Below are positions 1-64,000 of a stretch of DNA of 64,000 nucleotides, piece after piece. The notes under the pieces are model-generated. The model was not told the DNA's origin and searched no databases. It was given only the letters and a program-made list of their open reading frames with translations. Both the position numbers and the translations under genes were made by a program. Origin of the DNA: an uncultured Thermoproteaceae archaeon (GTDB lineage Archaea > Thermoproteota > Thermoprotei > Thermoproteales > Thermocladiaceae); NCBI GenBank assembly GCA_964575955.1, contig CAZNTG010000006.1, positions 544,001-608,000 of the forward strand, written 5' to 3'. Within the stretch, counting starts at the first letter, position 1. Each line of letters opens with the position of its first letter.

Positions 1-5
1 CCTAT

Positions 6-878
6 ATGAAGAAGATAGCTATATATGGCAAGGGTGGTATTGGTAAATCTACAATATCTACAAACATTGCAGCTGCACTCGCAGAAATGGGTCTCAAGGT
101 GATGGTTGTAGGATGCGATCCTAAGACTGACTGCACCAGAAATCTCCATGGTGGTAAGATGATTAAACCACTACTTGAATATATGAGAGAGCTTGGTCTT
201 TCTGAAGTTGATGTTTCAGAAATTATCACAGGTAAACAGATAACTCTAGAAGGATTGATTGAGAATAATGTTATTGTTAGAGGTTATAGAGATGTTATAT
301 GTATAGAGGTTGGAGGCCCTGAACCAGGAATTGGATGTGCAGGTCGTGGAATAATACTTGGAATAGAAACATTGCAAAAAGTTGGAATATTCAACTACTT
401 CAAACCTGACATAACAATATTTGACGTTCCCGGAGATATTGTATGTGGAGGTCTTGCGATGCCATTAAGAAGAGGATTTGCAGATCAGGTTTACATAGTT
501 ACAAGTGCTGAATATCTACCACTACACGCAGCTAACAATCTACTCAAAGCTATTAAGAGATTTGCAAATAGAGGAGGTTCAAAACTTGGAGGTATAATAT
601 ACAATGCTCGTGGACATATTGATAGACCTGAAATTGTAGAAAAATTTGCAGAAATTACAGGAACATCAGTAATATATAAGATACCAAAACTTCCAGAAAT
701 TGTAGAGGCTGAAAGTAAGGCTAAGACAGTTATAGAGTATGCACCTGAAAGTTATGCAGCTAAAATTTTCAGAGAGCTAGCATATAAAATAGTGAACAAC
801 AATAGACAAGATATTCCAAGACCATTAAAAAGTGAGGAACTTCATAAACTATATGTACAATATGTTGAACAACTATGA
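6..878 (+). CDS. nifH: NifH-like nitrogenase iron protein (ATP-dependent reductase, group IV/Nfl-like)
   Basis: P-loop YGKGGIGKST, CDPKTD, GGPEPGIGCAGRG (Cys97 equivalent), DVPGDIVCGGLAMP (Cys132 equivalent); first gene of an overlapping three-gene operon. Confidence 0.95.
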   Translation: MKKIAIYGKGGIGKSTISTNIAAALAEMGLKVMVVGCDPKTDCTRNLHGGKMIKPLLEYMRELGLSEVDVSEIITGKQITLEGLIENNVIVRGYRDVICIEVGGPEPGIGCAGRGIILGIETLQKVGIFNYFKPDITIFDVPGDIVCGGLAMPLRRGFADQVYIVTSAEYLPLHAANNLLKAIKRFANRGGSKLGGIIYNARGHIDRPEIVEKFAEITGTSVIYKIPKLPEIVEAESKAKTVIEYAPESYAAKIFRELAYKIVNNNRQDIPRPLKSEELHKLYVQYVEQL

Positions 879-2320
879 AAATCATAAACATACCATACGT
901 ATCAGAAATTGCAAGTAAGATAACAGAAGCATTTCCATTTCACAATGCAGCATGTATAGATGGTAAAATACTTGGAGCATTATGGGCAATATACCAAATC
1001 CGTAATGTTTTACCTATAATTCATGGACCTATAGGATGTAGTTGGCAGAGAAAGTTTGCATTAATGGGTTCAGAAATACATTATTGGACTCCATGTACTG
1101 CATGGTCAGAAACTGAAGTTGTTTATGGTGGTGAGGAGAAACTTTACAAAGCTATAGTTGAAGCTTATGAAAAATTTAAACCAAAGATGATAGTTGTATT
1201 GACTACATGTGCATCAGACATGGTTGGTGATGATGTTGAATATGTTGTAGATAGAGCTAGAAAAGTTGTAAAATGTCCAATAGTATACTCAACAGGAGAT
1301 AAAGTTGGAAAAACTAGACAAGTAGGTTCACAAGACGTTCTATATAGCATAGTTGAACAATACGTAGTACCAAACTGTGAAAATGTAGAAATTGAAGATG
1401 GTACAGTGAACTTGATGACTATAGGTGGTGAGTATAGTAGAAGTATTGTTACAGAGCTAGAGGGAGTTTTAAAAGCTGCTGGATTGAGAGTAAACAAGAT
1501 ATATTTCGAAGATAGAGAAGTTGAAGAATTGTTAGAACTTGCTAAAGTTAGGGTTAACGTTGTACCATACTACCAAGTATGGGCTAGATATCTATCAGAT
1601 GTTAAAGGAGTTAGAGATTTTGTATTGATAAACTTTGAAGAGTACGATCTCGAAAAAGCATATCCATTAGGTTATGAAGCAGCAATAAATAAGATATTTG
1701 AAATATGTAAATTAGCTAATGTAGAACCTGACGAGAAATCTCTAGAAAGATTTTATAAACCAATGTTAGATAGATTTGAGAAAATTAAGCGTAGAGTTAG
1801 TGGATTGAAAGTATGTATTGAAAATGATTGGGGTACATGTATGTTATTTGCACTTAAACTTGGATTAAAGATTGAAGCATTAGTATTTTGGACAGAGCAG
1901 TATAGAGGTCATGGATATAGTGAATCTAGTATAAAAATGATGATTGATGGATATGTACAATACTTGAGACAGTATGGTCAAGATCCTGAAGTTATAGTAG
2001 ATGAGAAATTTGAAAATGTTATAGATAAAATTAAGAGGAGAAATATTGATCTAGTAATTACAGGATGGTGGAGCAAACCATTTAAATATCATAAAAATGG
2101 TGTAGTTGCAATATCTTCAAGAAATCTAAAACTATTCTTTGAATTTGGCCTAACACCACTCATAAATGCTGGAGAAGTTTTAATAAAGAAGATAGAGAAA
2201 GGAATACCAACAAATCCTGTAGTAGATATTGAAATTAATGAGAAACTTCCATATCTATCAAAAAGATGGGGTGAGCTAACACTACTATTTCACTTGAATA
2301 GATATGAAAAACCTGAGTGA
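875..2320 (+). CDS. Nitrogenase component-1-like oxidoreductase, alpha (NifD/E-like) subunit
   Basis: AAC, IHGPIGC, EVVYGGEEKL, LTTCASDMVGDD motifs; ATGA overlap with nifH stop. Confidence 0.9.
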   Translation: MKIINIPYVSEIASKITEAFPFHNAACIDGKILGALWAIYQIRNVLPIIHGPIGCSWQRKFALMGSEIHYWTPCTAWSETEVVYGGEEKLYKAIVEAYEKFKPKMIVVLTTCASDMVGDDVEYVVDRARKVVKCPIVYSTGDKVGKTRQVGSQDVLYSIVEQYVVPNCENVEIEDGTVNLMTIGGEYSRSIVTELEGVLKAAGLRVNKIYFEDREVEELLELAKVRVNVVPYYQVWARYLSDVKGVRDFVLINFEEYDLEKAYPLGYEAAINKIFEICKLANVEPDEKSLERFYKPMLDRFEKIKRRVSGLKVCIENDWGTCMLFALKLGLKIEALVFWTEQYRGHGYSESSIKMMIDGYVQYLRQYGQDPEVIVDEKFENVIDKIKRRNIDLVITGWWSKPFKYHKNGVVAISSRNLKLFFEFGLTPLINAGEVLIKKIEKGIPTNPVVDIEINEKLPYLSKRWGELTLLFHLNRYEKPE

Positions 2321-3638
2321 GAATATGAATCTTATAGATCCAGTTCATGATTGTAGACTTGTTGGTGTTGTTCGTGCTGTGACTGGTATTCATGATTGTG
2401 CATTGATAATTCATGGAAGACCTGGATGCCATAGCGGACCTCTAGGACTTCAATCACAAACTTCAAGTCAAAGATATGTAAATGTTGTATATAGTGGACT
2501 TAGAAGTGAAGAGATGGTTACAGGAGGTGAAAAGAGGTTAAAGTTAGCTATTGAAAATGTGTATAAAGTTATGAAACCCAAACTCATAGTTGTTGCATCA
2601 GCATCTGCTGCAGGTATTATGGGTGATGATGTTGATGGAGTTATAGGCGAAATATCTAGTAGTGTAAAATGTAGAATAGTTCACATATCTGCATGTGGAT
2701 ATTCAGGTCCTGAATGGACGGGATATGAAGATGCGCTAGTGAAAATAGTTGAAACAGTTTTGGAAGAGTATAAATCTAGACAAAGTTTTGAGAAGACTAA
2801 GAATAGAATATCAATAGTCGGCTTCCATCCTGATGAACCATTCTGGAGAGGTGATCTACAGGAACTTATAAATATACTTAAAGAAATACTCAATGTAGAT
2901 ATTAGTGTAGTCTTAAATTGGTGTTCTATAGAAGAAATATCAAATATAGTAAATAGCGATCTTGTAGTAGTTCTTGGTGGTGATGGTTTGAGTGTTGCAG
3001 ATTATTTAAAGAAAAATTTCAACATAGAATACATAGTAACACCATACCCAATAGGAATTAAGAATACTATAGACATGATATATAGTATAAGCTCTAAACT
3101 AGGTATTGATATTAATACAAAGAAGTTAGAAGCTTATGAAAAATATGTTAGAGACATTATAGAAGATTTTCAAACATATGTTGAAGGTATTTACGGAAAT
3201 GTTAGGTGTGTCATAGTTGGTGAAAGCTCTAGAGCATTTAGTTTAGCAAATTTCTTACTAAATGAGTTAGATTTCGATATTGAATATATCGGTATTAGAA
3301 GTAGAAACTATGTAACAGATAGTGAATTGTTAAAATGGAAGAATTCAGAAATTCTAAATGATAGATATGAACTTTATAAAAAGATCTTGGAAATATCTCC
3401 AGAGGTAGTATATGGTTCAACATTTGAGAGAGATATAGCATTGAGATGTGGATGTGCACTAGTTAGATATTGCTACCCAACTCTAGATAGAGTATACATG
3501 AGTGATAGAACTATAGTTGGATTTAGAGGAGCAATAACATTAATAGAAGAAACTATAAATGAGATGTTAAATATGCAAGAAAAGACAGAACTTGCATATC
3601 TATCAAAGATGAATGATACAAAACTACTTGAGAGATGA
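2304..3638 (+). CDS. Nitrogenase component-1-like oxidoreductase, beta (NifK/N-like) subunit
   Basis: DPVHDCRLVG, IHGRPGC, MVTGGEKRL, IMGDDV, C-terminal YPTLDR...VGFRGA typical of NifK/N-type chains. Confidence 0.9.
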   Translation: MKNLSENMNLIDPVHDCRLVGVVRAVTGIHDCALIIHGRPGCHSGPLGLQSQTSSQRYVNVVYSGLRSEEMVTGGEKRLKLAIENVYKVMKPKLIVVASASAAGIMGDDVDGVIGEISSSVKCRIVHISACGYSGPEWTGYEDALVKIVETVLEEYKSRQSFEKTKNRISIVGFHPDEPFWRGDLQELINILKEILNVDISVVLNWCSIEEISNIVNSDLVVVLGGDGLSVADYLKKNFNIEYIVTPYPIGIKNTIDMIYSISSKLGIDINTKKLEAYEKYVRDIIEDFQTYVEGIYGNVRCVIVGESSRAFSLANFLLNELDFDIEYIGIRSRNYVTDSELLKWKNSEILNDRYELYKKILEISPEVVYGSTFERDIALRCGCALVRYCYPTLDRVYMSDRTIVGFRGAITLIEETINEMLNMQEKTELAYLSKMNDTKLLER

Positions 3639-3684
3639 TGTAAAATCCGGTTCGCTGATATATGACGAAAAGGCCCGTATCTGA
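3635..3684 (+). ncRNA. box C/D sRNA
   Basis: ATGATGT (C, overlaps the stop codon of the beta gene), guide, CTGA (D'), ATGACGA (C'), 12-nt guide, CTGA (D). Confidence 0.8.
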
Positions 3685-4026
3685 CTAAAATTCTACCTCT
3701 ATACTCACTAATGTATATAGTCCAAATCTTATGAGTGTGTTTTTCATCAATGTTATCTCACTAATTCTGTAGGGTATGCCATTTTCTATTATGTATGTAC
3801 CATTTTTACTTCCAAGATCTTTCAATACTATGTTACTACCTTCCTGAAATATAGATGCGTGTTTTCTAGATACTGATGGGTCTGGTATTATTATTGTATT
3901 TTCTGGACTTCTACCTATAGTTATTTCTCTAAATGATTGTATATGTATATAGAGTTCGTATCCACATAGTTTTTGTAGGGTTGTTTCTATAAACTTAATT
4001 TTGAGTAGTGGTTTTGGTATATGCAT
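3685..4026 (-). CDS. FHA-domain protein
   Basis: ITIGR...D.SVSRKHA...LKDLGSKNGTY FHA signature. Confidence 0.9.
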   Translation of the reverse strand: MHIPKPLLKIKFIETTLQKLCGYELYIHIQSFREITIGRSPENTIIIPDPSVSRKHASIFQEGSNIVLKDLGSKNGTYIIENGIPYRISEITLMKNTLIRFGLYTLVSIEVEF

Positions 4027-4043
4027 ACTTAATCTTGATTATT

Positions 4044-6059
4044 CTATGTTGGTGTTGTTATTTGTCTTCTACGTCTTCTAGCTCTTGCTATAGCTATGGC
4101 TATTATTGCTATTATTGCAAATATTACACATATTATCTCAGGTAGGTGTTTATACATTATTGTTGTCATTGTTTCACCAATCTTTATATTTAGAGTTATC
4201 GATTTTACTAGTGTTGGTATGCTGTTAAGTCCATAGATTATGAATGGTTTTGGTGAGTATAATAACATCAATGTTGCATGATATATACCTACAGGTGTTG
4301 AACTATCTATCTCTAACAGATATGTCAATACTATAGTATCTCCTGGTCTTACCTCTCCAACATATATTTGATTTGCTGTCATTGCAGCTAGTGGATTGTT
4401 TTGTGGTACATGAAATGTCAATACTTTAGGTATTGATAATATTGCTTTAACATTTTCAAGAGTTGGCCCTCTAACATACTTTAGATATATTCTAAGTATT
4501 GCTCTACTAGATCCAGGGTAAAATCCTATCTCTTCAATTTTAACAACCTTGAACTCCGGTTTTGGAATTACTTTGAAAGTTACATAATAATCTTCATCAA
4601 CATCACAGTAATGTACGTTAATCTTCAAAATATATGTTCTAGGTGTAACATTATCAGGTACATTAAACATGAACTGTATTGGTATTGGCTTTCCAGGTGG
4701 TACTGCTGGTAATGTTATACTAGTCATATTTGGTGTATATGTTGAAAATTCTCTAGGCAATACTAGTCTAATAGTTACATTTTTTGCAATAACACTTCCA
4801 ACATTTACAATACTTACATTAAGTCTAATACCATTCATTCCGGGTGTTGCTATTGGTGGCATTGGTATTGCATATGCTACTCTAATCTTTGGTGAATATA
4901 TTACAATCTTCACAGTATGGACTTCTCTAACATGATCATACATGAATATAACCTGTATTGGATACTTACCTCCAGATATGTTCTGCAATGTCGATACTAT
5001 AAACGTTACCGGTATCTCTCTACCAGCAGTTACAACACCAATATTCTTACATAGAAGACCTGAACCTTTAAGTGGCTTTTCAAGTCTTATACATACGGTT
5101 AAGTTATCTATAGCTGATGTTGGTATAAACATTACTGTTAGAGGAATTTTACTATATCCAGGACCTACAGAAAATACCTTTCCTGGAAATCCCCAATATG
5201 CTGTGACAGCACTAAACTTAACCTCAGGAATACATAATCTAAATGATGTATTTAAAGTCCATGTAACACCAATACCATACTTAACAAATAGTTTTTCAGA
5301 ATAACAACCACCAGTAACATTATTGTAGAGATTTACTAGGTATGTTAATGTTATTGGTTTTCCTGGAGGTAATGCAGGTAGTGTAATGTTTAGATATTTA
5401 ACAATCTTCCCATTCTTAGTTGCATAGATTGGATATGATAATTTTAGTTGTATTGTCACATTTTCTAGAATTGATGTACCACTATTCATAACTATGATTG
5501 TTAATGGTATATTCTTCATTCCCGGTCCAACAATTTGATAGTTTTTATATCCGAGATATGCACCTAGAACCTGTATTCCTGAAGTTCCTATTATTGGAAG
5601 CTTTTGTGTATATTCTAAATGTTCATGTGTACAGTATTGACCTCTTTGAGTAACTATGCATATGTAGTAGTATGTTTCAATTTTGAAATCTTTAAATCCT
5701 GTAGATACTGTTGGAGGAATTCTCAAGTAGAATATACATGTACTATTCATTCCTGGAGCCATATATGGTATTTTACATATCTGTACACCACTAAACCACT
5801 CAATATTATCTGGAAGTTCTAACCATACTCTAACATCTTTGAAATAGAATTTTACACCTGATATGTTAGGTATGACTATTCCTACCTTGAGAATTGCAAG
5901 ACTTGTTCCTGGGCTTGGAACTTTAGGTTCTAGCCAATATGCGTAGACTATTGGAGTTATCTCACTCGTACTAACTGTCTGACAATGTACAACTTCAAGC
6001 CCTACCACTGATATTATCAGTGTAAGTGTTATAAGCAATATCTTGACTACTCTACTCAT
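4044..6059 (-). CDS. S-layer-like/COG1361 surface protein with repeated Ig-like (CARDB/NEW3-type) modules
   Basis: N-terminal signal peptide, repeated N.G...A.NV...LPPG modules, C-terminal TM helix followed by poly-Arg. Confidence 0.75.
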   Translation of the reverse strand: MSRVVKILLITLTLIISVVGLEVVHCQTVSTSEITPIVYAYWLEPKVPSPGTSLAILKVGIVIPNISGVKFYFKDVRVWLELPDNIEWFSGVQICKIPYMAPGMNSTCIFYLRIPPTVSTGFKDFKIETYYYICIVTQRGQYCTHEHLEYTQKLPIIGTSGIQVLGAYLGYKNYQIVGPGMKNIPLTIIVMNSGTSILENVTIQLKLSYPIYATKNGKIVKYLNITLPALPPGKPITLTYLVNLYNNVTGGCYSEKLFVKYGIGVTWTLNTSFRLCIPEVKFSAVTAYWGFPGKVFSVGPGYSKIPLTVMFIPTSAIDNLTVCIRLEKPLKGSGLLCKNIGVVTAGREIPVTFIVSTLQNISGGKYPIQVIFMYDHVREVHTVKIVIYSPKIRVAYAIPMPPIATPGMNGIRLNVSIVNVGSVIAKNVTIRLVLPREFSTYTPNMTSITLPAVPPGKPIPIQFMFNVPDNVTPRTYILKINVHYCDVDEDYYVTFKVIPKPEFKVVKIEEIGFYPGSSRAILRIYLKYVRGPTLENVKAILSIPKVLTFHVPQNNPLAAMTANQIYVGEVRPGDTIVLTYLLEIDSSTPVGIYHATLMLLYSPKPFIIYGLNSIPTLVKSITLNIKIGETMTTIMYKHLPEIICVIFAIIAIIAIAIARARRRRRQITTPT

Positions 6060-6102
6060 ACAGCTTACGTTAGCATTTCCATATTATAAACATTACTTGT
6101 TA

Positions 6103-6137
6103 GACATGTACTACATGTCCTATACGTACTACATATA
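6103..6137. promoter_or_regulatory. Tandem palindromic operator in a divergent promoter
   Basis: Perfect GACATGTA-C-TACATGTC (6103-6119) followed by a degenerate copy TATACGTA-C-TACATATA (6121-6137). Confidence 0.5.
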
Positions 6138-6157
6138 TACCTCTACACTGTACTGTA

Positions 6158-7591
6158 GTGAAGATGAGTAAAATTAAGGTAACTAGAGGCTACATGATCA
6201 GGATTACCATAGTCCTATCATTGTTAGCTATGTTAGCTATGTATACTGAAACTATGATTCTTCCAGCATTTCCAAGATTGATGCATGAATTTCATGTTAG
6301 AGAATCAGACATAGCTTGGATACTTACAGCATATCTACTCAGTGGTGTAGCATCTACGCCACTAATGGGAAAATTTAGCGATATTTATGGTAGAAAGAAG
6401 ATTCTACTGATAGTATTGACAATATACGCTATTGGACTTACAGCATGTGGATTATCACACTCATTTCCATCACTAATACTCTCAAGAGCTATCCAAGGCT
6501 TTGGAATGGCAATGTTTCCAATAGCGTTTAGCATTGTTAGAGAACAACTTCCAATGGAGATGGTTCCATTAGCACAAGGTATGATTAGTGCTATGTTTGG
6601 TATTGGTGCAATTATTGGTCTTGTGATAGGTTCACATATAATTCAGTGGTACGGTTGGAGAACACTATTTCACACAGCTGCAATACTTGCATGGACTTTA
6701 ATACCTGTAGAACACTTTCTCATAGAGGAGAAGTATAGACCTCCAATAAAGGCTAAAGTTGACTATGTAGGAATAATGTTGATATCTGTAGGAACAACAT
6801 TACTATGCTACGCTTTTGAATCAGCAGCACATTATGGATGGACTAGCAGTTCTGTAATTGCATCAATAATTTCAGGATTAATATGCTATATAGCATTCAT
6901 AGAGTGGGAAAGATATACACCAGAACCTGTAGTACCACTATCAAGACTTAGAGAAATAAACGTTCTAGTTAGTAATCTTGCAGGTGCTGTTGCTGGACTT
7001 GGAATGTTCATGTTCTTTCAAGTATTTGTAATATATCTACAACTACCAAAACCTGCTGGTCTAGGCTTAACAATAGTAGAGACAGGGTACTACATGACAT
7101 TACCATCACTAGTCATGTTACTGACATCAGGAATGGTCGGCAGGATAATTCCAAAGATTGGTGTTAAAAAATCACTACTAATATCAGCAATATACTTATC
7201 AATTGCAGGTGCAATATTTCAACTAGTAAATCTATCAAGTCTATGGCAAGTAATTGCTGCATCATGTATTGTCATGTCAGCTATTGGAGCTCTACTAGTA
7301 AGTTTGATAAACCTACTAGTACTATCAGTACCTGTAGAAGAAGTTGGATTATTAACAGGAATAAACATGATTCTCAGATATGTAGGTGGTTCATTAGGAA
7401 CAGCACTTGGAGGATATCTTCAATCAACAATAACAACAACAGTACTATTCTACATGTTTGGAAAATTCATACCTATAACATTTGCATCACCAACAGTCGT
7501 TAAAATATCTATGCTAGTAGTAACAGGACTTGGAATACTAATATTCCTACTCTGCATTAAAGCAAAAGAGATATTTCAAAGAAGAGTTTGA
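6158..7591 (+). CDS. MFS transporter (DHA2/EmrB-like, about 14 TM)
   Basis: GKFSDIYGRK motif A, SRAIQGFG, many hydrophobic helices. Confidence 0.9.
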   Translation: MKMSKIKVTRGYMIRITIVLSLLAMLAMYTETMILPAFPRLMHEFHVRESDIAWILTAYLLSGVASTPLMGKFSDIYGRKKILLIVLTIYAIGLTACGLSHSFPSLILSRAIQGFGMAMFPIAFSIVREQLPMEMVPLAQGMISAMFGIGAIIGLVIGSHIIQWYGWRTLFHTAAILAWTLIPVEHFLIEEKYRPPIKAKVDYVGIMLISVGTTLLCYAFESAAHYGWTSSSVIASIISGLICYIAFIEWERYTPEPVVPLSRLREINVLVSNLAGAVAGLGMFMFFQVFVIYLQLPKPAGLGLTIVETGYYMTLPSLVMLLTSGMVGRIIPKIGVKKSLLISAIYLSIAGAIFQLVNLSSLWQVIAASCIVMSAIGALLVSLINLLVLSVPVEEVGLLTGINMILRYVGGSLGTALGGYLQSTITTTVLFYMFGKFIPITFASPTVVKISMLVVTGLGILIFLLCIKAKEIFQRRV

Positions 7592-8115
7592 ATTCTAGAT
7601 TTTACAGAATTTAAAATATTTATACAAAAACCATAGCCATAATCTCTAATACAGTCACAATATAGTTGTAGTCTAGTAATTATATCAGTAAGTATAGAAA
7701 TTTCAACATCTTTAACAACATCTGAAGAACTTCTCAAAGAATTCTTAATAACATTCTCAATATAGATATTAAATACATCATTTAGAAGATTACATATTTT
7801 ATCAACATTCTCTAAAATAAACCTTAACATTCTTAAAATATCTTCACTAATCTTAAAACATCTCTTAACATTAACATACATAAGGTAGTGATGTAGTGAT
7901 GTACATATATCTTTATTACGAATATCTCTTAAATATTTCTCAAACTCTTCACAAGAATTAATCATTCTAACTATGAAACTCCTTAAATCTCCATGACATT
8001 TATCTAAACATTTTATAAATGATTCATATAGATTTAAACCATTCTCAACACCATCTTCAACACATCTACAAAACTCTTCCTCATTTACAATATCCATACT
8101 AGATTTATAATTCAC
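7576..8115 (-). CDS. hypothetical protein
   Basis: 179-aa ORF filling the gap between genes, codon usage like neighbours; no recognised motif. Confidence 0.6.
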   Translation of the reverse strand: MNYKSSMDIVNEEEFCRCVEDGVENGLNLYESFIKCLDKCHGDLRSFIVRMINSCEEFEKYLRDIRNKDICTSLHHYLMYVNVKRCFKISEDILRMLRFILENVDKICNLLNDVFNIYIENVIKNSLRSSSDVVKDVEISILTDIITRLQLYCDCIRDYGYGFCINILNSVKSRIQTLL

Positions 8116-8130
8116 AGTTTTTAGTTAAAT

Positions 8131-8646
8131 TTGATATCTATGACTTATGAAGAGTTGAAGTATAGGATATGTAGAGAGTGTGGTGCTAGATGTTGTAAAA
8201 GATTTGATTACAAAAATTGGTTTGTAACACTATCATTGAGAGATATAGTTAGAATATCTGAAGGATTAGGTAAGGATTTAGAATATGTATTAAATAACTA
8301 TATAGAAATAATAAGAATCGGTAGTAGCATAATCTTAACATTGAAAGTTATTAATAGAGTATGCATATTTCTGAGAGAAGATAGATGTACAATTCAGAAG
8401 TTTAAACCAATAGCGTGTAGAGTATATCCAGTATACATACCTGGAATGTACATAGATCCACAATGTCCACTATCGAAATATCCAGAGCTACTCAAAGATG
8501 AAGAAATGTACGTATATCAATACGTTAAAGAACATTTAGAAACTCAGAAAATATTAGAAGAATATTCACCAAAAAGTATTAGAGATATAGCATGGATAAT
8601 TAGAGAAACCCTTAAAGACCTAGATAAAAACATAGAAACTAGCTAG
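8131..8646 (+). CDS. YkgJ/FliB-family cysteine-cluster protein
   Basis: CRECGARCC...CIFL...CTIQ..KPIACRVYP. Confidence 0.85.
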   Translation: MISMTYEELKYRICRECGARCCKRFDYKNWFVTLSLRDIVRISEGLGKDLEYVLNNYIEIIRIGSSIILTLKVINRVCIFLREDRCTIQKFKPIACRVYPVYIPGMYIDPQCPLSKYPELLKDEEMYVYQYVKEHLETQKILEEYSPKSIRDIAWIIRETLKDLDKNIETS

Positions 8647-8735
8647 CCGGGGTGGCCGAGCCAGGCCCAAGGCGCGGGACTGGAGATCCCGTCCCCGTAC
8701 AGGGGGCGTGGGTTCAAATCCCACCCCCGGCGCCA
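8646..8735 (+). tRNA. tRNA-Ser(GGA), CCA encoded
   Basis: GCCGGGG/CCCCGGC acceptor stem, CGGGA-CTGGAGA-TCCCG anticodon arm, long variable arm, GGTTCAAATCC T-arm. Confidence 0.97.
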
Positions 8736-8882
8736 ACATTCTTCAGGATTTTAAACAGTTTAACATGCTAAGATTCATGTTGGAGAATAGGATTATTGTT
8801 AAACACTTAGGTTCAATTTCTCGCAATTATGTAGAGGTTTTCTTTTATGAAGTTTTTTAAGGTATGTAAAATGTAGATGTTT

Positions 8883-8944
8883 GGGGCGGGACCTCGACTG
8901 GTCCGGTTGGACCTGGATGAGAAGGTCCTCCCTGCTGGGGCGTC
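8883..8944 (+). ncRNA. GC-rich K-turn hairpin RNA (possible H/ACA-like sRNA)
   Basis: GGACCT-CGA...GGTCC/GGACC...ATGAGA-AGGTCC stem with opposed GA/GA; GC island in AT-rich intergenic DNA. Confidence 0.5.
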
Positions 8945-8958
8945 TATGTTCTATTTTT

Positions 8959-9010
8959 ATGATGAGTCCAGCCCACTGATGATTTGATGATTTGGTTACG
9001 CCTATGCTGA
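8959..9010 (+). ncRNA. box C/D sRNA
   Basis: ATGATGA, guide, CTGA/ATGA (D'), TTGATGA (C'), guide, CTGA. Confidence 0.8.
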
Positions 9011-9013
9011 TTT

Positions 9014-9063
9014 TCAGCCGAGAACCGAGTCTTCATTTATTCTGTGCCCGTTATACTCATCAT
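9014..9063 (-). ncRNA. box C/D sRNA
   Basis: Minus strand ATGATGA-GTATAACGGGCA-CAGA-ATAA-ATGAAGA-CTCGGTTCTCGG-CTGA; C box overlaps the enolase stop codon. Confidence 0.88.
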
Positions 9064-10322
9064 TTCTTTACTTGTGCCATTTTTGCTGCTTTTCCTAAGT
9101 AATCCCATATTCTTATTAGTTCATTAAGTTTTGCTACTCTTTCTCCTCCTGTAACTCCTGTCTTTATGAATGGTGCTCCAAAGCCAACTGCTATATGTGC
9201 AAGTAGTGGATATTCTGTCTCTCCTGATCTATGAGATACTACTAGTGTATATCCATGTGTTACTGCTACTTCTGCTGTTCTTCTAGCTCTTGTTAATGTA
9301 CCTATCTGGTCTGGTTTTATTATTATTGCATTTGCAGCTTTCATCTGTATTCCTTTTCTTAATCTCTCTTCATTTGTTACAAATATATCATCACCAACGA
9401 TTATTCTATCTGGAAACATTGATGTTAATTCTGCAAAGCTTTCATAATCTTCTTCATGAAATGGATCTTCTATATAGTATATGTCATACTTCTCTATTAG
9501 ATACTTCATATATTCTATCTGTTGTCTAGTATCTCTTTCAACTCCCTCATTCTTGTATATGTACTTCTTCTTCTCCTCATTCCATAGTGATGATGCTGCG
9601 ACATCAATACCAATCCTAATTTCTATTCCAAGTTTCTCTCCAACTTCCTTAACAGCTTTTGAAAGTATTTGAAGTGCTTTTTCTGTAGATATTCTAGGTG
9701 TCCATGCACCTTCATCATTTCTACCACCTGTAAATGATGGATCTTCTTTCATAAGTTCTTTCAAGACTGTCTTATGAACTTCAAAATTAGCTTTAACAGC
9801 TGTGTATGCATCTGGAGCACCTATAGGTATTGATAAAAATTCTTGAACATCAGGTCCTAGACCTCTACTATGTTTACCACCACCAATAACATTACCTACA
9901 GGATATGGTATGTATCTTGCAGATGTTCCACCAAGATGTTGAAATAGTGGTATTCCAAGCGCTTCAGATGCAGCTTTTGCAACAGCCATAGATGTTGCAA
10001 TTGCAACAGCACCACCAATTCTTGAGAAGTTTTCAGTACCATCAATCTCCTCAAGCTTTATATCTATGACAGCTTGTTTAGAAGCATCAAGACCTACAAG
10101 TTCAGGAACTACAAATCTCTCAAACGCTTCAATACCAGCATCAACACTATCATTAGGGAAGTACACAACCTCATGCTTACCTCTAGAAGCACCTGCAGGT
10201 GCTGCAGCTCTACCTACAGCACCTTCAAGCTCAACTTCAACTTCTACAGTCTCTTCACCTCTAGAATTGAATATCTTACGTATAGATAAGTCTCGTATAG
10301 ATGTAAGCTCTTCAATACTCAT
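9060..10322 (-). CDS. eno: Enolase (phosphopyruvate hydratase)
   Basis: NSRG, GASRG, DEG, DVAAS, IEDP, VGDD, SHRSGETE, IKTG motifs. Confidence 0.97.
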   Translation of the reverse strand: MSIEELTSIRDLSIRKIFNSRGEETVEVEVELEGAVGRAAAPAGASRGKHEVVYFPNDSVDAGIEAFERFVVPELVGLDASKQAVIDIKLEEIDGTENFSRIGGAVAIATSMAVAKAASEALGIPLFQHLGGTSARYIPYPVGNVIGGGKHSRGLGPDVQEFLSIPIGAPDAYTAVKANFEVHKTVLKELMKEDPSFTGGRNDEGAWTPRISTEKALQILSKAVKEVGEKLGIEIRIGIDVAASSLWNEEKKKYIYKNEGVERDTRQQIEYMKYLIEKYDIYYIEDPFHEEDYESFAELTSMFPDRIIVGDDIFVTNEERLRKGIQMKAANAIIIKPDQIGTLTRARRTAEVAVTHGYTLVVSHRSGETEYPLLAHIAVGFGAPFIKTGVTGGERVAKLNELIRIWDYLGKAAKMAQVKK

Positions 10323-10346
10323 CTAAATTACAAAACTGTTAAGTAA

Positions 10347-10988
10347 TTATAATGTTTTATCAAGTATAGCTTTAACAATATTGACAACAGGATACATATC
10401 TAAACTATAAACAACAAATTTAGCAACTTTACCAACCTCATCATCTAGAGGATTGAAAGCTATAGAATATCTAGCTCTAGCTAAAATTGGAATATCAATA
10501 CGACTATCACCAATAGCTATAGTCCTACTCCAATCAATATTTATAATATTTTCCAAAATTTTAGCAATACAATCTTTAGAACATACTCTAACAGAAATTG
10601 AATATACTTTACCATCTCTATATACGATACTGTTAGATATGTATAGATCGACATAATCTCTAACAAGTTCATAAGCAAGTTCAAGACCGCCACTAACCAT
10701 TACAATCCACACCCTATACTTCTTAAGAATTTTTAATAAATCTAAAACTCCAGGAATTAAATCATCAAACTTCATCTTTATACTATCTCTAGAATATCCT
10801 CTCCATAGAAAAGTATCAATAAAAGCCCAATCTTTATAATTAATCAATTTTCTAAATGCTGCCTCTCTATGCATATCTGCAATATCTTTACAACCTAAAA
10901 TTTCATGAATATATTGCCAAGAACTTCTATACTTAACAACAACACCATCAACATCTAGTACAGCATACTTAACTATACTTGAACACAT
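10347..10988 (-). CDS. HAD-superfamily hydrolase (phosphoserine phosphatase-like, subfamily IB)
   Basis: LDVDGV, VSGG, AIGDSRID, AFNP. Confidence 0.85.
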   Translation of the reverse strand: MCSSIVKYAVLDVDGVVVKYRSSWQYIHEILGCKDIADMHREAAFRKLINYKDWAFIDTFLWRGYSRDSIKMKFDDLIPGVLDLLKILKKYRVWIVMVSGGLELAYELVRDYVDLYISNSIVYRDGKVYSISVRVCSKDCIAKILENIINIDWSRTIAIGDSRIDIPILARARYSIAFNPLDDEVGKVAKFVVYSLDMYPVVNIVKAILDKTL

Positions 10989-11046
10989 TTAAAATTACTA
11001 AGAAGATAGATATATTTAAAAATATGTAATACAGACTACCTACAAT

Positions 11047-11388
11047 ATGCATAAAGACCAGATAGTTGGTGTAGGATTGATAGTATTGAGTATAGTCGTA
11101 ATAATCATATATGCATTACTGATGTTTGGACCATATATACCAATTTCTGCTATAAACTCGATATTTAATATGAATGTCTCAATAGCTGCACTACAGGTTA
11201 CAGCGTTTATAGGTATTGCTGTAATATTTGGAATACTTGCATGGGTTGGCTACACATTAGCAACAACACCACCTCCAAAGCCAATAGAGGAGATAGAGAA
11301 AGAGATTGAGGAAGAGTTGAAGAAGCTTGAAGAAGAGCTTAAGAAAGAACAGGAGAAGGAACAGAAAGCAGAACAGAAGTCTAGCTAG
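11047..11388 (+). CDS. Conserved archaeal 2-TM membrane protein with acidic coiled-coil tail
   Basis: Two hydrophobic helices, WVGYTLATTPPPKPIEEIEKE, charged tail. Confidence 0.75.
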   Translation: MHKDQIVGVGLIVLSIVVIIIYALLMFGPYIPISAINSIFNMNVSIAALQVTAFIGIAVIFGILAWVGYTLATTPPPKPIEEIEKEIEEELKKLEEELKKEQEKEQKAEQKSS

Positions 11389-12479
11389 GTATTGAATATT
11401 TTTAAAAGATTACCATCAATTCTACCAACGCATCTACCTGTCATGAATATTCTATAAAGTATTTTTTCTAAGTTATCACTATAAACAAGTTCGGAACTGA
11501 CAATTTGAAATTTAGCAATGTTACAAACTTCTAAATTTTCTAAAAATACCATATTGAATATATATACAGGATTAATATTGATGTTTAATAGAGTTCTAAC
11601 TTCACACCACATATCTGGATCAACAAGACCAACATTGTCCGTACCTACTAAAATCTTTTTACAATAATTTTTCAATAATTTTAAATTACATATCCTACCT
11701 ATAAACTTCATATTAGATCTTGGAGTTACTACAACAAGTTTATCTCTAAGTAATTCATAATTATTTACAAATATACAGTGTACTAATATATCTGCCTTTA
11801 ATATCTTAGTGGCAATTTCTAAATCACCTTCCTCTGCTGTATCTTGAGTTTCTGAAACATGTGTCATGATTAGTCTACCTTTTGAATGTACTATCTTCTC
11901 AATCTCTTTCAATTCATAGTCTGTATAGTTTAGTGGTGATATAAGCTCAATATTATAACCTTTATCAACAATCTTCTTAACTTCATCAATAATTTCATAA
12001 TTTGAATCATAATCTCTAACTATATGAAAGTATTCAGGTTCTAGAAATGGTATTGTATTGATAGGATATTTTGAACATACATCTTCAAGTATTTTAATAT
12101 TCTTAAGACCATACTCCAATACTACATATGCTTCTCCTACTCCTGTTCTATACATTATTTCATATGTCTTCTTAATACTTTGTCTAATTGTACATTCATC
12201 AACTTTCTTCAATAGTACATACTTTATTCCGAATGGTGCACCAACAACATCATCTATATACATACTTTGAAAGTATTTTCTTAAGAATAGGTCTTGTACA
12301 TGTATGTGCGCATTTATGAATTGTGGTAGTATTAGATTATCTATTTCTAATCCTGTTATTGATGTCTGTCTTCCTAAACCTACTATTTTTCCATCTTCTA
12401 TCTCTATCTGAGCTTTATGTACTATCCTTATTGAGCTATCACTATCTTTGTATATTAATGCTTTTGCCTTAACTATCAC
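11385..12479 (-). CDS. Amidohydrolase-family metal-dependent hydrolase/deaminase
   Basis: INAHIH, THVSET, LVHC, TPRSN, GTDN metal-ligand motifs. Confidence 0.85.
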
Positions 12480-12934
12480 TCTACTATGACTGTCTTATCT
12501 ACATATTTAACTTCTCTCAATTGTTTAAGTCTTCTTGCAAGTTTTACAGCTGCTTCGACAGCTCTTCTAGAGTATTCTTCAGCTCTTTCAAGTGCTTGTA
12601 ATCTTGTTGCTCCTGGACCTATAATTCCTAGTGTTACAGGTTTTCTAAATTGTATTGATATGTCTAGTAGTTTTCTAGCTGCTTGATTTGCAACAACCTC
12701 ATCATGTTTAGTCTCTCCCTGTACTACTGCTCCAAGTACTACTACTGCATCAACATCATCTCTTTGAGCAAGCTCATATGCTGCTAGTGGTGTATCAAAT
12801 GTTCCAGGTACTTTAACTATGTACGCTACTTCTGCTCCAAGAAATTTTGCATGATTTATAGCTTTTTGAAGCATTATGAATGTTATATCATAGTTAAATT
12901 CTGAAACTACTATTCCAATCCTAATTTTTTCCAT
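12476..12934 (-). CDS. ribH: 6,7-dimethyl-8-ribityllumazine synthase
   Basis: [28 protein letters not shown]; probable start at MEKIRIG. Confidence 0.95.
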
Positions 12935-13022
12935 ACTCTCTTTCGACTGTTCAAAATGCTTATCAGTGTTACCTAAGATCTTTGGTAACATTTAATTTCT
13001 ATAACCAAATCTACATGTAGTT

Positions 13023-14087
13023 ATGACTGTTAGAGTTGGTATTGTTGGAGCATCTGGATTTGTTGGTGGTGAACTACTTAGAATATTGTTAAACCATCCT
13101 CATGTAGATGTTAGAGTTGCTACAAGTAGAGAATTTAAGGGTGAGTATGTGTTTAGAGTTCATCCACATCTACGTGGTCGTACAATGTTGAAGTTTGTTG
13201 AACCAAGCATAGATATAATATCTAGAGAGTGTGATTATGTTTTTCTAGCAGTACCTCATGGTCAAAGTGTTAATCTTGTACCTAAACTACTTGAAGTTGG
13301 TATTAAAGTTCTAGATTTAAGTGCTGACTATAGATTGAAAGATCCTGAAGCATATGTCAAATGGTATGGTTGGGAAAAACCTCATCCATATCCTGATATT
13401 TTGAAGAAGGCTGTATATGGACTACCTGAAATTCATAGAGATGATATTAGAAATGCTCAACTTGTAGCAGTTCCTGGATGTATGGCAACTGCAGGAATAC
13501 TATCACTACTACCACTAGTCAAGTATGGTATTATTGAGTTGAGTAGAATTGTCATAGATGTTAAGATTGGTAGTAGTGGTGCAGGTGCACATGCACCAAG
13601 ACTAGACTTACACTCATATAGAACATACGTTGTAAGACCTTACGAAGTTGTTGAACATAGACATATTGCAGAGATTGAACAAGAATTATCATATGTAGCT
13701 AATAGACCTGTACAGGTAGCATTTACACCACATGCAGTAGATATTGTACGTGGTATATTAGCAACATCGCATAGTTGGGCTATAAAGCCAATATCAGAAC
13801 CTGAATTATGGAAAATATTTAGAGCTGTATATGGTAACGAGCCATTTATAAGAATAGCTAAAGATAAGTCAGGACTTCACAGATATCCAGATGTTAAATA
13901 TGTCATAGGTAGTAACTACTGTGATGTAGGTTTTGAAATAGATAAGAGAACTGGTAGAATTGTAACATTTGCAGCAATAGACAATCTTATGAAAGGTGCA
14001 GCAGGACAGGCAGTACAATGTTTTAACATAATGTTAAAAATTGATGAGAAAACAGCACTAGATATCACACCACTATTCCCAGTGTAG
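13023..14087 (+). CDS. lysY: [LysW]-aminoadipate/glutamate phosphate reductase (LysY/ArgC family)
   Basis: GASGFVG, DLSADYR, PGCMAT, HRH, DNLMKGAAGQAVQ. Confidence 0.9.
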   Translation: MTVRVGIVGASGFVGGELLRILLNHPHVDVRVATSREFKGEYVFRVHPHLRGRTMLKFVEPSIDIISRECDYVFLAVPHGQSVNLVPKLLEVGIKVLDLSADYRLKDPEAYVKWYGWEKPHPYPDILKKAVYGLPEIHRDDIRNAQLVAVPGCMATAGILSLLPLVKYGIIELSRIVIDVKIGSSGAGAHAPRLDLHSYRTYVVRPYEVVEHRHIAEIEQELSYVANRPVQVAFTPHAVDIVRGILATSHSWAIKPISEPELWKIFRAVYGNEPFIRIAKDKSGLHRYPDVKYVIGSNYCDVGFEIDKRTGRIVTFAAIDNLMKGAAGQAVQCFNIMLKIDEKTALDITPLFPV

Positions 14088-14129
14088 ATCAGACAAAGTT
14101 TTTTAGATAGATCAAAAACTCTCCACAGC

Positions 14130-14615
14130 ATGGGTTGGGGAGGAGGTGGATGGGGAAGAGGTAGAGGAGGCGGTTGGGGTGGTGGCGGAGGATGGGGTGG
14201 AGGTTGGGGTAGAGGACGTGGTGGATGGGGTTGGGCACAGCCAATACCTCAAATGCCAACACTACCTCCACCACCTCCAGGTACTACTCGTGTTGTAGTA
14301 TCTGTTGAAAATAATGCAGGTCTTGACAGTGTTGTAGGTCCTAGATTTGGTAGATCTCCATACTTTGCTATAGTTGATATTTCTAATGGTAGAGTTGCAA
14401 ATGTGCAAATAATTCCTAATCCCTGTATAGACATGCCTCATGGTGTTGGTGTAGCTGTAGCACAGTGGATTTTGAGTATAGGTGCTAGATGCGTAATTGG
14501 TGCACACTTCGGACCTAACGTTCTCATGGTTCTACAACAGGCAGGTATTAGAGTATGTAATGTTCAGCCAGGTATTAGAGTTCAAGATGCGTTGAAAATA
14601 TGTGGACTACTATGA
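14130..14615 (+). CDS. NifB/NifX-family (dinitrogenase FeMo-co biosynthesis-like) domain protein with Gly/Trp/Arg-rich N-terminus
   Basis: RFGRSPYFAIVD, HGVG, GAHFGPN; preceded by a GW/GR low-complexity tract and polyproline. Confidence 0.85.
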   Translation: MGWGGGGWGRGRGGGWGGGGGWGGGWGRGRGGWGWAQPIPQMPTLPPPPPGTTRVVVSVENNAGLDSVVGPRFGRSPYFAIVDISNGRVANVQIIPNPCIDMPHGVGVAVAQWILSIGARCVIGAHFGPNVLMVLQQAGIRVCNVQPGIRVQDALKICGLL

Positions 14616-14649
14616 TAAACTTTTAGACATATCTAAAACTTGTTAAATT

Positions 14650-15522
14650 GTGATTAGAGAGATAGCAGTAGCAAGTGGTAAAGGTGGTACAGGGAAGACA
14701 TTCATAGCGTCAAACCTGCTATACTACATATCTAAGTATGTAGATGAGAAATGTGTTGGTGTTGATGCTGATGCAGAAGCACCAGACTTAGCATTAGCAC
14801 TTGGAGACTACGTTGAGATATATTCTAGAGATGATGTATATGAATCTAAGAAAGCAGTAATAGATTATGAAAAATGTAATCTATGTTTAAACTGCTACAA
14901 CACATGTAGATTCTATGCAATAAACATAGATTCTCAAGGAAGACCAACAATAGTTGAAGAATATTGTGAAGGATGTGGTGCATGTAGTCTAGTATGTACT
15001 TCAGATGCCATAAATTATAGAGTTGTAAAAACAGGAACTGTAATATTTGGAAAAACTAGACATGGACAGAAAGTAGTAACTGCAGATTTAGAAGTTTCAG
15101 GTAGAAATACAGGACATCTAGTGTATATTGCTAGAGAAAAAGCAAAATCAATACCTGAATTGAAATATGTGATAATAGATTCAGCACCTGGAATTGGATG
15201 TCCTGTAATATCTAGCATTGTAGGTTCAAACCTACTTATAATATGTGTAGAACCAACAGAACAATCATATAATGGTTGTAGAAGATTAATACAGGTAGCA
15301 CAGATATTGAAAGTAGATTATAGAGTAATTATAAATAAGTATGATATGAATATTGAAATGAGTAATAGAATTGAGAAAGAGATAGGAAATAATGTAATCG
15401 GAAGAATACCATATAGTAGAGATATAGTTAAATCATATGCAGATATGATACCTATAATGGCTACAAATTCAAAAATTAGAAAAGATTTAGAAGAAATATT
15501 TGAAGAAATTTTGAAACTATGA
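14650..15522 (+). CDS. MinD/ParA-type P-loop ATPase with inserted 2x[4Fe-4S] ferredoxin (COG1149)
   Basis: SGKGGTGKT, CNLCLNCYNTC, CEGCGACSLVC, DSAPGIGCPV, NKYD. Confidence 0.9.
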   Translation: MIREIAVASGKGGTGKTFIASNLLYYISKYVDEKCVGVDADAEAPDLALALGDYVEIYSRDDVYESKKAVIDYEKCNLCLNCYNTCRFYAINIDSQGRPTIVEEYCEGCGACSLVCTSDAINYRVVKTGTVIFGKTRHGQKVVTADLEVSGRNTGHLVYIAREKAKSIPELKYVIIDSAPGIGCPVISSIVGSNLLIICVEPTEQSYNGCRRLIQVAQILKVDYRVIINKYDMNIEMSNRIEKEIGNNVIGRIPYSRDIVKSYADMIPIMATNSKIRKDLEEIFEEILKL

Positions 15523-16391
15523 TAATAGCAGTTGCAGGAGGTAAAGGTGGTGTTGGAAAGACAATAATTGCAAGTAATATAGCAATACTACTATCTAGAA
15601 TTGGAAAAACTATGATAATTGATGCTGATGTTGATAATCCATGTATTGAAAATACATTAAAAGTATTAAATATACAAGTATTGAAGATAGAGGAAGTATA
15701 TAGATTCAAACCTAGAATAATTATTGAAAAATGTGATCTCTGTAAGAAGTGTGTTGATACATGTCCTGAAAATGCTATAGTGATTATACCACAGATGAGA
15801 AATATATTCATAATAGATACACTATGTGCTGGATGTGGATGTTGTAAACTTGTATGTGATAGAGAAGCCATAGTTGAGGATAGGGAAATTGAAGGTACTG
15901 TGAAGATCTGTAAAGCGGGAACTATCGATCTAATTGTTGGAGAATTGAAACCAGGAGAAAAGAGGAGCTACATTGTCATGACAAAGATAATTGAAGGTTA
16001 TAGAGATCTATATAGAAATTATGACTATACAATAATTGATGCACCACCTGGAACAGGTGCTGGAGTATTTTCAATATTGAAAAATAGTGATATTCATATA
16101 ATAGTTACTGAAGCTACAAGATTAGGTTTTTCAGATTTTATGAAGATAATGAAGTTGAAGATTAGTAAAAATCTAAATCAGAAAACTATAGTTGTCATTA
16201 ATAAGTATGATCTCAATGTTGAGATTTCTAGAGAAATTGAAAATGAGGCTAGGAAAATTACAAACTACGTAGTCAGGATTCCATACTCTGATAATATTGC
16301 TAGAAGTTATATGATTGGAAAACCTATAGTTCTTGAAGATTTACCTGAAAAGAAGTATTTTGAAGATATTACTAAGATTATACTAAGCTAG
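15519..16391 (+). CDS. MinD/ParA-type P-loop ATPase with inserted ferredoxin (COG1149), second paralog
   Basis: GGKGGVGKT, CDLCKKCVDTCP, CAGCGCCKLVC, DAPPGTG, NKYD. Confidence 0.9.
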   Translation: MIIAVAGGKGGVGKTIIASNIAILLSRIGKTMIIDADVDNPCIENTLKVLNIQVLKIEEVYRFKPRIIIEKCDLCKKCVDTCPENAIVIIPQMRNIFIIDTLCAGCGCCKLVCDREAIVEDREIEGTVKICKAGTIDLIVGELKPGEKRSYIVMTKIIEGYRDLYRNYDYTIIDAPPGTGAGVFSILKNSDIHIIVTEATRLGFSDFMKIMKLKISKNLNQKTIVVINKYDLNVEISREIENEARKITNYVVRIPYSDNIARSYMIGKPIVLEDLPEKKYFEDITKIILS

Positions 16392-16392
16392 C

Positions 16393-16941
16393 TTACTCTT
16401 TCTTACCCTCCTTCTTATATCTCTCAATTGCGTCCATTATCATCTTTCTAGCTTCATCAGCACTCTTAAATCCTCTAACCTTAGTCCACTTTCCTGGCTC
16501 TAGCTCTTTGTAATGTTCGAAGAAGTGCTTTATCTTGTTTAATATTGCTTCTGGTAGATCATTTACATCCTTAACCTTTGACCATGTTGGGTCAACCTTG
16601 TCTATTGGTACTGCAATTATCTTATGATCTACACCTTCCTCATCTTCCATCTCAAGTACTCCAATTGGTCTTACTCTAATTACTGATCCAGGTGCTAGTG
16701 AGTAGTTACTTATTACGAGTACGTCTGCTGGATCACCATCAGGCATCAATGTCTGTGGTACTGTACCATAGTTGAATGGGTAGAACATTGCTGTATATAG
16801 TACTCTATCAACCATTATTGCTCCAGTATCCTCATCTATTTCATACTTTATGTTTGAGAATGCTGGTATCTCAATAATTACATATATGTCATCTGGTGGA
16901 TTCTTACCTGGTGGTAGTTTTTCGAAGAGTGTGCTCATCAT
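16393..16941 (-). CDS. ppa: Inorganic pyrophosphatase
   Basis: [25 protein letters not shown]. Confidence 0.97.
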
Positions 16942-17062
16942 TATGTAAGTTTCAAAATCATTATTAAAGTATTAAGGTTTAGAGATTTTGTACATTTTTA
17001 AAACTTGTTTATATATTTTGCAGATATAGTACTTAAATATCTGATATAGTTAGTACATCTCC

Positions 17063-17752
17063 ATGGTTAAAGGATACTTAAGATGGCTTGGACATGCAGC
17101 ATTTGAATTAAATATATATGGAAAAACTATACTCATAGATCCATGGATTACTAATCCAAAATCTCCAATAACTTTAGAAGATTTGAAGAATGTAGATTTC
17201 ATATTAGTGACTCATGACCATGCTGATCATCTTGGTGAGACTGTAGAGATAGCTAAGAAGACTAATGCAACTGTTGTTGGAGTATATGAGTTAACACTCT
17301 ACATCTCTGAGCAAGGTGTTAAGAATACTATACCTCTAAATGTTGGTGGCTCTATAAAACTTACAAGTGAGATTGAAGTCTTTGCAGTACCTGCAGTACA
17401 TAGCTCAGGTAGGGGTGTTCCTGTTGGGTATGTCATAACTACTCCAGACGTAACAATATACCATGCTGGTGATACAGGACTCTTCTCAGATATGGAATTG
17501 ATAGGTAGGTTATTCAATATCGATATAGCTCTACTGCCTATAGGTGGTATATTTACAATGAGTCCTAGAGAAGCAGCAATAGCTGTAACATTACTAAGAC
17601 CTAGATATGTAATACCAATGCACTATAATACATTTCCAGAAATTAGACAAGATCCAGAATACTTCAAAGATCTTGTGGAGAGAGTAGCTCCACATGTTAA
17701 AGTATTAATAATAAATCCAGGCGATAAAATCGATATACCTCTAAAAATTTAA
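17063..17752 (+). CDS. Metallo-beta-lactamase-fold metal-dependent hydrolase (UPF0173)
   Basis: WLGHA, THDHADH, YHAGDT, PMHYNTF. Confidence 0.92.
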   Translation: MVKGYLRWLGHAAFELNIYGKTILIDPWITNPKSPITLEDLKNVDFILVTHDHADHLGETVEIAKKTNATVVGVYELTLYISEQGVKNTIPLNVGGSIKLTSEIEVFAVPAVHSSGRGVPVGYVITTPDVTIYHAGDTGLFSDMELIGRLFNIDIALLPIGGIFTMSPREAAIAVTLLRPRYVIPMHYNTFPEIRQDPEYFKDLVERVAPHVKVLIINPGDKIDIPLKI

Positions 17753-17763
17753 CTTAATAAAAT

Positions 17764-19002
17764 TTAGAATAGTGGTATACTCAACTTCTCACTCACTATA
17801 AGATCTGTAAGTCTCACAATATTGTCAAGCTCTTCTTTAACAATACTTTCAATCTCATTTCTCATCTCACCTGTAATTTCCTGTTTTGGAGTTATTACAT
17901 CTACACTAACACTTAAAGGCTCATTTATAGGTCTACCAATCTGACTTAGAAGATATACATGAACTTCCTCAATATCACGAACTTCTTCATATATCTTATC
18001 TGCAATCATGTTTGCAAGTATGTTATATAGTTTTCCAATATGGTTAACAGGATTCTTACCTGCAGCAGCCTCCATACTCATTGGTCTCATAGGCGTTATC
18101 AATCCTCTAACTCTATTACCTCTACCTGTACATCCATCATCACCACACTCTGCAGATGTTCCTGTTATTGTTAGATAGTATATTCCATGATCAGGATCGT
18201 CTGCAGTATTTACATAAACTTCAACATCAAGCTCAGGAACCACCTTACTAGCATAATCTTCTATATGTCTCTTAATTTCCTCCTTAAGATTTAGATATTC
18301 ATCTTTATCACGTACATGTCTACTAATTAATGCACATGCAACTGTCAGTAGTACCTTACTGCCCTGTCTAAATGCCATAACTTTAACATCTTCACCTGCT
18401 GCTGGAATCTTCATCTTAAATTCTCTAGAATTTATCAATCTCTCAACACCGTATACCAATCTCTCTGTTGGTGTTAGTGGTGCTATACCTACACCAAGAC
18501 TAGTATCATTTGCATGTGGTACTCTTCTAGTTAAACCCTTCTTAAATAGACCAACTAGATCTACACTACCTGAGCCTAATGCACATTCAATAATTACATG
18601 ATTTTCAGGATCTAGATATCTGAAGTTTTGTTGAATCCACTTCTTAGCTGATGATACTATAATCTCCTCAACAGGTACAATATCAATCTCCTTCTTACCA
18701 TTACGCTCAAGCTCTACTGTCATTGTTACTCTACCAGCAATTATGATCCTTATAGGTCTAATTATCTCGCCACCACCAAACTCTGGCTTAGCTTGACCAC
18801 CAACAACTAGTACTTTATCAACATTGTGGTGAAGTATTGTACCATACTTCTCTCTATAGTATTTACATAATCCGAGACTTGCAGCTTCAGCAACAGCATC
18901 AGCAATATAGTCAGGATGTCCAGTACCTTTCCTCTCTACAAATTCTACATCTCTCTTATATACAGGTATTGAGTCTATCTTAGTTATTGATATGGTTGTC
19001 AT
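17764..19002 (-). CDS. mat: Archaeal S-adenosylmethionine synthetase
   Basis: VERKGTGHPD, LHHNVDK, ANDTS, GEDVKVM, GRGNR, AGKNPVNH. Confidence 0.96.
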   Translation of the reverse strand: MTTISITKIDSIPVYKRDVEFVERKGTGHPDYIADAVAEAASLGLCKYYREKYGTILHHNVDKVLVVGGQAKPEFGGGEIIRPIRIIIAGRVTMTVELERNGKKEIDIVPVEEIIVSSAKKWIQQNFRYLDPENHVIIECALGSGSVDLVGLFKKGLTRRVPHANDTSLGVGIAPLTPTERLVYGVERLINSREFKMKIPAAGEDVKVMAFRQGSKVLLTVACALISRHVRDKDEYLNLKEEIKRHIEDYASKVVPELDVEVYVNTADDPDHGIYYLTITGTSAECGDDGCTGRGNRVRGLITPMRPMSMEAAAGKNPVNHIGKLYNILANMIADKIYEEVRDIEEVHVYLLSQIGRPINEPLSVSVDVITPKQEITGEMRNEIESIVKEELDNIVRLTDLIVSEKLSIPLF

Positions 19003-19006
19003 CGCA

Positions 19007-19285
19007 CTACCCTAATACTACATCTGTTGTTGATATGAAGAGTATCTGATTACCTCTAATATAGACTCTACCATATTTAACAACAGTTTGACTAGTTTTA
19101 GGATCTATCTCTTCAGCATCATCAAGAACAACATTCATACAGCTATCATATGCAGTTAATATTCCTCTTATAGCCTTGTTATTTTTCAACCTTATAATCA
19201 CATTCTTACCTAGCAGCTTTTGAAATATTTTTAGAGGTTGTATCATCTGAGCTGTGGACATTACAAATTCAACTATCCTAACCAT
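19007..19285 (-). CDS. Sm-like archaeal protein (LSm); probable start near 19261
   Basis: IRGILTAYDSCMNVVLDDAEE...YGRVYIRGNQI Sm1/Sm2 motifs. Confidence 0.92.
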   Translation of the reverse strand: MVRIVEFVMSTAQMIQPLKIFQKLLGKNVIIRLKNNKAIRGILTAYDSCMNVVLDDAEEIDPKTSQTVVKYGRVYIRGNQILFISTTDVVLG

Positions 19286-19458
19286 TATTTAACATTACGC
19301 TATTCATCAAGACTTTGAGAGTACTCCATGAGAATGTTTTTTAAGTAGGTATAAAAAGTAGGCTCAATACGTATATAAGTCCTTAACTCTCAAAGCTTTA
19401 AAAACCCAGAGAAAGATTTAAAAAGGGTTGAATAGATAAAAATTATGGGTGGGAGTTC

Positions 19459-19635
19459 ATGACAAGAAAAGTAAAGGCTATCGCCCTAATAGTAGCAGGA
19501 GCAATATTAACAGCACTACCTGAACCAATAACAACACCAATAGGAATAGCACTGATAAGCAAGGGGATAAAAATGCTTAAAGGAGCTCTAGAAGAGAGAG
19601 AAGTTAAAAAAGAGGATTTAAAAGAGGAAATTTAA
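19459..19635 (+). CDS. Small 58-aa membrane protein (absent from the ORF track)
   Basis: MTRKVKAIALIVAGAILTALPEPITTPIGIALISKGIKMLKGALEEREVKKEDLKEEI; GGGTGGGAG SD-like element and TTTAAAA box upstream. Confidence 0.65.
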   Translation: MTRKVKAIALIVAGAILTALPEPITTPIGIALISKGIKMLKGALEEREVKKEDLKEEI

Positions 19636-19710
19636 ATTTTTCCAATAATAACATCCATATTCTCAACATTTACAATATAGCATTAATATTTAACATAGCT
19701 TGATATAGAT

Positions 19711-20559
19711 GTGAAAAATGTAGTTAAACTTGGACATACACCAGATCCTGATGATGCATTTCTAACATATGCAATAGTTAAGAATAAGATAGGTTTAAAA
19801 GATGTAGATATAGTAGAGGTAGTACTAGATATAGAAACTTTAAATAAATTAGTAATATTGAAAAAACTTGAAATATCTGCAATTAGTGTAGCGACATACC
19901 TACTAGTTTCTAAAGATTACATAATAATTCCATATGGAGCAAGTGTTGGATATAGTTATGGTCCAAAATTAATCATAAATAGAAGATATGTAGATAGAGG
20001 AAAGATTACTGTAGCTGTTCCTGGTCTCTATACAACAGCTAGAGTATTAACAGAAGCATATCTAAGAGAAAATGGTAGGGAGTATGAGATAGTTGATGTA
20101 CAATTCGATAAAATATTAACATTATTAAATAATGATGTTGTTGAATGTGGAGTTTTAATACATGAAGAACAGATACTAGATATTGGAGATAGATACATTA
20201 AAATTGATCTAGGAGAGTGGTGGTTTAATAAATTTAAACTACCAATACCGTTAGGAATAAATGTAATTCGTAGAGATGTTGATAATAATATAGTTCAAAC
20301 AATTGTTGAAGCATTTAGAAAATCTATAGAGTATGCATATAAGAATATTGATGAAGTATTAACATACTCTCTAAACTTCTCAAGAATAAGAGATAGAGAT
20401 AAAGTACTTAACTTCATAAAAATGTATGTAAATGATAGAGAATTAAACTATAGATCAGATGAGATTAAATCTATAGAAAAACTACATGAAATATGTAGAG
20501 ATTACAGAATAGAACCATTCTATAAACATTATTTAGATATTAAGATTGCAACAATTTAA
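19711..20559 (+). CDS. mqnD: 1,4-dihydroxy-6-naphthoate synthase (futalosine pathway)
   Basis: GHTPDPDDAF, DIETLN, GASVG.SYGP, PGLYTTA, IHE, DLGEWW, LPIPLG. Confidence 0.9.
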   Translation: MKNVVKLGHTPDPDDAFLTYAIVKNKIGLKDVDIVEVVLDIETLNKLVILKKLEISAISVATYLLVSKDYIIIPYGASVGYSYGPKLIINRRYVDRGKITVAVPGLYTTARVLTEAYLRENGREYEIVDVQFDKILTLLNNDVVECGVLIHEEQILDIGDRYIKIDLGEWWFNKFKLPIPLGINVIRRDVDNNIVQTIVEAFRKSIEYAYKNIDEVLTYSLNFSRIRDRDKVLNFIKMYVNDRELNYRSDEIKSIEKLHEICRDYRIEPFYKHYLDIKIATI

Positions 20560-21309
20560 ATTTAATAATTTAAGTTCAAAAATGATCGATTCATAGATAT
20601 CATCAATATCTAGTATGTATATAAGATTTCTTGAGAAGTATGTATATATTAAATCTTTTGGGAGAGTTTTAGATAGGTAGTGAGAACTTCTACATTCTAT
20701 ATCATCTATCCAATACTTATGTCTTAACATAGTTTCAATATCTTCAACAACTTTTCTAACATTACTATAATCTCTATATATTAGTATTGAAAATATGAGT
20801 GGTCTTTTAAATATTCTATACCAAACGTCTCCAATATCAACTATTTCATAATATTTTAAATATGCTTCAAGTGCCATATCTCCAATTAGTAATGTTGGTC
20901 TTCTATTTAATACATGTTCTATATTGTCTTTAGATATCTTTATATTTTCTATATCTATACTCCTATTTAATATTCTTTTGAATAGTATATCTATAATCTT
21001 GATAGATACTGAAGATTCCTCTATTGCATATATCTTATCTATAGCTTCAATATTTATAGGCTCTTTATAGAATATTCCAACACTTCTTACAGGTCCTCTA
21101 CATGCAATACATATGTTTGATACTGTATAATCATATTTACATATTTTGCATATGGATGTTATGGGTATCATACATATGTGAGGCTTAATGTTCTTAACTA
21201 TGTCTAATGTATCTCTTGGTGTTGTCTCTATTATCTTCACATCTTTCATATCTTTAAAAAATATTCTAAATGGTTCACAGTTGAAGTATTTGAATATTTG
21301 TACTATCAT
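20533..21309 (-). CDS. mqnA: Chorismate dehydratase (futalosine pathway)
   Basis: YFNCEP, IACRGPVRSV, LLIGDMAL, DIGDVW; adjacent to mqnD and mqnE. Confidence 0.8.
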   Translation of the reverse strand: MIVQIFKYFNCEPFRIFFKDMKDVKIIETTPRDTLDIVKNIKPHICMIPITSICKICKYDYTVSNICIACRGPVRSVGIFYKEPINIEAIDKIYAIEESSVSIKIIDILFKRILNRSIDIENIKISKDNIEHVLNRRPTLLIGDMALEAYLKYYEIVDIGDVWYRIFKRPLIFSILIYRDYSNVRKVVEDIETMLRHKYWIDDIECRSSHYLSKTLPKDLIYTYFSRNLIYILDIDDIYESIIFELKLLNLNCCNLNI

Positions 21310-21311
21310 TA

Positions 21312-22376
21312 CTATAAGACCCTTATAATATTTCCAAATGAATCTCTTAATACAGGTTGTTTTCCTGTCTCTCTTATTAGTTTAGTTAATTCCTCTATAG
21401 ATGTTGTCTCTAGTCTACCTGTCTCTCTAAATACTTTCTCATTTATCATTGTTCCAACTAGATCATTTGCACCTGACCTGATAGCAATTTGAGCTAGTTT
21501 TTTACCAATAGATATCCAGTATGCTGATATATTTCTCACATAGTCTCTCAATATTATTCTTGATATCGCTATTACTCTAAGTACATATTCGCTAGAACAT
21601 TCAGACTTTACTAAACCTCTCCTATACAATTCTGTGTTTTGTGGATTGTATTTTAATGGTATAAATGTTATTATAGATCTAGTCTTTTCTTGAAATTCTC
21701 TAATTTTCAATAGATGTTCAATTATGTGTTCAGGTCTTTCTACATGTCCAAATAGCATTGTTGCATTTGTAAGTACGTTATGTTTTGAAGCTATATATGC
21801 AATATTAAACCACTCCTCTGCAGATATTTTATTTGGAGTTATTATCTTTCTAATATCTCTATTATATATTTCTAGACAACCACCACTAAGTATGTCTAAT
21901 CCAGCATTTCTCAATCTATCAATAACTTCTTCATATGACATTCTCCAAATTTTTGAATAATAAGCAATTTCACAACATGTTAAACCTTTTATAGTTATTT
22001 TAGGAACTCTACTCTTTATTAGTTTAAACATCTTTTCAAAATATTCTATATCTAACTCAGGATTTAGACCGCCATTGAGATGAACTTCAGATACTCTATA
22101 TTTTAAATATGCATCTTCAACAATCTTACAAACTTCTTCAGGAGTTAATGTATATGCATCTTTATCATTGAATGATCTAGAGAATGCACATATTGGACAT
22201 CTTGCAACACATATATTTGTGTAGTTCACAACTACGTTATTTACAAATGATACATAATTTCCACAGTATTTAGAACATAGCTTATCTGCAAGTGAGAGTA
22301 GTTCATGTAGAGGCAGTTCAGTAAACATGTAGAGATAGTCTCGATAGTTCAACTCTTCAATGCTTAATCTTGTCAC
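21312..22376 (-). CDS. mqnE: Radical SAM aminofutalosine synthase (CofH/MqnC/MqnE family)
   Basis: NYTNICVARCPICAF CxxxCxxC, ATMLFGHVE, AYWI, GANDLVGT; probable GTG start at 22376 (ORF track extends to 22499). Confidence 0.8.
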   Translation of the reverse strand: MTRLSIEELNYRDYLYMFTELPLHELLSLADKLCSKYCGNYVSFVNNVVVNYTNICVARCPICAFSRSFNDKDAYTLTPEEVCKIVEDAYLKYRVSEVHLNGGLNPELDIEYFEKMFKLIKSRVPKITIKGLTCCEIAYYSKIWRMSYEEVIDRLRNAGLDILSGGCLEIYNRDIRKIITPNKISAEEWFNIAYIASKHNVLTNATMLFGHVERPEHIIEHLLKIREFQEKTRSIITFIPLKYNPQNTELYRRGLVKSECSSEYVLRVIAISRIILRDYVRNISAYWISIGKKLAQIAIRSGANDLVGTMINEKVFRETGRLETTSIEELTKLIRETGKQPVLRDSFGNIIRVL

Positions 22377-22432
22377 GATCCTCAAGTGTAGACAGATCTG
22401 AGCTTTTAAATATGTACGTTCTAATACATATA

Positions 22433-23620
22433 GTGAATGTAGAAGAATTAGAAAGACCGAGATATGATGGAGAAAGTATTGTAAATATACCAAACTCAAT
22501 ATTGAGAATATTTGGAATACCTGTAAGATTTAAATCTCTTAAAAAAGAAATATATTCACAAATACAGACAGAAAAAATACTACTAATACTTATAGATGGA
22601 TTAAGGCTTGATATAGTTAGAGAAGTACTGTCTGAACATGAAGACTTGAAGAAGCTTTATAAAAACATGTATATAATAACATCAACATTTCCATCAACAA
22701 CACCTACAGCATTAGTATCAATAAGCATGGGACAACCTCCAGGAATTCATGGTATTTTGGGAACAGTAATCTATGTTAGAGAGGTTGGACTTATAATAAA
22801 TACATTAAATCTAAGTCCACACTTTAGATCTGAAGAAAGAGATTCACTATTTAGGATGGGTATAGATTTAACAAAAATATTACCAACAGAATACACAATA
22901 TTTGAAGAGTTGTCTGAAAATGGTGTTAGAAGTTTAACATTAATACCTAAAGGATTGAGAAGTGGTATAAGTAGAATAATTTATAGAGGTTCAGAAATTC
23001 AGGAATATGCATATCTGACAGAGGCAATAATAGAAGGTTTGAGATTTCTAGAGATGAATGATAGAGCACTTGTATACATATACAATCCAGCACCAGATGA
23101 GATTGCACATAAGAGAGGTGTAGATTCAGAACACTATAGAGAAACTGTGGTAGAGATGTTTAGACTAATTATGAAGTGTATTGAAAAGAGAGTCAGAGTA
23201 CCTATAACTTTAATATTAACTACAGATCATGGTCTAATTAATACAGATGAGAGAGATTATATAGAAATGAATAAATTTGAAAAATTAATATCAAGATTAG
23301 CAGCACCACCCTATGGTGAATCTAGAGCTTCATTTCTAATAACTAGAGAAGAGTTAGAAAATTGTGAAGATTTAAACTATATACTTGACAACGGATTTAT
23401 ACTAATTAGGAAGAATGATAAAATGATGATTGATTTATTAGGATGTGATGATATTACAAAAGCTAAAAATGTTGGAGATTATCTACTAGTATCAACATCA
23501 TCAAAATGTTTAAGATATAGCTATAATCTACAGGAACGTGAGAGAGAAGTTCTACATGCAATGCACGGATCTATAACACCTGAAGAGTTAAATATACCTC
23601 TCATAATATTGAACTTCTAA
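22433..23620 (+). CDS. Alkaline phosphatase-superfamily nucleotide pyrophosphatase/phosphodiesterase
   Basis: LIDGL, STFPSTT, DEIAH, TTDHG, HGS; probable GTG start at 22433. Confidence 0.88.
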   Translation: MNVEELERPRYDGESIVNIPNSILRIFGIPVRFKSLKKEIYSQIQTEKILLILIDGLRLDIVREVLSEHEDLKKLYKNMYIITSTFPSTTPTALVSISMGQPPGIHGILGTVIYVREVGLIINTLNLSPHFRSEERDSLFRMGIDLTKILPTEYTIFEELSENGVRSLTLIPKGLRSGISRIIYRGSEIQEYAYLTEAIIEGLRFLEMNDRALVYIYNPAPDEIAHKRGVDSEHYRETVVEMFRLIMKCIEKRVRVPITLILTTDHGLINTDERDYIEMNKFEKLISRLAAPPYGESRASFLITREELENCEDLNYILDNGFILIRKNDKMMIDLLGCDDITKAKNVGDYLLVSTSSKCLRYSYNLQEREREVLHAMHGSITPEELNIPLIILNF

Positions 23621-23621
23621 C

Positions 23622-24278
23622 TCAAATACTACTACTAAACTTACTCCTAATTATATCAACCCAAACATTATCCTTTATAAAGCTAGGTATATCACATTCT
23701 TTAACATTTCCCACTTCTGAACTAACATCATGTCTATAATTATTCGAAATTTCATTTATAGTTAATCTACTACCTATACTATCAACTACTTTCAATAATG
23801 TTGAATTTATACTTTCTAAAACATTTATTAACATATTCATCTTCTCTTCAATTTTATTAAGTATAAGTTCAAGTATTTGAGTTGTAGTTTTCATGATATC
23901 ATCATTGAGAACTCTATCCTTACTCTCAAATTCATTACTATTCTTAATGTATTGTGGTATTGTGTATGGTAAGTTTATTGATAATGATATTTTAAATGAT
24001 AATACCTTGCTATATGTCATATTTTTAACATCTACTCTACTAGTACTCTCTCTAGTTCTCTCCTGTACATACTCTCTATCATCTCTATTACCTTCTCTGT
24101 TGTTATTATTATTTCTACTATTTTGATCTTTTAGAAATGCTGATCTATATTTTGATATTGCTTTATATACTGTATTTATTGAAAGACCTAAAATTTCGGC
24201 AATTTCTTTAGGTTTCTTTCCCTGTTCGAAGTATAGTTTACCAACTTCAATTTCTGTCTTGGATAGTTTTATAGACAC
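23622..24278 (-). CDS. HTH-domain putative transcription regulator
   Basis: KPKEIAEILGLSINTVYKA N-terminal HTH, coiled-coil centre. Confidence 0.75.
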   Translation of the reverse strand: MSIKLSKTEIEVGKLYFEQGKKPKEIAEILGLSINTVYKAISKYRSAFLKDQNSRNNNNNREGNRDDREYVQERTRESTSRVDVKNMTYSKVLSFKISLSINLPYTIPQYIKNSNEFESKDRVLNDDIMKTTTQILELILNKIEEKMNMLINVLESINSTLLKVVDSIGSRLTINEISNNYRHDVSSEVGNVKECDIPSFIKDNVWVDIIRSKFSSSI

Positions 24279-24338
24279 GTTAGGTAAATTACTTACTAGC
24301 TTTATAAGCAGTGTATGGTAAGTAGCTTAGTATATATC

Positions 24339-25571
24339 CTATAATAGTTTTCTAGCTATTGTAAGTATGTTTCTTGCTAGTTCTCTCTTATGTATATTTT
24401 CAAACTTTCTTATTACTCCATTTCTATCTATGAGCAATACTGTATCTTTCTCAGTTTCAAAACCTAGACCTTTAGAAACGTCATGTGCTATTACCATGTC
24501 TAGATCTAGGTCAAACATCCTTACTAGACTTCTCTTAACTAGATCTCTTTCTTCAACATTCCACTCAGCTTTGAATGCAATTTTCAATTTTACATTATCT
24601 GCAGCCTCTATTACTTTTGGAGCTTTTCTTAATTTTAATTCAATAGAATCTACAACATCACTATCAATCTTTTTATCAAATCTAGTCTCAAGTTCATAGT
24701 CTAGTGGTGCTGCTGTAAATATTGCAATATCAATTTTAACATTTCTACATATTTCACGAACTGTATTATACATATCTCTAGTTGTCTTAACTCTATATAT
24801 ATGTACATTGTATACATCTTTAATTAAATCTTCACACTTCTTTGATATATATCCACATACCAGGTATACCTCAGCACCTCTACATGATGCTTCTCTAGCA
24901 AAGTATATACCTGTAAGTCCACTACTCGGTGTAGATATGTATTTTATAGGATCAATATACTCTCTTGTAGAACCTGCAGTTATTAAAATTTTCAAATTTT
25001 CAAGATCAGGTTGAGCTGATAAATCTATAATTTTCTCAATAACTCTCTCAGGACTTGGAAGTTTTGCCTTATCTTCAACAATGTCAGGTTCTATAATATG
25101 TATATTTGATATTATTTTTAATTCTCTCAATACTTTCCTAGTTATAGCATTATTCCATAATGAGATATTCATTGCAGGTACAATCAACACTTTCTTATTA
25201 AATCCTAGACAGGACAATGCACATAGTGTTACTGGTGTATCACATATTCCAGAAGCTATCTTACTCATAGTATTTAATGTACATGGATATATGCAGTATA
25301 TATTACACCAATCTGCAAATTCTATATGTAATGCTCTCCCTCTTTCACAATTAGGGTAGTATACATCATTATTAGAAGCCCATTTAAGTAAGTCTAAAGT
25401 TACAAATCTTAACCCACTTCTAGATACTACAAATCTAACATTAGCTCCATGCTTTCTAGCTATTCTACATAGATCAACCGCTCTATATGCAGAACAGCTA
25501 CCTGAAATTCCTATAAGTATGTTCGTATTTGATAATAAATTACTTAACCTCTCAATTTTCTCAACATGCAC
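24339..25571 (-). CDS. coaBC: Phosphopantothenoylcysteine decarboxylase/ligase
   Basis: GISGS, PCTLNTMSKIA, PAMN, ITAGSTREYIDPI, FKAE. Confidence 0.95.
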   Translation of the reverse strand: MHVEKIERLSNLLSNTNILIGISGSCSAYRAVDLCRIARKHGANVRFVVSRSGLRFVTLDLLKWASNNDVYYPNCERGRALHIEFADWCNIYCIYPCTLNTMSKIASGICDTPVTLCALSCLGFNKKVLIVPAMNISLWNNAITRKVLRELKIISNIHIIEPDIVEDKAKLPSPERVIEKIIDLSAQPDLENLKILITAGSTREYIDPIKYISTPSSGLTGIYFAREASCRGAEVYLVCGYISKKCEDLIKDVYNVHIYRVKTTRDMYNTVREICRNVKIDIAIFTAAPLDYELETRFDKKIDSDVVDSIELKLRKAPKVIEAADNVKLKIAFKAEWNVEERDLVKRSLVRMFDLDLDMVIAHDVSKGLGFETEKDTVLLIDRNGVIRKFENIHKRELARNILTIARKLL

Positions 25572-25593
25572 ACTATGTAGTTAGTAATGATGT

Positions 25594-26625
25594 TTATAAC
25601 ATTTTAGGTATTTTAATTCCAGGTCTAACTTTCCAGAATTTATATAACATCTTACCAATTTTAACAAGACCTTCATATGTCATTTTCTTAATTTCAGAAC
25701 TACTCTCTTTACTTATTGGATCGTAGTATGGCTTTTCTATATTTAACAGACCTGCTAGAAAGTTTGAAAATGCTTTCTCAATAGATTTTTTAGAAGATAC
25801 ACATTCTATCAAGATTATCAACTTTTTAATATATATTGACTGTAATAACATAGATAACATTTTACCAACATCATATATAGCATCACAAGATATCATAAAT
25901 TCTCCAATAAGATCTTCTCTATATATGTCTAATCCAAGTAAGAAAATTAATACTTCAGGATTGTATCTTTGAACTATTCTAAATGCGTAGTCTAATGTTG
26001 GAATTAAAATATCATCTCTAGAACCTGGAGGTATTATTATTGGAAGAACTTTCCATGGATTTTTCTTAATTCTCCTATATATTTTAGTATCAATATCACT
26101 CATACTGCATATTGATATGAAGAATATTTCTCTACCAAGATCTCTCTCATACATAACCTCATCATGAATACCAATACCATAATGAACATCTAGAGATACT
26201 ATACATGTCTTACCATTAAGCTTCTTAGCTATGTATGTTGTTAATGAAAATATGCTACACTTTCTTAAGAATGTTCTACCTGCCCATAAGTCTGGTGGAT
26301 ATGCGATACTTAGTACAATGTTTGTATCACTATTCAATATTGAGTAAACTTGACTATATATTATCGACATGTACTTCTTGAAGTATTGTCTAGATTTTGC
26401 AGATATGTATAGATCTTCAGAATGAACTTCAGTGTATAGATTTCTTAATATTTTTAAATCTTGTTCTTCAACATTTTCAATCTTCTTAATATTTAATTCA
26501 ACATTTTTAAACGATCTTACCTTAAGTATTGATTCTTCAAACCAGGATATCTTTGGTCTACTAGATATTATGTATGGTAAGTCTAGATTATCTAAATCTG
26601 ATGGTAAGACTATACTAATACTCAT
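25594..26625 (-). CDS. Divergent histone-deacetylase-fold protein
   Basis: LDVHYG.G, PPGS.D, GLD...D.IG, LIE; canonical HH and GGY motifs are missing. Confidence 0.7.
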   Translation of the reverse strand: MSISIVLPSDLDNLDLPYIISSRPKISWFEESILKVRSFKNVELNIKKIENVEEQDLKILRNLYTEVHSEDLYISAKSRQYFKKYMSIIYSQVYSILNSDTNIVLSIAYPPDLWAGRTFLRKCSIFSLTTYIAKKLNGKTCIVSLDVHYGIGIHDEVMYERDLGREIFFISICSMSDIDTKIYRRIKKNPWKVLPIIIPPGSRDDILIPTLDYAFRIVQRYNPEVLIFLLGLDIYREDLIGEFMISCDAIYDVGKMLSMLLQSIYIKKLIILIECVSSKKSIEKAFSNFLAGLLNIEKPYYDPISKESSSEIKKMTYEGLVKIGKMLYKFWKVRPGIKIPKML

Positions 26626-27902
26626 AATTTCATACTACATAGTGATGACTCAATCTTACCCTTATATATTTCTGTAAGCTTATCTACAAGTCTAGATGTT
26701 GTATAGCTTAGTAAGAATTCTCTAGCTCTTTCTCTAGCATTCTTACTCATCTCATCTCTAACATCAGGATGGTCTAGTAGATATTCTACACGTTTAGCAG
26801 CTCCATCAATATCTTCAGGACCGTTTACGTGAAATCCATCAATTCCATCTCTAACAACCCATCTCTGACCATATACTGCAGATGTTATTATTGGTACACC
26901 ACCATACATAAACTCTATCTGTGTTAATCCTAGAGCTTCCATCTTACTCATTATGATGTTTAGGTAGCTCTCTTTGATTAGCTTAATCTTATCAATATCA
27001 TCTAACTCACCTGTAATTGTAACATTTGGAAGATCTTTACTTTCTTCAACAACATCTCTCCACTGATTACCAGGTCTTCCAGCAATTACGAAATGTACAT
27101 CTTTTCTATGTTTTAACTTTCTAGCAACTTTAACTACAGCTAGTGGATTTTTCCTCTTCTCAACTGTTCCAAGGTATGATACTATTTTAACATTTTCAGG
27201 AATACCAAACTTCTTTCTAAAATCTGAAGAATCTATCTCTTCAAGCTTCTTAACTTCATCATCATCAACACCTGTAGGGTAGATAAATATCTGATCTTTC
27301 TTAGCACCCATCATTATCATATCCATAGCCTCTATAGGTGTTACACATAGTATTAGATCTGCAACATTGAAAATTATTGGAAGAATAAGTCTATTCCACG
27401 CAATTCTATAAGACCTCTCATATACTCCATAGTATGTTGGATCTGGAGGTTGATAATGACTCATATGACAGAAAATGAAATCTCTACAAGAGCCAGATAG
27501 TATTGATTCAGTTCTTCTCCACTGAACAAATTTTGCAACATCTTCAGGACCATTCCAAAGTGTTGAGTGTGTTATTAATGTGTTTATATTAAACTTATCA
27601 ACAATCTCTATTAAAGCATGTATAAAGTCTTTAAACATTATTCTTCTAGGAGGCCAATTTACTGAATATGCCTTAACTCTTATAGTTGGAAGTTTTATAT
27701 ATGGGTCAGATTCAAAATAGATATAATTCCTATCTTCAAATTCTCCATCCTTAATTATAGGCTCATTATCATGATAGTTACTAGTTATCAAATATGCATC
27801 ACATCCAAGACGTCTAAGCCACTTAACCATTCTCTGAGCTGCAAGTTCCTGTCCTTTTGAGTTGCTAGTTTGATACATTATTACTCCAATTGATAAATTC
27901 AT
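26622..27902 (-). CDS. Glycosyltransferase family 4
   Basis: YLG...RKN, S..EALGLTQIE, DG.DG. Confidence 0.9.
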   Translation of the reverse strand: MNLSIGVIMYQTSNSKGQELAAQRMVKWLRRLGCDAYLITSNYHDNEPIIKDGEFEDRNYIYFESDPYIKLPTIRVKAYSVNWPPRRIMFKDFIHALIEIVDKFNINTLITHSTLWNGPEDVAKFVQWRRTESILSGSCRDFIFCHMSHYQPPDPTYYGVYERSYRIAWNRLILPIIFNVADLILCVTPIEAMDMIMMGAKKDQIFIYPTGVDDDEVKKLEEIDSSDFRKKFGIPENVKIVSYLGTVEKRKNPLAVVKVARKLKHRKDVHFVIAGRPGNQWRDVVEESKDLPNVTITGELDDIDKIKLIKESYLNIIMSKMEALGLTQIEFMYGGVPIITSAVYGQRWVVRDGIDGFHVNGPEDIDGAAKRVEYLLDHPDVRDEMSKNARERAREFLLSYTTSRLVDKLTEIYKGKIESSLCSMKL

Positions 27903-28112
27903 AAATTATCTACAACATTTTAATTATAGGGTTTATATATTCTTACCCATGAATATGTTAATTATTATTTTTCATAACTGCAATACAATTCACAAATATG
28001 AGACATATGTAAAATATTAGAAACATGTATAACATATCTGTAATCTTGAATAGTCATACTTCAGACTTAGCTAGCTTATAAATTATCTAAGTCTACTATT
28101 GTTAGGTAGCAT

Positions 28113-30398
28113 GTGAAGATTGAAGAATTACCAATATCTGATAAATTGAAGAAGTTGATTATTGAGGAGAGAGGGATAGTAGAACTATATCCTCCTCAAG
28201 CTGATGCTATACGTGCAGGTATTTTAAATGGTGAAAATGTTGTTTTAGCAACATCAACAGCAACAGGAAAGACATTTATTGCAGAGTTAGTGCTAGTTCA
28301 TTCAGTATTATCGAGAAGATGTAAAGGCGTTCTTTTAGTACCACTAAAAGCTTTAGCACATGAGAAATGTGAAGATTTGAAAATATATGAAAAGCTTGGT
28401 ATAAAGATTGCTGTAACAACAGGAGATTACGAATCTCAAGATACGTGGCTTGAGAAATATGACATAATTGTAGCTACATATGAAAAATTTGATAGTCTTC
28501 TTAGACATAGAGCATCATGGTTGAAAGATGTTGATGTTGTAGTTATAGATGAGATACACTACATATCTGATGATAAGAGAGGACCTATAATTGAGTCTAT
28601 TATTGCAAAGTTGAGAATGTTGAATATGAATCCTCAAATTGTAGCTTTAAGTGCTACAATTGATAATGCTGAAGAGATTGCTGAGTGGCTAGATGCTAGA
28701 CTTGTAAGATCTAGTTGGAGACCTGTAAAACTTAGAGAGGGAGTGTATTATGATGGTACGATATATTTTAAAGATGGTGAAAATGTCAGTGTTAGAAAGA
28801 TTAGAGATCCTGTAACTGACTTAGTGATTGATGTTCTTGAAGATGAAGGTCAAGCATTAGTATTTACTAACTCTAGAGCAAACACTGTAAAACTTGCAAA
28901 TAGTATTGCACAGTTCATAGCTAGTTATAGTAAGAGATTGATAGATGTTGATGAAACTTTGAAAGTGTGTTCTAAAATTGATGAAGTTTCATCATCTAGA
29001 CTCATAGCTGAAGAATTGAAGAGAGTTGTTAAGTATGGTGTAGCATTTCATCATGCTGGTCTTGAACATGATGTTAGGAAGGTTATAGAGAGAGCATTTA
29101 GAGATAGAATTTTGAAAGTTGTTATAGCTACAACAACACTTGCAGCAGGTGTTAATCTTCCAGCTAGGAGAGTAATAATTCATGACTATAGAAGATATGA
29201 ACCAGGTATAGGGTATGAACCAATACCAGTATCAGAGTATAAGCAGATGGCTGGAAGAGCAGGAAGACCTAGATTAGACCCATATGGTGAAGCTATTCTG
29301 ATAGCTAGGAGAGAAGACGAGATTGAGAAATTGATGGATTTCTACATAAATTCAAATCCTGAACCTGTAATTTCAAAATTTTACAACGATAAAGCACTAT
29401 CAACACACATATTAGCAGCAATTGCAGGTAGATATGTTGAAAATATTGAAGATATTTTAAAATTTGTAGAATATACACTAGCAGCAAAACAGAAAAATCT
29501 AACTAGTGGTATATCATTAAGATTTCTAAAGGATAGAATTGAAAGGATTGTAAAGATGTTAGAAGATAGTGAATTAATAATTAATAAAGATGGTAAAATT
29601 AGACCAACAAAACTTGGATTAACAGCAGCATTAAACTATCTAGATCCAGAAACTGCTAAACTATTTATAACAGGTATAAAGAATATAAGAAGTAATGTAG
29701 ATATAGCATATCTATATGTTGTTATAAAATCTAGTGAAGTTCCAAAATTACGAATTAAGAAGAATGAAGTTGAAAAATATATTTCAATATTGAAAGATTG
29801 GCATAAGATATTGCCATTTAATGTAGATATGGATGAGTTAGATAGAGATGAGATTAATCCAATATTAGAAGAATTGAAAACTCTATGCATGATACTTGAC
29901 TGGATATCTGAATATCCTGAAGATACTATAGTAATGAAGTATGAAGTTGGACCTGGAGATTTAAGAATGTACTCAGATACTCTAGAATGGTTATTGTCAG
30001 CTGCAAGTCAGCTAGCTAAGGTATTGGGATTGAAAGATGTTGCAGAGAGATTTGAAATATTGAGAATTAGAGTTAGATATGGTATCAAGACAGAACTTGT
30101 AGAACTTGTACAAATTGAAGGTATTGGTAGAGCTAGAGCAAGGGCACTCTACGATGCAGGATTTAGAACTGTTGAAGATATAGCAATGTCAGATCCTAGA
30201 GAAATCTCTAGAAGAGTTAGAGGTATTGGTGAAAAACTTGCTAAATTGATAGTAGAGTCTGCTAGAGAATTACTAAAGAGAGGTTATATAAAAATACCAA
30301 GAGAGTATATAGATATTCAAATATCTAAAAGTGATAATGTGAAGATTGAGGATAAAACAAAAAGAAGAACAATACTAGATTACTTCAATGAAATTTAA
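28113..30398 (+). CDS. hel308: ATP-dependent DNA helicase Hel308 (Ski2-like)
   Basis: LYPPQ, ATGKT, DEIH, LSAT, FHHAGL, QMAGRAGRP, C-terminal HhH with RAR motif. Confidence 0.95.
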   Translation: MKIEELPISDKLKKLIIEERGIVELYPPQADAIRAGILNGENVVLATSTATGKTFIAELVLVHSVLSRRCKGVLLVPLKALAHEKCEDLKIYEKLGIKIAVTTGDYESQDTWLEKYDIIVATYEKFDSLLRHRASWLKDVDVVVIDEIHYISDDKRGPIIESIIAKLRMLNMNPQIVALSATIDNAEEIAEWLDARLVRSSWRPVKLREGVYYDGTIYFKDGENVSVRKIRDPVTDLVIDVLEDEGQALVFTNSRANTVKLANSIAQFIASYSKRLIDVDETLKVCSKIDEVSSSRLIAEELKRVVKYGVAFHHAGLEHDVRKVIERAFRDRILKVVIATTTLAAGVNLPARRVIIHDYRRYEPGIGYEPIPVSEYKQMAGRAGRPRLDPYGEAILIARREDEIEKLMDFYINSNPEPVISKFYNDKALSTHILAAIAGRYVENIEDILKFVEYTLAAKQKNLTSGISLRFLKDRIERIVKMLEDSELIINKDGKIRPTKLGLTAALNYLDPETAKLFITGIKNIRSNVDIAYLYVVIKSSEVPKLRIKKNEVEKYISILKDWHKILPFNVDMDELDRDEINPILEELKTLCMILDWISEYPEDTIVMKYEVGPGDLRMYSDTLEWLLSAASQLAKVLGLKDVAERFEILRIRVRYGIKTELVELVQIEGIGRARARALYDAGFRTVEDIAMSDPREISRRVRGIGEKLAKLIVESARELLKRGYIKIPREYIDIQISKSDNVKIEDKTKRRTILDYFNEI

Positions 30399-31152
30399 CA
30401 TACTTGGACTAGGTGGATGGATATCACATCCTGCCTTAGATACAGTATCCATAGTTGTAGAGATTGAAAATTTTAAAATATTGATAGATTGTGGAGAAGC
30501 AATATTGAAAAGATTGCATACTGCAGGTCTCAATATTGAAGATATAGATATACTAGTAGTGACTCATAGTCATGGAGATCATTCATTAGGATTTCCAAGT
30601 ATAGTATTGTGGTCTGCATATAGACAGAAGAAGATTAAATTAATAACACTTGAAGACACTTATAAAGATCTATTAAAACTTCTTGAAGCAACACATATAG
30701 AACATCATAAAGATACTATTGAGTCAATATGTATAAAATCTGCTAAAGAACCTGTAGAAATATTCTCAAATGAGAAGGTGAGAATTAAAGTTGTTGAAGT
30801 AGATCATACAATACCATGTATAGCAATTAGAGTAGAAGATACTCATGGTAGATCCATTGTCTATAGTGGAGATACAAGACCTTGTGAAAGTATTGTAAAG
30901 TTAGCAAAGAACTGTGATGTATTGATATATGAAACATCTACAAAAAATTTAAAATGTAGAGAACATGGTCATTCAACAGTTGATGATAGTCTTGAAATAG
31001 CATTGAAATGTGGATGTAAAATTCTAATACCAATACACTACTACACAACTTTCGACATAGTGTATAAAATTCGTGATGATAATGGTGTTAATGTGTTAAT
31101 ACCTACACAATATGTTTGGTATGATGTTGATAAATTGTTAGAATCTATATAG
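30388..31152 (+). CDS. MBL-fold hydrolase, RNase Z-like
   Basis: DCGE, THSHGDH, YSGDTRP, HGHST, PIHY. Confidence 0.85.
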   Translation: MKFNILGLGGWISHPALDTVSIVVEIENFKILIDCGEAILKRLHTAGLNIEDIDILVVTHSHGDHSLGFPSIVLWSAYRQKKIKLITLEDTYKDLLKLLEATHIEHHKDTIESICIKSAKEPVEIFSNEKVRIKVVEVDHTIPCIAIRVEDTHGRSIVYSGDTRPCESIVKLAKNCDVLIYETSTKNLKCREHGHSTVDDSLEIALKCGCKILIPIHYYTTFDIVYKIRDDNGVNVLIPTQYVWYDVDKLLESI

Positions 31153-32050
31153 GTCTTACTGATACATTCATGCTAAATTTTGTAGGTATTTGTCTTCTAA
31201 CTTCACTAATAACTTTATCAAATACTTGTGTAGGTGTTAACAATATTACTCTATCAATAATGTTTAATCTCAATAATTTTGAAATTTTCTTAAGAGTTTT
31301 TGATAATATTGTTGGCATTATTGTTGCAGATTTTCTAATCTTCTTAACACCTATCTTTGAAAAACCTACTAGGAATAAGTCGAAGACTGTGCTATATTCT
31401 ATATGATTTCTTAAAGCTAGGTAACCTCTATCAACATATTTTCTCCATATTTCATATAGAGTTTCTTCATATATATTACATCTCATATTTATTCTATATC
31501 TAGCATGTTTGTGAAAGTAGTATTCTAAGTCATTTATGTCTAATATATTTAACAACTTATTATTCTTCCATGACAATCTATCAATCTCTAGAAAGTATGC
31601 ATTTAGACCTGTAGATTTAAGTCTACTCCATATATGGTATGCTACTTTATCATTTCTATTTGTTGTTAATATTAGAGGTAGGTACTTACCATATTGTTCA
31701 AGAACTAGATCTACTAAAACGCCATTAACAATAGGTTTAAAATGTACTGAATATCCTACTTTTGATAAATATTTACCTATTAGGAAATGTATTTGACGTT
31801 CTATTTGACCCCAACCTAGCATCTTCTCATACTTTCTAACATTTTCATAATATGTTCTATTTAGATCGGGTATTACTATCTGTGTGATATATCTTTCTAA
31901 AAATTCTCTACTAATCTTCAACTCCTGTATCTCTGATAGTATATTTTGTAGAATTGATCTCGGTATATCATCAAGCTTTATACTATACTTCTCTTCTAGT
32001 ACTGTTAATATTGTTGTTAAAGCTTCTTGAATAGATATGTCACTCCTCAT
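31145..32050 (-). CDS. hypothetical protein, possibly with degenerate PD-(D/E)xK-like domains
   Basis: 301-aa ORF; E...YL...GY...VDLV segment resembles the restriction-endonuclease fold. Confidence 0.6.
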   Translation of the reverse strand: MRSDISIQEALTTILTVLEEKYSIKLDDIPRSILQNILSEIQELKISREFLERYITQIVIPDLNRTYYENVRKYEKMLGWGQIERQIHFLIGKYLSKVGYSVHFKPIVNGVLVDLVLEQYGKYLPLILTTNRNDKVAYHIWSRLKSTGLNAYFLEIDRLSWKNNKLLNILDINDLEYYFHKHARYRINMRCNIYEETLYEIWRKYVDRGYLALRNHIEYSTVFDLFLVGFSKIGVKKIRKSATIMPTILSKTLKKISKLLRLNIIDRVILLTPTQVFDKVISEVRRQIPTKFSMNVSVRPI

Positions 32051-32098
32051 TGCTACTACTTTCAGGTTTTCTCATGTAGACATGTTTTAAAAAGATAT

Positions 32099-32617
32099 CT
32101 ATCTGAAAATTTCAGAAAGTAGGTGTTCCATTATCGGTATAATTATCCTCTCGATAGCAAGTTCGACAGCATCTGGAGATCCAGGTAGGCAGAATACTGC
32201 ACATTCATCACATATGTATGCTCCAGCTCTACTCATTATAGCATGAATACCAATTCTCTCTTCACTTAACCTTCTGAAGAGTTCTCCAAATCCTGGAAGT
32301 TCTCTACATATAGAAGAGACTGCATCTACAGTTCTATCTCTTTTAGAAGGTCCTGTACCTCCAATAGTAATTATTATATTTGCGTTAAATGTTTTTGATA
32401 ATACCTTTATATACGCTCTTACTATATCTTCATCATTTGGAATATATATTGGATTGTAAACTTTTATATTATTCTTCTTAAATATCTCGTATGCTTTTCT
32501 ACCACTCTCATCTTCAATATTTGACGATTCTATAAGCATTCTAAATCTAGAATTACTAACTACGAGTATTGCAACTCTCGGCTCAACCTTAACAATCTCA
32601 TGTCTTGGTTTAAACAT
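32099..32617 (-). CDS. moaB: Molybdenum cofactor biosynthesis protein MoaB/Mog
   Basis: DESG, TIGGTG...RD.T, LPGFGELFR, SRAGA, LPGSP. Confidence 0.92.
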   Translation of the reverse strand: MFKPRHEIVKVEPRVAILVVSNSRFRMLIESSNIEDESGRKAYEIFKKNNIKVYNPIYIPNDEDIVRAYIKVLSKTFNANIIITIGGTGPSKRDRTVDAVSSICRELPGFGELFRRLSEERIGIHAIMSRAGAYICDECAVFCLPGSPDAVELAIERIIIPIMEHLLSEIFR

Positions 32618-32675
32618 TTAGATCATTAAGAAATCTCTAGTTATCTTAAAAATTCTGTCAATCAGCTACTTACTA

Positions 32676-33422
32676 ATGGAAATTCCATGTAGAGTAAATG
32701 CAATATTTATGGACTATGATGGAACTATAGCACCTGTCGATGTGTCTAGAGAAGAGTCTAGAGTATTTCCAGAAGTTGAGAGTGTTCTAGTAGAATTGTC
32801 AAAATATATACCACTCGCAATTGTAACAACAAAATCTTTCGCATTTATAAAACCAAGAACAGAAAAATTTGCACATGCATGGGCATGTTCTAATGGTGTT
32901 GAGATAGTATTGAAAGATGGTAGGAGAATAGTTCCCTGTGATGTATATGAAAGAGAGAGATTTATGAAAGAAATTGTAACATATGCAAGAGAGAAATTAC
33001 AAAACTATGATGTTATATTTGAAGAGAAGTGGGCAGGTACAACACTTGTAGGATTGTGTATTGATTGGAGAATATCTAAAAATCCACCACCAAGACATAT
33101 TATTGATGATATTATTTCAAAAGCTTTAGAGAAGGGTTTGAAAGTTATTAAATATGAAGGTCACCCATTCATAGACATCTTCAGTGCTGCATATGATAAA
33201 GCATTTGCAGTTGAAGCATTGAAGAGACTTATGAATATTGAAGAACCAATAATGTATCTTGGAGATTCTGAAAATGATAATCCAGCCTTTGAAATAGTTT
33301 CAGTTCCTGTAGCAGTAATACATGAGAGAAATAGGAATTCACCACTTAAAGCTAAGTATAGAATTGAGCAAAGAGATTTACCAAAACTTCTAAGACAGGT
33401 ATTGGACTGTGTTAGAAAGTAA
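32676..33422 (+). CDS. HAD-superfamily hydrolase subfamily IIB
   Basis: FMDYDGT, YDKA, YLGDSEND. Confidence 0.88.
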   Translation: MEIPCRVNAIFMDYDGTIAPVDVSREESRVFPEVESVLVELSKYIPLAIVTTKSFAFIKPRTEKFAHAWACSNGVEIVLKDGRRIVPCDVYERERFMKEIVTYAREKLQNYDVIFEEKWAGTTLVGLCIDWRISKNPPPRHIIDDIISKALEKGLKVIKYEGHPFIDIFSAAYDKAFAVEALKRLMNIEEPIMYLGDSENDNPAFEIVSVPVAVIHERNRNSPLKAKYRIEQRDLPKLLRQVLDCVRK

Positions 33423-34797
33423 GTGCTTTATATAGTGTTGAAACGTCTTTAATATCTTCAATATTTTTAACAATATTAACTATCTCATTAATCCTATCTC
33501 TAGAGTAGTATTGTTTTGAAAGTTTTATAAATTTATACTTGACATCTTCAAAAGACATAGGATTCTTAGGATGTCCTAATGGATAGTCAATTCTACATTC
33601 AGCTTCTCTACCATCTTTCAATCTAACTCTAACCTTATTTGGTATTGCTTCAGGATATGTTCTATCAATATCAGGATCTACATATATCTTAATCTTCTTC
33701 ATTAAACTTAATATTTGAGGATCTCTAATCTTCTCAAATTCATAATGCTCAAGCCAGACTTCACCATATATGAGTGATGTTGCTACAATCCATGGTAAAC
33801 TATGATCTGCAGTCTCCTTAGTTTTTGGATCCCACTTCTCTGGATCTTTAACAATAATCTCATAACCAACTCTAAATGTTCCAACTTCAATAAAGTCAAC
33901 ATCATCTACTGTGAAATTTCCAAGTTTACTTCTAATAACTTGACAAGCTTCTACAGCAGTTTGTGAATGTATTTCTACAGGATAGTGTTTTATTATTGTT
34001 TCACATACTTTGTATGGTTTTGGTATATTTTCTAGATCTTTTATAGGTTTTTCATCAATTTCATTATTTAATAGTTGTTTTATAAAAGCCATCTCACCTC
34101 TAAATGGCTTATCAGGACCTGTAATACCTGATTCTGCAAGTATGCATGAATATACTGCATGTTTTACAGCATCAGCTGTTGCAAATGCTTTCCAATTACT
34201 AAGTTCTCCAACTCTAGATTGTCTCATTGCTGCATGTGCACATGCAGCGATAGATAGAGCTTCACTAAGCTTCTTCTCATCTAGGTGAAGTAATTTTCCT
34301 ACTGAGAGAGATGTTGCAATCGTAATATAGTTAACATGATCCCAACCATGAATTCTCAAACTTCCAAAATCACATAATCTACAGCCAATCTCATATGCAA
34401 GTGCTATACTTGTTATGAAAGTTTTACCATCTACATGTTTCATAGATGCTATAGCTAGTAATGTACCAATCATATCGCTTGGATGTAATGGCTCTTTTGA
34501 TAGATATGTATCATTAAAATCTAGATATCTAACCATTCCAGTATTTAGAAAACAAGTCCACTCAATTGGTATTGATGTAGTACTAAACATGTATGGATAA
34601 CATAGAGCATTACTACATGAAAATTTTTCAACAAGTCTCCTAACTTTAACTATTGGATCTGCAAAATATGATGGTACTGCAACACCAATACTATCTAATA
34701 TTCTAAGCTTTATCTCATTAATAGTCTTATCAGGAATATCGTCATATTCTAGCTCAATTGCATACTTTACAAGTATTTTTGTAATATCATCTTTCAT
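33412..34797 (-). CDS. prpD: MmgE/PrpD-family 2-methylcitrate dehydratase
   Basis: VRYLDFNDT, HPSD, GWDHV, GELSNWKA, ETADHSLP, PLGHP. Confidence 0.92.
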   Translation of the reverse strand: MKDDITKILVKYAIELEYDDIPDKTINEIKLRILDSIGVAVPSYFADPIVKVRRLVEKFSCSNALCYPYMFSTTSIPIEWTCFLNTGMVRYLDFNDTYLSKEPLHPSDMIGTLLAIASMKHVDGKTFITSIALAYEIGCRLCDFGSLRIHGWDHVNYITIATSLSVGKLLHLDEKKLSEALSIAACAHAAMRQSRVGELSNWKAFATADAVKHAVYSCILAESGITGPDKPFRGEMAFIKQLLNNEIDEKPIKDLENIPKPYKVCETIIKHYPVEIHSQTAVEACQVIRSKLGNFTVDDVDFIEVGTFRVGYEIIVKDPEKWDPKTKETADHSLPWIVATSLIYGEVWLEHYEFEKIRDPQILSLMKKIKIYVDPDIDRTYPEAIPNKVRVRLKDGREAECRIDYPLGHPKNPMSFEDVKYKFIKLSKQYYSRDRINEIVNIVKNIEDIKDVSTLYKALTF

Positions 34798-34863
34798 AGG
34801 TTGATGTATCTAATTGATAAGAGAGATAAACTTTACCTAGAAGGTTAAAATTTGACATTTAGA

Positions 34864-35232
34864 TTAGCCTGTACTCTCCCGTAGAATATCTCTATACAAT
34901 CTTAACCATGTATATATACTTTCACCACCTGCAACAACCTTACTCTTCATCAATCTATAAGCACTAGTGTACTTCTTAAATACTAGATATGCATAGTATG
35001 CATTCAATTTAGCACGAATAACATTAGTCCTGTTACTGGTAGCTTGAAGTAGTGCTATGTGATAAGCATATCTCTCCTTCTTATTAGTAGAGGAAGAATC
35101 CCAAGCATTTACAAGCTTCTCTAAGAAGTTTATGAACTCGTCAATATGAGAGTCGTATGGCTGCTTAACATTCTTCTGTAAAATCTCTCTAATATACTCC
35201 TTCCAATCTTTCTCTGCACTAGAGGTTGACAT
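34864..35232 (-). CDS. hypothetical protein
   Basis: 122-aa ORF with host-like codon usage and an upstream TTTAAG box. Confidence 0.7.
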   Translation of the reverse strand: MSTSSAEKDWKEYIREILQKNVKQPYDSHIDEFINFLEKLVNAWDSSSTNKKERYAYHIALLQATSNRTNVIRAKLNAYYAYLVFKKYTSAYRLMKSKVVAGGESIYTWLRLYRDILRESTG

Positions 35233-35288
35233 TGATCAATAATTGAAAGTATAAGCTTAAAAGCTTTACCATAAACAAGAAACACAAG

Positions 35289-35338
35289 ATGATGAACACC
35301 GCCCTCACAGATACCATGAAGAACCACGCAAACACTGA
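35289..35338 (+). ncRNA. box C/D sRNA
   Basis: ATGATGA-ACACCGCCCTCA-CAGA-TACC-ATGAAGA-ACCACGCAAACA-CTGA. Confidence 0.9.
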
Positions 35339-35387
35339 AAGAAACATGTAGATACTAACTGTAAAATAGTTAGGAAGACACAAATAC

Positions 35388-35437
35388 TCAGACTAGGCTG
35401 AAATCTTCATTTCATCTGCATCGCCTGGGCTCATCAC
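35388..35437 (-). ncRNA. box C/D sRNA
   Basis: Minus strand GTGATGA-GCCCAGGCGATG-CAGA-TGAA-ATGAAGA-TTTCAGCCTAGT-CTGA. Confidence 0.9.
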
Positions 35438-35475
35438 TGTTATAGTTAAGTCCGACTTCAAGATATATCTCTTTT

Positions 35476-36801
35476 GTGATTGAGAAGAAGATCAATGATA
35501 TTAGATTAGAAATCTCTAAACTAATAGAGAAGTTTCACATACCATGCCTATCTATTGGAATACTATCTAAAGATGTTGAATATTTTCTAAATTTTGGATT
35601 TAAAGATTTAGAGAAGTGTAAACCAGTTAATGAATATACACTATTCTGTATAGCATCTATAACTAAAATGTTCGCATCATTATTAACATTAAAGATTCAA
35701 GAACTTGGAAAATTGAGTATTTATGATAAAATTTCAAAGTATATACAATTAAAATGTCTAGAAGATGTAACTATTGAAAATCTACTATCACATACATCAG
35801 GAATACCAGCAATATGCTATGCTGAAAATGTTATAAATAACATTATTAAAAGAAGATCAACTCCATATACAGATATTGAAAATGTTATAAATCTATTTAA
35901 CATAGTTTCAAGATATTATAAACCAGGTGAGAAGTTTCTATATTTAAATGAGGGTTACCTAGTAGTTGAGAAAATTCTAGAGAAAGTATGTAATGAAGAT
36001 TTTGAGAAATTAATGAGAAAATACATATTAGATCCATTAGATATGTCTAGAACAGGTTTTAAATTAGATAACTTAGAAGATATAGCAACACCATACCTAT
36101 ATAGGAGAGGTAGATATTACAAATATTCAATACCACTATGCATACGTGGAGATGGTGGTTTAATAAGTTGTTCGAAAGATATGCTTAAGTTTATATTAAT
36201 GTTAATAAATCGTGGAAGATTTAGAGATGTTGAGATAATTTCTAAAGAGAGTATTAATGAGTTTGAGAAAGAGAGAATAAGATTACCATACAATATTCTA
36301 GATGAAGATTACTACTGTCTAGGTCTTGTTAAATCAATACTCAAATCTCAAAATTTAGTAATCTATCATCATAGTGGTTCAATACTTATACATACATCAT
36401 TTCTAGCATATATACCAGATAGACATGTTGGTGTTATAGTTCTACAGTCAGGTTCTAATTATCCTCCAATTTTGATTGGTTTAAAAATAATATCGAAAAT
36501 TTTAGATATTCCTCTAGTATGTATAAAACCTCTATATATAGACTATATCTATAGTAAGCTTGAAGGTAAGTATATATCTCATAGTGGTATCTACAGTGTT
36601 AAAGTTGTTAGGAAAGGCGGATTTTTAACTATAGTTGAAAATTATAGATCTACAATACTTATTCCTGAAGATATTTCTGATAAATATTGCAGATTTTATA
36701 CACTCTCCTCGGATTTTAGGAAGATTTATGCAGAATTTGAAATAGAGGATGATACTGTCCTGTTGAGATTTGAAAGATATTTATTTAAGAAAGTTTACTA
36801 A
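35476..36801 (+). CDS. Serine hydrolase, beta-lactamase class C/Pab87-like peptidase
   Basis: FCIASITK (SxxK), LLSHTSG, FLYLN, PLDM, HHSG. Confidence 0.9.
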   Translation: MIEKKINDIRLEISKLIEKFHIPCLSIGILSKDVEYFLNFGFKDLEKCKPVNEYTLFCIASITKMFASLLTLKIQELGKLSIYDKISKYIQLKCLEDVTIENLLSHTSGIPAICYAENVINNIIKRRSTPYTDIENVINLFNIVSRYYKPGEKFLYLNEGYLVVEKILEKVCNEDFEKLMRKYILDPLDMSRTGFKLDNLEDIATPYLYRRGRYYKYSIPLCIRGDGGLISCSKDMLKFILMLINRGRFRDVEIISKESINEFEKERIRLPYNILDEDYYCLGLVKSILKSQNLVIYHHSGSILIHTSFLAYIPDRHVGVIVLQSGSNYPPILIGLKIISKILDIPLVCIKPLYIDYIYSKLEGKYISHSGIYSVKVVRKGGFLTIVENYRSTILIPEDISDKYCRFYTLSSDFRKIYAEFEIEDDTVLLRFERYLFKKVY

Positions 36802-36956
36802 TCACAACATTTCAACCAATATTTAGCACTGTACTCTGCAATCTTCTTATCAGCATATGTTGCTACTATGTTTCCACATTTCTTACATTTAACATGGTAA
36901 AATACTAGCTCTTTACCTTCAACAACTATCTTCTCTTCAACAATTTCAAAGTTCAT
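36798..36956 (-). CDS. Small 52-aa Cys-containing protein (absent from the ORF track)
   Basis: MNFEIVEEKIVVEGKELVFYHVKCKKCGNIVATYADKKIAEYSAKYWLKCCD; fills the gap exactly and shares a CTTATAAG TATA with the divergent gene. Confidence 0.65.
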   Translation of the reverse strand: MNFEIVEEKIVVEGKELVFYHVKCKKCGNIVATYADKKIAEYSAKYWLKCCD

Positions 36957-37000
36957 GTAGATAGAATTATGAATATCTGCCTTATAAGACTATTAGCGTA

Positions 37001-37207
37001 ATGACAGAGTATCTAGTAGTTAGATGTCCAAAATGTGGTAAAATTTCAGCTATGAAGTTTGGAGTTAGAACACATCAATGTCCATACTGTGGATATGTTA
37101 TGAAGATTGAGGAAGTTGCAATACTTGCTAAAGCAAGGTCAGGTCGTGAAGCTAGAGAGATAATTAAGAGATTGACAACTCCTAAAGGATTGAAAGATAG
37201 AGAATGA
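37001..37207 (+). CDS. Zinc-ribbon protein (DUF1922-like)
   Basis: RCPKCG...CPYCG...AREII. Confidence 0.8.
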   Translation: MTEYLVVRCPKCGKISAMKFGVRTHQCPYCGYVMKIEEVAILAKARSGREAREIIKRLTTPKGLKDRE

Positions 37208-37254
37208 TGAAACAAGGGCGCACCTGAATTGATGAAGAATACGACGGGGTCTGA
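37204..37254 (+). ncRNA. box C/D sRNA
   Basis: ATGATGA (over the upstream stop codon)-AACAAGGGCGCAC-CTGA-ATTG-ATGAAGA-ATACGACGGGGT-CTGA. Confidence 0.9.
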
Positions 37255-37255
37255 A

Positions 37256-37304
37256 TCTGCGTATAGCCCTCTCATCATATCTCAGTGGCCTATCTAATCT
37301 TCAC
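37256..37304 (-). ncRNA. box C/D sRNA
   Basis: Minus strand GTGAAGA-TTAGATAGGCCA-CTGA-GAT-ATGATGA-GAGGGCTATACG-CAGA. Confidence 0.82.
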
Positions 37305-37427
37305 CAGATTAACATAGTTTGAAACATGTTAAATTAGTTTACCATCAAATTTCATGAAGAAGAAATCTCTTTCAACACAAATTTCACATAGATCTCCTTA
37401 AAGATAAACCACTTCAAAGGAGTTTAC

Positions 37428-38420
37428 ATGAGTTTGAGAAACATAGTAATAATATGTCTAATAGTGATAGCAGCAATATCTATAGCAGCTATAGGATATG
37501 TAGTATATGCAAAAGCTGGTAAGAATATAGAGAATAGTTGTAAAAAAGCGAGAATACTAATAAACATAACAGAAAAGACGTTAGAAAAACTTAAACAATA
37601 TATTCAAAGTAAGAATATAGAAAATAAAGCTATAAATAAAATATTGAACAAAACAGAACAATATCTAAATAAAGCTAGAGAATACTTAACATCAGGTAAA
37701 TGTAGTATAGCAATTAGATATGCTATAAAGGCTCTACATATGTGTAAATTAATATACATATTAACGCACCATAGAGTAAATATGAGAGTTAGAGCTATAT
37801 TACCAATAGTTAATAAGATAATACTGCATAATATCTATAGAAAAATAGTACTAATATCTAGATATGTTAAAGTTAACATAACAGAAATTAGATATAGATT
37901 ACAGAAAATATCAAGAATTTGCCTACATAGATGTATAAATAGTTCAACATTACATAAAGGCATTACATGTCTAGTTAAGTGTTATAGATATAATATGAAG
38001 AATTTAAGTAAAGTAATGAAGTATTATAGAGATATAATGTTTACAAAATACATATTAAACATATTGAGAATTTTGAAGAAGAGAATTGAAGCTTTAAATA
38101 TTACAATAATAAGACCGAAGATTGTAGATGGTAGATGTGTGTATGGTAAGATTATTATTAAAGAAGGTGGTAGAGTTATAATTAGTAGAGATTTACCATG
38201 CAATATTACTAAGTGTAATATGTATCTTATGAATATTAGTAAAATTATTGTTACTAGATTAGAGAAGTTGAAGAGGAGGTTAATTATGTTGAGTAAGGTT
38301 ATTCCATTAGTTATTAAGAATGCTAATCTTATAAAGATTATTAAGAAGGGTATTGTTGATGTTATTAATGTTCTAGATAGTAAGATTAGCTATGTTGAGA
38401 AGATTTTAGTTAAGTGTTAG
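37428..38420 (+). CDS. Secreted or membrane-anchored, highly basic Cys-rich hypothetical protein
   Basis: N-terminal hydrophobic signal, K/I/R-rich body with many Cys; GGAG SD upstream. Confidence 0.65.
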   Translation: MSLRNIVIICLIVIAAISIAAIGYVVYAKAGKNIENSCKKARILINITEKTLEKLKQYIQSKNIENKAINKILNKTEQYLNKAREYLTSGKCSIAIRYAIKALHMCKLIYILTHHRVNMRVRAILPIVNKIILHNIYRKIVLISRYVKVNITEIRYRLQKISRICLHRCINSSTLHKGITCLVKCYRYNMKNLSKVMKYYRDIMFTKYILNILRILKKRIEALNITIIRPKIVDGRCVYGKIIIKEGGRVIISRDLPCNITKCNMYLMNISKIIVTRLEKLKRRLIMLSKVIPLVIKNANLIKIIKKGIVDVINVLDSKISYVEKILVKC

Positions 38421-41400
38421 TACTGTTTTTCTTCTTAATCTCTTCAAATAATCCATATTTTCTTGCTTCTTCAAAAAGTTCATTAAGTACCTGTAGATAG
38501 TTTCTCTCTCCTTCTTCTACTTCATCCATTAGTTGTTGTACTATTCTCGTTCTCTCTTCTGAAACTAGGTCTCTAAATTTTCCTAAATCTTTTAGTTTTC
38601 TCAAAATTTCCTCAATTTCAATTTTCCTCTTCTCTCTCTTCTCTTTTGATCTACCTACTTCGAGAAGTTCTCTAGCTGTTGAATCACCTGTCAGGTATAG
38701 ATAAACTTTCAATCCTCTCCTAGTTGGTATTAGGTATTTTGGCTTACCTACAGTTATTGCATATCTTCTTCTTAATATGACCTCTACAATTCTAGCATAT
38801 GTTGATGGTCTTCCAATACCTCTAGCTTTCATTTCAGCAACAACCTCACCTTCAGTTAGTGGCTTTGTCTTTGGTATTAATACAGGTTTTCTAATGACCT
38901 CTTCAATGTGGTATTTTCCTGTTGGTAATTTATTCTCAATTTCAAATAGTTTTAAAATCTTTAGAAAACCTTCATCAACAACATCAGTAATCTTCTCAAC
39001 ATATATAGTTTCAGATTCTCCAGATATTGGATCTCTAATAGTTATTTCATATTTAGATTTTCTAATTTTTGCAGGTTTCATTTGACTTGCTATAAATCTT
39101 CTAAATATCATATCATACATTGCTAGATGTCTAGGTGTTAATCTTATTGCTAGTTGAATTACACCACCAAGTACTAATGCTCTAAGTTCTTCAGCATCTA
39201 TCGGTCTTGTAGGTCTAATACATTCATGAGCACCAATATGACCACCAATAATCCATTGTCTAGGCATGAAGAATTGTTCTCCAAAATTCTTAGCTATATA
39301 CTCTCTAGCAAGTGCTATACCTACTGGAGATACTCTAGTACTGTCAGTTCTGTGGTAAGTTATTAATCCTGATTCGAAAAGTTCTTGAGCAATACTCATA
39401 GCCTCTTCTACACTTATTCTCAATCTAGTAGCTGCATCTCTAAGTAGAGAGTCTGTTGTGTATGGAGGTGGTGGATTTATAGTCTCTTCAAGATCTTCAG
39501 CTATTGGACTAATCTCAACTATTGCACGTTTTTCTAATATCGAATTTCTCAATCTATATTTAGATTTTGGAATTTCTAAAGTAAGCTCAAGACCATTCTC
39601 AAGTCTTATAGATACTACATATACCTTATCTTTTCTAGACTGATCATACCTCTTAATAATCCATCCAAGTACAGGAGTTTGAACTCTACCTGCAGATAGC
39701 GTCTTGTATGTTCTACCAAATAGAACTTCAGATACTTTCCAAAGCTTTTGACTAAGTCCAAAACCTATCCACCTATCTTCAATTCTTCTAATAAGCTGTG
39801 CCTGTACCATACTCTTTCTAACATCTCCAACAGGATTCATTATTGCGTCAAGTATAGCCTTCTTAGTTACTTCATGAAACTCTATACGATATATATTGTT
39901 TAGGTAGGGTCTCAATATCAGGTATATATCCCAGGCAATCTTCTCACCTTCAGCATCTGGGTCGGTACCTATGAGTACTAGATCTACCTCAGTTGCAATA
40001 TCTCTCAAAGCTGTTATTATTGGTTCAGAACTTATTAGAGATGTGCCACATCTAGGACATTTATCAATATCATGACTATAAGTCTCTCCACATCTAGGAC
40101 ACTTCCTGATGATGTTGTAGACTGGTATGAACATACTTCCAATCTTCAAAACTCCAAAGTAGTCTGTTGGTGTTTGATTTATAATTTTGGATAGTGATTC
40201 TCTAACATATTCAACATCTTGTTCAGGAGTTTCAGGTACAAGCTCCCACATATGTCCTTTAGTTGCAGTTACTAGAAGTAGTAAATTTCCTATAGATGAT
40301 TCATATATCTGTAAACCACCAACAAATCTAACGCTAGGTCTACCGAAGAAGCTTGCAATTGTTCTAGCTTTTGTTGGTGATTCAACAACGATTAATGCAG
40401 TCTTCAAGAATTCAAGACCAGTCTCTTCAGGTCTTGCCTTACCTGTAATTATGTCATATACTTTCTTTCTCTCTTCATTAATCTCACTTATCAACTTCTC
40501 TAAATCTACCTGTGATATATGTCTAAATTCAAAACCTTCAATCCTATACTTCAACTCTCTTTCAAGTGCTCTAAATACTTTAAAATCATCAACAACCAAT
40601 ATTGATATACCTTTAGTAACACCACCAACATACATTCTTGAAGTTCTACCACTACCCTGTATGTACGTTGTCACATCTGGTAGTGTTATTATTAGACCTC
40701 TATCATCTCTATCAATTCTAATATCAAGCTTTTCTAAAGTATCTTTAGTAATTTTATTTAGTAGTTTTGATGCAAATTCTATACTAGCTTTAACAACATT
40801 AGCAACATACTTATCAAATCCTGATAACTCTTCTTCTCTACCTTTATCAATAATTTCCAATATCTTACTTAACTGTGATTCAGTTATTCCAACGATAGTT
40901 CTCAATCTTGATATTAGTTTATCTATTTGAATTCTCTCATCTTTTTCAACAACATTTCTAAGAACTAGAAAGAGTGCAATATATCTTCCAGGTCTAAATT
41001 CAGATATGTTTAATCTAAATCTAAGTCTTGGAATACCTGCAAATATTACATACTTAACTCTATGTGGTAGATCTATACCTCTAACAAGTGCTGATCTTGC
41101 AGTTGCGAGACCGATCAATATGTCAATTTCTCCATTTGAAAATGCTTCTAAAATACCCTTCTTAGGTCTTAGATATGCGTAAGCACGAACTCCAAAATCT
41201 TTCAATCTCTTCTCAATGAGCTCAGCAAACTCACGGCCTAGATGTGTAGGTACGTATATTATACCACCATCACCAAGCTTCTTAACTAGCGTAATGATAG
41301 TCTCTACAAGATCTTTCTCAACTTCAACATATATATCAACAACATTTCTCAAACCTTCAGCACGACCACCACTTTCAAAACCTAGAAATTCTCTAAATAG

Positions 41401-42357
41401 GAAAAGTCTAGCACTTCTCCTAGCTTTAACAAGAGCTCCAGATGCAATTAAAATTCCTGGAGATAGATCTCTAATCTCACTACGAATCTCTTCTTCAAGT
41501 CTTCTAATCTCTTCATACCTCTTCCTAATCTCCTCTTCACTTCCTTCAGCTCTTCTAAGTCTTCTAACTTCTCTAATAATTTCAACAATCTTTAAAGCAA
41601 TATTTAATACATGTTCAGGAATTCCTAAAAGTAGTAGTAGTCTATCAATATTCTTACTAGAAGCTTTTAAAATACTATCAACATCATCTACAAATATTAA
41701 ATCAAATTTAAACTTCTTAAGAATATCTAAATATCTTGGTAAGAACATGTTAGTTACAATCAATATATTAAACTTACCACTATCTACAAGACTTAGAACC
41801 TTCTGTCTTTCAGATTTTGATAGTAGTGTATTGTATGTAAGTGCTATAATTCTATCTTTCAAACCTAACTTCTCTAGGAAGGAAATCAACTTCTTATAAA
41901 CCTGATCTGCAAGTACAGATGTTGGAAATACCATGAGAACTCTACCCTTTCTGTAATATGCTACGTATATTGCAGCAACAATACCGAAAGTTGTTTTTCC
42001 ACTTCCTGTTGGTGCAATTATTGCAAAACTCTTACCTTTAATTAATCTTCTAGCCCATAAACGTTGTGCACCCCACATTTTTGCATTTACAGCTTTTTCA
42101 AATAATTTCTCAAACTTTTCATACTCTTCATAAAACTTTTCAATTATCTTCAAATTTTTCAAATTATTAAGTTCTCTTAAAACATCTATAAGATCTTGAA
42201 TAGTCTTAATTCTATATAGATACTCGTCAGGTAGACATCTATGACAAGGTAGACCTCTACTAAGTCTATCAGAAGTTATACTACCACCACAATTTGGACA
42301 AGCATTCCTGTACATTACTAATGGCTGTAGTTCTTCAAATATCCTTTCTATACTCAT
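38410..42357 (-). CDS. rgy: Reverse gyrase
   Basis: N-terminal Zn finger CPNC..CHRC, APTGSGKT, DDVD, QGSGRTSR, Toprim VESPTKA/DPDAEGE, SAGRVQ, ITYHRTDS, GIGRPSTY. Confidence 0.98.
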   Translation of the reverse strand: MSIERIFEELQPLVMYRNACPNCGGSITSDRLSRGLPCHRCLPDEYLYRIKTIQDLIDVLRELNNLKNLKIIEKFYEEYEKFEKLFEKAVNAKMWGAQRLWARRLIKGKSFAIIAPTGSGKTTFGIVAAIYVAYYRKGRVLMVFPTSVLADQVYKKLISFLEKLGLKDRIIALTYNTLLSKSERQKVLSLVDSGKFNILIVTNMFLPRYLDILKKFKFDLIFVDDVDSILKASSKNIDRLLLLLGIPEHVLNIALKIVEIIREVRRLRRAEGSEEEIRKRYEEIRRLEEEIRSEIRDLSPGILIASGALVKARRSARLFLFREFLGFESGGRAEGLRNVVDIYVEVEKDLVETIITLVKKLGDGGIIYVPTHLGREFAELIEKRLKDFGVRAYAYLRPKKGILEAFSNGEIDILIGLATARSALVRGIDLPHRVKYVIFAGIPRLRFRLNISEFRPGRYIALFLVLRNVVEKDERIQIDKLISRLRTIVGITESQLSKILEIIDKGREEELSGFDKYVANVVKASIEFASKLLNKITKDTLEKLDIRIDRDDRGLIITLPDVTTYIQGSGRTSRMYVGGVTKGISILVVDDFKVFRALERELKYRIEGFEFRHISQVDLEKLISEINEERKKVYDIITGKARPEETGLEFLKTALIVVESPTKARTIASFFGRPSVRFVGGLQIYESSIGNLLLLVTATKGHMWELVPETPEQDVEYVRESLSKIINQTPTDYFGVLKIGSMFIPVYNIIRKCPRCGETYSHDIDKCPRCGTSLISSEPIITALRDIATEVDLVLIGTDPDAEGEKIAWDIYLILRPYLNNIYRIEFHEVTKKAILDAIMNPVGDVRKSMVQAQLIRRIEDRWIGFGLSQKLWKVSEVLFGRTYKTLSAGRVQTPVLGWIIKRYDQSRKDKVYVVSIRLENGLELTLEIPKSKYRLRNSILEKRAIVEISPIAEDLEETINPPPPYTTDSLLRDAATRLRISVEEAMSIAQELFESGLITYHRTDSTRVSPVGIALAREYIAKNFGEQFFMPRQWIIGGHIGAHECIRPTRPIDAEELRALVLGGVIQLAIRLTPRHLAMYDMIFRRFIASQMKPAKIRKSKYEITIRDPISGESETIYVEKITDVVDEGFLKILKLFEIENKLPTGKYHIEEVIRKPVLIPKTKPLTEGEVVAEMKARGIGRPSTYARIVEVILRRRYAITVGKPKYLIPTRRGLKVYLYLTGDSTARELLEVGRSKEKREKRKIEIEEILRKLKDLGKFRDLVSEERTRIVQQLMDEVEEGERNYLQVLNELFEEARKYGLFEEIKKKNSTNT

Positions 42358-42479
42358 TAGATCTAGTATCTTATCTAGTTAAACCCTATTTATACGGTTT
42401 GTCGTTAAGTATATCAAAACTATCGACCTATTAGAGTAGTGGTTATAAGAAGCTAAAATACAAGTCATATGAAAAGACT

Positions 42480-42833
42480 GTGACATCTGACATGATGATG
42501 GATTATAGAATAGCAACAGGAAAGCTTGTAGATAAGCTAATAACTACATACAGAGGATATCTAGTTGAAAAAGTTTCCTTTAAAGATGGTCTAAGATATA
42601 GGCTAAGACTCTCTGTAAGTAGTAAAATACCACTCGATATACATGTTGTAAATAAATTTGATAAGATATTTATAGAATTATGGCCTATAAATCACGCAAC
42701 ACCACTACTAGTAATTGAAAAGAGTGTATATGATAATATAGAAGACATATACCACGATCTAAATCTCATACTATCAACATTGTGGAAAGTTAAGACTAGA
42801 AAATGTAGAAAGATATCCAAAATTAAGAAGTAA
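42480..42833 (+). CDS. hypothetical protein
   Basis: 117-aa ORF divergent from rgy; no motif recognised. Confidence 0.6.
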   Translation: MTSDMMMDYRIATGKLVDKLITTYRGYLVEKVSFKDGLRYRLRLSVSSKIPLDIHVVNKFDKIFIELWPINHATPLLVIEKSVYDNIEDIYHDLNLILSTLWKVKTRKCRKISKIKK

Positions 42834-42877
42834 CTTAACTATTTTAAATATTTGAAATCTCTAACTAGTCGAGAGAC

Positions 42878-44254
42878 ATGTCTTGGTCACTACTTGAAGC
42901 ATTGTACAACAATCCTGATAGTGTTAGAAAGATGCTTAAAGCGAGAGGTTATGACACATCTCTAGTTGATGAGTTTTTAAGAATTGATAAGGAGTGGAAA
43001 GATCTTAAACGTAGAGTTGATGAGCTCAGACATGAGCATAATGTACTTACAAGAAGTATAAGACAGGTTAAGAGTGATGAAGAGAGGAGAAAGCTTATTG
43101 AAGAAGCTAGAAGAAAGTTGGAAGAGATTGAAAAGTTTGAAGCTATGTTATCAGAAGTTGAAGAGAGGAGAAATAGAATTTTAAGATCATTACCTAACTT
43201 AATTAAACCTGAAGTATATGAGATATGTACATCTGAAGAGTTAGAGGAAGTACCAATAAGATATTGGGGAAAACCTAAAGTATATAGAGGAGATCTTGAA
43301 GCATTTTTAAATGAAGTTAGAAAGTTTGGACATGAAGTTGAGTATGAAGTTATAGATTGGAAACCTATAGGTCATGCAGATATGCTTGAAAATGTTCTAA
43401 AACTTGGAGATACTGAAAAAGCTGGTGAGGTTGCTGGTAGTAGATTCTTCTACATTTTTGATGATATTGTGTGGCTAGATATTGCATTAACACTATATGC
43501 GATAGATTACCTATCTCAGAAGGGGTTTAGAATTGTTATTCCTCCATACATGCTTAAGTATGAATATATCACGTCTGTAATAGATTTTGAAGCTCTTAAA
43601 GATGCTATATATAAGATTGAGGAAGAAGATCTATATCTAATTGGTACATCTGAACATCCGATAGCATGTTACTTAGCGAAGAGAGAGCTATTAGAATCTG
43701 ACCTACCAATACTCATGGCTGGTATATCTCCATGTTTTAGAAGAGAAGCTAGTGCAGGTAGTAGAGATTTGAAAGGAATTTTTAGAGTACATCAATTTCA
43801 TAAAGTTGAACAGTTCGTATTTTGCCTACCTGAAGAGAGTGATAAATGGCAGGAATTTCTCATAAAGAATGCAGAAGAGCTATGGCAAGGATTGGAAATA
43901 CCGTATAGAGTTGTTGTTGTATGTCCAAAAGAGATGGGTAGAACAGCAGCTAAACAATATGATCTTGAAGCATGGATGCCAGCACAGGCAAAGTATAGAG
44001 AGATGGTTTCATGTAGTAATTGTACAGATTGGCAATCATATAGACTACACATTAGAGTTGTTAGAAAGGGTATGAAGAGAGAGTATGTACATACACTGAA
44101 CAGTACAGCAATAGCAACAACAAGAGCAATAACAGCAATATTAGAAAATCATCAAGAACCTGATGGAACTGTTAGAATACCTAAAGTACTTAGAAAGTAT
44201 TTAGAGATATTTCCAAAAGCACCTAAGGACTACATATTCCCTAGAAAGAAATAG
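42878..44254 (+). CDS. serS: Serine--tRNA ligase
   Basis: N-terminal coiled coil, GTSEHP, CFRREA, FRVHQFHKVEQ, EMVSCSN, HTLNSTA. Confidence 0.97.
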   Translation: MSWSLLEALYNNPDSVRKMLKARGYDTSLVDEFLRIDKEWKDLKRRVDELRHEHNVLTRSIRQVKSDEERRKLIEEARRKLEEIEKFEAMLSEVEERRNRILRSLPNLIKPEVYEICTSEELEEVPIRYWGKPKVYRGDLEAFLNEVRKFGHEVEYEVIDWKPIGHADMLENVLKLGDTEKAGEVAGSRFFYIFDDIVWLDIALTLYAIDYLSQKGFRIVIPPYMLKYEYITSVIDFEALKDAIYKIEEEDLYLIGTSEHPIACYLAKRELLESDLPILMAGISPCFRREASAGSRDLKGIFRVHQFHKVEQFVFCLPEESDKWQEFLIKNAEELWQGLEIPYRVVVVCPKEMGRTAAKQYDLEAWMPAQAKYREMVSCSNCTDWQSYRLHIRVVRKGMKREYVHTLNSTAIATTRAITAILENHQEPDGTVRIPKVLRKYLEIFPKAPKDYIFPRKK

Positions 44255-44269
44255 TTTGAACATGTAGTA

Positions 44270-44321
44270 TCAGAATCGGAGTGTGTCTTCACTATAAATC
44301 TGCTGCGAGTCGTTTCATCAC
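44270..44321 (-). ncRNA. box C/D sRNA
   Basis: Minus strand GTGATGA-AACGACTCGCAG-CAGA-TTTATA-GTGAAGA-CACACTCCGATT-CTGA. Confidence 0.9.
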
Positions 44322-44373
44322 TAATATCTGTCTCTCTCGATAACTTTTTAAGTCAACTTATAGGTAGTTAGCT

Positions 44374-44712
44374 GTGCCAAAGAAGAGGAAGAATAGAGGT
44401 CGACATAAGGGAGATAAGGGTAAGGAAGGTCATGTATATTGTGAAAATTGTGGTAAGATGGTTCCAAGATCTAAAGCTGTTAGAATAACAATGACATACT
44501 CACCAGTACCTCCAGACCTTGCTAAAGAACTTGAAAAGCAGGGTGCAATAATACCTAAGTATCAGGTAACTAAGACTCTATGTATAAATTGTGCAATATT
44601 CTTCGGAATATTGAAGGTAAGACCAGAAGAAGAGAGAAAGAAGAAAGAACCACTTGGAAAAGTATCAACTGCATCACAATCATCAACATCAACAACAGGA
44701 TCTGGAAAGTAG
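44374..44712 (+). CDS. rps26e: 30S ribosomal protein S26e
   Basis: MPKKRKNRGRHKG, CENCG..VPRSKA, CINCA. Confidence 0.95.
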   Translation: MPKKRKNRGRHKGDKGKEGHVYCENCGKMVPRSKAVRITMTYSPVPPDLAKELEKQGAIIPKYQVTKTLCINCAIFFGILKVRPEEERKKKEPLGKVSTASQSSTSTTGSGK

Positions 44713-44715
44713 AAC

Positions 44716-45270
44716 TTGAGAATATTCATACTAAAGTCTAACACAGCCTGTCTAGAGAATGTAAATATAAAATCTCCAGCATCTTCAGGAAGGTTTGACG
44801 TTGTTCTAGACTTCATACTTGAATGTCTATACACTAGTAGTGAAGCTAGAAGAGACACTAAGATATACATAGTACTTGCAGGATGTAGACCTGTAAAGAC
44901 AATTCTGGTAGATGGTGTAGAAATTCCATATTTTGAAAATGAGAGAGAACTACTAGAATACATGTTGAAAAATTCGAAATCTGGAATACATGTACTTGAT
45001 ATAGATTTTGAAAAACTTCTAGACATGTTGATAAGTGAAGGATATAGACTATACTGCCTATATGAGTATGGTGTTGATATAGATAGTGTAGATATAGAGT
45101 GTAGAGATATTGCATTTATAATTGGAGATCAGGATGGTTTTACACAAGAAGATCTGCAAGTTATGAAGAGTAGAAATATAGAATTCATATCTATAGGACC
45201 AATACCATACTTAAGCTGGTTTTGCTGTACATTCATACAATACTACCTAGACTCAATATGTAGATCATGA
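44716..45270 (+). CDS. trmY: SPOUT methyltransferase, tRNA pseudouridine(54)-N1 methyltransferase-like
   Basis: SGRFDV, ENER, FIIGDQDG, ISIGP..YL. Confidence 0.75.
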   Translation: MRIFILKSNTACLENVNIKSPASSGRFDVVLDFILECLYTSSEARRDTKIYIVLAGCRPVKTILVDGVEIPYFENERELLEYMLKNSKSGIHVLDIDFEKLLDMLISEGYRLYCLYEYGVDIDSVDIECRDIAFIIGDQDGFTQEDLQVMKSRNIEFISIGPIPYLSWFCCTFIQYYLDSICRS

Positions 45271-45316
45271 TATATCTAGTGAAGATACACGCTGCACTTT
45301 ACATATCTTAAAGATA

Positions 45317-46087
45317 GTGAATATTGTGACAATAATTCAGAGAAGTATACCTTTTCCACCTATAAGAATTGAAAAAATTATAACATATCTAAAATATGTA
45401 TATGACAAAGATATTGTAAATACTGAAGAATTAAAGAAAAATAATATAGATTTTGGAAGAGGTAGAGGTGATATAACAAGATTCTTAAATTCTATAAACA
45501 TAGTAGAACTTGAAGGCAGTAAAGTAAGATTATCAAAAATTGGTAAAATACTTGTAGAAATATACAACAATTCAAAAATAATGTTCAAAATATTACTAAA
45601 CAACTACCTATACGACAGAGTTATACAGTATAGAATACTCATAGATATCTTAAGAGAAAACTCTAAAATTGATATAGAAACCCTATATAGAAAAGTTAAT
45701 GAAAATATAAAACACATATCACCATCAACATGGATTAATAAAGTTGCATATAGAACATTAATAAACTTCTCAATAGATTTAGAAGTTATTAAAAAAGACG
45801 GAAAATACCTAACATATCTAGGACATAGAGATCTCATAAATAACATAATGAAAGACTTCAGCACTAAGATAGGAGATGAAATCTATATAGATATCAAAGG
45901 TCTTTCAAACAAACTAGGAATTAATCATGAATTTCTTGAAAAATATATCGAGCAACACGTTGAAAAAGTTAAATGTCCAAACATAGACTTCAAACTTATT
46001 AAAGTTAAAGATGTAGATAAGATTATAGATAAGATATGCTCTCTAAGAATTGAACATGTGATGAAGTTCTCGAGTACTGAAAGATGA
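45317..46087 (+). CDS. hypothetical winged-helix-like protein
   Basis: 256-aa ORF; LS.IG wing-like segment. Confidence 0.6.
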   Translation: MNIVTIIQRSIPFPPIRIEKIITYLKYVYDKDIVNTEELKKNNIDFGRGRGDITRFLNSINIVELEGSKVRLSKIGKILVEIYNNSKIMFKILLNNYLYDRVIQYRILIDILRENSKIDIETLYRKVNENIKHISPSTWINKVAYRTLINFSIDLEVIKKDGKYLTYLGHRDLINNIMKDFSTKIGDEIYIDIKGLSNKLGINHEFLEKYIEQHVEKVKCPNIDFKLIKVKDVDKIIDKICSLRIEHVMKFSSTER

Positions 46088-46106
46088 AGATGGCTCGCAT
46101 ATCTGA
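46058..46106 (+). ncRNA. box C/D sRNA overlapping the 3' end of the upstream CDS
   Basis: GTGATGA-AGTTCTCGAGTA-CTGA-AAG-ATGAAGA-TGGCTCGCATAT-CTGA. Confidence 0.88.
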
Positions 46107-46108
46107 AA

Positions 46109-46156
46109 TCAGCTTAGCCCAGCTCTTCACTAATCCGACCTTACAAGCTTCATCAC
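46109..46156 (-). ncRNA. box C/D sRNA
   Basis: Minus strand GTGATGA-AGCTTGTAAGGT-CGGA-TTA-GTGAAGA-GCTGGGCTAAG-CTGA. Confidence 0.85.
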
Positions 46157-46279
46157 ACACATAAACACTCAAACCATACTTAAAAGCTTGCTTTAAAATA
46201 GGTGTGATATTTCTCAATTTCCTACTTAGTGAGAGATATCGAGGCTTGACTAGTAAGTGATGTGTCTAGTATTGGTTAA

Positions 46280-46783
46280 CTATGCATACTTATATACTCT
46301 TACTCTATCCTTAATTCTAGACTTTTCAGTATACTCAGGATATAGGAAGTATATTAATGCTATTAAGTCCCATAATCTCATACTTGCGTATTTCCGTATA
46401 TCATTTAGTAATCTAAAACCTTCTTCAATTTCCTGAAGTTTAGATATCATCTCCTTAACCTTAAACATGCCCTTATCTGTAAGTATAATATACTTTATTA
46501 TTCCTGTATCTTTATCACTCTCTCTGTATCTTTCAATCTCATGCACTTCAACAAGTCCCTCACTCACAAGTTCGTTAAGTTCATTAGAAACATCCTTAAA
46601 GTATGGACCGTAAGGGCCAGGTTCAGGTTCAGGAATATTTTTCAATAATCGTTTAAATAACATCTTAATGATAAATAAAACCTTATGAAGCCTAGTAACT
46701 AAACAGGATCCAGCTCTACCATAATCACTAGAGTAGTATGTTACAAATAAGATTAAATCTTTTAATGTGAGTTCTATCTTCAT
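46280..46783 (-). CDS. Panacea/SocA (DUF4065)-like wHTH protein, putative orphan antitoxin
   Basis: TRLHKVLF, PGPYGPYF.DV...L..L...GLV, LTDKG, YPEY. Confidence 0.6.
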   Translation of the reverse strand: MKIELTLKDLILFVTYYSSDYGRAGSCLVTRLHKVLFIIKMLFKRLLKNIPEPEPGPYGPYFKDVSNELNELVSEGLVEVHEIERYRESDKDTGIIKYIILTDKGMFKVKEMISKLQEIEEGFRLLNDIRKYASMRLWDLIALIYFLYPEYTEKSRIKDRVRVYKYA

Positions 46784-46891
46784 CTACTGTTTCTAATAGC
46801 TTATATCGTCCTATAAAGTGTTATTGTTTAACTTTCAATTCCCTAATCTGAGAGGTATGTCCCATTAAACTATCTTCATACATTTCCTGTT

Positions 46892-46941
46892 TCAGTTGGG
46901 TAGAGGTTTCTTCATTGTTCTGTTGAGGACCACTTCATCAC
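46892..46941 (-). ncRNA. box C/D sRNA
   Basis: Minus strand GTGATGA-AGTGGTCCTCAA-CAGA-ACA-ATGAAGA-AACCTCTACCCAA-CTGA. Confidence 0.88.
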
Positions 46942-46979
46942 CATGTTTATAAATTGTTGTTTGGTAGATAATTATTGCT

Positions 46980-48446
46980 GTGGGTAGTGTTGAGGTTAGG
47001 ATTTACAATACGTTGAGTAGGAGGATTGAGGTGTTTAAGCCTATTCAGGAGGGTGTTGTTAAGGGTTATGTTTGTGGTCCGACACCGTATGATTCTATGC
47101 ATGTTGGTCATGCTAGGACATACTCGTTTTTTGATACGTTTAAGAAGTTTTTGAAGTATGTTGGTTATAGTGTTATACTTGTTATAAATTTTACAGATAT
47201 AGATGATAAGATTATTAATAGGGCTAGAGAGGAGTTTGGTAGTGAATCATACTATAGGTGGCATGAGATTCCTGAGAGGTATATTAGAGAGTATTTTGAA
47301 ATTTGTAGAGAGTTAAATATAGAAGATGCTGAGTATTATCCAAAAGTTACTGAACATATTCAAGATATGATTAATACAATAAAACTTCTAGTAGATAGAG
47401 AGTATGCATATGTAGCTCCTGATGGATCTATATACTTCGATATTACTAAAATACCTGAATATGGAAAATTGTCAGGTCAGGAGATAGATAAGCTCATAGC
47501 AGGTGCTAGAGTTGAACCTGAACCAGGAAAGAGAAATCCTCTAGATTTCGCAATTTGGAAATCTTGGAAACCAGGAGAACCATGGTGGTCATCACCATGG
47601 TGTCCAGGAAGACCAGGATGGCATCTTGAGTGTGTTGTAATGTCATCAAAGTATCTTGGAGTACCTTTCGACTTTCATGGTGGTGGTCTAGATCTAGTAT
47701 TTCCACATCATGAAAATGAACTAGCAATAGCAAAAGCACTATATGGAAAATATGAACTAGCTAGATATTGGATACATGTTGGACTAGTAACTATACGTGG
47801 TGAAAAGATGAGTAAATCTTTGAAAAACATAATACCTGTACATGAAGTATTGAAGAAGTATAGTGGTGAAGCATTAAGACTATACTACTCAATGACACAC
47901 TATAGAAAACCACTAGACTTCTCATTTGAAGGACTATCAGACACAGAACAACTATTAAAAACAATATATGCAGCACATGACTACACAATACAAATATTGA
48001 AAGATGCTAAAGATGAAGAAGCAGAACTAGATGAAGAAATTAGAAGAGAAGTAGACAATATTGAGAAGAGATTCATAAACGCACTTGCAGATGATATGGA
48101 TACTCCAAGAGCAGTTTCAGAACTTATAAATCTATCAAAATTAATAACATCAAAACTAATATACATACCTGAAAAAGTTAGTAAAAAAACAGTACTACAC
48201 GTCAGAAACAAGTTAATAAGTCTAGGAAATATCCTAGGAATATTATATAGAACAGAAATACCTAAAATAGTTATAGACACTATAGAACTAATAATTGATG
48301 TTAGACAGAACTTAAGAAAGAACAAGATGTATGAAATTGCAGATATGATTAGAAGTAAATTAACAGAACTAGGAATTATAGTTACAGATACTAGAGTAAG
48401 AACATATTGGACTTTAGATAGATCTAGAATGAAAATACATGGTTGA
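46980..48446 (+). CDS. cysS: Cysteine--tRNA ligase
   Basis: YVCGPTPY, HVGH, TDIDDKII, GRPGWHLEC, FPHHENE, KMSKS. Confidence 0.97.
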   Translation: MGSVEVRIYNTLSRRIEVFKPIQEGVVKGYVCGPTPYDSMHVGHARTYSFFDTFKKFLKYVGYSVILVINFTDIDDKIINRAREEFGSESYYRWHEIPERYIREYFEICRELNIEDAEYYPKVTEHIQDMINTIKLLVDREYAYVAPDGSIYFDITKIPEYGKLSGQEIDKLIAGARVEPEPGKRNPLDFAIWKSWKPGEPWWSSPWCPGRPGWHLECVVMSSKYLGVPFDFHGGGLDLVFPHHENELAIAKALYGKYELARYWIHVGLVTIRGEKMSKSLKNIIPVHEVLKKYSGEALRLYYSMTHYRKPLDFSFEGLSDTEQLLKTIYAAHDYTIQILKDAKDEEAELDEEIRREVDNIEKRFINALADDMDTPRAVSELINLSKLITSKLIYIPEKVSKKTVLHVRNKLISLGNILGILYRTEIPKIVIDTIELIIDVRQNLRKNKMYEIADMIRSKLTELGIIVTDTRVRTYWTLDRSRMKIHG

Positions 48447-49653
48447 ACTACTACCAGTAGTACATAATGGAAAGATTGACAAATATATAGCTACACAGTA
48501 TGATATAACAGTAATAACATCAGAAAAATTAACAAACACAAAAATATACCTATGGTATATAGATAAAGCTATAGATATAACAGATAAAGTTATATCACAA
48601 AACTTCAATATAATAGTAAACAACTACACATTCAACCCTGAAAATTGGATAGAAATATTAACACTATGCAACTTCTACACAATTGAAGATGTTGAAGATA
48701 TTGTAAAAATTATAGAGAAAACCTCTAGAAAAGTTTTAGAAAATAAGAAAGTAGTATTATCATATAGTGGTGGTAAAGATAGTACAACAGCATTAATAGT
48801 ATTGAAAAAGTTGAATAATTATATAAACTTTAAACTAAACATATGCTATACATATATGCCATATCTAGAAGATGTTAATAATATAAAATTTATAGAGTAT
48901 GTAGGTGAGAAGTTAGGTGTTAATATAGAAGTTCTAAGTCCTCCAAAGAGGATAGTATTAAAATTCTTAAAGAAATATGGATTACCGTATAGAAGATTTA
49001 GATGGTGTACATATCTAAAAGTTAGACCATTAAGAGAATTTTGTAAGAAAAATAGTATAGAGATATATGCTGTTGGAGATAGAGCAACTGAATGTGAGAA
49101 AAGATGGCAAAGATTGAGTGAATATATACTAAGCCTGAAATTTATATCTAAGAGAGAGTTTAGACCAATATACACATTAACACTACTCGACGTTATTAAA
49201 ATATGTAAGAAGTATGAGACTGTAAATCCTCAATATATTGAAGGATTAACAAGAGTTTCATGTATTTTATGTCCATATAAGTCACTACCTGAAATATATA
49301 TTCAAAATATTGATAATGTTGAAGATCCAGGACTCATAGAGACAATATTGAGAAGAGAATTCTACAAATGGTACAGTGATAAAGGTATTGAATATGTAGA
49401 TTTTAGAGATTATCATCTATGGAGATTTGTACCAAATATAGCTAAGATGTTTATAAAAGTTAGAGGTATATTAAGAGAAGATGAGCATGAATATATAAGT
49501 TTAGAAGATTTTAGGAAGATGTACTCATCAATATGGCTAAATAGAGATCCAGAATTAAAAATTATAAAATTTGACGAAATGTTAAATAAATTAAGAAGAT
49601 TTAAACTAAGAGATCTACTCACCTACGCTCAGAGAGAAACCGTTAAAAACTAA
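48439..49653 (+). CDS. PAPS-reductase-family (PP-loop) protein
   Basis: SYSGGKDS, RWCT..KV.P, RVSCILCP. Confidence 0.85.
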   Translation: MVELLPVVHNGKIDKYIATQYDITVITSEKLTNTKIYLWYIDKAIDITDKVISQNFNIIVNNYTFNPENWIEILTLCNFYTIEDVEDIVKIIEKTSRKVLENKKVVLSYSGGKDSTTALIVLKKLNNYINFKLNICYTYMPYLEDVNNIKFIEYVGEKLGVNIEVLSPPKRIVLKFLKKYGLPYRRFRWCTYLKVRPLREFCKKNSIEIYAVGDRATECEKRWQRLSEYILSLKFISKREFRPIYTLTLLDVIKICKKYETVNPQYIEGLTRVSCILCPYKSLPEIYIQNIDNVEDPGLIETILRREFYKWYSDKGIEYVDFRDYHLWRFVPNIAKMFIKVRGILREDEHEYISLEDFRKMYSSIWLNRDPELKIIKFDEMLNKLRRFKLRDLLTYAQRETVKN

Positions 49654-49677
49654 CTTAATTAGACTATCATCAAGAGA

Positions 49678-49756
49678 GCCGCCGTAGCTCAGCCTGGGTG
49701 AGAGCGCCCGGCTCATAACCGGGAGGTCCCGGGTTCAAATCCCGGCGGCGGCACCA
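49678..49756 (+). tRNA. tRNA-Met(CAT), elongator type, CCA encoded
   Basis: GCCGCCG/CGGCGGC acceptor stem, CCCGG-CTCATAA-CCGGG anticodon arm, GGTTCAAATCC. Confidence 0.95.
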
Positions 49757-49758
49757 AT

Positions 49759-50862
49759 CTAGAATCCCTCTAATATGCTTCTAACATTGTAATTTGATAG
49801 TTCAACATCTCCCATAATGTACTTTAACTCTCCTGGATTTACAATTGGTACATGAAATCTATCTAGATCGTCAAATCCCAATCTTGGACACATTGTATTT
49901 ATAAATAGTGATTCTCTATATGAACATAGTGTTTCTATATTTACATCATCCATCTCTAATATACATGTTGAGTAACGTTGAGATAAGTCTTTGAAAATTC
50001 TATATGCAGTTTCAATATTTCTTTGACCTAATTTTTGAGATATTAATATTATAGCATTGTTAAAATTCTTGAATTCTGTCAATATTTTAAGTTTTGTCAA
50101 TATTAATCTCCTCAATATTCTCTCTATGTGATCTTTAGGTATTTTATAGAATTTTGATATATCTATACAATGTAGACAATCTAGAGGGTAATTGTAGAGT
50201 ATTGGTGTTAGAAAATGAAAATATCCTTCAGAAATTATGACAATATCTCTATTCGATATCTTAGGCATATAACATCCTGTTAAATATTTAAACTCACAAT
50301 CAAGTTTTTCTGATATGTATGATGCATAGTCTCTATACTGTGGAGCACATAGAACTACAATATCTTTACTATTCTTAATCTTCTCTATAACACTATCAAT
50401 CTTATGTATATCATTGTTAGAAACTTTGTAGTATATGTATGAGAATACTATCTTACTTTCAAAATTTCTATCATATATCTCTAGTATTGATATATTATCA
50501 ATATTGTAATATCTTAACTTATCGACATTTCTAGATATTGCATTTAGTATATTTGGAGGTATGAAATGTCCTAAATGTATTATAGTGTCATATCTATACA
50601 ACATGTCTAGAGTTATGTCACATGGACCCCAGCAAGATCTGCCTGATAAGATGATATTTTTTCCAAGTTTTTTAGATATGTAATTACATACTTTTCTAGC
50701 AATATCTTTCCAACCTAGTGGAATATCTATTAGTATATTTCTCGATTTTTCACACTGTTCAAGTATTATATCTATATCTTCTATGTATAGAACTCTATCT
50801 CCAATTTTCAACTCTAGCATAGATATACATATCAGATCTAGTACATAATTAATATCTATCAA
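49759..50862 (-). CDS. dph2: Diphthamide biosynthesis protein Dph2
   Basis: CWGPCD, IIHLGH, LTGC, GYFH, KLGQ, TMCPRL. Confidence 0.88.
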   Translation of the reverse strand: MIDINYVLDLICISMLELKIGDRVLYIEDIDIILEQCEKSRNILIDIPLGWKDIARKVCNYISKKLGKNIILSGRSCWGPCDITLDMLYRYDTIIHLGHFIPPNILNAISRNVDKLRYYNIDNISILEIYDRNFESKIVFSYIYYKVSNNDIHKIDSVIEKIKNSKDIVVLCAPQYRDYASYISEKLDCEFKYLTGCYMPKISNRDIVIISEGYFHFLTPILYNYPLDCLHCIDISKFYKIPKDHIERILRRLILTKLKILTEFKNFNNAIILISQKLGQRNIETAYRIFKDLSQRYSTCILEMDDVNIETLCSYRESLFINTMCPRLGFDDLDRFHVPIVNPGELKYIMGDVELSNYNVRSILEGF

Positions 50863-50868
50863 TAGGGT

Positions 50869-51930
50869 ATGAGTGAACTTGAATGGGTTGATAAGTACTT
50901 TCCTAAAGATGATATTGCTAAATGTGTAGGTACTTACATCGCATTACTAGTATTGAGATTTGAGAGAAGAAATAATTATGAAAAGATTATAAATATCGAT
51001 GAACTACTTCAATCAATAAAATTAAACTTAACACTATTACTTGGATCTTCAGCAGCATATAGAGCATATATTTCAGGAAGAGAATTTATAGAAGAACTTT
51101 TTAATAAGATACCTGAAGCTTTACAAGCATCTGTAAGATTTAGAATTTTAGAATATATAGAATCTAGACATTATGCAACCATTAGAAAAAACTACCTATA
51201 CCTTGTTGAAAATGAAATTTCGAAAATATCACCAACATCTAGATATATACTGTATAGAATTTTAAATGATTTAAAATATGGAAAAATACCTGTAATAGAT
51301 AGAACATGTGCAGGATCATGCTATGTGTCTCGATTAGACATATCTTCAAGATATGTGAAGGGAACTGTAGAAAGTTTAAATGAACTTATAGATGATTTCG
51401 CAAAAGTTGGAATAATTAAACCAAACTATCTTAGAATGATAATACCAGCACCATTGCTAGAAGATTACTATATTAGAAAACTTCTAGGTAGTAAGACTAC
51501 GAAAGATTTAATATCTACAATAGATTCAATATTAAAAACATTTGGATACTATCAGGTAGATATTGGAAATATAGACTTAGGTAATAGAGAAGTTTTGAAG
51601 ATTGTATATGAGAAGAAGCTTCAAGATAATACTAAGGTAAAGTTTGAAGTTTACTACTCTAAATATCCAATATCTAGAAGTGATATAGATAAGATATTTC
51701 AAGAATCTAGAGGTAGTGTTATTAGAATATTAATATATGAGTATGATATTGATGAAGAAGTTAAGAAGATTTTGAGAGAAGTTGGTATAATACCTATACA
51801 GTCATCAGGTAGAGAAATTGATAAGTATGTTGTTGAGAGAATTGTAAACTCTATACTTGACATAACATCACTATCATATATAGCACAGTTGAAACATACA
51901 CTACTAGAGATCTTAGAATTATTATACTAG
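50869..51930 (+). CDS. hypothetical protein
   Basis: 353-aa ORF; the C-terminal part loosely resembles an inactive restriction-endonuclease-like fold. Confidence 0.65.
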   Translation: MSELEWVDKYFPKDDIAKCVGTYIALLVLRFERRNNYEKIINIDELLQSIKLNLTLLLGSSAAYRAYISGREFIEELFNKIPEALQASVRFRILEYIESRHYATIRKNYLYLVENEISKISPTSRYILYRILNDLKYGKIPVIDRTCAGSCYVSRLDISSRYVKGTVESLNELIDDFAKVGIIKPNYLRMIIPAPLLEDYYIRKLLGSKTTKDLISTIDSILKTFGYYQVDIGNIDLGNREVLKIVYEKKLQDNTKVKFEVYYSKYPISRSDIDKIFQESRGSVIRILIYEYDIDEEVKKILREVGIIPIQSSGREIDKYVVERIVNSILDITSLSYIAQLKHTLLEILELLY

Positions 51931-51932
51931 CA

Positions 51933-51991
51933 TGGGGGGAGCAAGGGGATGGGCTCTCTCATAGACCCTCACACGAGGGTCTCAGAGCCCC
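51933..51991 (-). ncRNA. Non-canonical (Pyrobaculum-type) H/ACA-like guide RNA A
   Basis: Minus strand GGGCTC-TGA-GACCCTC-gtgt-GAGGGTC-TATGAGA-GAGCCC K-turn hairpin, then single-stranded ATCCCCTTGCTCCCC and terminal CCA. Confidence 0.75.
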
Positions 51992-52029
51992 ATTAACATA
52001 GTGTTTGTAGGTTTAAAAATGTTTAAAGA

Positions 52030-52090
52030 TGTGGGGATTAGATACCCCATAGCCCCTTCATAGACCCATAGACTGGGTCTCTGGGGCTGT
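52030..52090 (-). ncRNA. Non-canonical (Pyrobaculum-type) H/ACA-like guide RNA B
   Basis: Minus strand AGCCCC-AGA-GACCCA-gtcta-TGGGTC-TATGAA-GGGGCT K-turn hairpin, then GGGGTATCTAATCCCC (antisense to the conserved 16S GGATTAGATACCC) and ACA. Confidence 0.8.
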
Positions 52091-52125
52091 TTATAGATTT
52101 TTACAGAACTTTTTAATACTTTGTA

Positions 52126-52398
52126 CTATACCTCACCTTCCTCAGATGGTGCTACCTCTGCAACAGCGTAGTTTCTACCTATCCTCTTAATCTTCACTCT
52201 AACTCTATCTCCAGGTTTTGTATTTGGTACAAATATTATGAAACCACGTATCCTAGCTATACCATCACCTCTACGTGAGAGCTCTACAATCTCCACATCT
52301 ATGACATCTCCAACATTTACAGGACTTCGCCTAAATCCACCTCTATTTCCAGACCTATATCCTGATCCTCTTCTACCACCTTTTGAAGACCTATACAT
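52126..52398 (-). CDS. Single TRAM-domain RNA chaperone with RG-rich N-terminus
   Basis: PVNVGD..DVEI..LSRRGDGIARI.GFIIFVPNTKPGD. Confidence 0.92.
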   Translation of the reverse strand: MYRSSKGGRRGSGYRSGNRGGFRRSPVNVGDVIDVEIVELSRRGDGIARIRGFIIFVPNTKPGDRVRVKIKRIGRNYAVAEVAPSEEGEV

Positions 52399-52542
52399 TT
52401 TTCTCCCGTTCTGAACGATAGTCTCAGAACTCTCTAATATATGTCACATGAGAGATACTCAGTATTGATTATTCAAGAAACATACTTAAACCCTAGACTA
52501 GAGAGTAAGGTTTATAAAACAATGCTAAAACTCACTTAGCGA

Positions 52543-52638
52543 GGGCCCGTAGCTCAGCCTGGTTAGAGCGGCGGGCTTTTAACCCGTGTGGGGGAGGAGA
52601 CCCGTAGGTCCCGGGTTCAAATCCCGGCGGGCCCGCCA
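52543..52638 (+). tRNA. tRNA-Lys(TTT) with an 18-nt intron at 37/38 (52582-52599), CCA encoded
   Basis: GGGCCCG/CGGGCCC acceptor stem; CTTTTA|ACCCGTGTGGGGGAGGAG|ACCCGT forms a BHB motif. Confidence 0.93.
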
Positions 52639-52675
52639 TAGAAGAAGACAACGAGAACCGATGTCTCCTCTTCTC

Positions 52676-54094
52676 TTATAATTTCTTGAGTATTAGTTGT
52701 GTATGTGTTGATTGTACTCCCTTTACTTCTCTTATTGTTTCTACGATGTTGTTTAGTTCTTGTTGATCTTTGACTGATATTTTGACTATGATGTCGTATT
52801 CTCCTGTTACTTCCATAACTTCTACAACTCCAGGTATTGATGCTATTCTTCTAGCTATGGATGTTGTGTATATGTTTGATTCACATTTTACCCATACTAA
52901 TGCTTCTAGATTTTCTGGTGGTTTTAGTAGTACTCTTCTTCCTGTTACTTCTTCAACTAGTTCTAGTAGGTCTTCATCTCTCCACGATCTTGTACTTGAT
53001 TTCTCTTTTATCTTTCTAACAATTATTTCAAGTTCTTGATCTGATACTTCAATTCCAAGTCTTTCAAGTCTTGCTTTTACAGCTTTCTTACCTGTATACT
53101 TGTCTATAACCCAGTCACGTGTTCTTCCTATAAGTTCAGGTGGGTATGGTTCGTATGTTTGTGGATTTGATAATACACCTGCAACATGTACACCTGCCTT
53201 ATGTGTAAATGCGTTATCTCCAACTACAGGTGCGTGTGGTGGTAATACTATTCCTGTGTATTTTTCTACAAGTTTTGAAAGTTCTACAATCTTCTTAAGA
53301 TCTACAGTATCTATATTGTAGTGTACTTTCAATGCTACAGCAACTTCCTGTAGACTAGCAATTCCACATCTCTCACCAATACCATTAACAGTTACGTGAA
53401 TTGCAGATGCACCTCCCTCAAATGCTGCTAGACTATTAGCTACAGCCATTCCAAGGTCATTATGTGCATGTATGTCAAGTTCTATATTTGGAACTTCACT
53501 CTTAATCTTCTTGAAAAGCTCTTTTGCTTTAAATGGTGTTAATATACCTACAGTATCTGCAATGCTTACCCTATCAGCACCAGCATCTCTAGCAGTTTTA
53601 ACAACCTGAATTAGAAAATCTATATCAGTTCTAGAGGCATCTTCAGCAGTAAATCTAACTTTAACACCGTGAGATTTTGCAAATTCTACATGTTCAGCAA
53701 TTATTTGAAGTGCCTCTTCTCTAGTAACCTTATGCTTATACTTTAGATGTATATCACTAACTCCATAGAAAATTGCTATTCTATCAACTTCACACTCAGC
53801 AGCCTTCTCAATATCAGACTTAACAGCACGACAATGACCAATAATCTCAGCTTCAAAACCCTGCTTCGCAATAAGTTTAACAGCTTTCTCAATGTCAGGT
53901 GCGACAGCTGGATGTCCAGCCTCTATCATGTCAATACCAGCCTCATCAAGTTTTCTAGCAATCTCAAGTTTTTGATCAATAGTGAATGCAACACCTGGAG
54001 TCTGCTCACCTTCTCTCAAAGTAGTATCTACTAGGTATACTGGCTTTCTCACACTTGTCCTCTTATGCCTCGCCATGTGTGCATTATGAGACAA
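52676..54094 (-). CDS. Homocitrate synthase (LeuA/HCS family) with C-terminal RAM (Lrp/AsnC ligand-binding) domain
   Basis: DTTLREGEQ, HAHND.G, NGIGERCG, HKAGVH; C-terminal EVTGEYDI RAM domain as in crenarchaeal lysine-pathway HCS. Confidence 0.88.
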   Translation of the reverse strand: MSHNAHMARHKRTSVRKPVYLVDTTLREGEQTPGVAFTIDQKLEIARKLDEAGIDMIEAGHPAVAPDIEKAVKLIAKQGFEAEIIGHCRAVKSDIEKAAECEVDRIAIFYGVSDIHLKYKHKVTREEALQIIAEHVEFAKSHGVKVRFTAEDASRTDIDFLIQVVKTARDAGADRVSIADTVGILTPFKAKELFKKIKSEVPNIELDIHAHNDLGMAVANSLAAFEGGASAIHVTVNGIGERCGIASLQEVAVALKVHYNIDTVDLKKIVELSKLVEKYTGIVLPPHAPVVGDNAFTHKAGVHVAGVLSNPQTYEPYPPELIGRTRDWVIDKYTGKKAVKARLERLGIEVSDQELEIIVRKIKEKSSTRSWRDEDLLELVEEVTGRRVLLKPPENLEALVWVKCESNIYTTSIARRIASIPGVVEVMEVTGEYDIIVKISVKDQQELNNIVETIREVKGVQSTHTQLILKKL

Positions 54095-54165
54095 ATTATC
54101 TAAATATTAAGTATTGTCGACTTGAACAAAATTTAATAGTTAGAACATAATAGATAGGAAGGAAC

Positions 54166-54579
54166 ATGCCAGTAGATAGATCTAAAGTAAAACCTGCAGA
54201 AGCAGGATCATTAAAGGAGGGAAGCTACGTAGTCATAGATGATGAACCATGTAGAGTAGTTGAGATTGAGAAAAGTAAGACAGGAAAACATGGATCAGCT
54301 AAAGTTAGAATTGTAGGTATTGGAATATTTGATGGAGTTAAGAGAACAATGGTTGTACCATCAGACGCACAGGTTGAAGTTCCAATAGTTGAAAAATTTA
54401 CAGCACAGATAATATCAATATCAGGAGATACAATACAGCTTATGGATCTTAGAGACTACTCAACATTTGAATTAACGATGAATGAGGTAGAGGAAGAGGT
54501 TAAGGGAAAGTTAGAACCTGGAATTCAGGTAGAAGTTTGGGATATTGGTGGACGAAGAAAAATAATGAGGACGAGATAG
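54166..54579 (+). CDS. eif5a: Translation factor aIF5A
   Basis: [11 protein letters not shown] hypusine motif. Confidence 0.97.
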
Positions 54580-54585
54580 ACAAGT

Positions 54586-55173
54586 TTATACAAGTGCTGC
54601 AGAGTATGGACCACCAACGAAGAGATAATACTTCTCACCACCCTGCAATTCTCTCAATATTCTATCAAGTATTAACTTTTCAGGATCTATACCAACACGC
54701 TTTCTAATATCTTCAAAACTTTCAAATGGTCTCTTCTTACGTTCTTCAAGTATTAACCATAGAGTCTTCTTACCAATACCTTTCAAGAGCTCTAGTGAGT
54801 GTAGTTTTAATGTTATTGGTCCTGCCTTATTGAAAAACTCTACAAATCTCTTCTCCTGCTTCTTAATTATCTCTACAAGAACTTTCTCAAGATTTGACTT
54901 AGCTTCCTCTGTTAAGTCTGAATATTTCAATCTTCTAACAATCTTATCTATCTTATCTCTCACACCAGGACCAATGTATACTCTCTCAAGTATCTGTACT
55001 TCAACTCCTGGCTTTACTGTAAGTTCTAGAAGTGTGAAGTATTGTTCACCTATTGCCTGTACATAAGTCTCGTTTCTTGGAAATCCTCTACGAATTACCG
55101 TACTTTCTCTCAATACTACATGCTCTGGCGGTAATATGTCTAGTATATATGCATACTCTTCTTTTCTAGCCAT
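54586..55173 (-). CDS. DUF655 putative RNA-binding protein
   Basis: QAIG..YFTLLE, FFN.AGPIT..LHSLELL.GIGKK, PFESFEDI. Confidence 0.9.
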   Translation of the reverse strand: MARKEEYAYILDILPPEHVVLRESTVIRRGFPRNETYVQAIGEQYFTLLELTVKPGVEVQILERVYIGPGVRDKIDKIVRRLKYSDLTEEAKSNLEKVLVEIIKKQEKRFVEFFNKAGPITLKLHSLELLKGIGKKTLWLILEERKKRPFESFEDIRKRVGIDPEKLILDRILRELQGGEKYYLFVGGPYSAALV

Positions 55174-55198
55174 ACCTCACTGCCCAAGATAAGAATTC

Positions 55199-55543
55199 TC
55201 ATTTCCTCTTTCTATACTTATCTATTATACTCAACATCTCTTGAAGTTCTTCATCACTAAACTCTCTTTTCTCAAGACCGAGAATAGTTCTTAACTCTTC
55301 AACATGTCTAGGCATTATATTCACAATCTGTATAGCTGTCATTCTAGCAATACCAAACTTTGTAACTAGCTCTTCAACAATCTTCTTAGCATCTTCAGGA
55401 TTTACCTTAGAGAACTTTCTAAGATATGTCAATACGTCTGAAACCTCAATCTCACTAATACCAAATTTTGACAATGTCTCTTCAAGCAATTTTAATGCCT
55501 CAGGAATAGTTATATCTTCGATACTTATAATCTTCTTTGACAT
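55199..55543 (-). CDS. rpo4: RNA polymerase subunit Rpo4 (RpoF)
   Basis: YLRKFSK, A.QIVNIMP...EELR; upstream of DUF655. Confidence 0.9.
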   Translation of the reverse strand: MSKKIISIEDITIPEALKLLEETLSKFGISEIEVSDVLTYLRKFSKVNPEDAKKIVEELVTKFGIARMTAIQIVNIMPRHVEELRTILGLEKREFSDEELQEMLSIIDKYRKRK

Positions 55544-55627
55544 ATGCTAAATCTACTTCTGACTTAAAAATTCTTACTCAATGAAGCATAAGACTTATAT
55601 TTAAACTAGTCACGATAGGTCAGATCT

Positions 55628-56008
55628 ATGGTTAAGCGTACACATGGATATAGATTTAAGTGTAGAAAACTTTTAAGTAAATCACCAAGAGAGAGAGGTA
55701 GACCAGGACTTAGAAGATGGTTATACACATATGAGATTGGTGAGAAAGTTGTAATTGACATAGATCCAACATACATAACAACAGCACCGCACAGAAGATA
55801 TCAAGGTAAGGTTGGTACAATAATAGGTAAGAGAGGTAGAGCATACCTCATAGAGATATATCTTGGAAGTAAGAGAAAGATCATAATAACAACACCAGAC
55901 CACATAAAGCCACTAAATGAGAAGGAGAAACTTATGAAAGTTATTGAACAGCTAGGCATTAAGGCAAGTCCTGAAATTGTTGATAAGCTAGTACAATCAG
56001 CAAGCTAA
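55628..56008 (+). CDS. rpl21e: 50S ribosomal protein L21e
   Basis: HGYR...RKLL.K..RERG, PHRRYQGKVG, GRAY. Confidence 0.95.
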   Translation: MVKRTHGYRFKCRKLLSKSPRERGRPGLRRWLYTYEIGEKVVIDIDPTYITTAPHRRYQGKVGTIIGKRGRAYLIEIYLGSKRKIIITTPDHIKPLNEKEKLMKVIEQLGIKASPEIVDKLVQSAS

Positions 56009-56063
56009 AAACGACAATAATATAACCCAGAACTGTCTAAGTATTTGTCAGGCGGAGAGAACC

Positions 56064-56720
56064 TTGAATAGAGGAGCAAGATTTGAAGACTATGTTGCGG
56101 AACTATTATCAAAACTTGGATTTATAATTCTTGGAAAGAGAATTAGAGTATACGTTGACGGTAACGAAGTCGGTGAGGTAGACATTCTTGCACAAGATGC
56201 AGCGGGAAATAAATATGCTGTAGAGGTAAAATCAGGAAAGATAGATGTAACAGGAATAAGACAGGCATATGTAAATGCTAAAATTCTAAATGCAAAACCA
56301 CTAATAGTTGCAAGAGGATTCTCAAACTCATCAGCAGAAGCACTAGCTAGAGAACTTGGAGTAGAAACAATAACACTAGACGAGAATGTGCTAATAAGAA
56401 CAGAAGAACTAATGTTAACATTAGAGATGGTACTGTACAAATTTATGGAGGAAACATTAACAATGCTTGAAAAAATTAGAGAGATTGCAGAAAATAGACA
56501 TATTAGAGAAGCAATACTAAAATGTGATGACTGGTCATGTATGTGTAGAGAACTAGGGCTACAATCTGAGGAATGTGGAACAATGATAATGAGAATTAGA
56601 CAAACATTAAAACTAAACCACTCTGTAAGTTTTATGAAAGTAAAAGCATTAACAAGACTATACACATTTCTAAAAAATTTGACAAATAGTGTGAAAGAAG
56701 AAAAGGTATATAACACCTAG
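56064..56720 (+). CDS. PD-(D/E)xK endonuclease (Mrr/RecB-like)
   Basis: RGARFEDYVAELL..LGF, GEVDILA, AVEVKS. Confidence 0.85.
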   Translation: MNRGARFEDYVAELLSKLGFIILGKRIRVYVDGNEVGEVDILAQDAAGNKYAVEVKSGKIDVTGIRQAYVNAKILNAKPLIVARGFSNSSAEALARELGVETITLDENVLIRTEELMLTLEMVLYKFMEETLTMLEKIREIAENRHIREAILKCDDWSCMCRELGLQSEECGTMIMRIRQTLKLNHSVSFMKVKALTRLYTFLKNLTNSVKEEKVYNT

Positions 56721-56737
56721 CACAATACTGTAACCGA

Positions 56738-56807
56738 CCCCGTCGGTCTCACGGGCCTGGACAGGGCATGTAGCCCTGAATGAAGGGCTCGCGGTCAGAC
56801 GGGGACA
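56738..56807 (+). ncRNA. Canonical single-hairpin H/ACA sRNA
   Basis: CCCCGTC/GACGGGG lower stem, pocket GGTCTCA / CGGTCA, upper stem with K-turn (TGGA...AATGAAG), terminal ACA about 14 nt from the pocket. Confidence 0.88.
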
Positions 56808-56812
56808 AATAT

Positions 56813-57928
56813 CTATAACTCATGTGCCTCTACTTCAGGTAGCTTATCTAAACCTACATCACTTCTACTACCAAATCTGTCAACTAGATATGTTTTTAAT
56901 ATGTTTGAGATCTTACCTGTAGTTAAGTATTTAATAACCTCATCTGCTAATCCAGGCCCAATTTCAGCACCATAACCATCAAATCCTGATATGACTATCA
57001 CCTTTCCTAAGAATGCGACTATGGGTCTACTATCAGGACTTGTATCACAATAACCTGCACTACCAATTATATACTTAGCATATTTATATCTTCTCAATAG
57101 TCTAGGTAGAATGTCATGTTTAAACCATGACTCGACCTTAGCCTTGTTAGTTGGTTCTTGTGGTGGTGTATTTCCATTTCCACATACTGCAAATCTCATA
57201 TTACCAATCTTCAATTTAGATAAATAGCCACATGGTCTAACATAGATCCTATTTACATAGTCATACAATATGTAGTTCATACTATTGCTAGATATTAGGA
57301 ATATACCTGCTTGACATTTATATGGTATTAGTGGAATTTTAATATTATTATCAAATAATAATCTTCTAGTCCATGCACCACATGTAACTATCACATAGTC
57401 AAAATCTGTTATAGATTCATTTCTAGTTATAACCTTGACATTATTAAGATCTTCAATCTTTATCTTAGCTTCACATAGTTTAACATCAATATCTCTCCAT
57501 AATGAGTATACTATCTTATCTATCCTAACGATAATATCGTTATTACATACATATACAACCTCATTATCATACACTTTGAAATCGATATCCTGATAGTTAT
57601 CTAGTCTATATACATCTGCACCTACACCTCTCCACTTTTCTATTAAATTCACAATCTTATATTCATGATCTTTCAATAGTACTGTGTACGATTTTACTAT
57701 CTTTATACAATTTTCTAGATTAAATTCCTTAATGACTTTAGCATAGAGTTCTCTAGTTGATTTTGCTAGTAGTATATCTTCATCATACTTCTGCATTAGA
57801 GATTGTATAAGTCCAATCTTTGGATACTTTCTTCTCAGCGAGAATGTTCTAACTTTAAATCCACTACTTTTTAACAACCATGCTATGAATGTTCCCACTA
57901 TTCCACAACCAATTACACATATATTCAT
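56813..57928 (-). CDS. FAD-dependent oxidoreductase (DAO/glycine oxidase family)
   Basis: VIGCGIVG, VTCGAW, SPDSRP, SGFDGYG...GP. Confidence 0.88.
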   Translation of the reverse strand: MNICVIGCGIVGTFIAWLLKSSGFKVRTFSLRRKYPKIGLIQSLMQKYDEDILLAKSTRELYAKVIKEFNLENCIKIVKSYTVLLKDHEYKIVNLIEKWRGVGADVYRLDNYQDIDFKVYDNEVVYVCNNDIIVRIDKIVYSLWRDIDVKLCEAKIKIEDLNNVKVITRNESITDFDYVIVTCGAWTRRLLFDNNIKIPLIPYKCQAGIFLISSNSMNYILYDYVNRIYVRPCGYLSKLKIGNMRFAVCGNGNTPPQEPTNKAKVESWFKHDILPRLLRRYKYAKYIIGSAGYCDTSPDSRPIVAFLGKVIVISGFDGYGAEIGPGLADEVIKYLTTGKISNILKTYLVDRFGSRSDVGLDKLPEVEAHEL

Positions 57929-58091
57929 ACTATGCTAGCTCAAGTATGTTAACTCTTGATTTAACACTTACTCTAGATCTTCAACTTGTCTCTTTGACAG
58001 TAATCATGTTCTACATATTGTTTCACTGTCAAGTCTTGATCGTTATGGTATTGTCGTGATGTCTGTAAAACCTATTTTTTAAAAAAGAGGC

Positions 58092-58774
58092 ATGGACTTC
58101 GCTATGGCTAGTCCTACACTATCACCAGGAGATACCGCATGGTTACTGACTGCATCAACGTTAGTAATGTTGATGACTGTTCCTGGATTAGCATTATTCT
58201 ACTCAGGACTTGTGAGAAAGAAAATGTTATATCAACGATGATGTACTGCTTCTTAGCGTATGGTATAGTGTCTATAGCTTGGATATTGTACGCATTTTCA
58301 CTAGCTTTTAGTCCATTTGGACCATTATCAGCATTTATAGGTAATTTGAAATATGCTACTATTAGTCCATTTACAGGAACAACACCAAGATCACTATGGT
58401 GGAACTTCTGGTTTCACACTAACGTACCGACATTCATATACTGTGGTTTCCAATTAACATTTGCAGCTATAACTGTAGCAATAATATCTTCAGCAATTGT
58501 AGAGAGAACTAAGCTAAGTGCATGGATAACATTCTGTATACTATGGCTAACATTTGTATACTGTCCAGTAGCTCACTGGTTATGGAGTGATGGTTGGCCT
58601 AAGACAATTCTACCAAAGCTAGGTCTACCACCTACACTAGACTTCGCTGGTGGTATGGTAGTTCACATGTCTAGTGGATTTTCAGCTCTAGTACTAGCAT
58701 ACATAGTTGGAAAACGTTTAGGATATGGTAAAGAACCAATGCCACCACACAACATAACTTACGTACTTCTAGGA
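58092..58774 (+). pseudogene. amt: Ammonium transporter Amt, 5' part (single-base deletion near 58221-58224; interrupted by an IS)
   Basis: GDTAW...LM.VPGLALFYSGLVRK|NVIS, FQLTFA, AHWLW, DFAGG.VVH, PPHN..YVLLG. Confidence 0.9.
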
Positions 58775-58820
58775 ATGAGTTCGGGTCTGAATATTCTTGT
58801 ATATGTTTTGTTTCATCCCC

Positions 58821-60065
58821 TCATGTTTTCCCTCCCACATCGGTCTTGGAGTTGCATCTCCTTCGGGAGGGATTCATCCCGTGCGACCCACGCGCACGGT
58901 CTAGGTAAAGTTTGAGATAGTGGAGAGGTGCACATCTGCCCGTAAACTTCTTGTAGAGATTCAGTACAGCAACAACATCTCTATGACCAACAAAGCCACA
59001 GTTACTGCATTTGACAAGCCTATAACTAACATGTATTAGCTTAGCTCCACATAGCGGGCATGTACTACTGGTCTCTCTCGGATCTACCTCTACGTATGGG
59101 ACACCAAGCTCCTCACATTTACACTTCAATGCGTATAAGAACTTCCTGTAACAGAACCCAGCTATCTTCCAGCCTTTCTTACACCTTGTAACATCTTCAA
59201 GATATTCAACAACTACTACAGCTAGTTTTTTCTTTGCATACTTCGCTATCTGTTTTCCAAGTTCCCAACAGCTATCAGTTAAAACATTTCTTGCACGCTT
59301 AAACCAGTAGCGTACTCTCTCAAGTACACGCTTGCTAAATCTCCACGACTTTGGATATTGTTTCTGTAACAAGTGAGCACGATGCCTAAACTTGAGATAC
59401 TTCTCAAATGGTGCCCTGATAAAGCGTACAGTTGCTATTTCCCTAACTTCATCTACGTAAAGTAGCGAAATGTTCCACAAATTAACATCAAGTACAACTA
59501 CATTAACCGGAATGTAAAACTCTACCCTCTTCTTGAGATATATGCAGACCCAGATATTTCCATTTTCGTACTTTACAACAAGCTCGTAGTTTTTCCATCC
59601 TCCCGAAACAAAGCGAGCAAGATAGTTCTTCCTATGCAAGAGGCGAAGAGTAACTGTTTTTCCATTGTGTAGTTTCAGAACAAGTCTAGCATTCTTAAGA
59701 TCGAGCTCATAATCATACATGTCAAATCTTGCTGATAGCTTCCTCAAAGTTGGTTTTGACCCTCTGTTAACTTTTGCACCAGCAACGACAGCTCTAGCAT
59801 ACTTATAAATCTGCTTGACGTGATGTGTCCTGAAACCTTGCTGTCTCAGTATGCTATAAAACCATTGATGTAGTTGCGACTCTGTAGGTACTTTAGGTAG
59901 GTTCCATATAAGGTCAACAATCCACTGAACACGGCCTCTCCAAAGTTTTAGGAACTCTAGCAAGTCCTCTAGCTTGCCCTTCTCAACAACTGCTCTGCAC
60001 CTGACCGTACGTACAATCTCCCTCCCTCGGGGAACCGCCCTTACTTGGGCGGTGCTCCCCCTCAT
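58821..60065 (-). CDS. tnpB: TnpB RNA-guided endonuclease
   Basis: RuvC-I VLDVN, RuvC-II VVEYL, Zn finger CPLC/CSNC, RuvC-III HRDVVAVLNL, TSSTCP. Confidence 0.92.
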   Translation of the reverse strand: MRGSTAQVRAVPRGREIVRTVRCRAVVEKGKLEDLLEFLKLWRGRVQWIVDLIWNLPKVPTESQLHQWFYSILRQQGFRTHHVKQIYKYARAVVAGAKVNRGSKPTLRKLSARFDMYDYELDLKNARLVLKLHNGKTVTLRLLHRKNYLARFVSGGWKNYELVVKYENGNIWVCIYLKKRVEFYIPVNVVVLDVNLWNISLLYVDEVREIATVRFIRAPFEKYLKFRHRAHLLQKQYPKSWRFSKRVLERVRYWFKRARNVLTDSCWELGKQIAKYAKKKLAVVVVEYLEDVTRCKKGWKIAGFCYRKFLYALKCKCEELGVPYVEVDPRETSSTCPLCGAKLIHVSYRLVKCSNCGFVGHRDVVAVLNLYKKFTGRCAPLHYLKLYLDRARGSHGMNPSRRRCNSKTDVGGKT

Positions 60066-60741
60066 CGGTGGTCTGAATATGTTTGCATATGTCTGAATAT
60101 AAATCTATCGGCAAAGTTTCACTCAGAAACCTAATGTTTTGCTCAAGAAGTTTCTTAACCTTGTGGGAGCGCTTACCATAGATCTTACCTGCAAAGGAAA
60201 CTACTAGAGTTAAGAAGTCCTCGATTAGCTCTTCTAAGGGCTCCTTTTCTTCCTTGAGTACTTCTTCTATTCTGACACCGAACTGCTTGAAGAAGAACTC
60301 GAGGTATTTAAAGCCAAACCTAGTTAGCCTATCTCTGTACGTGATAAGCATAACATCGACTTTTCGATTAGCTACGTACTTCAGGAGTTTCTGAAGTCCT
60401 TTTCTGTTCTCGTCTAGCCCACTGCCAACGTCCGTTATTATGTCGATTATCTTGTAGCCTTTCTCATTTGCATATTTCTTTAGTAACTCTACTTGTCGGT
60501 CGAGGTCACCCTGCTCTTTTTGTTTATGCGAGCTTACTCGCGCATAGATTACGCATCGAATTTCTTTCTTCTCTCCTTGCTGCTTGCCTTTAATGTGCTC
60601 AACTTCTTCTCGTGGGATTAAGTACCTGCCGGAGGGTGTCTTAATTGCGTGGATCTTGCCTTCTCTAATCCATCTCCAGAGCGTAATGTACGAGATACCG
60701 AGCTCACGACAGACATCCCTAGGAGCAAGCAACTCAGTCAT
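59983..60741 (-). CDS. tnpA: IS607 TnpA (MerR-like HTH + serine recombinase)
   Basis: LGISYITLWRW...G HTH, YARVSS, DL.RQ, DVGSGL, DRLTRFGF, FAGKIYG.RS; probable start MTELL at 60741. Confidence 0.95.
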   Translation of the reverse strand: MTELLAPRDVCRELGISYITLWRWIREGKIHAIKTPSGRYLIPREEVEHIKGKQQGEKKEIRCVIYARVSSHKQKEQGDLDRQVELLKKYANEKGYKIIDIITDVGSGLDENRKGLQKLLKYVANRKVDVMLITYRDRLTRFGFKYLEFFFKQFGVRIEEVLKEEKEPLEELIEDFLTLVVSFAGKIYGKRSHKVKKLLEQNIRFLSETLPIDLYSDICKHIQTTDEGEHRPSKGGSPREGDCTYGQVQSSC

Positions 60742-60780
60742 CAAGCATATACACATATATAAAAGCATATAAAGCTAGCT

Positions 60781-61748
<968 letters not shown>

Positions 61749-61846
61749 GAATAAACTAGAAATAAACACAATACAAAAACTCGAAATCCTACCCCTAAAC
61801 TCTGCCTAAGAGATTCTCCAAGGCTCGAACTGTATTGTTGTAAAAT

Positions 61847-61946
61847 TGGCGCCGCCGCCGGGATTTGAACCCGGGACCTACGGGTTTCTGTGCGGGTAGC
61901 CCCCGCTTAACAGCCCGCCGCTCCAACCAGGCTGAGCTACGGCGGC
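61847..61946 (-). tRNA. tRNA-Asn(GTT) with a 22-nt intron at 37/38, CCA encoded
   Basis: Minus strand GCCGCCGTAGCTCAG...CTGTTA|AGCGGGGGCTACCCGCACAGAA|ACCCGT...GGTTCAAATCC; CTGT/ACAG central BHB helix. Confidence 0.95.
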
Positions 61947-62000
61947 TGTTTTAGCTTTATATAGTAGACCTTTTAACCCTTACTCTATATCTCTAGTCTT

Positions 62001-62050
62001 GTGATGAGATTGGTCTTATATGACTAGATGATTTATGGGAACGATGCTGA
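62001..62050 (+). ncRNA. box C/D sRNA
   Basis: GTGATGA-GATTGGTCTTAT-ATGA-CTAG-ATGATTT-ATGGGAACGATG-CTGA. Confidence 0.78.
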
Positions 62051-62081
62051 TATTCTTAAATAATCTACTAGCATGTTGTGA

Positions 62082-62438
62082 TTGATGAAGATTTGTGTTA
62101 TGGTTATTGTTGATGAGAGTAGAGATGATTGTGTTAAAATTATTGAAGATATATTTCAAAAATTGAAAAATATTAGAGATGTATCTCTACACATATACTT
62201 TATCGGTCGTGGAGTTTCTACAGTTATTCCAAAGGTTAAGGAAGTACTACTATCTAACTTGAGTATACCTGTTAGACTTTACATATTTCAAAATATTGAA
62301 GATTTGTTAAAAGCTTTTGACTTAGATTCTCGTGAATGTAGTGAAATGTCTGTTCACCTTGTTTCAAGTGGAAACTATGAGGAAGTAGTTTTTAAATATT
62401 TAAAAGAGAAGGGTATAAGTGAGATGAATATATGCTAG
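62082..62438 (+). CDS. hypothetical protein
   Basis: 118-aa ORF overlapping the start of the radical SAM gene. Confidence 0.6.
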   Translation: MMKICVMVIVDESRDDCVKIIEDIFQKLKNIRDVSLHIYFIGRGVSTVIPKVKEVLLSNLSIPVRLYIFQNIEDLLKAFDLDSRECSEMSVHLVSSGNYEEVVFKYLKEKGISEMNIC

Positions 62439-63985
62439 ATTTTGTAATCACTGTTGACAGAACCTTAATGACAAATCATCATGGTAAGGAGTTTATTGGA
62501 TTCATGACTACAAGCCCCGCTATTGGTGTACCAGAGTTTTTATGGATGTGGATATGTGCACCAAAACCTAAAGTTGATAAGTATGGAATGCCTAGAGAAG
62601 CACCATATGGATTAAGAAAAATTGAAGCAGCACTAGTAAAAGCGGGATTTAGAGCAGGTATTGTAGATCCAGACTACATACATAAGTATGTAGATAAGTG
62701 TAGAGCAATAATGATCGGTCACCATGACTTTTTCGCATTCTGTGCACCAAGTAATACATGGTGGGCTGTTACGAAGAGAGAACCTGTAAACAGGAAATAC
62801 TTTATAAAACTTATGGAAAGTCCTGAAATTAGAAAATTTAAGAAAAGAGGAGGAAAAATCATTGTTGGAGGACCAGCAGCATGGCAATGGCTTCATGTTG
62901 AAGATCTATGGGAGAGATGGTGTGTTGACTGTGTTATTGATGGTGAAGCTGAGAAGATAATAGTCAAAATTGCTGAGAGAATTCTAAATAATGAACCAAT
63001 ACCGAAGTATGTATTCGTAGGTGCTGACGAAGTTCCAAGTATAGATGAGATACCTACAATAATTAGACCAAGCGTTAATGGTCTTATAGAGATAATGCGT
63101 GGATGTCCTAGACATTGTAGATTTTGTAGTGTAACATTAAGACCATTAAGATACATACCACTAAACAAGATTGAAGAAGAGATTAAGGTAAACTATGAAA
63201 ATGGTGTAAGACATGTACTACTACACTCAGAAGATGTATTACTATATGGTGCTGATGGTGTAAAACCTAGACCAGAACCACTATTTAAACTACATGAACT
63301 ATCATTAAAATATGCTGAAAGTCTTGGATGGAGTCATGTAAGTCTTGCAGCTGTAGTATATGCTGAACATAATGGAAAGATTGTTAGTAAAATTACAGAG
63401 ATGATATTTAGCAAGACAGGACAGAAATTTATAGGTGTACAAACAGGAATTGAAACAGGAAGTCCAAGACTTGCAAAGATAATAATGCCAGGAAAAGCAG
63501 CACCATACAAAGCTGATAAATGGCCTGAAATTGTTGAAGAAGCATTTGGAATAATGGCAGATGCAGGTATTGTACCAGCAGCAACAGTAATATTGAACAT
63601 ACCTGAAGAAACACCTGATGACTGTATGAAGACTGTAGAATTGATTGATAGATTGAGAAAATATCCAAGTTTAATAGTACCTATGTATCTAGTACCAATG
63701 GGAATTTTGAAAGATAAAGCAGCACTACTCTCATTTAAGATAAAGCCTGAACATGTTGAAGTTATGTGGAAATGTCTAGAACATTCACTATACTGGGCTC
63801 CAAAATTAGCATCAATGTATTTAAGTGATAAGAAGTCTACAATAGTTAGAACTCTAGTACAACTATTCATAAAGTTTGTAGAATGGAAGAAGAAGGGTAT
63901 AGAGAAGAAGATTAGAGAATATCTTGAAATGGCTGCTGAAGGAACATATGAGCATAAGGCAATTGTTGAAGAAGCAGTACATTAA
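62432..63985 (+). CDS. B12-binding-domain radical SAM protein
   Basis: APYGLRKIEA, IIVGGP, EIMRGCPRHCRFC, GIETGS. Confidence 0.9.
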   Translation: MLDFVITVDRTLMTNHHGKEFIGFMTTSPAIGVPEFLWMWICAPKPKVDKYGMPREAPYGLRKIEAALVKAGFRAGIVDPDYIHKYVDKCRAIMIGHHDFFAFCAPSNTWWAVTKREPVNRKYFIKLMESPEIRKFKKRGGKIIVGGPAAWQWLHVEDLWERWCVDCVIDGEAEKIIVKIAERILNNEPIPKYVFVGADEVPSIDEIPTIIRPSVNGLIEIMRGCPRHCRFCSVTLRPLRYIPLNKIEEEIKVNYENGVRHVLLHSEDVLLYGADGVKPRPEPLFKLHELSLKYAESLGWSHVSLAAVVYAEHNGKIVSKITEMIFSKTGQKFIGVQTGIETGSPRLAKIIMPGKAAPYKADKWPEIVEEAFGIMADAGIVPAATVILNIPEETPDDCMKTVELIDRLRKYPSLIVPMYLVPMGILKDKAALLSFKIKPEHVEVMWKCLEHSLYWAPKLASMYLSDKKSTIVRTLVQLFIKFVEWKKKGIEKKIREYLEMAAEGTYEHKAIVEEAVH

Positions 63986-64000
63986 TAAACATTTCCAAAA

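Follow-up and report, generated by a model that had tools for sequence, protein, structure and literature searches.

An uncharacterised nitrogenase-like HDK gene set in a Thermoproteales archaeon, apparently related to genes of ANME-1 and Methanothrix

The window analyzed here is a 64,000-nucleotide stretch of DNA from an uncultured Thermoproteaceae archaeon, corresponding to positions 544001-608000 of a 621,363-base (~621 kb) contig. It opens with three genes on one strand, whose products resemble the components of a nitrogenase-type enzyme:

6 to 878, forward strand: H, a NifH-like Fe protein (component 2) of 290 aa (PF00142, 300.8 bits; NF009701, 358.4)
875 to 2320, forward strand: D, an alpha-type component-1 chain of 481 aa (PF00148, 153.4 bits)
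2304 to 3638, forward strand: K, a beta-type component-1 chain of 444 aa, or 437 aa from the ATG at 2325 (PF00148, 241.8 bits)

H and D share 4 nt (ATGA) and D and K share 17 nt; with the ATG at 2325 as the start of K, D and K would instead lie 4 nt apart. These same-strand open frames bear out the three genes of the preliminary description. However, its concern that the set might sit at a contig start, and so be chimeric, was mistaken, since the window lies in the interior of the contig. Near-identical contigs in a second independent run (X2) span both the junction of an upstream purP-like gene with H and that of H with D. In a metagenome-assembled genome (MAG) from another assembly (L049), the upstream genes come in the same order, including the purP-like gene, H, and D, and the FHA gene adjoining K recurs in two further genomes. 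The GC content of HDK agrees with that of the genome. A hyperthermophilic host, also proposed at first, fits these data, although indirectly only: the 36 tRNA genes have a mean GC content of 70.7% versus 33.1% for the genome, and the sole full holder is a run labelled hydrothermal vent metagenome.

H has the features of component 2. It exceeds the cut-off (350) of the NF009701 "nitrogenase reductase-like protein" model, matches PF00142 (Fer4_NifH), and contains the P-loop GKGGIGKST together with CAGRG and VCGG motifs. These align to MarH and NifH, as do C111 and C147, the cysteines of the cluster; thus, the Fe protein does possess the intact P-loop and both [4Fe-4S] cysteines first ascribed to it. 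Relative to MarH and NifH, it carries a 16-17-residue insertion. H lies below the cut-offs of the nifH (348.6 vs. 394), CfbC (315 vs. 402), BchX, and BchL models, and among solved structures it is closest to MarH (9fmg_D, 245.7 bits), with NifH next. The genome contains no other strong NifH-type gene.

D and K provide the two PF00148-fold (Oxidored_nitro) chains typical of the superfamily, both scoring well over the Pfam cut-off of 28.6. An AlphaFold2 model of D (mean pLDDT 80.2) is matched by Foldseek to the component-1 fold (TM 0.5-0.57) at 13-20% identity to MarD, NifD/K, and BchB, with 18-19% to the Mar chains. Each chain falls under every NCBIfam cut-off. For D the best curated model is NifE (80.9 vs. 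505) and the best solved structure NifEN, a similarity limited to the N-terminal, cluster-binding part (residues 34-230); the nifD equivalog gives 67 against a cut-off of 654. For K the best model is BchB (116.6 vs. 490), the nifK equivalog gives 83 (cut-off 427), and the closest solved relatives are MarK (9d9u_C/9fmg, 86.8 bits), AnfK, and VnfK, where 9FMG is the Mar complex (PMC12552129).

The ligand residues of the two chains are more informative than the scores. Three cysteines of D, C55 (HGPIGC), C74 (PCT), and C112 (TTC), are each invariant in 31 of 31 family members and align to the three ligand positions of the nitrogenase alpha chain. Two of these had been picked out correctly from the start; however, the third had been placed at C27 (AAC), which is Cys in only 6/31 relatives, and C74 takes its place. 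A fourth cysteine, C134, is kept in 28/31 relatives. The position of the FeMo-co ligand Cys275 lacks a cysteine, as described: Y233, in the Tyr/Pro region around "PYY", aligns to the Cys of the nitrogenase alpha "VVHC" motif, and this position is never Cys in the 31 members. Likewise, a His442-like motif is lacking: across the same 31, the C-terminal half of D conserves neither His nor Cys, and the whole chain conserves none beyond H23, H50, C55, C74, C112, and C134. In K, C17 and C42 are conserved in 34/35 and 35/35 sequences, respectively, and the third P-cluster-type position is Ser101, in accord with the two Cys and one Ser reported earlier; within the genus this position is Ser, Thr, Ala, or Cys. 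D and K of the window thus carry five P-cluster-type cysteines (three of three and two of three), compared with six in 27 of 28 relatives outside the genus.

A genome search for the partners of nitrogenase, suggested with the first description, recovered neither NifB nor NifEN. There are no NifB (TIGR01290) matches in the genome, which is 94.7% complete, or in any of the seven genomes of the genus (47-95% complete), and since the genome holds only two PF00148 genes, NifEN is absent from it. A true nitrogenase (Nif/Vnf/Anf) is rejected on these grounds: there is no Cys275 or His442 equivalent, no NifB match, no NifEN, only five of the six P-cluster cysteines, and all Nif, Vnf, and Anf equivalog scores lie far under their cut-offs. 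The early reading that the set does not fix N2 is therefore upheld, as is the reading that it does not serve F430 synthesis. CfbD forms a homodimer of one chain, whereas the window encodes two paralogous chains and the genome has no further PF00148 gene; D scores 64 bits against a CfbD cut-off of 268, and MCR alpha has no match in the genome. DPOR (BchL/ChlL with BchNB/ChlNB) and COR (BchXYZ) are rejected because BchN, BchB, BchY, BchZ, BchL, and BchX scores are all far under cut-offs. MAR and Nfa (Groups IV-A and IV-C) are rejected because D lacks their cluster Cys (Cys270/Cys257), no NifB-type partner is matched in the seven genomes, and one of the six P-cluster cysteines is missing (features of these systems from PMC13474568 and PMC12552129).

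What remains is a set of partial likenesses. As in DPOR/COR, an H-type ATPase-reductase would serve a heterotetramer of two paralogous component-1 chains (the heterotetramer being predicted here by analogy), with three Cys on the N/D-type chain, FeMo-co ligands lacking, and NifB dispensable; in DPOR/COR the substrate is bound directly, close to the bridging cluster (PMC13474568, in the part available). Unlike DPOR, in which BchB has a single Asp, K keeps two Cys at beta70- and beta95-type positions, the BchN score is 39 vs. 420 (BchB as above), and the host is not a phototroph. CfbCD, which acts on a tetrapyrrole, is also archaeal and contains only Fe-S clusters, and H reaches 315 bits on its CfbC model. 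MarHDK (Group IV-C) has the same HDK architecture, provides the top solved matches (MarH, MarK), and shares the largely kept P-cluster-type cysteines. However, MarD binds an [Fe8S9C] cluster via Cys270 and His429 and needs MarB (PMC12552129), whereas D of the window has no such cluster ligand and the genus has no NifB-type match; moreover, Mar systems are found in bacteria and are tied to sulfur genes. Group VI Nfl systems, as described in the available part of one review (PMC13474568), come as HDK or HD sets without NifB, Cys275, or His442, with a tetrapyrrole link proposed from gene context. Compared by description only, they resemble the window in the HDK set and in all three absences, but they are from Elusimicrobia rather than archaea and have at most four of the six P-type cysteines, against five or six in the window family. 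The available portions of two papers describe Groups IV-D, IV-E, IV-F, and VI as bacterial (PMC13474568, PMC13753814). Finally, Dos Santos et al. 2012 described Nfl/NifEN-like genes beside ABC transport genes in methanogens and Firmicutes, the part of the paper available mentioning no Thermoproteota example (PMC3464626). These also comprise H plus two component-1 chains without FeMo-co ligands, again compared by description, but with cysteine patterns of 3+0 and 2+1 in the part available (PMC3464626) versus 3+2 or 3+3 here.

The component-1 genes are rare among close relatives, as had been supposed for Thermoproteales: of 61 related genomes, 7 have PF00148 scores over the cut-off, and all 7 belong to one genus. 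In each of these the component-1 genes are open frames with retained ligands, and syntenic orthologues are 48-80% identical; the genes thus appear to be kept under selection. Up to three Nfl sets occur in the genus, of which the window genome has one. A search with D of 5.8 billion proteins returned 33 near-full-length relatives of at least 226 bits, after which scores fall to 85 bits, and at E<=1e-30 an exhaustive profile search recovered 103 representatives. The closest relatives outside the genus (H 54-57%, K 35-37.5%, and D 31-34% identity) all lie in the same gene clusters, those of ANME-1/Methanophagales and Methanothrix. In a 68-row IQ-TREE tree, copy 1 and copy 2 of the Thermoproteales group together as a single clade (SH-aLRT 100). 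Its sister (98) consists of 32 rows whose labels read ANME-1, Methanophagales, Methanothrix, or Bathyarchaeia; such labels come from MAG records and may be wrong. Both groups lie inside a 49-row family (98). The K tree agrees, all trees being "quick" or FastTree runs with long branches flagged.

D, K, and H group with their ANME-1/Methanothrix counterparts, and D shares the three invariant Cys and the lack of a Cys275 equivalent. Judged by sequence, then, the window set is part of an archaeal Nfl radiation, as yet uncharacterised, that has its center in ANME-1/Methanophagales and Methanothrix and within which the Thermoproteales sequences appear to nest. "Archaeal importer-linked Nfl radiation" is our working name for it rather than a published family, and the named Nfl groups were compared with it by description only. 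The system first put forward as undescribed is not unique to this organism; its lineage is uncharacterised. The restriction of the component-1 genes to one genus among the 61 genomes makes horizontal acquisition likely; an ancestor of the genus most likely acquired them from a methane-cycling archaeon of the ANME-1/Methanothrix kind, with later duplication within the genus.

Taken together, the ligand pattern, the lack of NifB and MCR matches, and the family relationships support the original notion of an ATP-driven reductase. On balance, we favor, somewhat above even, an ATP-dependent reductase with two components, a member of the nitrogenase superfamily whose clusters are all of the Fe-S type and which probably uses ATP to drive electrons into an organic or metal-bound substrate. 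Its steps can be sketched by analogy with DPOR, COR, and CfbCD. An H dimer would hold a [4Fe-4S] cluster on C111 and C147 and, with ATP bound, would dock on a D2K2 core and pass on low-potential electrons singly. These would reach a cluster bridging D and K, perhaps [4Fe-4S] or P-like in type, on D-C55, D-C74, D-C112, K-C17, and K-C42, with K-S101 at the sixth site, and would then go straight to a substrate in the D/K cavity, with no FeMo-co or L-cluster. To our knowledge, five to six P-cluster-type cysteines exceed those used in any known Fe-S-only Nfl enzyme, so the analogy with DPOR may be incomplete.

The genes beside the window HDK, a purP-like ligase, an isochorismatase-family gene, and an FHA-domain gene, provide no pointer to a substrate, and no Peripla_BP_2/FecCD importer genes occur in the 15 kb upstream or the 5 kb downstream of it. 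Hints come instead from relatives. A Peripla_BP_2 binding protein or FecCD permease is present in 27/43 non-Thermoproteota loci (20 of the 26 that are at least 8 kb), a class-I SAM methyltransferase in 15/43, a BchU-like O-methyltransferase and a PNPOx-like protein in 6/43 each, and CobN in 3/43. Within the genus, copy 2 (L017, L046) adjoins an ABC ATPase, FecCD, and a double binding protein, and tetrapyrrole methylase genes lie near two of the other Nfl sets (CbiF-like in L057, L058, and L063; CbiE-like in L007). The genome itself makes tetrapyrroles, having ALAD, six TP_methylase genes, and CbiX; the presence of CobN and FecCD is uninformative, since they are common in relatives without Nfl (20/61 and 58/61 of the related genomes). 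According to the available part of one review, the characterised Nfl enzymes without an L- or M-cluster all reduce tetrapyrroles, save the predicted ISR (PMC13474568). Our best guess, tentative and short of even, is thus a tetrapyrrole-type macrocycle. Next, and doubtful, comes another imported metal chelate: the adjoining binding proteins of the relatives most resemble catecholate-siderophore binders (4mo9, YiuA 6b2x, CeuE) and match BtuF and haem binders weakly, and the catecholate likeness favors a non-tetrapyrrole chelate.

These neighborhoods also bear on other readings. A reductase or lyase that obtains sulfur or another nutrient from a small molecule by cleaving a C-S or similar bond, like methylthio-alkane or isethionate reductase, would suit the MarK and MarH matches, the ATP sulfurylase gene 12 kb upstream of HDK, and the prediction, in the available part of PMC13474568, that ISR works with a simple [4Fe-4S] cluster. 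It is nevertheless unlikely. D lacks the cluster ligand of MarD and NfaD and is only 18-19% identical to Mar chains in the fold search, no NifB/MarB-type gene is matched in any of the seven genomes, and the relatives adjoin chelate importers, not sulfonate or sulfur genes. Nor does a cysteine or methionine synthase gene adjoin the window HDK, whereas Group IV systems are described as co-localising with such genes (PMC13753814, in the part available).

Distinctly unlikely is a NifEN-like role as scaffold or maturase, in which the set would assemble a metal center or insert it, coupled to metal import. This idea is already in print, raised by Dos Santos et al. 2012 for Nfl beside ABC transporters (PMC3464626, in the part available), and it agrees with the NifE/NifEN matches of D and with the metal-chelate importers, and sometimes CobN, beside relatives. 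However, the NifE L-cluster cysteine position is not Cys in D, the similarity is confined to residues 34-230, the unmatched NifB would leave such a scaffold without its precursor supplier, and no target metalloenzyme is linked to the set. That the operon is a decaying or function-less remnant of a transferred one is highly improbable: it has lost the third K ligand, lacks the importer and methyltransferase partners of relatives, and is a single set where the genus has up to three, but its three open frames have translationally coupled overlaps, its remaining ligands and ATPase motifs are intact, its GC content is the genome's, and other members of the genus keep its orthologues in synteny. A cryptic system like the proposed Nfa, reducing N2 at low activity, is barely conceivable, even though Nfa shows that a link between non-canonical Nfl systems and N2 assimilation has been drawn, because NfaD keeps the Cys275 equivalent and six P-cluster cysteines and has NfaB (both points from the part of PMC13474568 available), whereas D lacks that Cys, one P-type site is Ser, and NifB is unmatched.

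For the favored Fe-S-only reductase, the locus offers a clean case: the HDK set is complete, its host is a TACK archaeon that is not a methanogen, and its conservation throughout a genus means that it is presumably in use; the available part of a 2026 review counts the many uncharacterised nitrogenase-like systems among the greatest challenges of the field (PMC13474568). It defines an archaeal clade with P-cluster-type cysteines, no catalytic-cluster ligand, and, in the Thermoproteales genus, no NifB either, a pattern that bears on the evolution of cluster complexity in the superfamily. Chelate importers, methyltransferases, and CobN also supply a gene-context hypothesis for the role of the enzyme in ANME-1 and Methanothrix, which matter to the methane cycle. 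More speculatively, and with considerable doubt, the set may represent a new functional class, in which a five- or six-cysteine P-cluster-type relay feeds an organic or metal-bound substrate directly, without a catalytic metallocluster. Methane-cycling archaea would pair it with siderophore-type importers, methyltransferases, and CobN and in this way reductively process metal macrocycles or chelates that they scavenge (for example, by ATP-driven reductive demetallation or cofactor salvage), and a hyperthermophilic, non-methanogenic lineage of Thermoproteales would later have captured it. A thermostable enzyme from the genus would be a practical target for biochemistry and structure work.

The nitrogenase-like genes H, D and K were described from the sequence as three overlapping genes, and this is borne out by same-strand open reading frames with Pfam matches; together with their flanking genes they are:

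38 bp upstream of HDK: purP-like formate-dependent ligase (DUF1246/DUF1297), 432 bits, under the cut-off of 570
6-878, same strand as D and K: H (Fer4_NifH-type), 290 aa, Pfam Fer4_NifH 300.8 bits
875-2320, same strand as H and K: D (Oxidored_nitro), 481 aa, Pfam 153.4 bits
2304-3638, same strand as H and D: K (Oxidored_nitro), 444 aa, Pfam 241.8 bits
3685-4026, minus strand: FHA-domain protein, 113 aa, convergent with K; also adjacent to K in two further genomes of the genus
4044-6059, minus strand: predicted surface protein, 671 aa, with an NPCBM_assoc/NEW3 domain and a C-terminal membrane anchor; behind the FHA gene

The stop of H and the start of D overlap as ATGA. The D stop lies 17 nt inside K when K is read from its first ATG; an alternative K ATG at 2325 follows the D stop by 4 nt. 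The sole NCBIfam cut-off passed among the three proteins is that of NF009701, 'nitrogenase reductase-like protein', by H (358.4 vs 350). H is under the NCBIfam cut-offs for nifH, CfbC, BchX and BchL, and D and K are far under every equivalog cut-off, including that of CfbD (64 vs 268). Their top NCBIfam models are NifE for D (80.9 vs a cut-off of 505, and over residues 34-230 only) and BchB for K (116.6 vs 490).

The window does not begin at a contig start, as had been supposed, but occupies C6:544001-608000, internal to a contig of 621,363 bases in genome G000 (1.52 Mb, 15 contigs, 94.7% complete). A chimeric join at the operon, which the preliminary description had raised against its own reading, is excluded for practical purposes, because one contig of a possible source run spans the region from the purP-like gene to K without differences, short near-identical contigs of a second, independent run (X2) bridge the purP-like/H and H/D junctions, and in MAG L049 H and D come after the same six upstream genes. 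The contigs of X2 and of another run, X3, are short and sparse over this region, and among the X2 records listed none bridges the D/K junction. The operon GC of 32-36% matches the 33.1% of the genome. Two apparent joints in run X1 had sides of 21 letters and were taken as chance matches. No RNA run is listed among the sequencing-run matches to the stretch.

Alignment to MarH and NifH places the P-loop and the cluster cysteines of H (C111 and C147) at the positions of theirs, confirming an intact P-loop and both [4Fe-4S] cysteines; relative to these two proteins, H contains an insertion of 16-17 residues. For D, a HMMER alignment with two nitrogenase alpha chains assigns the three alpha-chain P-cluster positions to C55 (HGPIGC), C74 (PCT) and C112 (TTC), all of them invariant in an alignment of 31 members of the family, that is, the archaeal nitrogenase-like (Nfl) clade that includes window D. 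Thus, of the three alpha-chain cysteines first proposed, those of HGPIGC and TTC stand, but that of AAC (C27) is Cys in only 6 of the 31 members and gives way to C74. The Cys of the 'VVHC' FeMo-co motif corresponds in the same HMMER alignment to Y233, a position that is Pro, Thr, Arg, Tyr or Lys, and never Cys, in the 31 members, and the C-terminal half of D, which includes the region of His442 (MarD-His429), has no Cys or His conserved among them. The predicted loss of both FeMo-co ligands, Cys275 and a His442-like motif, therefore holds. Among the remaining Cys and His residues of D, only H23, H50 and C134 reach 80% conservation; the last (nt 1274-1276), present in 28/31, lies outside the known nitrogenase ligand positions.

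Alignment of K to AnfK, VnfK and MarK puts C17 and C42 at the first and second beta-chain ligand sites and S101 at the third, in agreement with the two Cys and one Ser originally read from the sequence. (The beta-chain position numbers 70 and 153 are those of A. vinelandii.) Of 35 K sequences, 34 retain C17 and all retain C42; the third site is Cys in 27/28 non-Thermoproteota sequences but in only 1/7 from the genus. By the D and K alignment counts, the window enzyme has five of the six P-cluster-type cysteines and its outside relatives (non-Thermoproteota loci, mainly ANME-1/Methanophagales and Methanothrix) all six, with a ligand for a second catalytic cluster in none of them.

By its defining features HDK is a member of the nitrogenase superfamily, and by the same features it is not a nitrogenase, CfbCD, DPOR/COR, MAR or Nfa. 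N2 fixation had been rejected from the sequence, and this is upheld by the lack of Cys275 and His442 equivalents together with the genome content: NifB (TIGR01290) has no match in G000 nor in any of the seven genomes of the genus, and since G000 has only two PF00148 genes, there is no NifEN or CfbD. One real NifH-type gene is present. The CfbD and CfbC scores and the lack of a match to MCR alpha in G000 likewise speak against F430 synthesis. A tblastn search of G000 for a second Nfl set or remnants of one, with D and K of the second set of the genus (copy 2) and of the type in another genus genome, G005, found only the window genes.

Within the superfamily, HDK would work most like the enzymes that have Fe-S clusters only. 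By analogy with these, an ATP-dependent H dimer would reduce a cluster bridging D and K, and this cluster, [4Fe-4S] or P-like, would in turn reduce a substrate bound in a component-1 cavity. The model of D has a mean pLDDT of 80.2 and the component-1 fold. Comparison of folds did not discriminate between classes, as MarD, NifD/K and BchB all gave TM values of 0.5-0.57, at 13-20% identity for the solved members, none closer than the others. It is unusual for five or six P-type cysteines to be kept where the ligand of a catalytic cluster is missing. In the available text of PMC13474568, an L- or M-type cluster, for which the window family lacks the ligand, is bound as well by the systems with six P-type cysteines (Nif, Mar and, by prediction, Nfa); the known Fe-S-only systems use no more than four ligands, and Group VI retains four of the six cysteines at most, compared with five in the window enzyme and six in the outside relatives.

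The system was expected to be rare in archaea of the Thermoproteales type, and it is: among 61 related genomes of the same genus, family and order, PF00148 is over the cut-off in seven, G000 and all six others of the genus, at least three of which contain two D/K sets. The remaining 54 have no PF00148 gene over the cut-off, and five of these have weak sub-threshold matches. When 5.8 billion proteins were searched with D by word index, 33 relatives of near-full length scored at least 226 bits; the next match had 85 bits, and from there on the matches are NifE-like. Exhaustive searching of 1.84 billion representatives with a profile found 103 matches at E<=1e-30, beyond which scores fell off gradually. 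Species-representative genomes, when scanned, yielded 51 loci, eight of them from MAGs labelled Thermoproteota, Thermoproteales or Thermoproteaceae and the others from those labelled ANME-1, Methanophagales, Methanothrix/Methanotrichaceae, 'Methanosarcinales', 'Methanobacteriota', Bathyarchaeia or Halobacteria, labels that are only as good as the binning. Naming the nearest neighbours by NCBIfam was of little use: of 20 representatives only P0245 passed a cut-off (N2-ase-Ialpha subfamily), and so the neighbours are unnamed Nfl proteins. The ESM Atlas repeats the family assignment, its nearest cluster having 72 members, Methanobacteriota being the commonest.

FastTree, run on 135 representatives, groups the family as a clade with 27 rows (support 100), apart from a 76-row clade with named NifE sequences. 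A quick IQ-TREE of D (LG+C20, 68 rows) joins copy 1 (the window type) and copy 2 of the genus in one clade (SH-aLRT 100), sister (98) to 32 rows of methane-cycling groups within a 49-row family (98), and places the third type, G005 locus L007, in a different subclade; both trees and that of K carry long-branch warnings. The K tree gives the same picture, with six genus rows as one clade at 100 and L007 elsewhere. The closest outside relatives, all in the same clusters, have identities of 54-57% for H, 35-37.5% for K and 31-34% for D. The simplest history suggested by these sequences would be that an ancestor of the genus received the unit from a methane-cycling archaeon and that it was then duplicated, the G005 type having arisen separately. 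A remark in PMC12176620 agrees with this, namely that Nif-family members in TACK and Asgard archaea are very scattered, each a clear transfer from Euryarchaeota. The L007 set (L007:510-4157) is in the order H-K-D, with 29-31% identity to window D and K.

There is no telling neighbour beside window HDK; upstream of the purP-like gene lie an isochorismatase-family gene and an acetyl-CoA synthetase. The 38-bp spacer contains TTTATAT about 25-31 nt ahead of the ATG, which, by the archaeal rule for TATA boxes and leaderless mRNAs, would mean that HDK is transcribed from a promoter of its own as a leaderless mRNA.

The outside relatives, typically D-K-H and often in tandem sets, are more informative. 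A Peripla_BP_2 binding protein (up to nine copies) or FecCD permease is present in 27 of 43 loci, and in 20/26 at 8 kb or more; a class-I SAM methyltransferase of about 290 aa lies within the unit in 15/43. A Methyltransf_2 O-methyltransferase (top curated match BchU at 57.9 bits, far under the cut-off), a PNPOx-like protein and a 'Gate' membrane protein each occur in 6/43, and a CobN of 1233 aa in 3/43 (Methanothrix type). Four loci labelled ANME-1/Methanophagales (L026, L039, L047 and L053) are tandem arrays of two or three sets (D-K-H, then methyltransferase-K-H-D), interleaved with class-I SAM methyltransferases and small genes of the '23S rRNA intervening sequence protein' family. The importer linkage is kept in copy 2 of the genus: in L017, D and K come after an ATPase, FecCD and a double binding protein of 818 aa, and a similar methyltransferase lies 6 kb beyond; in L046 a binding protein precedes D. 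A CbiF-like methylase lies three to five genes ahead of copy-2 D in three MAGs, and a CbiE-like methylase is divergent from, and adjoins, the G005 set. In another genus genome, copy-1 D-K without an adjacent H (L015:4775-9759) comes after a Prismane/CO-dehydrogenase-family gene, energy-converting hydrogenase-type subunits, a ferredoxin and a nitroreductase-family gene, which could supply low-potential electrons.

The substrate is quite possibly a tetrapyrrole-type macrocycle, a tentative choice made on the grounds of known precedent, of CobN and of methylases that are corrin-type or BchU-like. ChuW/ChuY and HmuS provide analogies. G000 has ALAD, six TP_methylase genes over the cut-off and a small CbiX, and therefore makes tetrapyrroles. 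It also has one full-length and one split CobN homologue and one FecCD-type importer, whose presence is uninformative, since CobN (20/61) and FecCD (58/61) are common in relatives, mostly in genomes without Nfl; their phyletic profile was thus discarded as a link. Another imported metal chelate is a rather unlikely substrate, proposed because the binding proteins are of the siderophore type: they best resemble catecholate-siderophore binders (4mo9, 211 bits; YiuA, 6b2x; CeuE) and resemble BtuF and haem binders weakly. As a substrate test, this closest solved class leaves a tetrapyrrole neither proven nor excluded. The remaining probability is divided among small molecules, a role as a scaffold and a function that has been lost.

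The proximity of nitrogenase-like genes to ABC transporters in methanogens and Firmicutes was noted in 2012 (PMC3464626), and scattered TACK members of the Nif family were mentioned in 2025 (PMC12176620). A full-text literature search gave no description of the clade, its ligand pattern or any Nfl system in Thermoproteales; published supplementary accession lists for Group IV (mBio 2026 File S1; source data of Nat Catal 2025 and Nature 2025) could contain members. Relative to Groups IV-A, IV-D, IV-E, IV-F and VI it is a putative separate clade. The finding is not categorically new, and is of solid interest to the nitrogenase/Nfl field and to methane-cycle microbiology.

The CobN homologues lie outside the window. 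The full-length one (1236 aa) is at G000 C3:116761-120471, and the split one consists of an N-terminal gene (793 aa, C13:16412-18793) and a C-terminal gene (502 aa, C11:5185-6693) at separate contig-internal loci; the full-plus-split pattern is common to several related genomes, and the halves are adjacent in some. Also outside the window, at C7:40349-41844, a 141-aa Peripla_BP_2 binding-protein fragment lies beside a Methyltransf_2-type O-methyltransferase with 30% identity to those of the outside clusters, and the two may be the remnant of an importer-linked module.

The host had been called hyperthermophilic. IVYWREL is an index of thermophily. The 36 tRNA genes of the genome have a mean GC of 70.7% in a genome of 33.1% GC, and the run that contains the stretch in full is labelled hydrothermal vent metagenome; both fit a (hyper)thermophilic host, only indirectly. 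The window tRNA genes (8646-8735, 49678-49756 and 52543-52638) are, like those genome-wide, of 69-74% GC, typical of thermophiles, and two of them, 90-96 nt long, may contain introns or long variable arms.

Follow-up and report, generated by a model that had tools for sequence, protein, structure and literature searches.

Probable atypical H/ACA guides and the helix 24 loop

Li, Wu and Ye reported in 2024 that four H/ACA RNAs of Sulfolobus islandicus that have neither lower stem nor ACA box are active guides, in vivo as well as in vitro (PMC11077068). By the description given there, sR148, sR563, sR109 and sR136 each consist of a single K-turn hairpin and direct rRNA pseudouridylation with Cbf5, Nop10, Gar1 and L7Ae. 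sR148 has a 3′ guide only, and sR563, a bipartite guide, directs modification of 16S-U747, a position equated with yeast Ψ999. [quoted passage not shown] The sR203–sR210 families of Pyrobaculum, which belongs to the same order-level lineage as the archaeon studied here, are described as K-turn hairpins with a truncated lower stem and a degenerate or absent ANA box, and their GA stem can be read as 10 stacked layers (PMC4652768, PMC11077068). This GA stem extends from the pocket-closing pair to the second G–A pair and is 10 layers long in every H/ACA RNP whose structure is solved; one of the stacked layers may be a bulged nucleotide (PMC4652768). Experimental proof of atypical guides thus comes from S. 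islandicus only, with further examples described in Pyrobaculum.

Eukaryotes also carry an H/ACA-guided pseudouridine in the loop of 18S helix 24, in the E-site region (snR31/Ψ999 in yeast, Ψ1056 in human), and Ψ999 lies 3 nt from an IF3 site (PMC2794176). There the guide has the two hairpins of a snoRNA and its pocket is bipartite, in contrast with the one-sided single hairpins described below.

The locus analysed here comprises 158 bases (51933-52090) of a 64,000-nt stretch of DNA, referred to throughout as the window, from an uncultured hot-vent Thermoproteaceae archaeon (GCA_964575955.1 CAZNTG010000006.1:544001-608000). The host assembly (G000) spans 1.52 Mb in 15 contigs, with 33% G+C and 94.7% completeness. 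Two paralogous K-turn hairpins without a lower stem, each followed by a 3′ tail, had been predicted on the minus strand, and both are present (Table 1). These hairpins, guides A and B, are best read as belonging to an established class, the atypical H/ACA-like guides with neither lower stem nor ACA box. With a probability of roughly three in four, they are independent small-RNA genes for atypical H/ACA-like pseudouridylation guides. Notable features are the great length of the single 3′ guides, the overlap of the two helix 24 targets and, by prediction, a new site at U799.

Table 1. Features of the guide locus, its neighbours and related guides. Positions refer to the window, except for the three guides outside it, which are given by contig of the host assembly.
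Feature	Position	Strand	Remark
Convergent ORF, 353 aa	50869..51930	+	no Pfam family; stop codon TAG 51928-51930
Guide A hairpin	51990-51951	-	basal stem, K-turn, apical stem-loop
A basal stem GGGCUCU/AGAGCCC	51990-51984 with 51957-51951	-	
A 5′ GA	51983-51982	-	
A apical stem-loop	51981-51964	-	
A bulge UAU	51963-51961	-	
A 3′ GA	51960-51959	-	
A 3′ tail AUCCCCUUGCUCCCCCC, then AUG	51950-51934	-	antisense to 16S about 772-788
TATA-like box UUUUUAAA between B and A	52012..52019	-	22-29 nt upstream of hairpin A; putative role
Guide B hairpin	52088-52051	-	basal stem, K-turn, apical stem-loop
B basal stem AGCCCC/GGGGCU	52088-52083 with 52056-52051	-	
B 5′ GA	52081-52080	-	
B apical stem-loop	52079-52063	-	
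B bulge UAU	52062-52060	-	
B 3′ GA	52059-52058	-	
B spacer AU, 2 nt, before tail	52050-52049	-	
B 3′ tail GGGGUAUCUAAUCCCC	52048-52033	-	antisense to 16S 783-798 (E. coli numbering)
ACA after tail B	52032-52030	-	
TATA-like box UAUUAAAAA	52110..52118	-	22-30 nt upstream of hairpin B; putative promoter
TRAM-domain protein gene, 90 aa, RGG-rich N-terminus	52126..52398	-	ORF; Pfam PF01938 TRAM, 56.6 bits
Canonical box H/ACA sRNA	56738-56805 (= G000:C6:600738-600805)	+	single hairpin, fold z = -4.56
Guide g3	C3:134872-134918	-	outside window; 17-18 nt vs 16S
Guide g4	C6:530735-530773	-	outside window; 13-19 nt vs 23S
Guide g10	C14:16184-16227	+	outside window; 14 nt vs 16S

Architecture of the two hairpins

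Both hairpins comprise a G+C-rich basal stem, an internal GA/NNNGA motif, an apical stem-loop of 6–7 bp and a single-stranded 3′ tail, and neither has a 5′ guide. The internal motif has the anatomy of a K-turn, with tandem G–A pairs and a 3-nt bulge on the 3′ strand, giving each RNA a single K-turn hairpin for L7Ae. Hairpin A has one extra 3′-strand nucleotide beside the G–A pairs; in four of the eight A copies a bulge lies one base pair after these pairs, as it does in Pyrobaculum sR204, sR208, sR209 and sR210 as described. Compared with shuffled sequence, the folds give z = −3.85 (A) and −2.83 (B), and model R1 scores the two hairpins at 46.8 and 47.9 bits, respectively.

Absence of a lower stem is apparent from the A/T-rich 5′ flanks and from the tails, which are wholly antisense to rRNA. 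In its minimum-energy fold the window's guide A forms a lower stem AUGGGG/CCCCAU, but this pairing is absent from the orthologues and was rejected. Assignment to the canonical box H/ACA class was likewise rejected, as the end of the tail has no conserved pairing with the 5′ flank, no lower stem of 7–9 bp is found and no ACA or ANA lies at 14–16 nt. The same holds for a C/D box sRNA, because no CUGA follows either tail and the GA motifs form one internal K-turn within a hairpin.

The tails had also been expected to end in ACA or CCA. ACA does follow the window's own tail B, but with the basal stem as drawn it is 19 nt away, outside the canonical 14–16 nt, and in the genus copies 17 nt separate it from the pair that closes the GA stem. 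Furthermore, the triplet varies among B orthologues (ACA four times, GCA twice, ACC and UAA), and the A orthologues share no common box after the tail.

A match to the Pyrobaculum guide families was not borne out by the Rfam covariance models. The best match at the locus, RF02805 (PyrR207), reached 17.3 bits (E = 2.9) where the threshold is 60, which is chance level; at the gathering threshold the window returned tRNAs only, and no relevant match was obtained for 11 guide loci (A, B and nine others).

Complementarity to helix 24 and predicted target sites

The host assembly contains no 16S or 23S rRNA gene, and none of the six same-genus genomes contains a 16S gene. The targets were therefore taken from relatives in other genera, and those within the genus are predicted from them; the comparison set comprised 14 family and order relatives with a 16S. 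Helix 24 reads GGGGGAGCAAAGGGGAUUAGAUACCCC in 14/14 of these relatives' 16S; in one of these genomes, which is 47% complete, additional G's and C's stand at either end. Contigs of both DNA runs, when placed on the 16S of relative L001, proved to be fragmentary pieces from several organisms. Among them, a 153-nt contig of the likely source run (depth 255.6) aligns to L001 2208-2360 with 0 gaps and 7 differing letters and shows no indel in the 790 region; it is not assignable to the host genome.

Tail B is a perfect 16/16 complement of GGGGAUUAGAUACCCC in the 16S rRNA of all 14 relatives, and its target is the entire apical hairpin of helix 24. The original prediction had given GGGGATTAGATACCCC as its exact complement, and this 16-mer is indeed found in every one of the 14 relatives' 16S, although the host's own 16S is not among them. 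The target bases that follow the duplex are U–G (ACCCC-U-G in the relatives). The tail B 16-mer occurs once in the window, compared with 0.01 occurrences expected even when two mismatches are allowed.

Tail A is directed to the adjoining upstream stretch, the 5′ strand of helix 24 as far as the first U of the loop. In the window it complements GGGGGAGCAA plus GGGGAT, while the relatives' 16S reads GGGGGAGCAAAGGGGAT, so that the match is 10 + 6 with one target A left over. The bulged A that had been foreseen in this duplex is expected from the relatives' 16S as well: this has AAA, the window's tail is one U short of it, and one target A would therefore bulge. The genus form of the tail, AUCCCCUUUGCUCCCC, is a 16/16 complement and is carried by 6/6 same-genus orthologues and by a genome from another family of the class (G045). 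As continuous 16-nt complements, the A and B tails exceed the 8–11 bp of sR435 and the 6 bp at one sR148 site given for S. islandicus (PMC11077068).

The distance from the K-turn to the target is conserved. The gap from the 3′ GA to the start of the antisense stretch measures exactly 8 nt in 15 of the 16 copies of A and B; the window's own B, with 9 nt, is the exception. Two G–A pairs plus eight layers correspond to the 10-layer GA stem of H/ACA RNPs, and the eighth nucleotide after the 3′ GA pairs with the 5′ strand and covaries. This spacing rule makes U799 the first target base left unpaired by guide B, and U789 the one left unpaired by the genus form of guide A (E. coli numbering). Sites near U789 and about U799 had been predicted, and for both guides the first unpaired base is indeed a U. 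Guide A would pair with 773–788 by the same rule, and the two target sites overlap by 6 nt. Computed duplex energies at 80 °C are −12.2 kcal/mol for B, −14.3 kcal/mol for the genus form of A and −13.8 kcal/mol for A as it stands in the window, where one A bulges; the self-folded helix 24 gives −6.4 kcal/mol at this temperature.

In seven relatives, the first U of GGAUUAG lies 183 positions from the U before CAACGC (966-equivalent). The S. islandicus positions 747 and 930 are the same distance apart, so that the site already known in helix 24 is probably the first loop U (U788). Yeast Ψ999 and human Ψ1056 are presumably this first loop U as well. By this distance reckoning, the position equivalent to U788 is a pseudouridine in S. 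islandicus, yeast and human, probably one base before the U789 given by the spacing rule for guide A. Guide A therefore shares the helix 24 loop with the bipartite sR563, which targets 16S-U747, but points by the spacing rule to the second loop U and not to the first, the probable S. islandicus site. Guide A would present U789 or, less likely, U788, should its first tail nucleotide be stacked and left unpaired. For the U799 equivalent, no pseudouridine is on record in the literature compared, and the S. islandicus sites described include none that corresponds to it (PMC11077068).

Conservation within and beyond the genus

Orthologues were sought by BLAST and pattern searches of same-genus and related genomes. 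Guide A was found in 6/6 same-genus genomes searched and guide B in 5/6 by exact pattern; the sixth (G005) has a B tail that is short by 2 nt, the missing letters being UA (L046 about 1372-1385). Tail B is unchanged in the other seven of eight B copies. The two guides stand in tandem, B first, in 6/6 genomes read, and the GA...NNNGA motif is unchanged in 12/12 aligned genus copies.

The stems, by comparison, vary in a compensated manner. Among six orthologues, 93.6% of the cells of the B stem pair and four pairs change on both sides, and for the A stem the corresponding values are 90.5% and seven pairs. The covariation score was reached by 0/500 shuffles in either set and slid registers collapse; the statistic rests on six related sequences and is thus supportive, not a formal probability. 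Covarying stems alongside fixed K-turn residues and tails support the view that the structure is under selection. Furthermore, the G–U pairs and the GA/GA motif make sense on the minus strand only.

Beyond the genus, a B-type guide is found in G100, which belongs to another genus of the same family. The 16S of this genome has the matching 16-mer followed by U–G, and G100 alone allows guide and target 16S to be checked within one genome. An A-type guide is probably present in G045. Pattern matches to the A tail in five further genomes (G033, G046, G072, G076 and G007) have no K-turn hairpin and were counted as chance, since a reversed-pattern control also gave 4 matches. Outside the genus, a 13-mer of tail A occurs as a single copy per genome in 28 of 62 order genomes and sits inside the 16S gene in 15/15 checkable genomes. 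No long-tail A or B guide was found in 29 genomes of family f2, including two other genera of the order.

The window itself deviates from the genus consensus at two points: tail A has one U fewer (UU vs UUU, 51941-51942), and guide B has one extra U before the tail (52049-52050), which gives it the spacing GA + 9. These indels could lower or shift the activity of A and B. Their possible causes include tolerance, decay, compensation in the host 16S and assembly error.

Promoters and the adjacent TRAM gene

Archaeal TRAM proteins are cold-shock RNA chaperones, and the original prediction suggested that the guides may be co-expressed with the TRAM gene that lies directly upstream of B in 6/7 genus genomes. 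This suggestion is not supported: each guide has a separate TATA-like box 22–30 nt upstream, and adjacency to TRAM is seen within the genus only. In G005, the exception among the genus genomes, and in G100 and G045, a guide is present without an adjoining TRAM gene. The adjacency is inherited synteny; read-through from TRAM into the guides is possible, and nothing requires it.

The UAUUAAAAA box falls between the TRAM stop codon (52126-52128) and guide B, and A/T boxes lie at equal distance upstream in the orthologues, including 8/8 A loci. With a TATA-like box of its own, each guide probably has its own promoter, a start at or just before the basal stem and no 5′ guide strand. In this respect A and B differ from the Pyrobaculum families, which generally have free single strands at both ends (PMC4652768), whereas A and B would have essentially no 5′ strand by the position of the boxes. 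The U5 run within UUUUUAAA could also end the B transcript. At the other end of the locus, the stop codon of the convergent 353-aa ORF lies 3 nt past the end of tail A, a layout similar to the convergent guide-RNA and ORF ends reported in Pyrobaculum (PMC3388794).

Sister guides and the H/ACA machinery of the genome

A census of exact antisense matches of at least 14 nt between the whole genome and a relative's 16S gave four matches, three of which are tails of K-turn hairpins, including B; tail A was missed because of its one-base gap. Guides g3, g4 and g10 are one-sided, with GA + 8 spacing and a U as the next target base in the relatives' rRNA. The first unpaired base is therefore U in 5/5 guides with rRNA antisense tails of at least 13 nt (A by its genus form, B, g3, g4 and g10). 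For g5 and g6, which are shorter candidates, the reading is ambiguous. The first K-turn descriptor gave 198 matches, nearly all of them A/T-rich noise, and became useful after a GC filter, which dropped the candidate C11:37746-37784. This and four others (C15:23882-23921, C6:5097-5138, C8:49707-49754 and C6:244774-244824) are further one-sided candidates. A 14-nt stretch at G000:C6:421877-421890 (minus strand) is exactly antisense to 153–166 of the relatives' 16S and has no adjoining K-turn hairpin by the descriptor; it may be a chance match or a C/D-box guide.

Orthologues of g10 at G001:C39:1296-1330 and G002:C200:1295-1329 (L075, L074) have hairpins 89–92% identical to A and carry the g10 tail (ACUUGUCCCCCGC-like). 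Such A-like hairpins with a g10 tail identify the guides of the genus as recent paralogues with swapped or evolved tails.

The genome also encodes canonical guides. The RNA at 56738-56805 combines a bipartite pocket with a lower stem of 7 bp (CCCCGUC/GACGGGG), which ACA follows directly; its K-turn shows the GA + 8 spacing, and Rfam did not recognise it. A second canonical H/ACA RNA is found at C14:311-346. Canonical guides share with A and B the K-turn, the 10-layer GA stem, a target U directly below the upper stem and presumably the protein set. In contrast, their bipartite pocket, lower stem of 7–9 bp and ACA 14–16 nt from the upper stem are all absent from A and B.

Profile searches of the genome identified Cbf5 (426 bits), Nop10 (72.8 bits) and two L7Ae-family genes (105.7 and 78.4 bits). 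A Gar1-like ORF scored a weak 22.6 bits, below the Pfam cut-off; the Gar1 model also gave no match in the Sulfolobus control. The Cbf5 gene lies at G000:C6:539211-540170 (plus strand), about 4 kb before the window start, and hence about 56 kb from guides A and B on the same contig, so that there is no close linkage.

Proposed mechanism and alternative explanations

The prediction of one-sided, H/ACA-like guides of helix 24 is supported by structure, spacing, complementarity and protein genes, and pseudouridylation would be the expected outcome. It is proposed that A and B are transcribed and assembled into RNPs, in which L7Ae would bind the K-turn and Cbf5–Nop10–Gar1 would assemble on the 10-layer GA stem beneath it. 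The single-stranded 3′ tail, in place of a 5′ guide and lower stem, would then pair over 16 nt with helix 24 of pre-16S rRNA, and the uridine just 3′ of the duplex, at a fixed distance from the K-turn, would occupy the position of the Cbf5 active site for conversion to pseudouridine. Guide B would open the entire apical hairpin 783–798 and present U799; guide A would pair with 773–788 and present U789. As the two target sites overlap, the guides would have to act one after the other.

A tentative extension, to which we assign clearly less weight than to the guide assignment itself, is that the rRNA substrate completes these guides. The hairpin with its 14–19-nt 3′ tail would leave the missing 5′ strand of the pocket and lower stem to be supplied by the rRNA. 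The guide–target helix would then be comparable in length to a 3′ pocket strand plus lower stem (14–15 nt) and could serve as the platform for the Cbf5 PUA domain. Such guides would unfold helix 24 sequentially and produce a lineage-specific pseudouridine at U799 besides the one in the 790 loop, coupling modification to chaperoning of a helix at the subunit interface in the IF3 and E-site region.

A rather unlikely alternative is that A and B are non-modifying, L7Ae-bound antisense RNAs that act in succession as chaperones of rRNA folding or processing, holding helix 24 open during 30S assembly in analogy with the non-modifying snoRNAs of eukaryotes. For a guide that directs modification, duplexes of 16 nt are long, the whole apical hairpin would be melted by guide B, helix 24 has only about half the stability of the duplexes at 80 °C, the target sites overlap by 6 nt, and the lower stem and ACA box, which make the canonical contacts with the Cbf5 PUA domain (PMC7991803), are missing. 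However, a chaperone role alone hardly explains why GA + 8 is exact in 15/16 copies and why the first unpaired base is U in all five long-tail guides, and S. islandicus provides proven modifiers among RNAs that have neither lower stem nor ACA (PMC11077068). The two roles do not exclude each other.

The window's own indels raise the question of decay in the host, in which the deletion in tail A and the insertion before B would reflect relaxed selection or assembly error, leaving weak or inactive copies of a family that is functional in the genus. Besides the B tail of G005, the window's copies are the sole outliers among seven genus copies per type, and the GA-stem closing pair, U–A or C–G in 5/6 B copies, is a C–A mismatch in the window's B. 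Yet stems, K-turns and TATA-like boxes are intact, and two newly acquired C's in the window's tail A find additional G's to pair with, so that its −13.8 kcal/mol is counted equal to the −14.3 kcal/mol of the genus form. The host's 16S might also compensate, and 99% of the words sampled from the stretch are present in the likely source run, which argues against gross assembly error; decay is accordingly considered very unlikely. It is highly improbable that the locus is a chance resemblance, a plus-strand 16S fragment, a C/D-box methylation guide or a 3′-UTR or terminator element of the TRAM gene. About one exact 16-mer common to a 1.5-Mb genome and a 1.5-kb rRNA would be expected by our estimate in random sequence, but not two adjacent tails on covarying K-turn hairpins kept in seven genomes. 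A UGA...GA motif is also part of C/D boxes, but a D box is lacking after both tails; the 16S-like stretch is just 16 nt long; and a TRAM element is at odds with the guides' own TATA-like boxes and with the TRAM-free guides of G100, G045 and G005.

If A and B are guides, the 16S of the genus is expected to read GGGGAGCAAAGGGGAUUAGAUACCCCUG at 770–800 or to carry changes that compensate for the indels of the window. The locus makes two concrete predictions of pseudouridine sites in helix 24 and its 790 loop, which is central to function, one of them in or beside a site conserved from Sulfolobus to human. Together with at least three sister guides, it extends atypical guides to an uncultured AT-rich genus of the Pyrobaculum order and at least one further genus of its family, and it yields a rule that could serve for searches of other genomes: a K-turn GA, 8 nt, a long antisense tail and a U as next target base. 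The long one-sided duplex suggests how an RNP can dispense with the lower stem and ACA box.

Further features of the window and of related genomes

Several of the relatives' 16S genes are about 2.2 kb long, suggesting introns. The 23S gene of relative L057 (G009:C19:14248-17864) measures 3617 nt against a 2987-position model; it contains a stretch of inserted A/T-rich sequence that is presumably an intron and that gave rise to many chance antisense matches in the census. Three tRNA genes of the window, at 52543-52635 (plus), 61850-61946 (minus) and 8646-8732 (plus), are 87–97 nt long, a length that indicates introns; the first of these lies on the strand opposite to the TRAM gene, 145 nt upstream of it. 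Beyond it, 52676-54094 (minus) holds a homocitrate/isopropylmalate-synthase-like gene (HMGL-like and HCS_D2) with a fused C-terminal ligand-binding domain of the AsnC/Lrp type.
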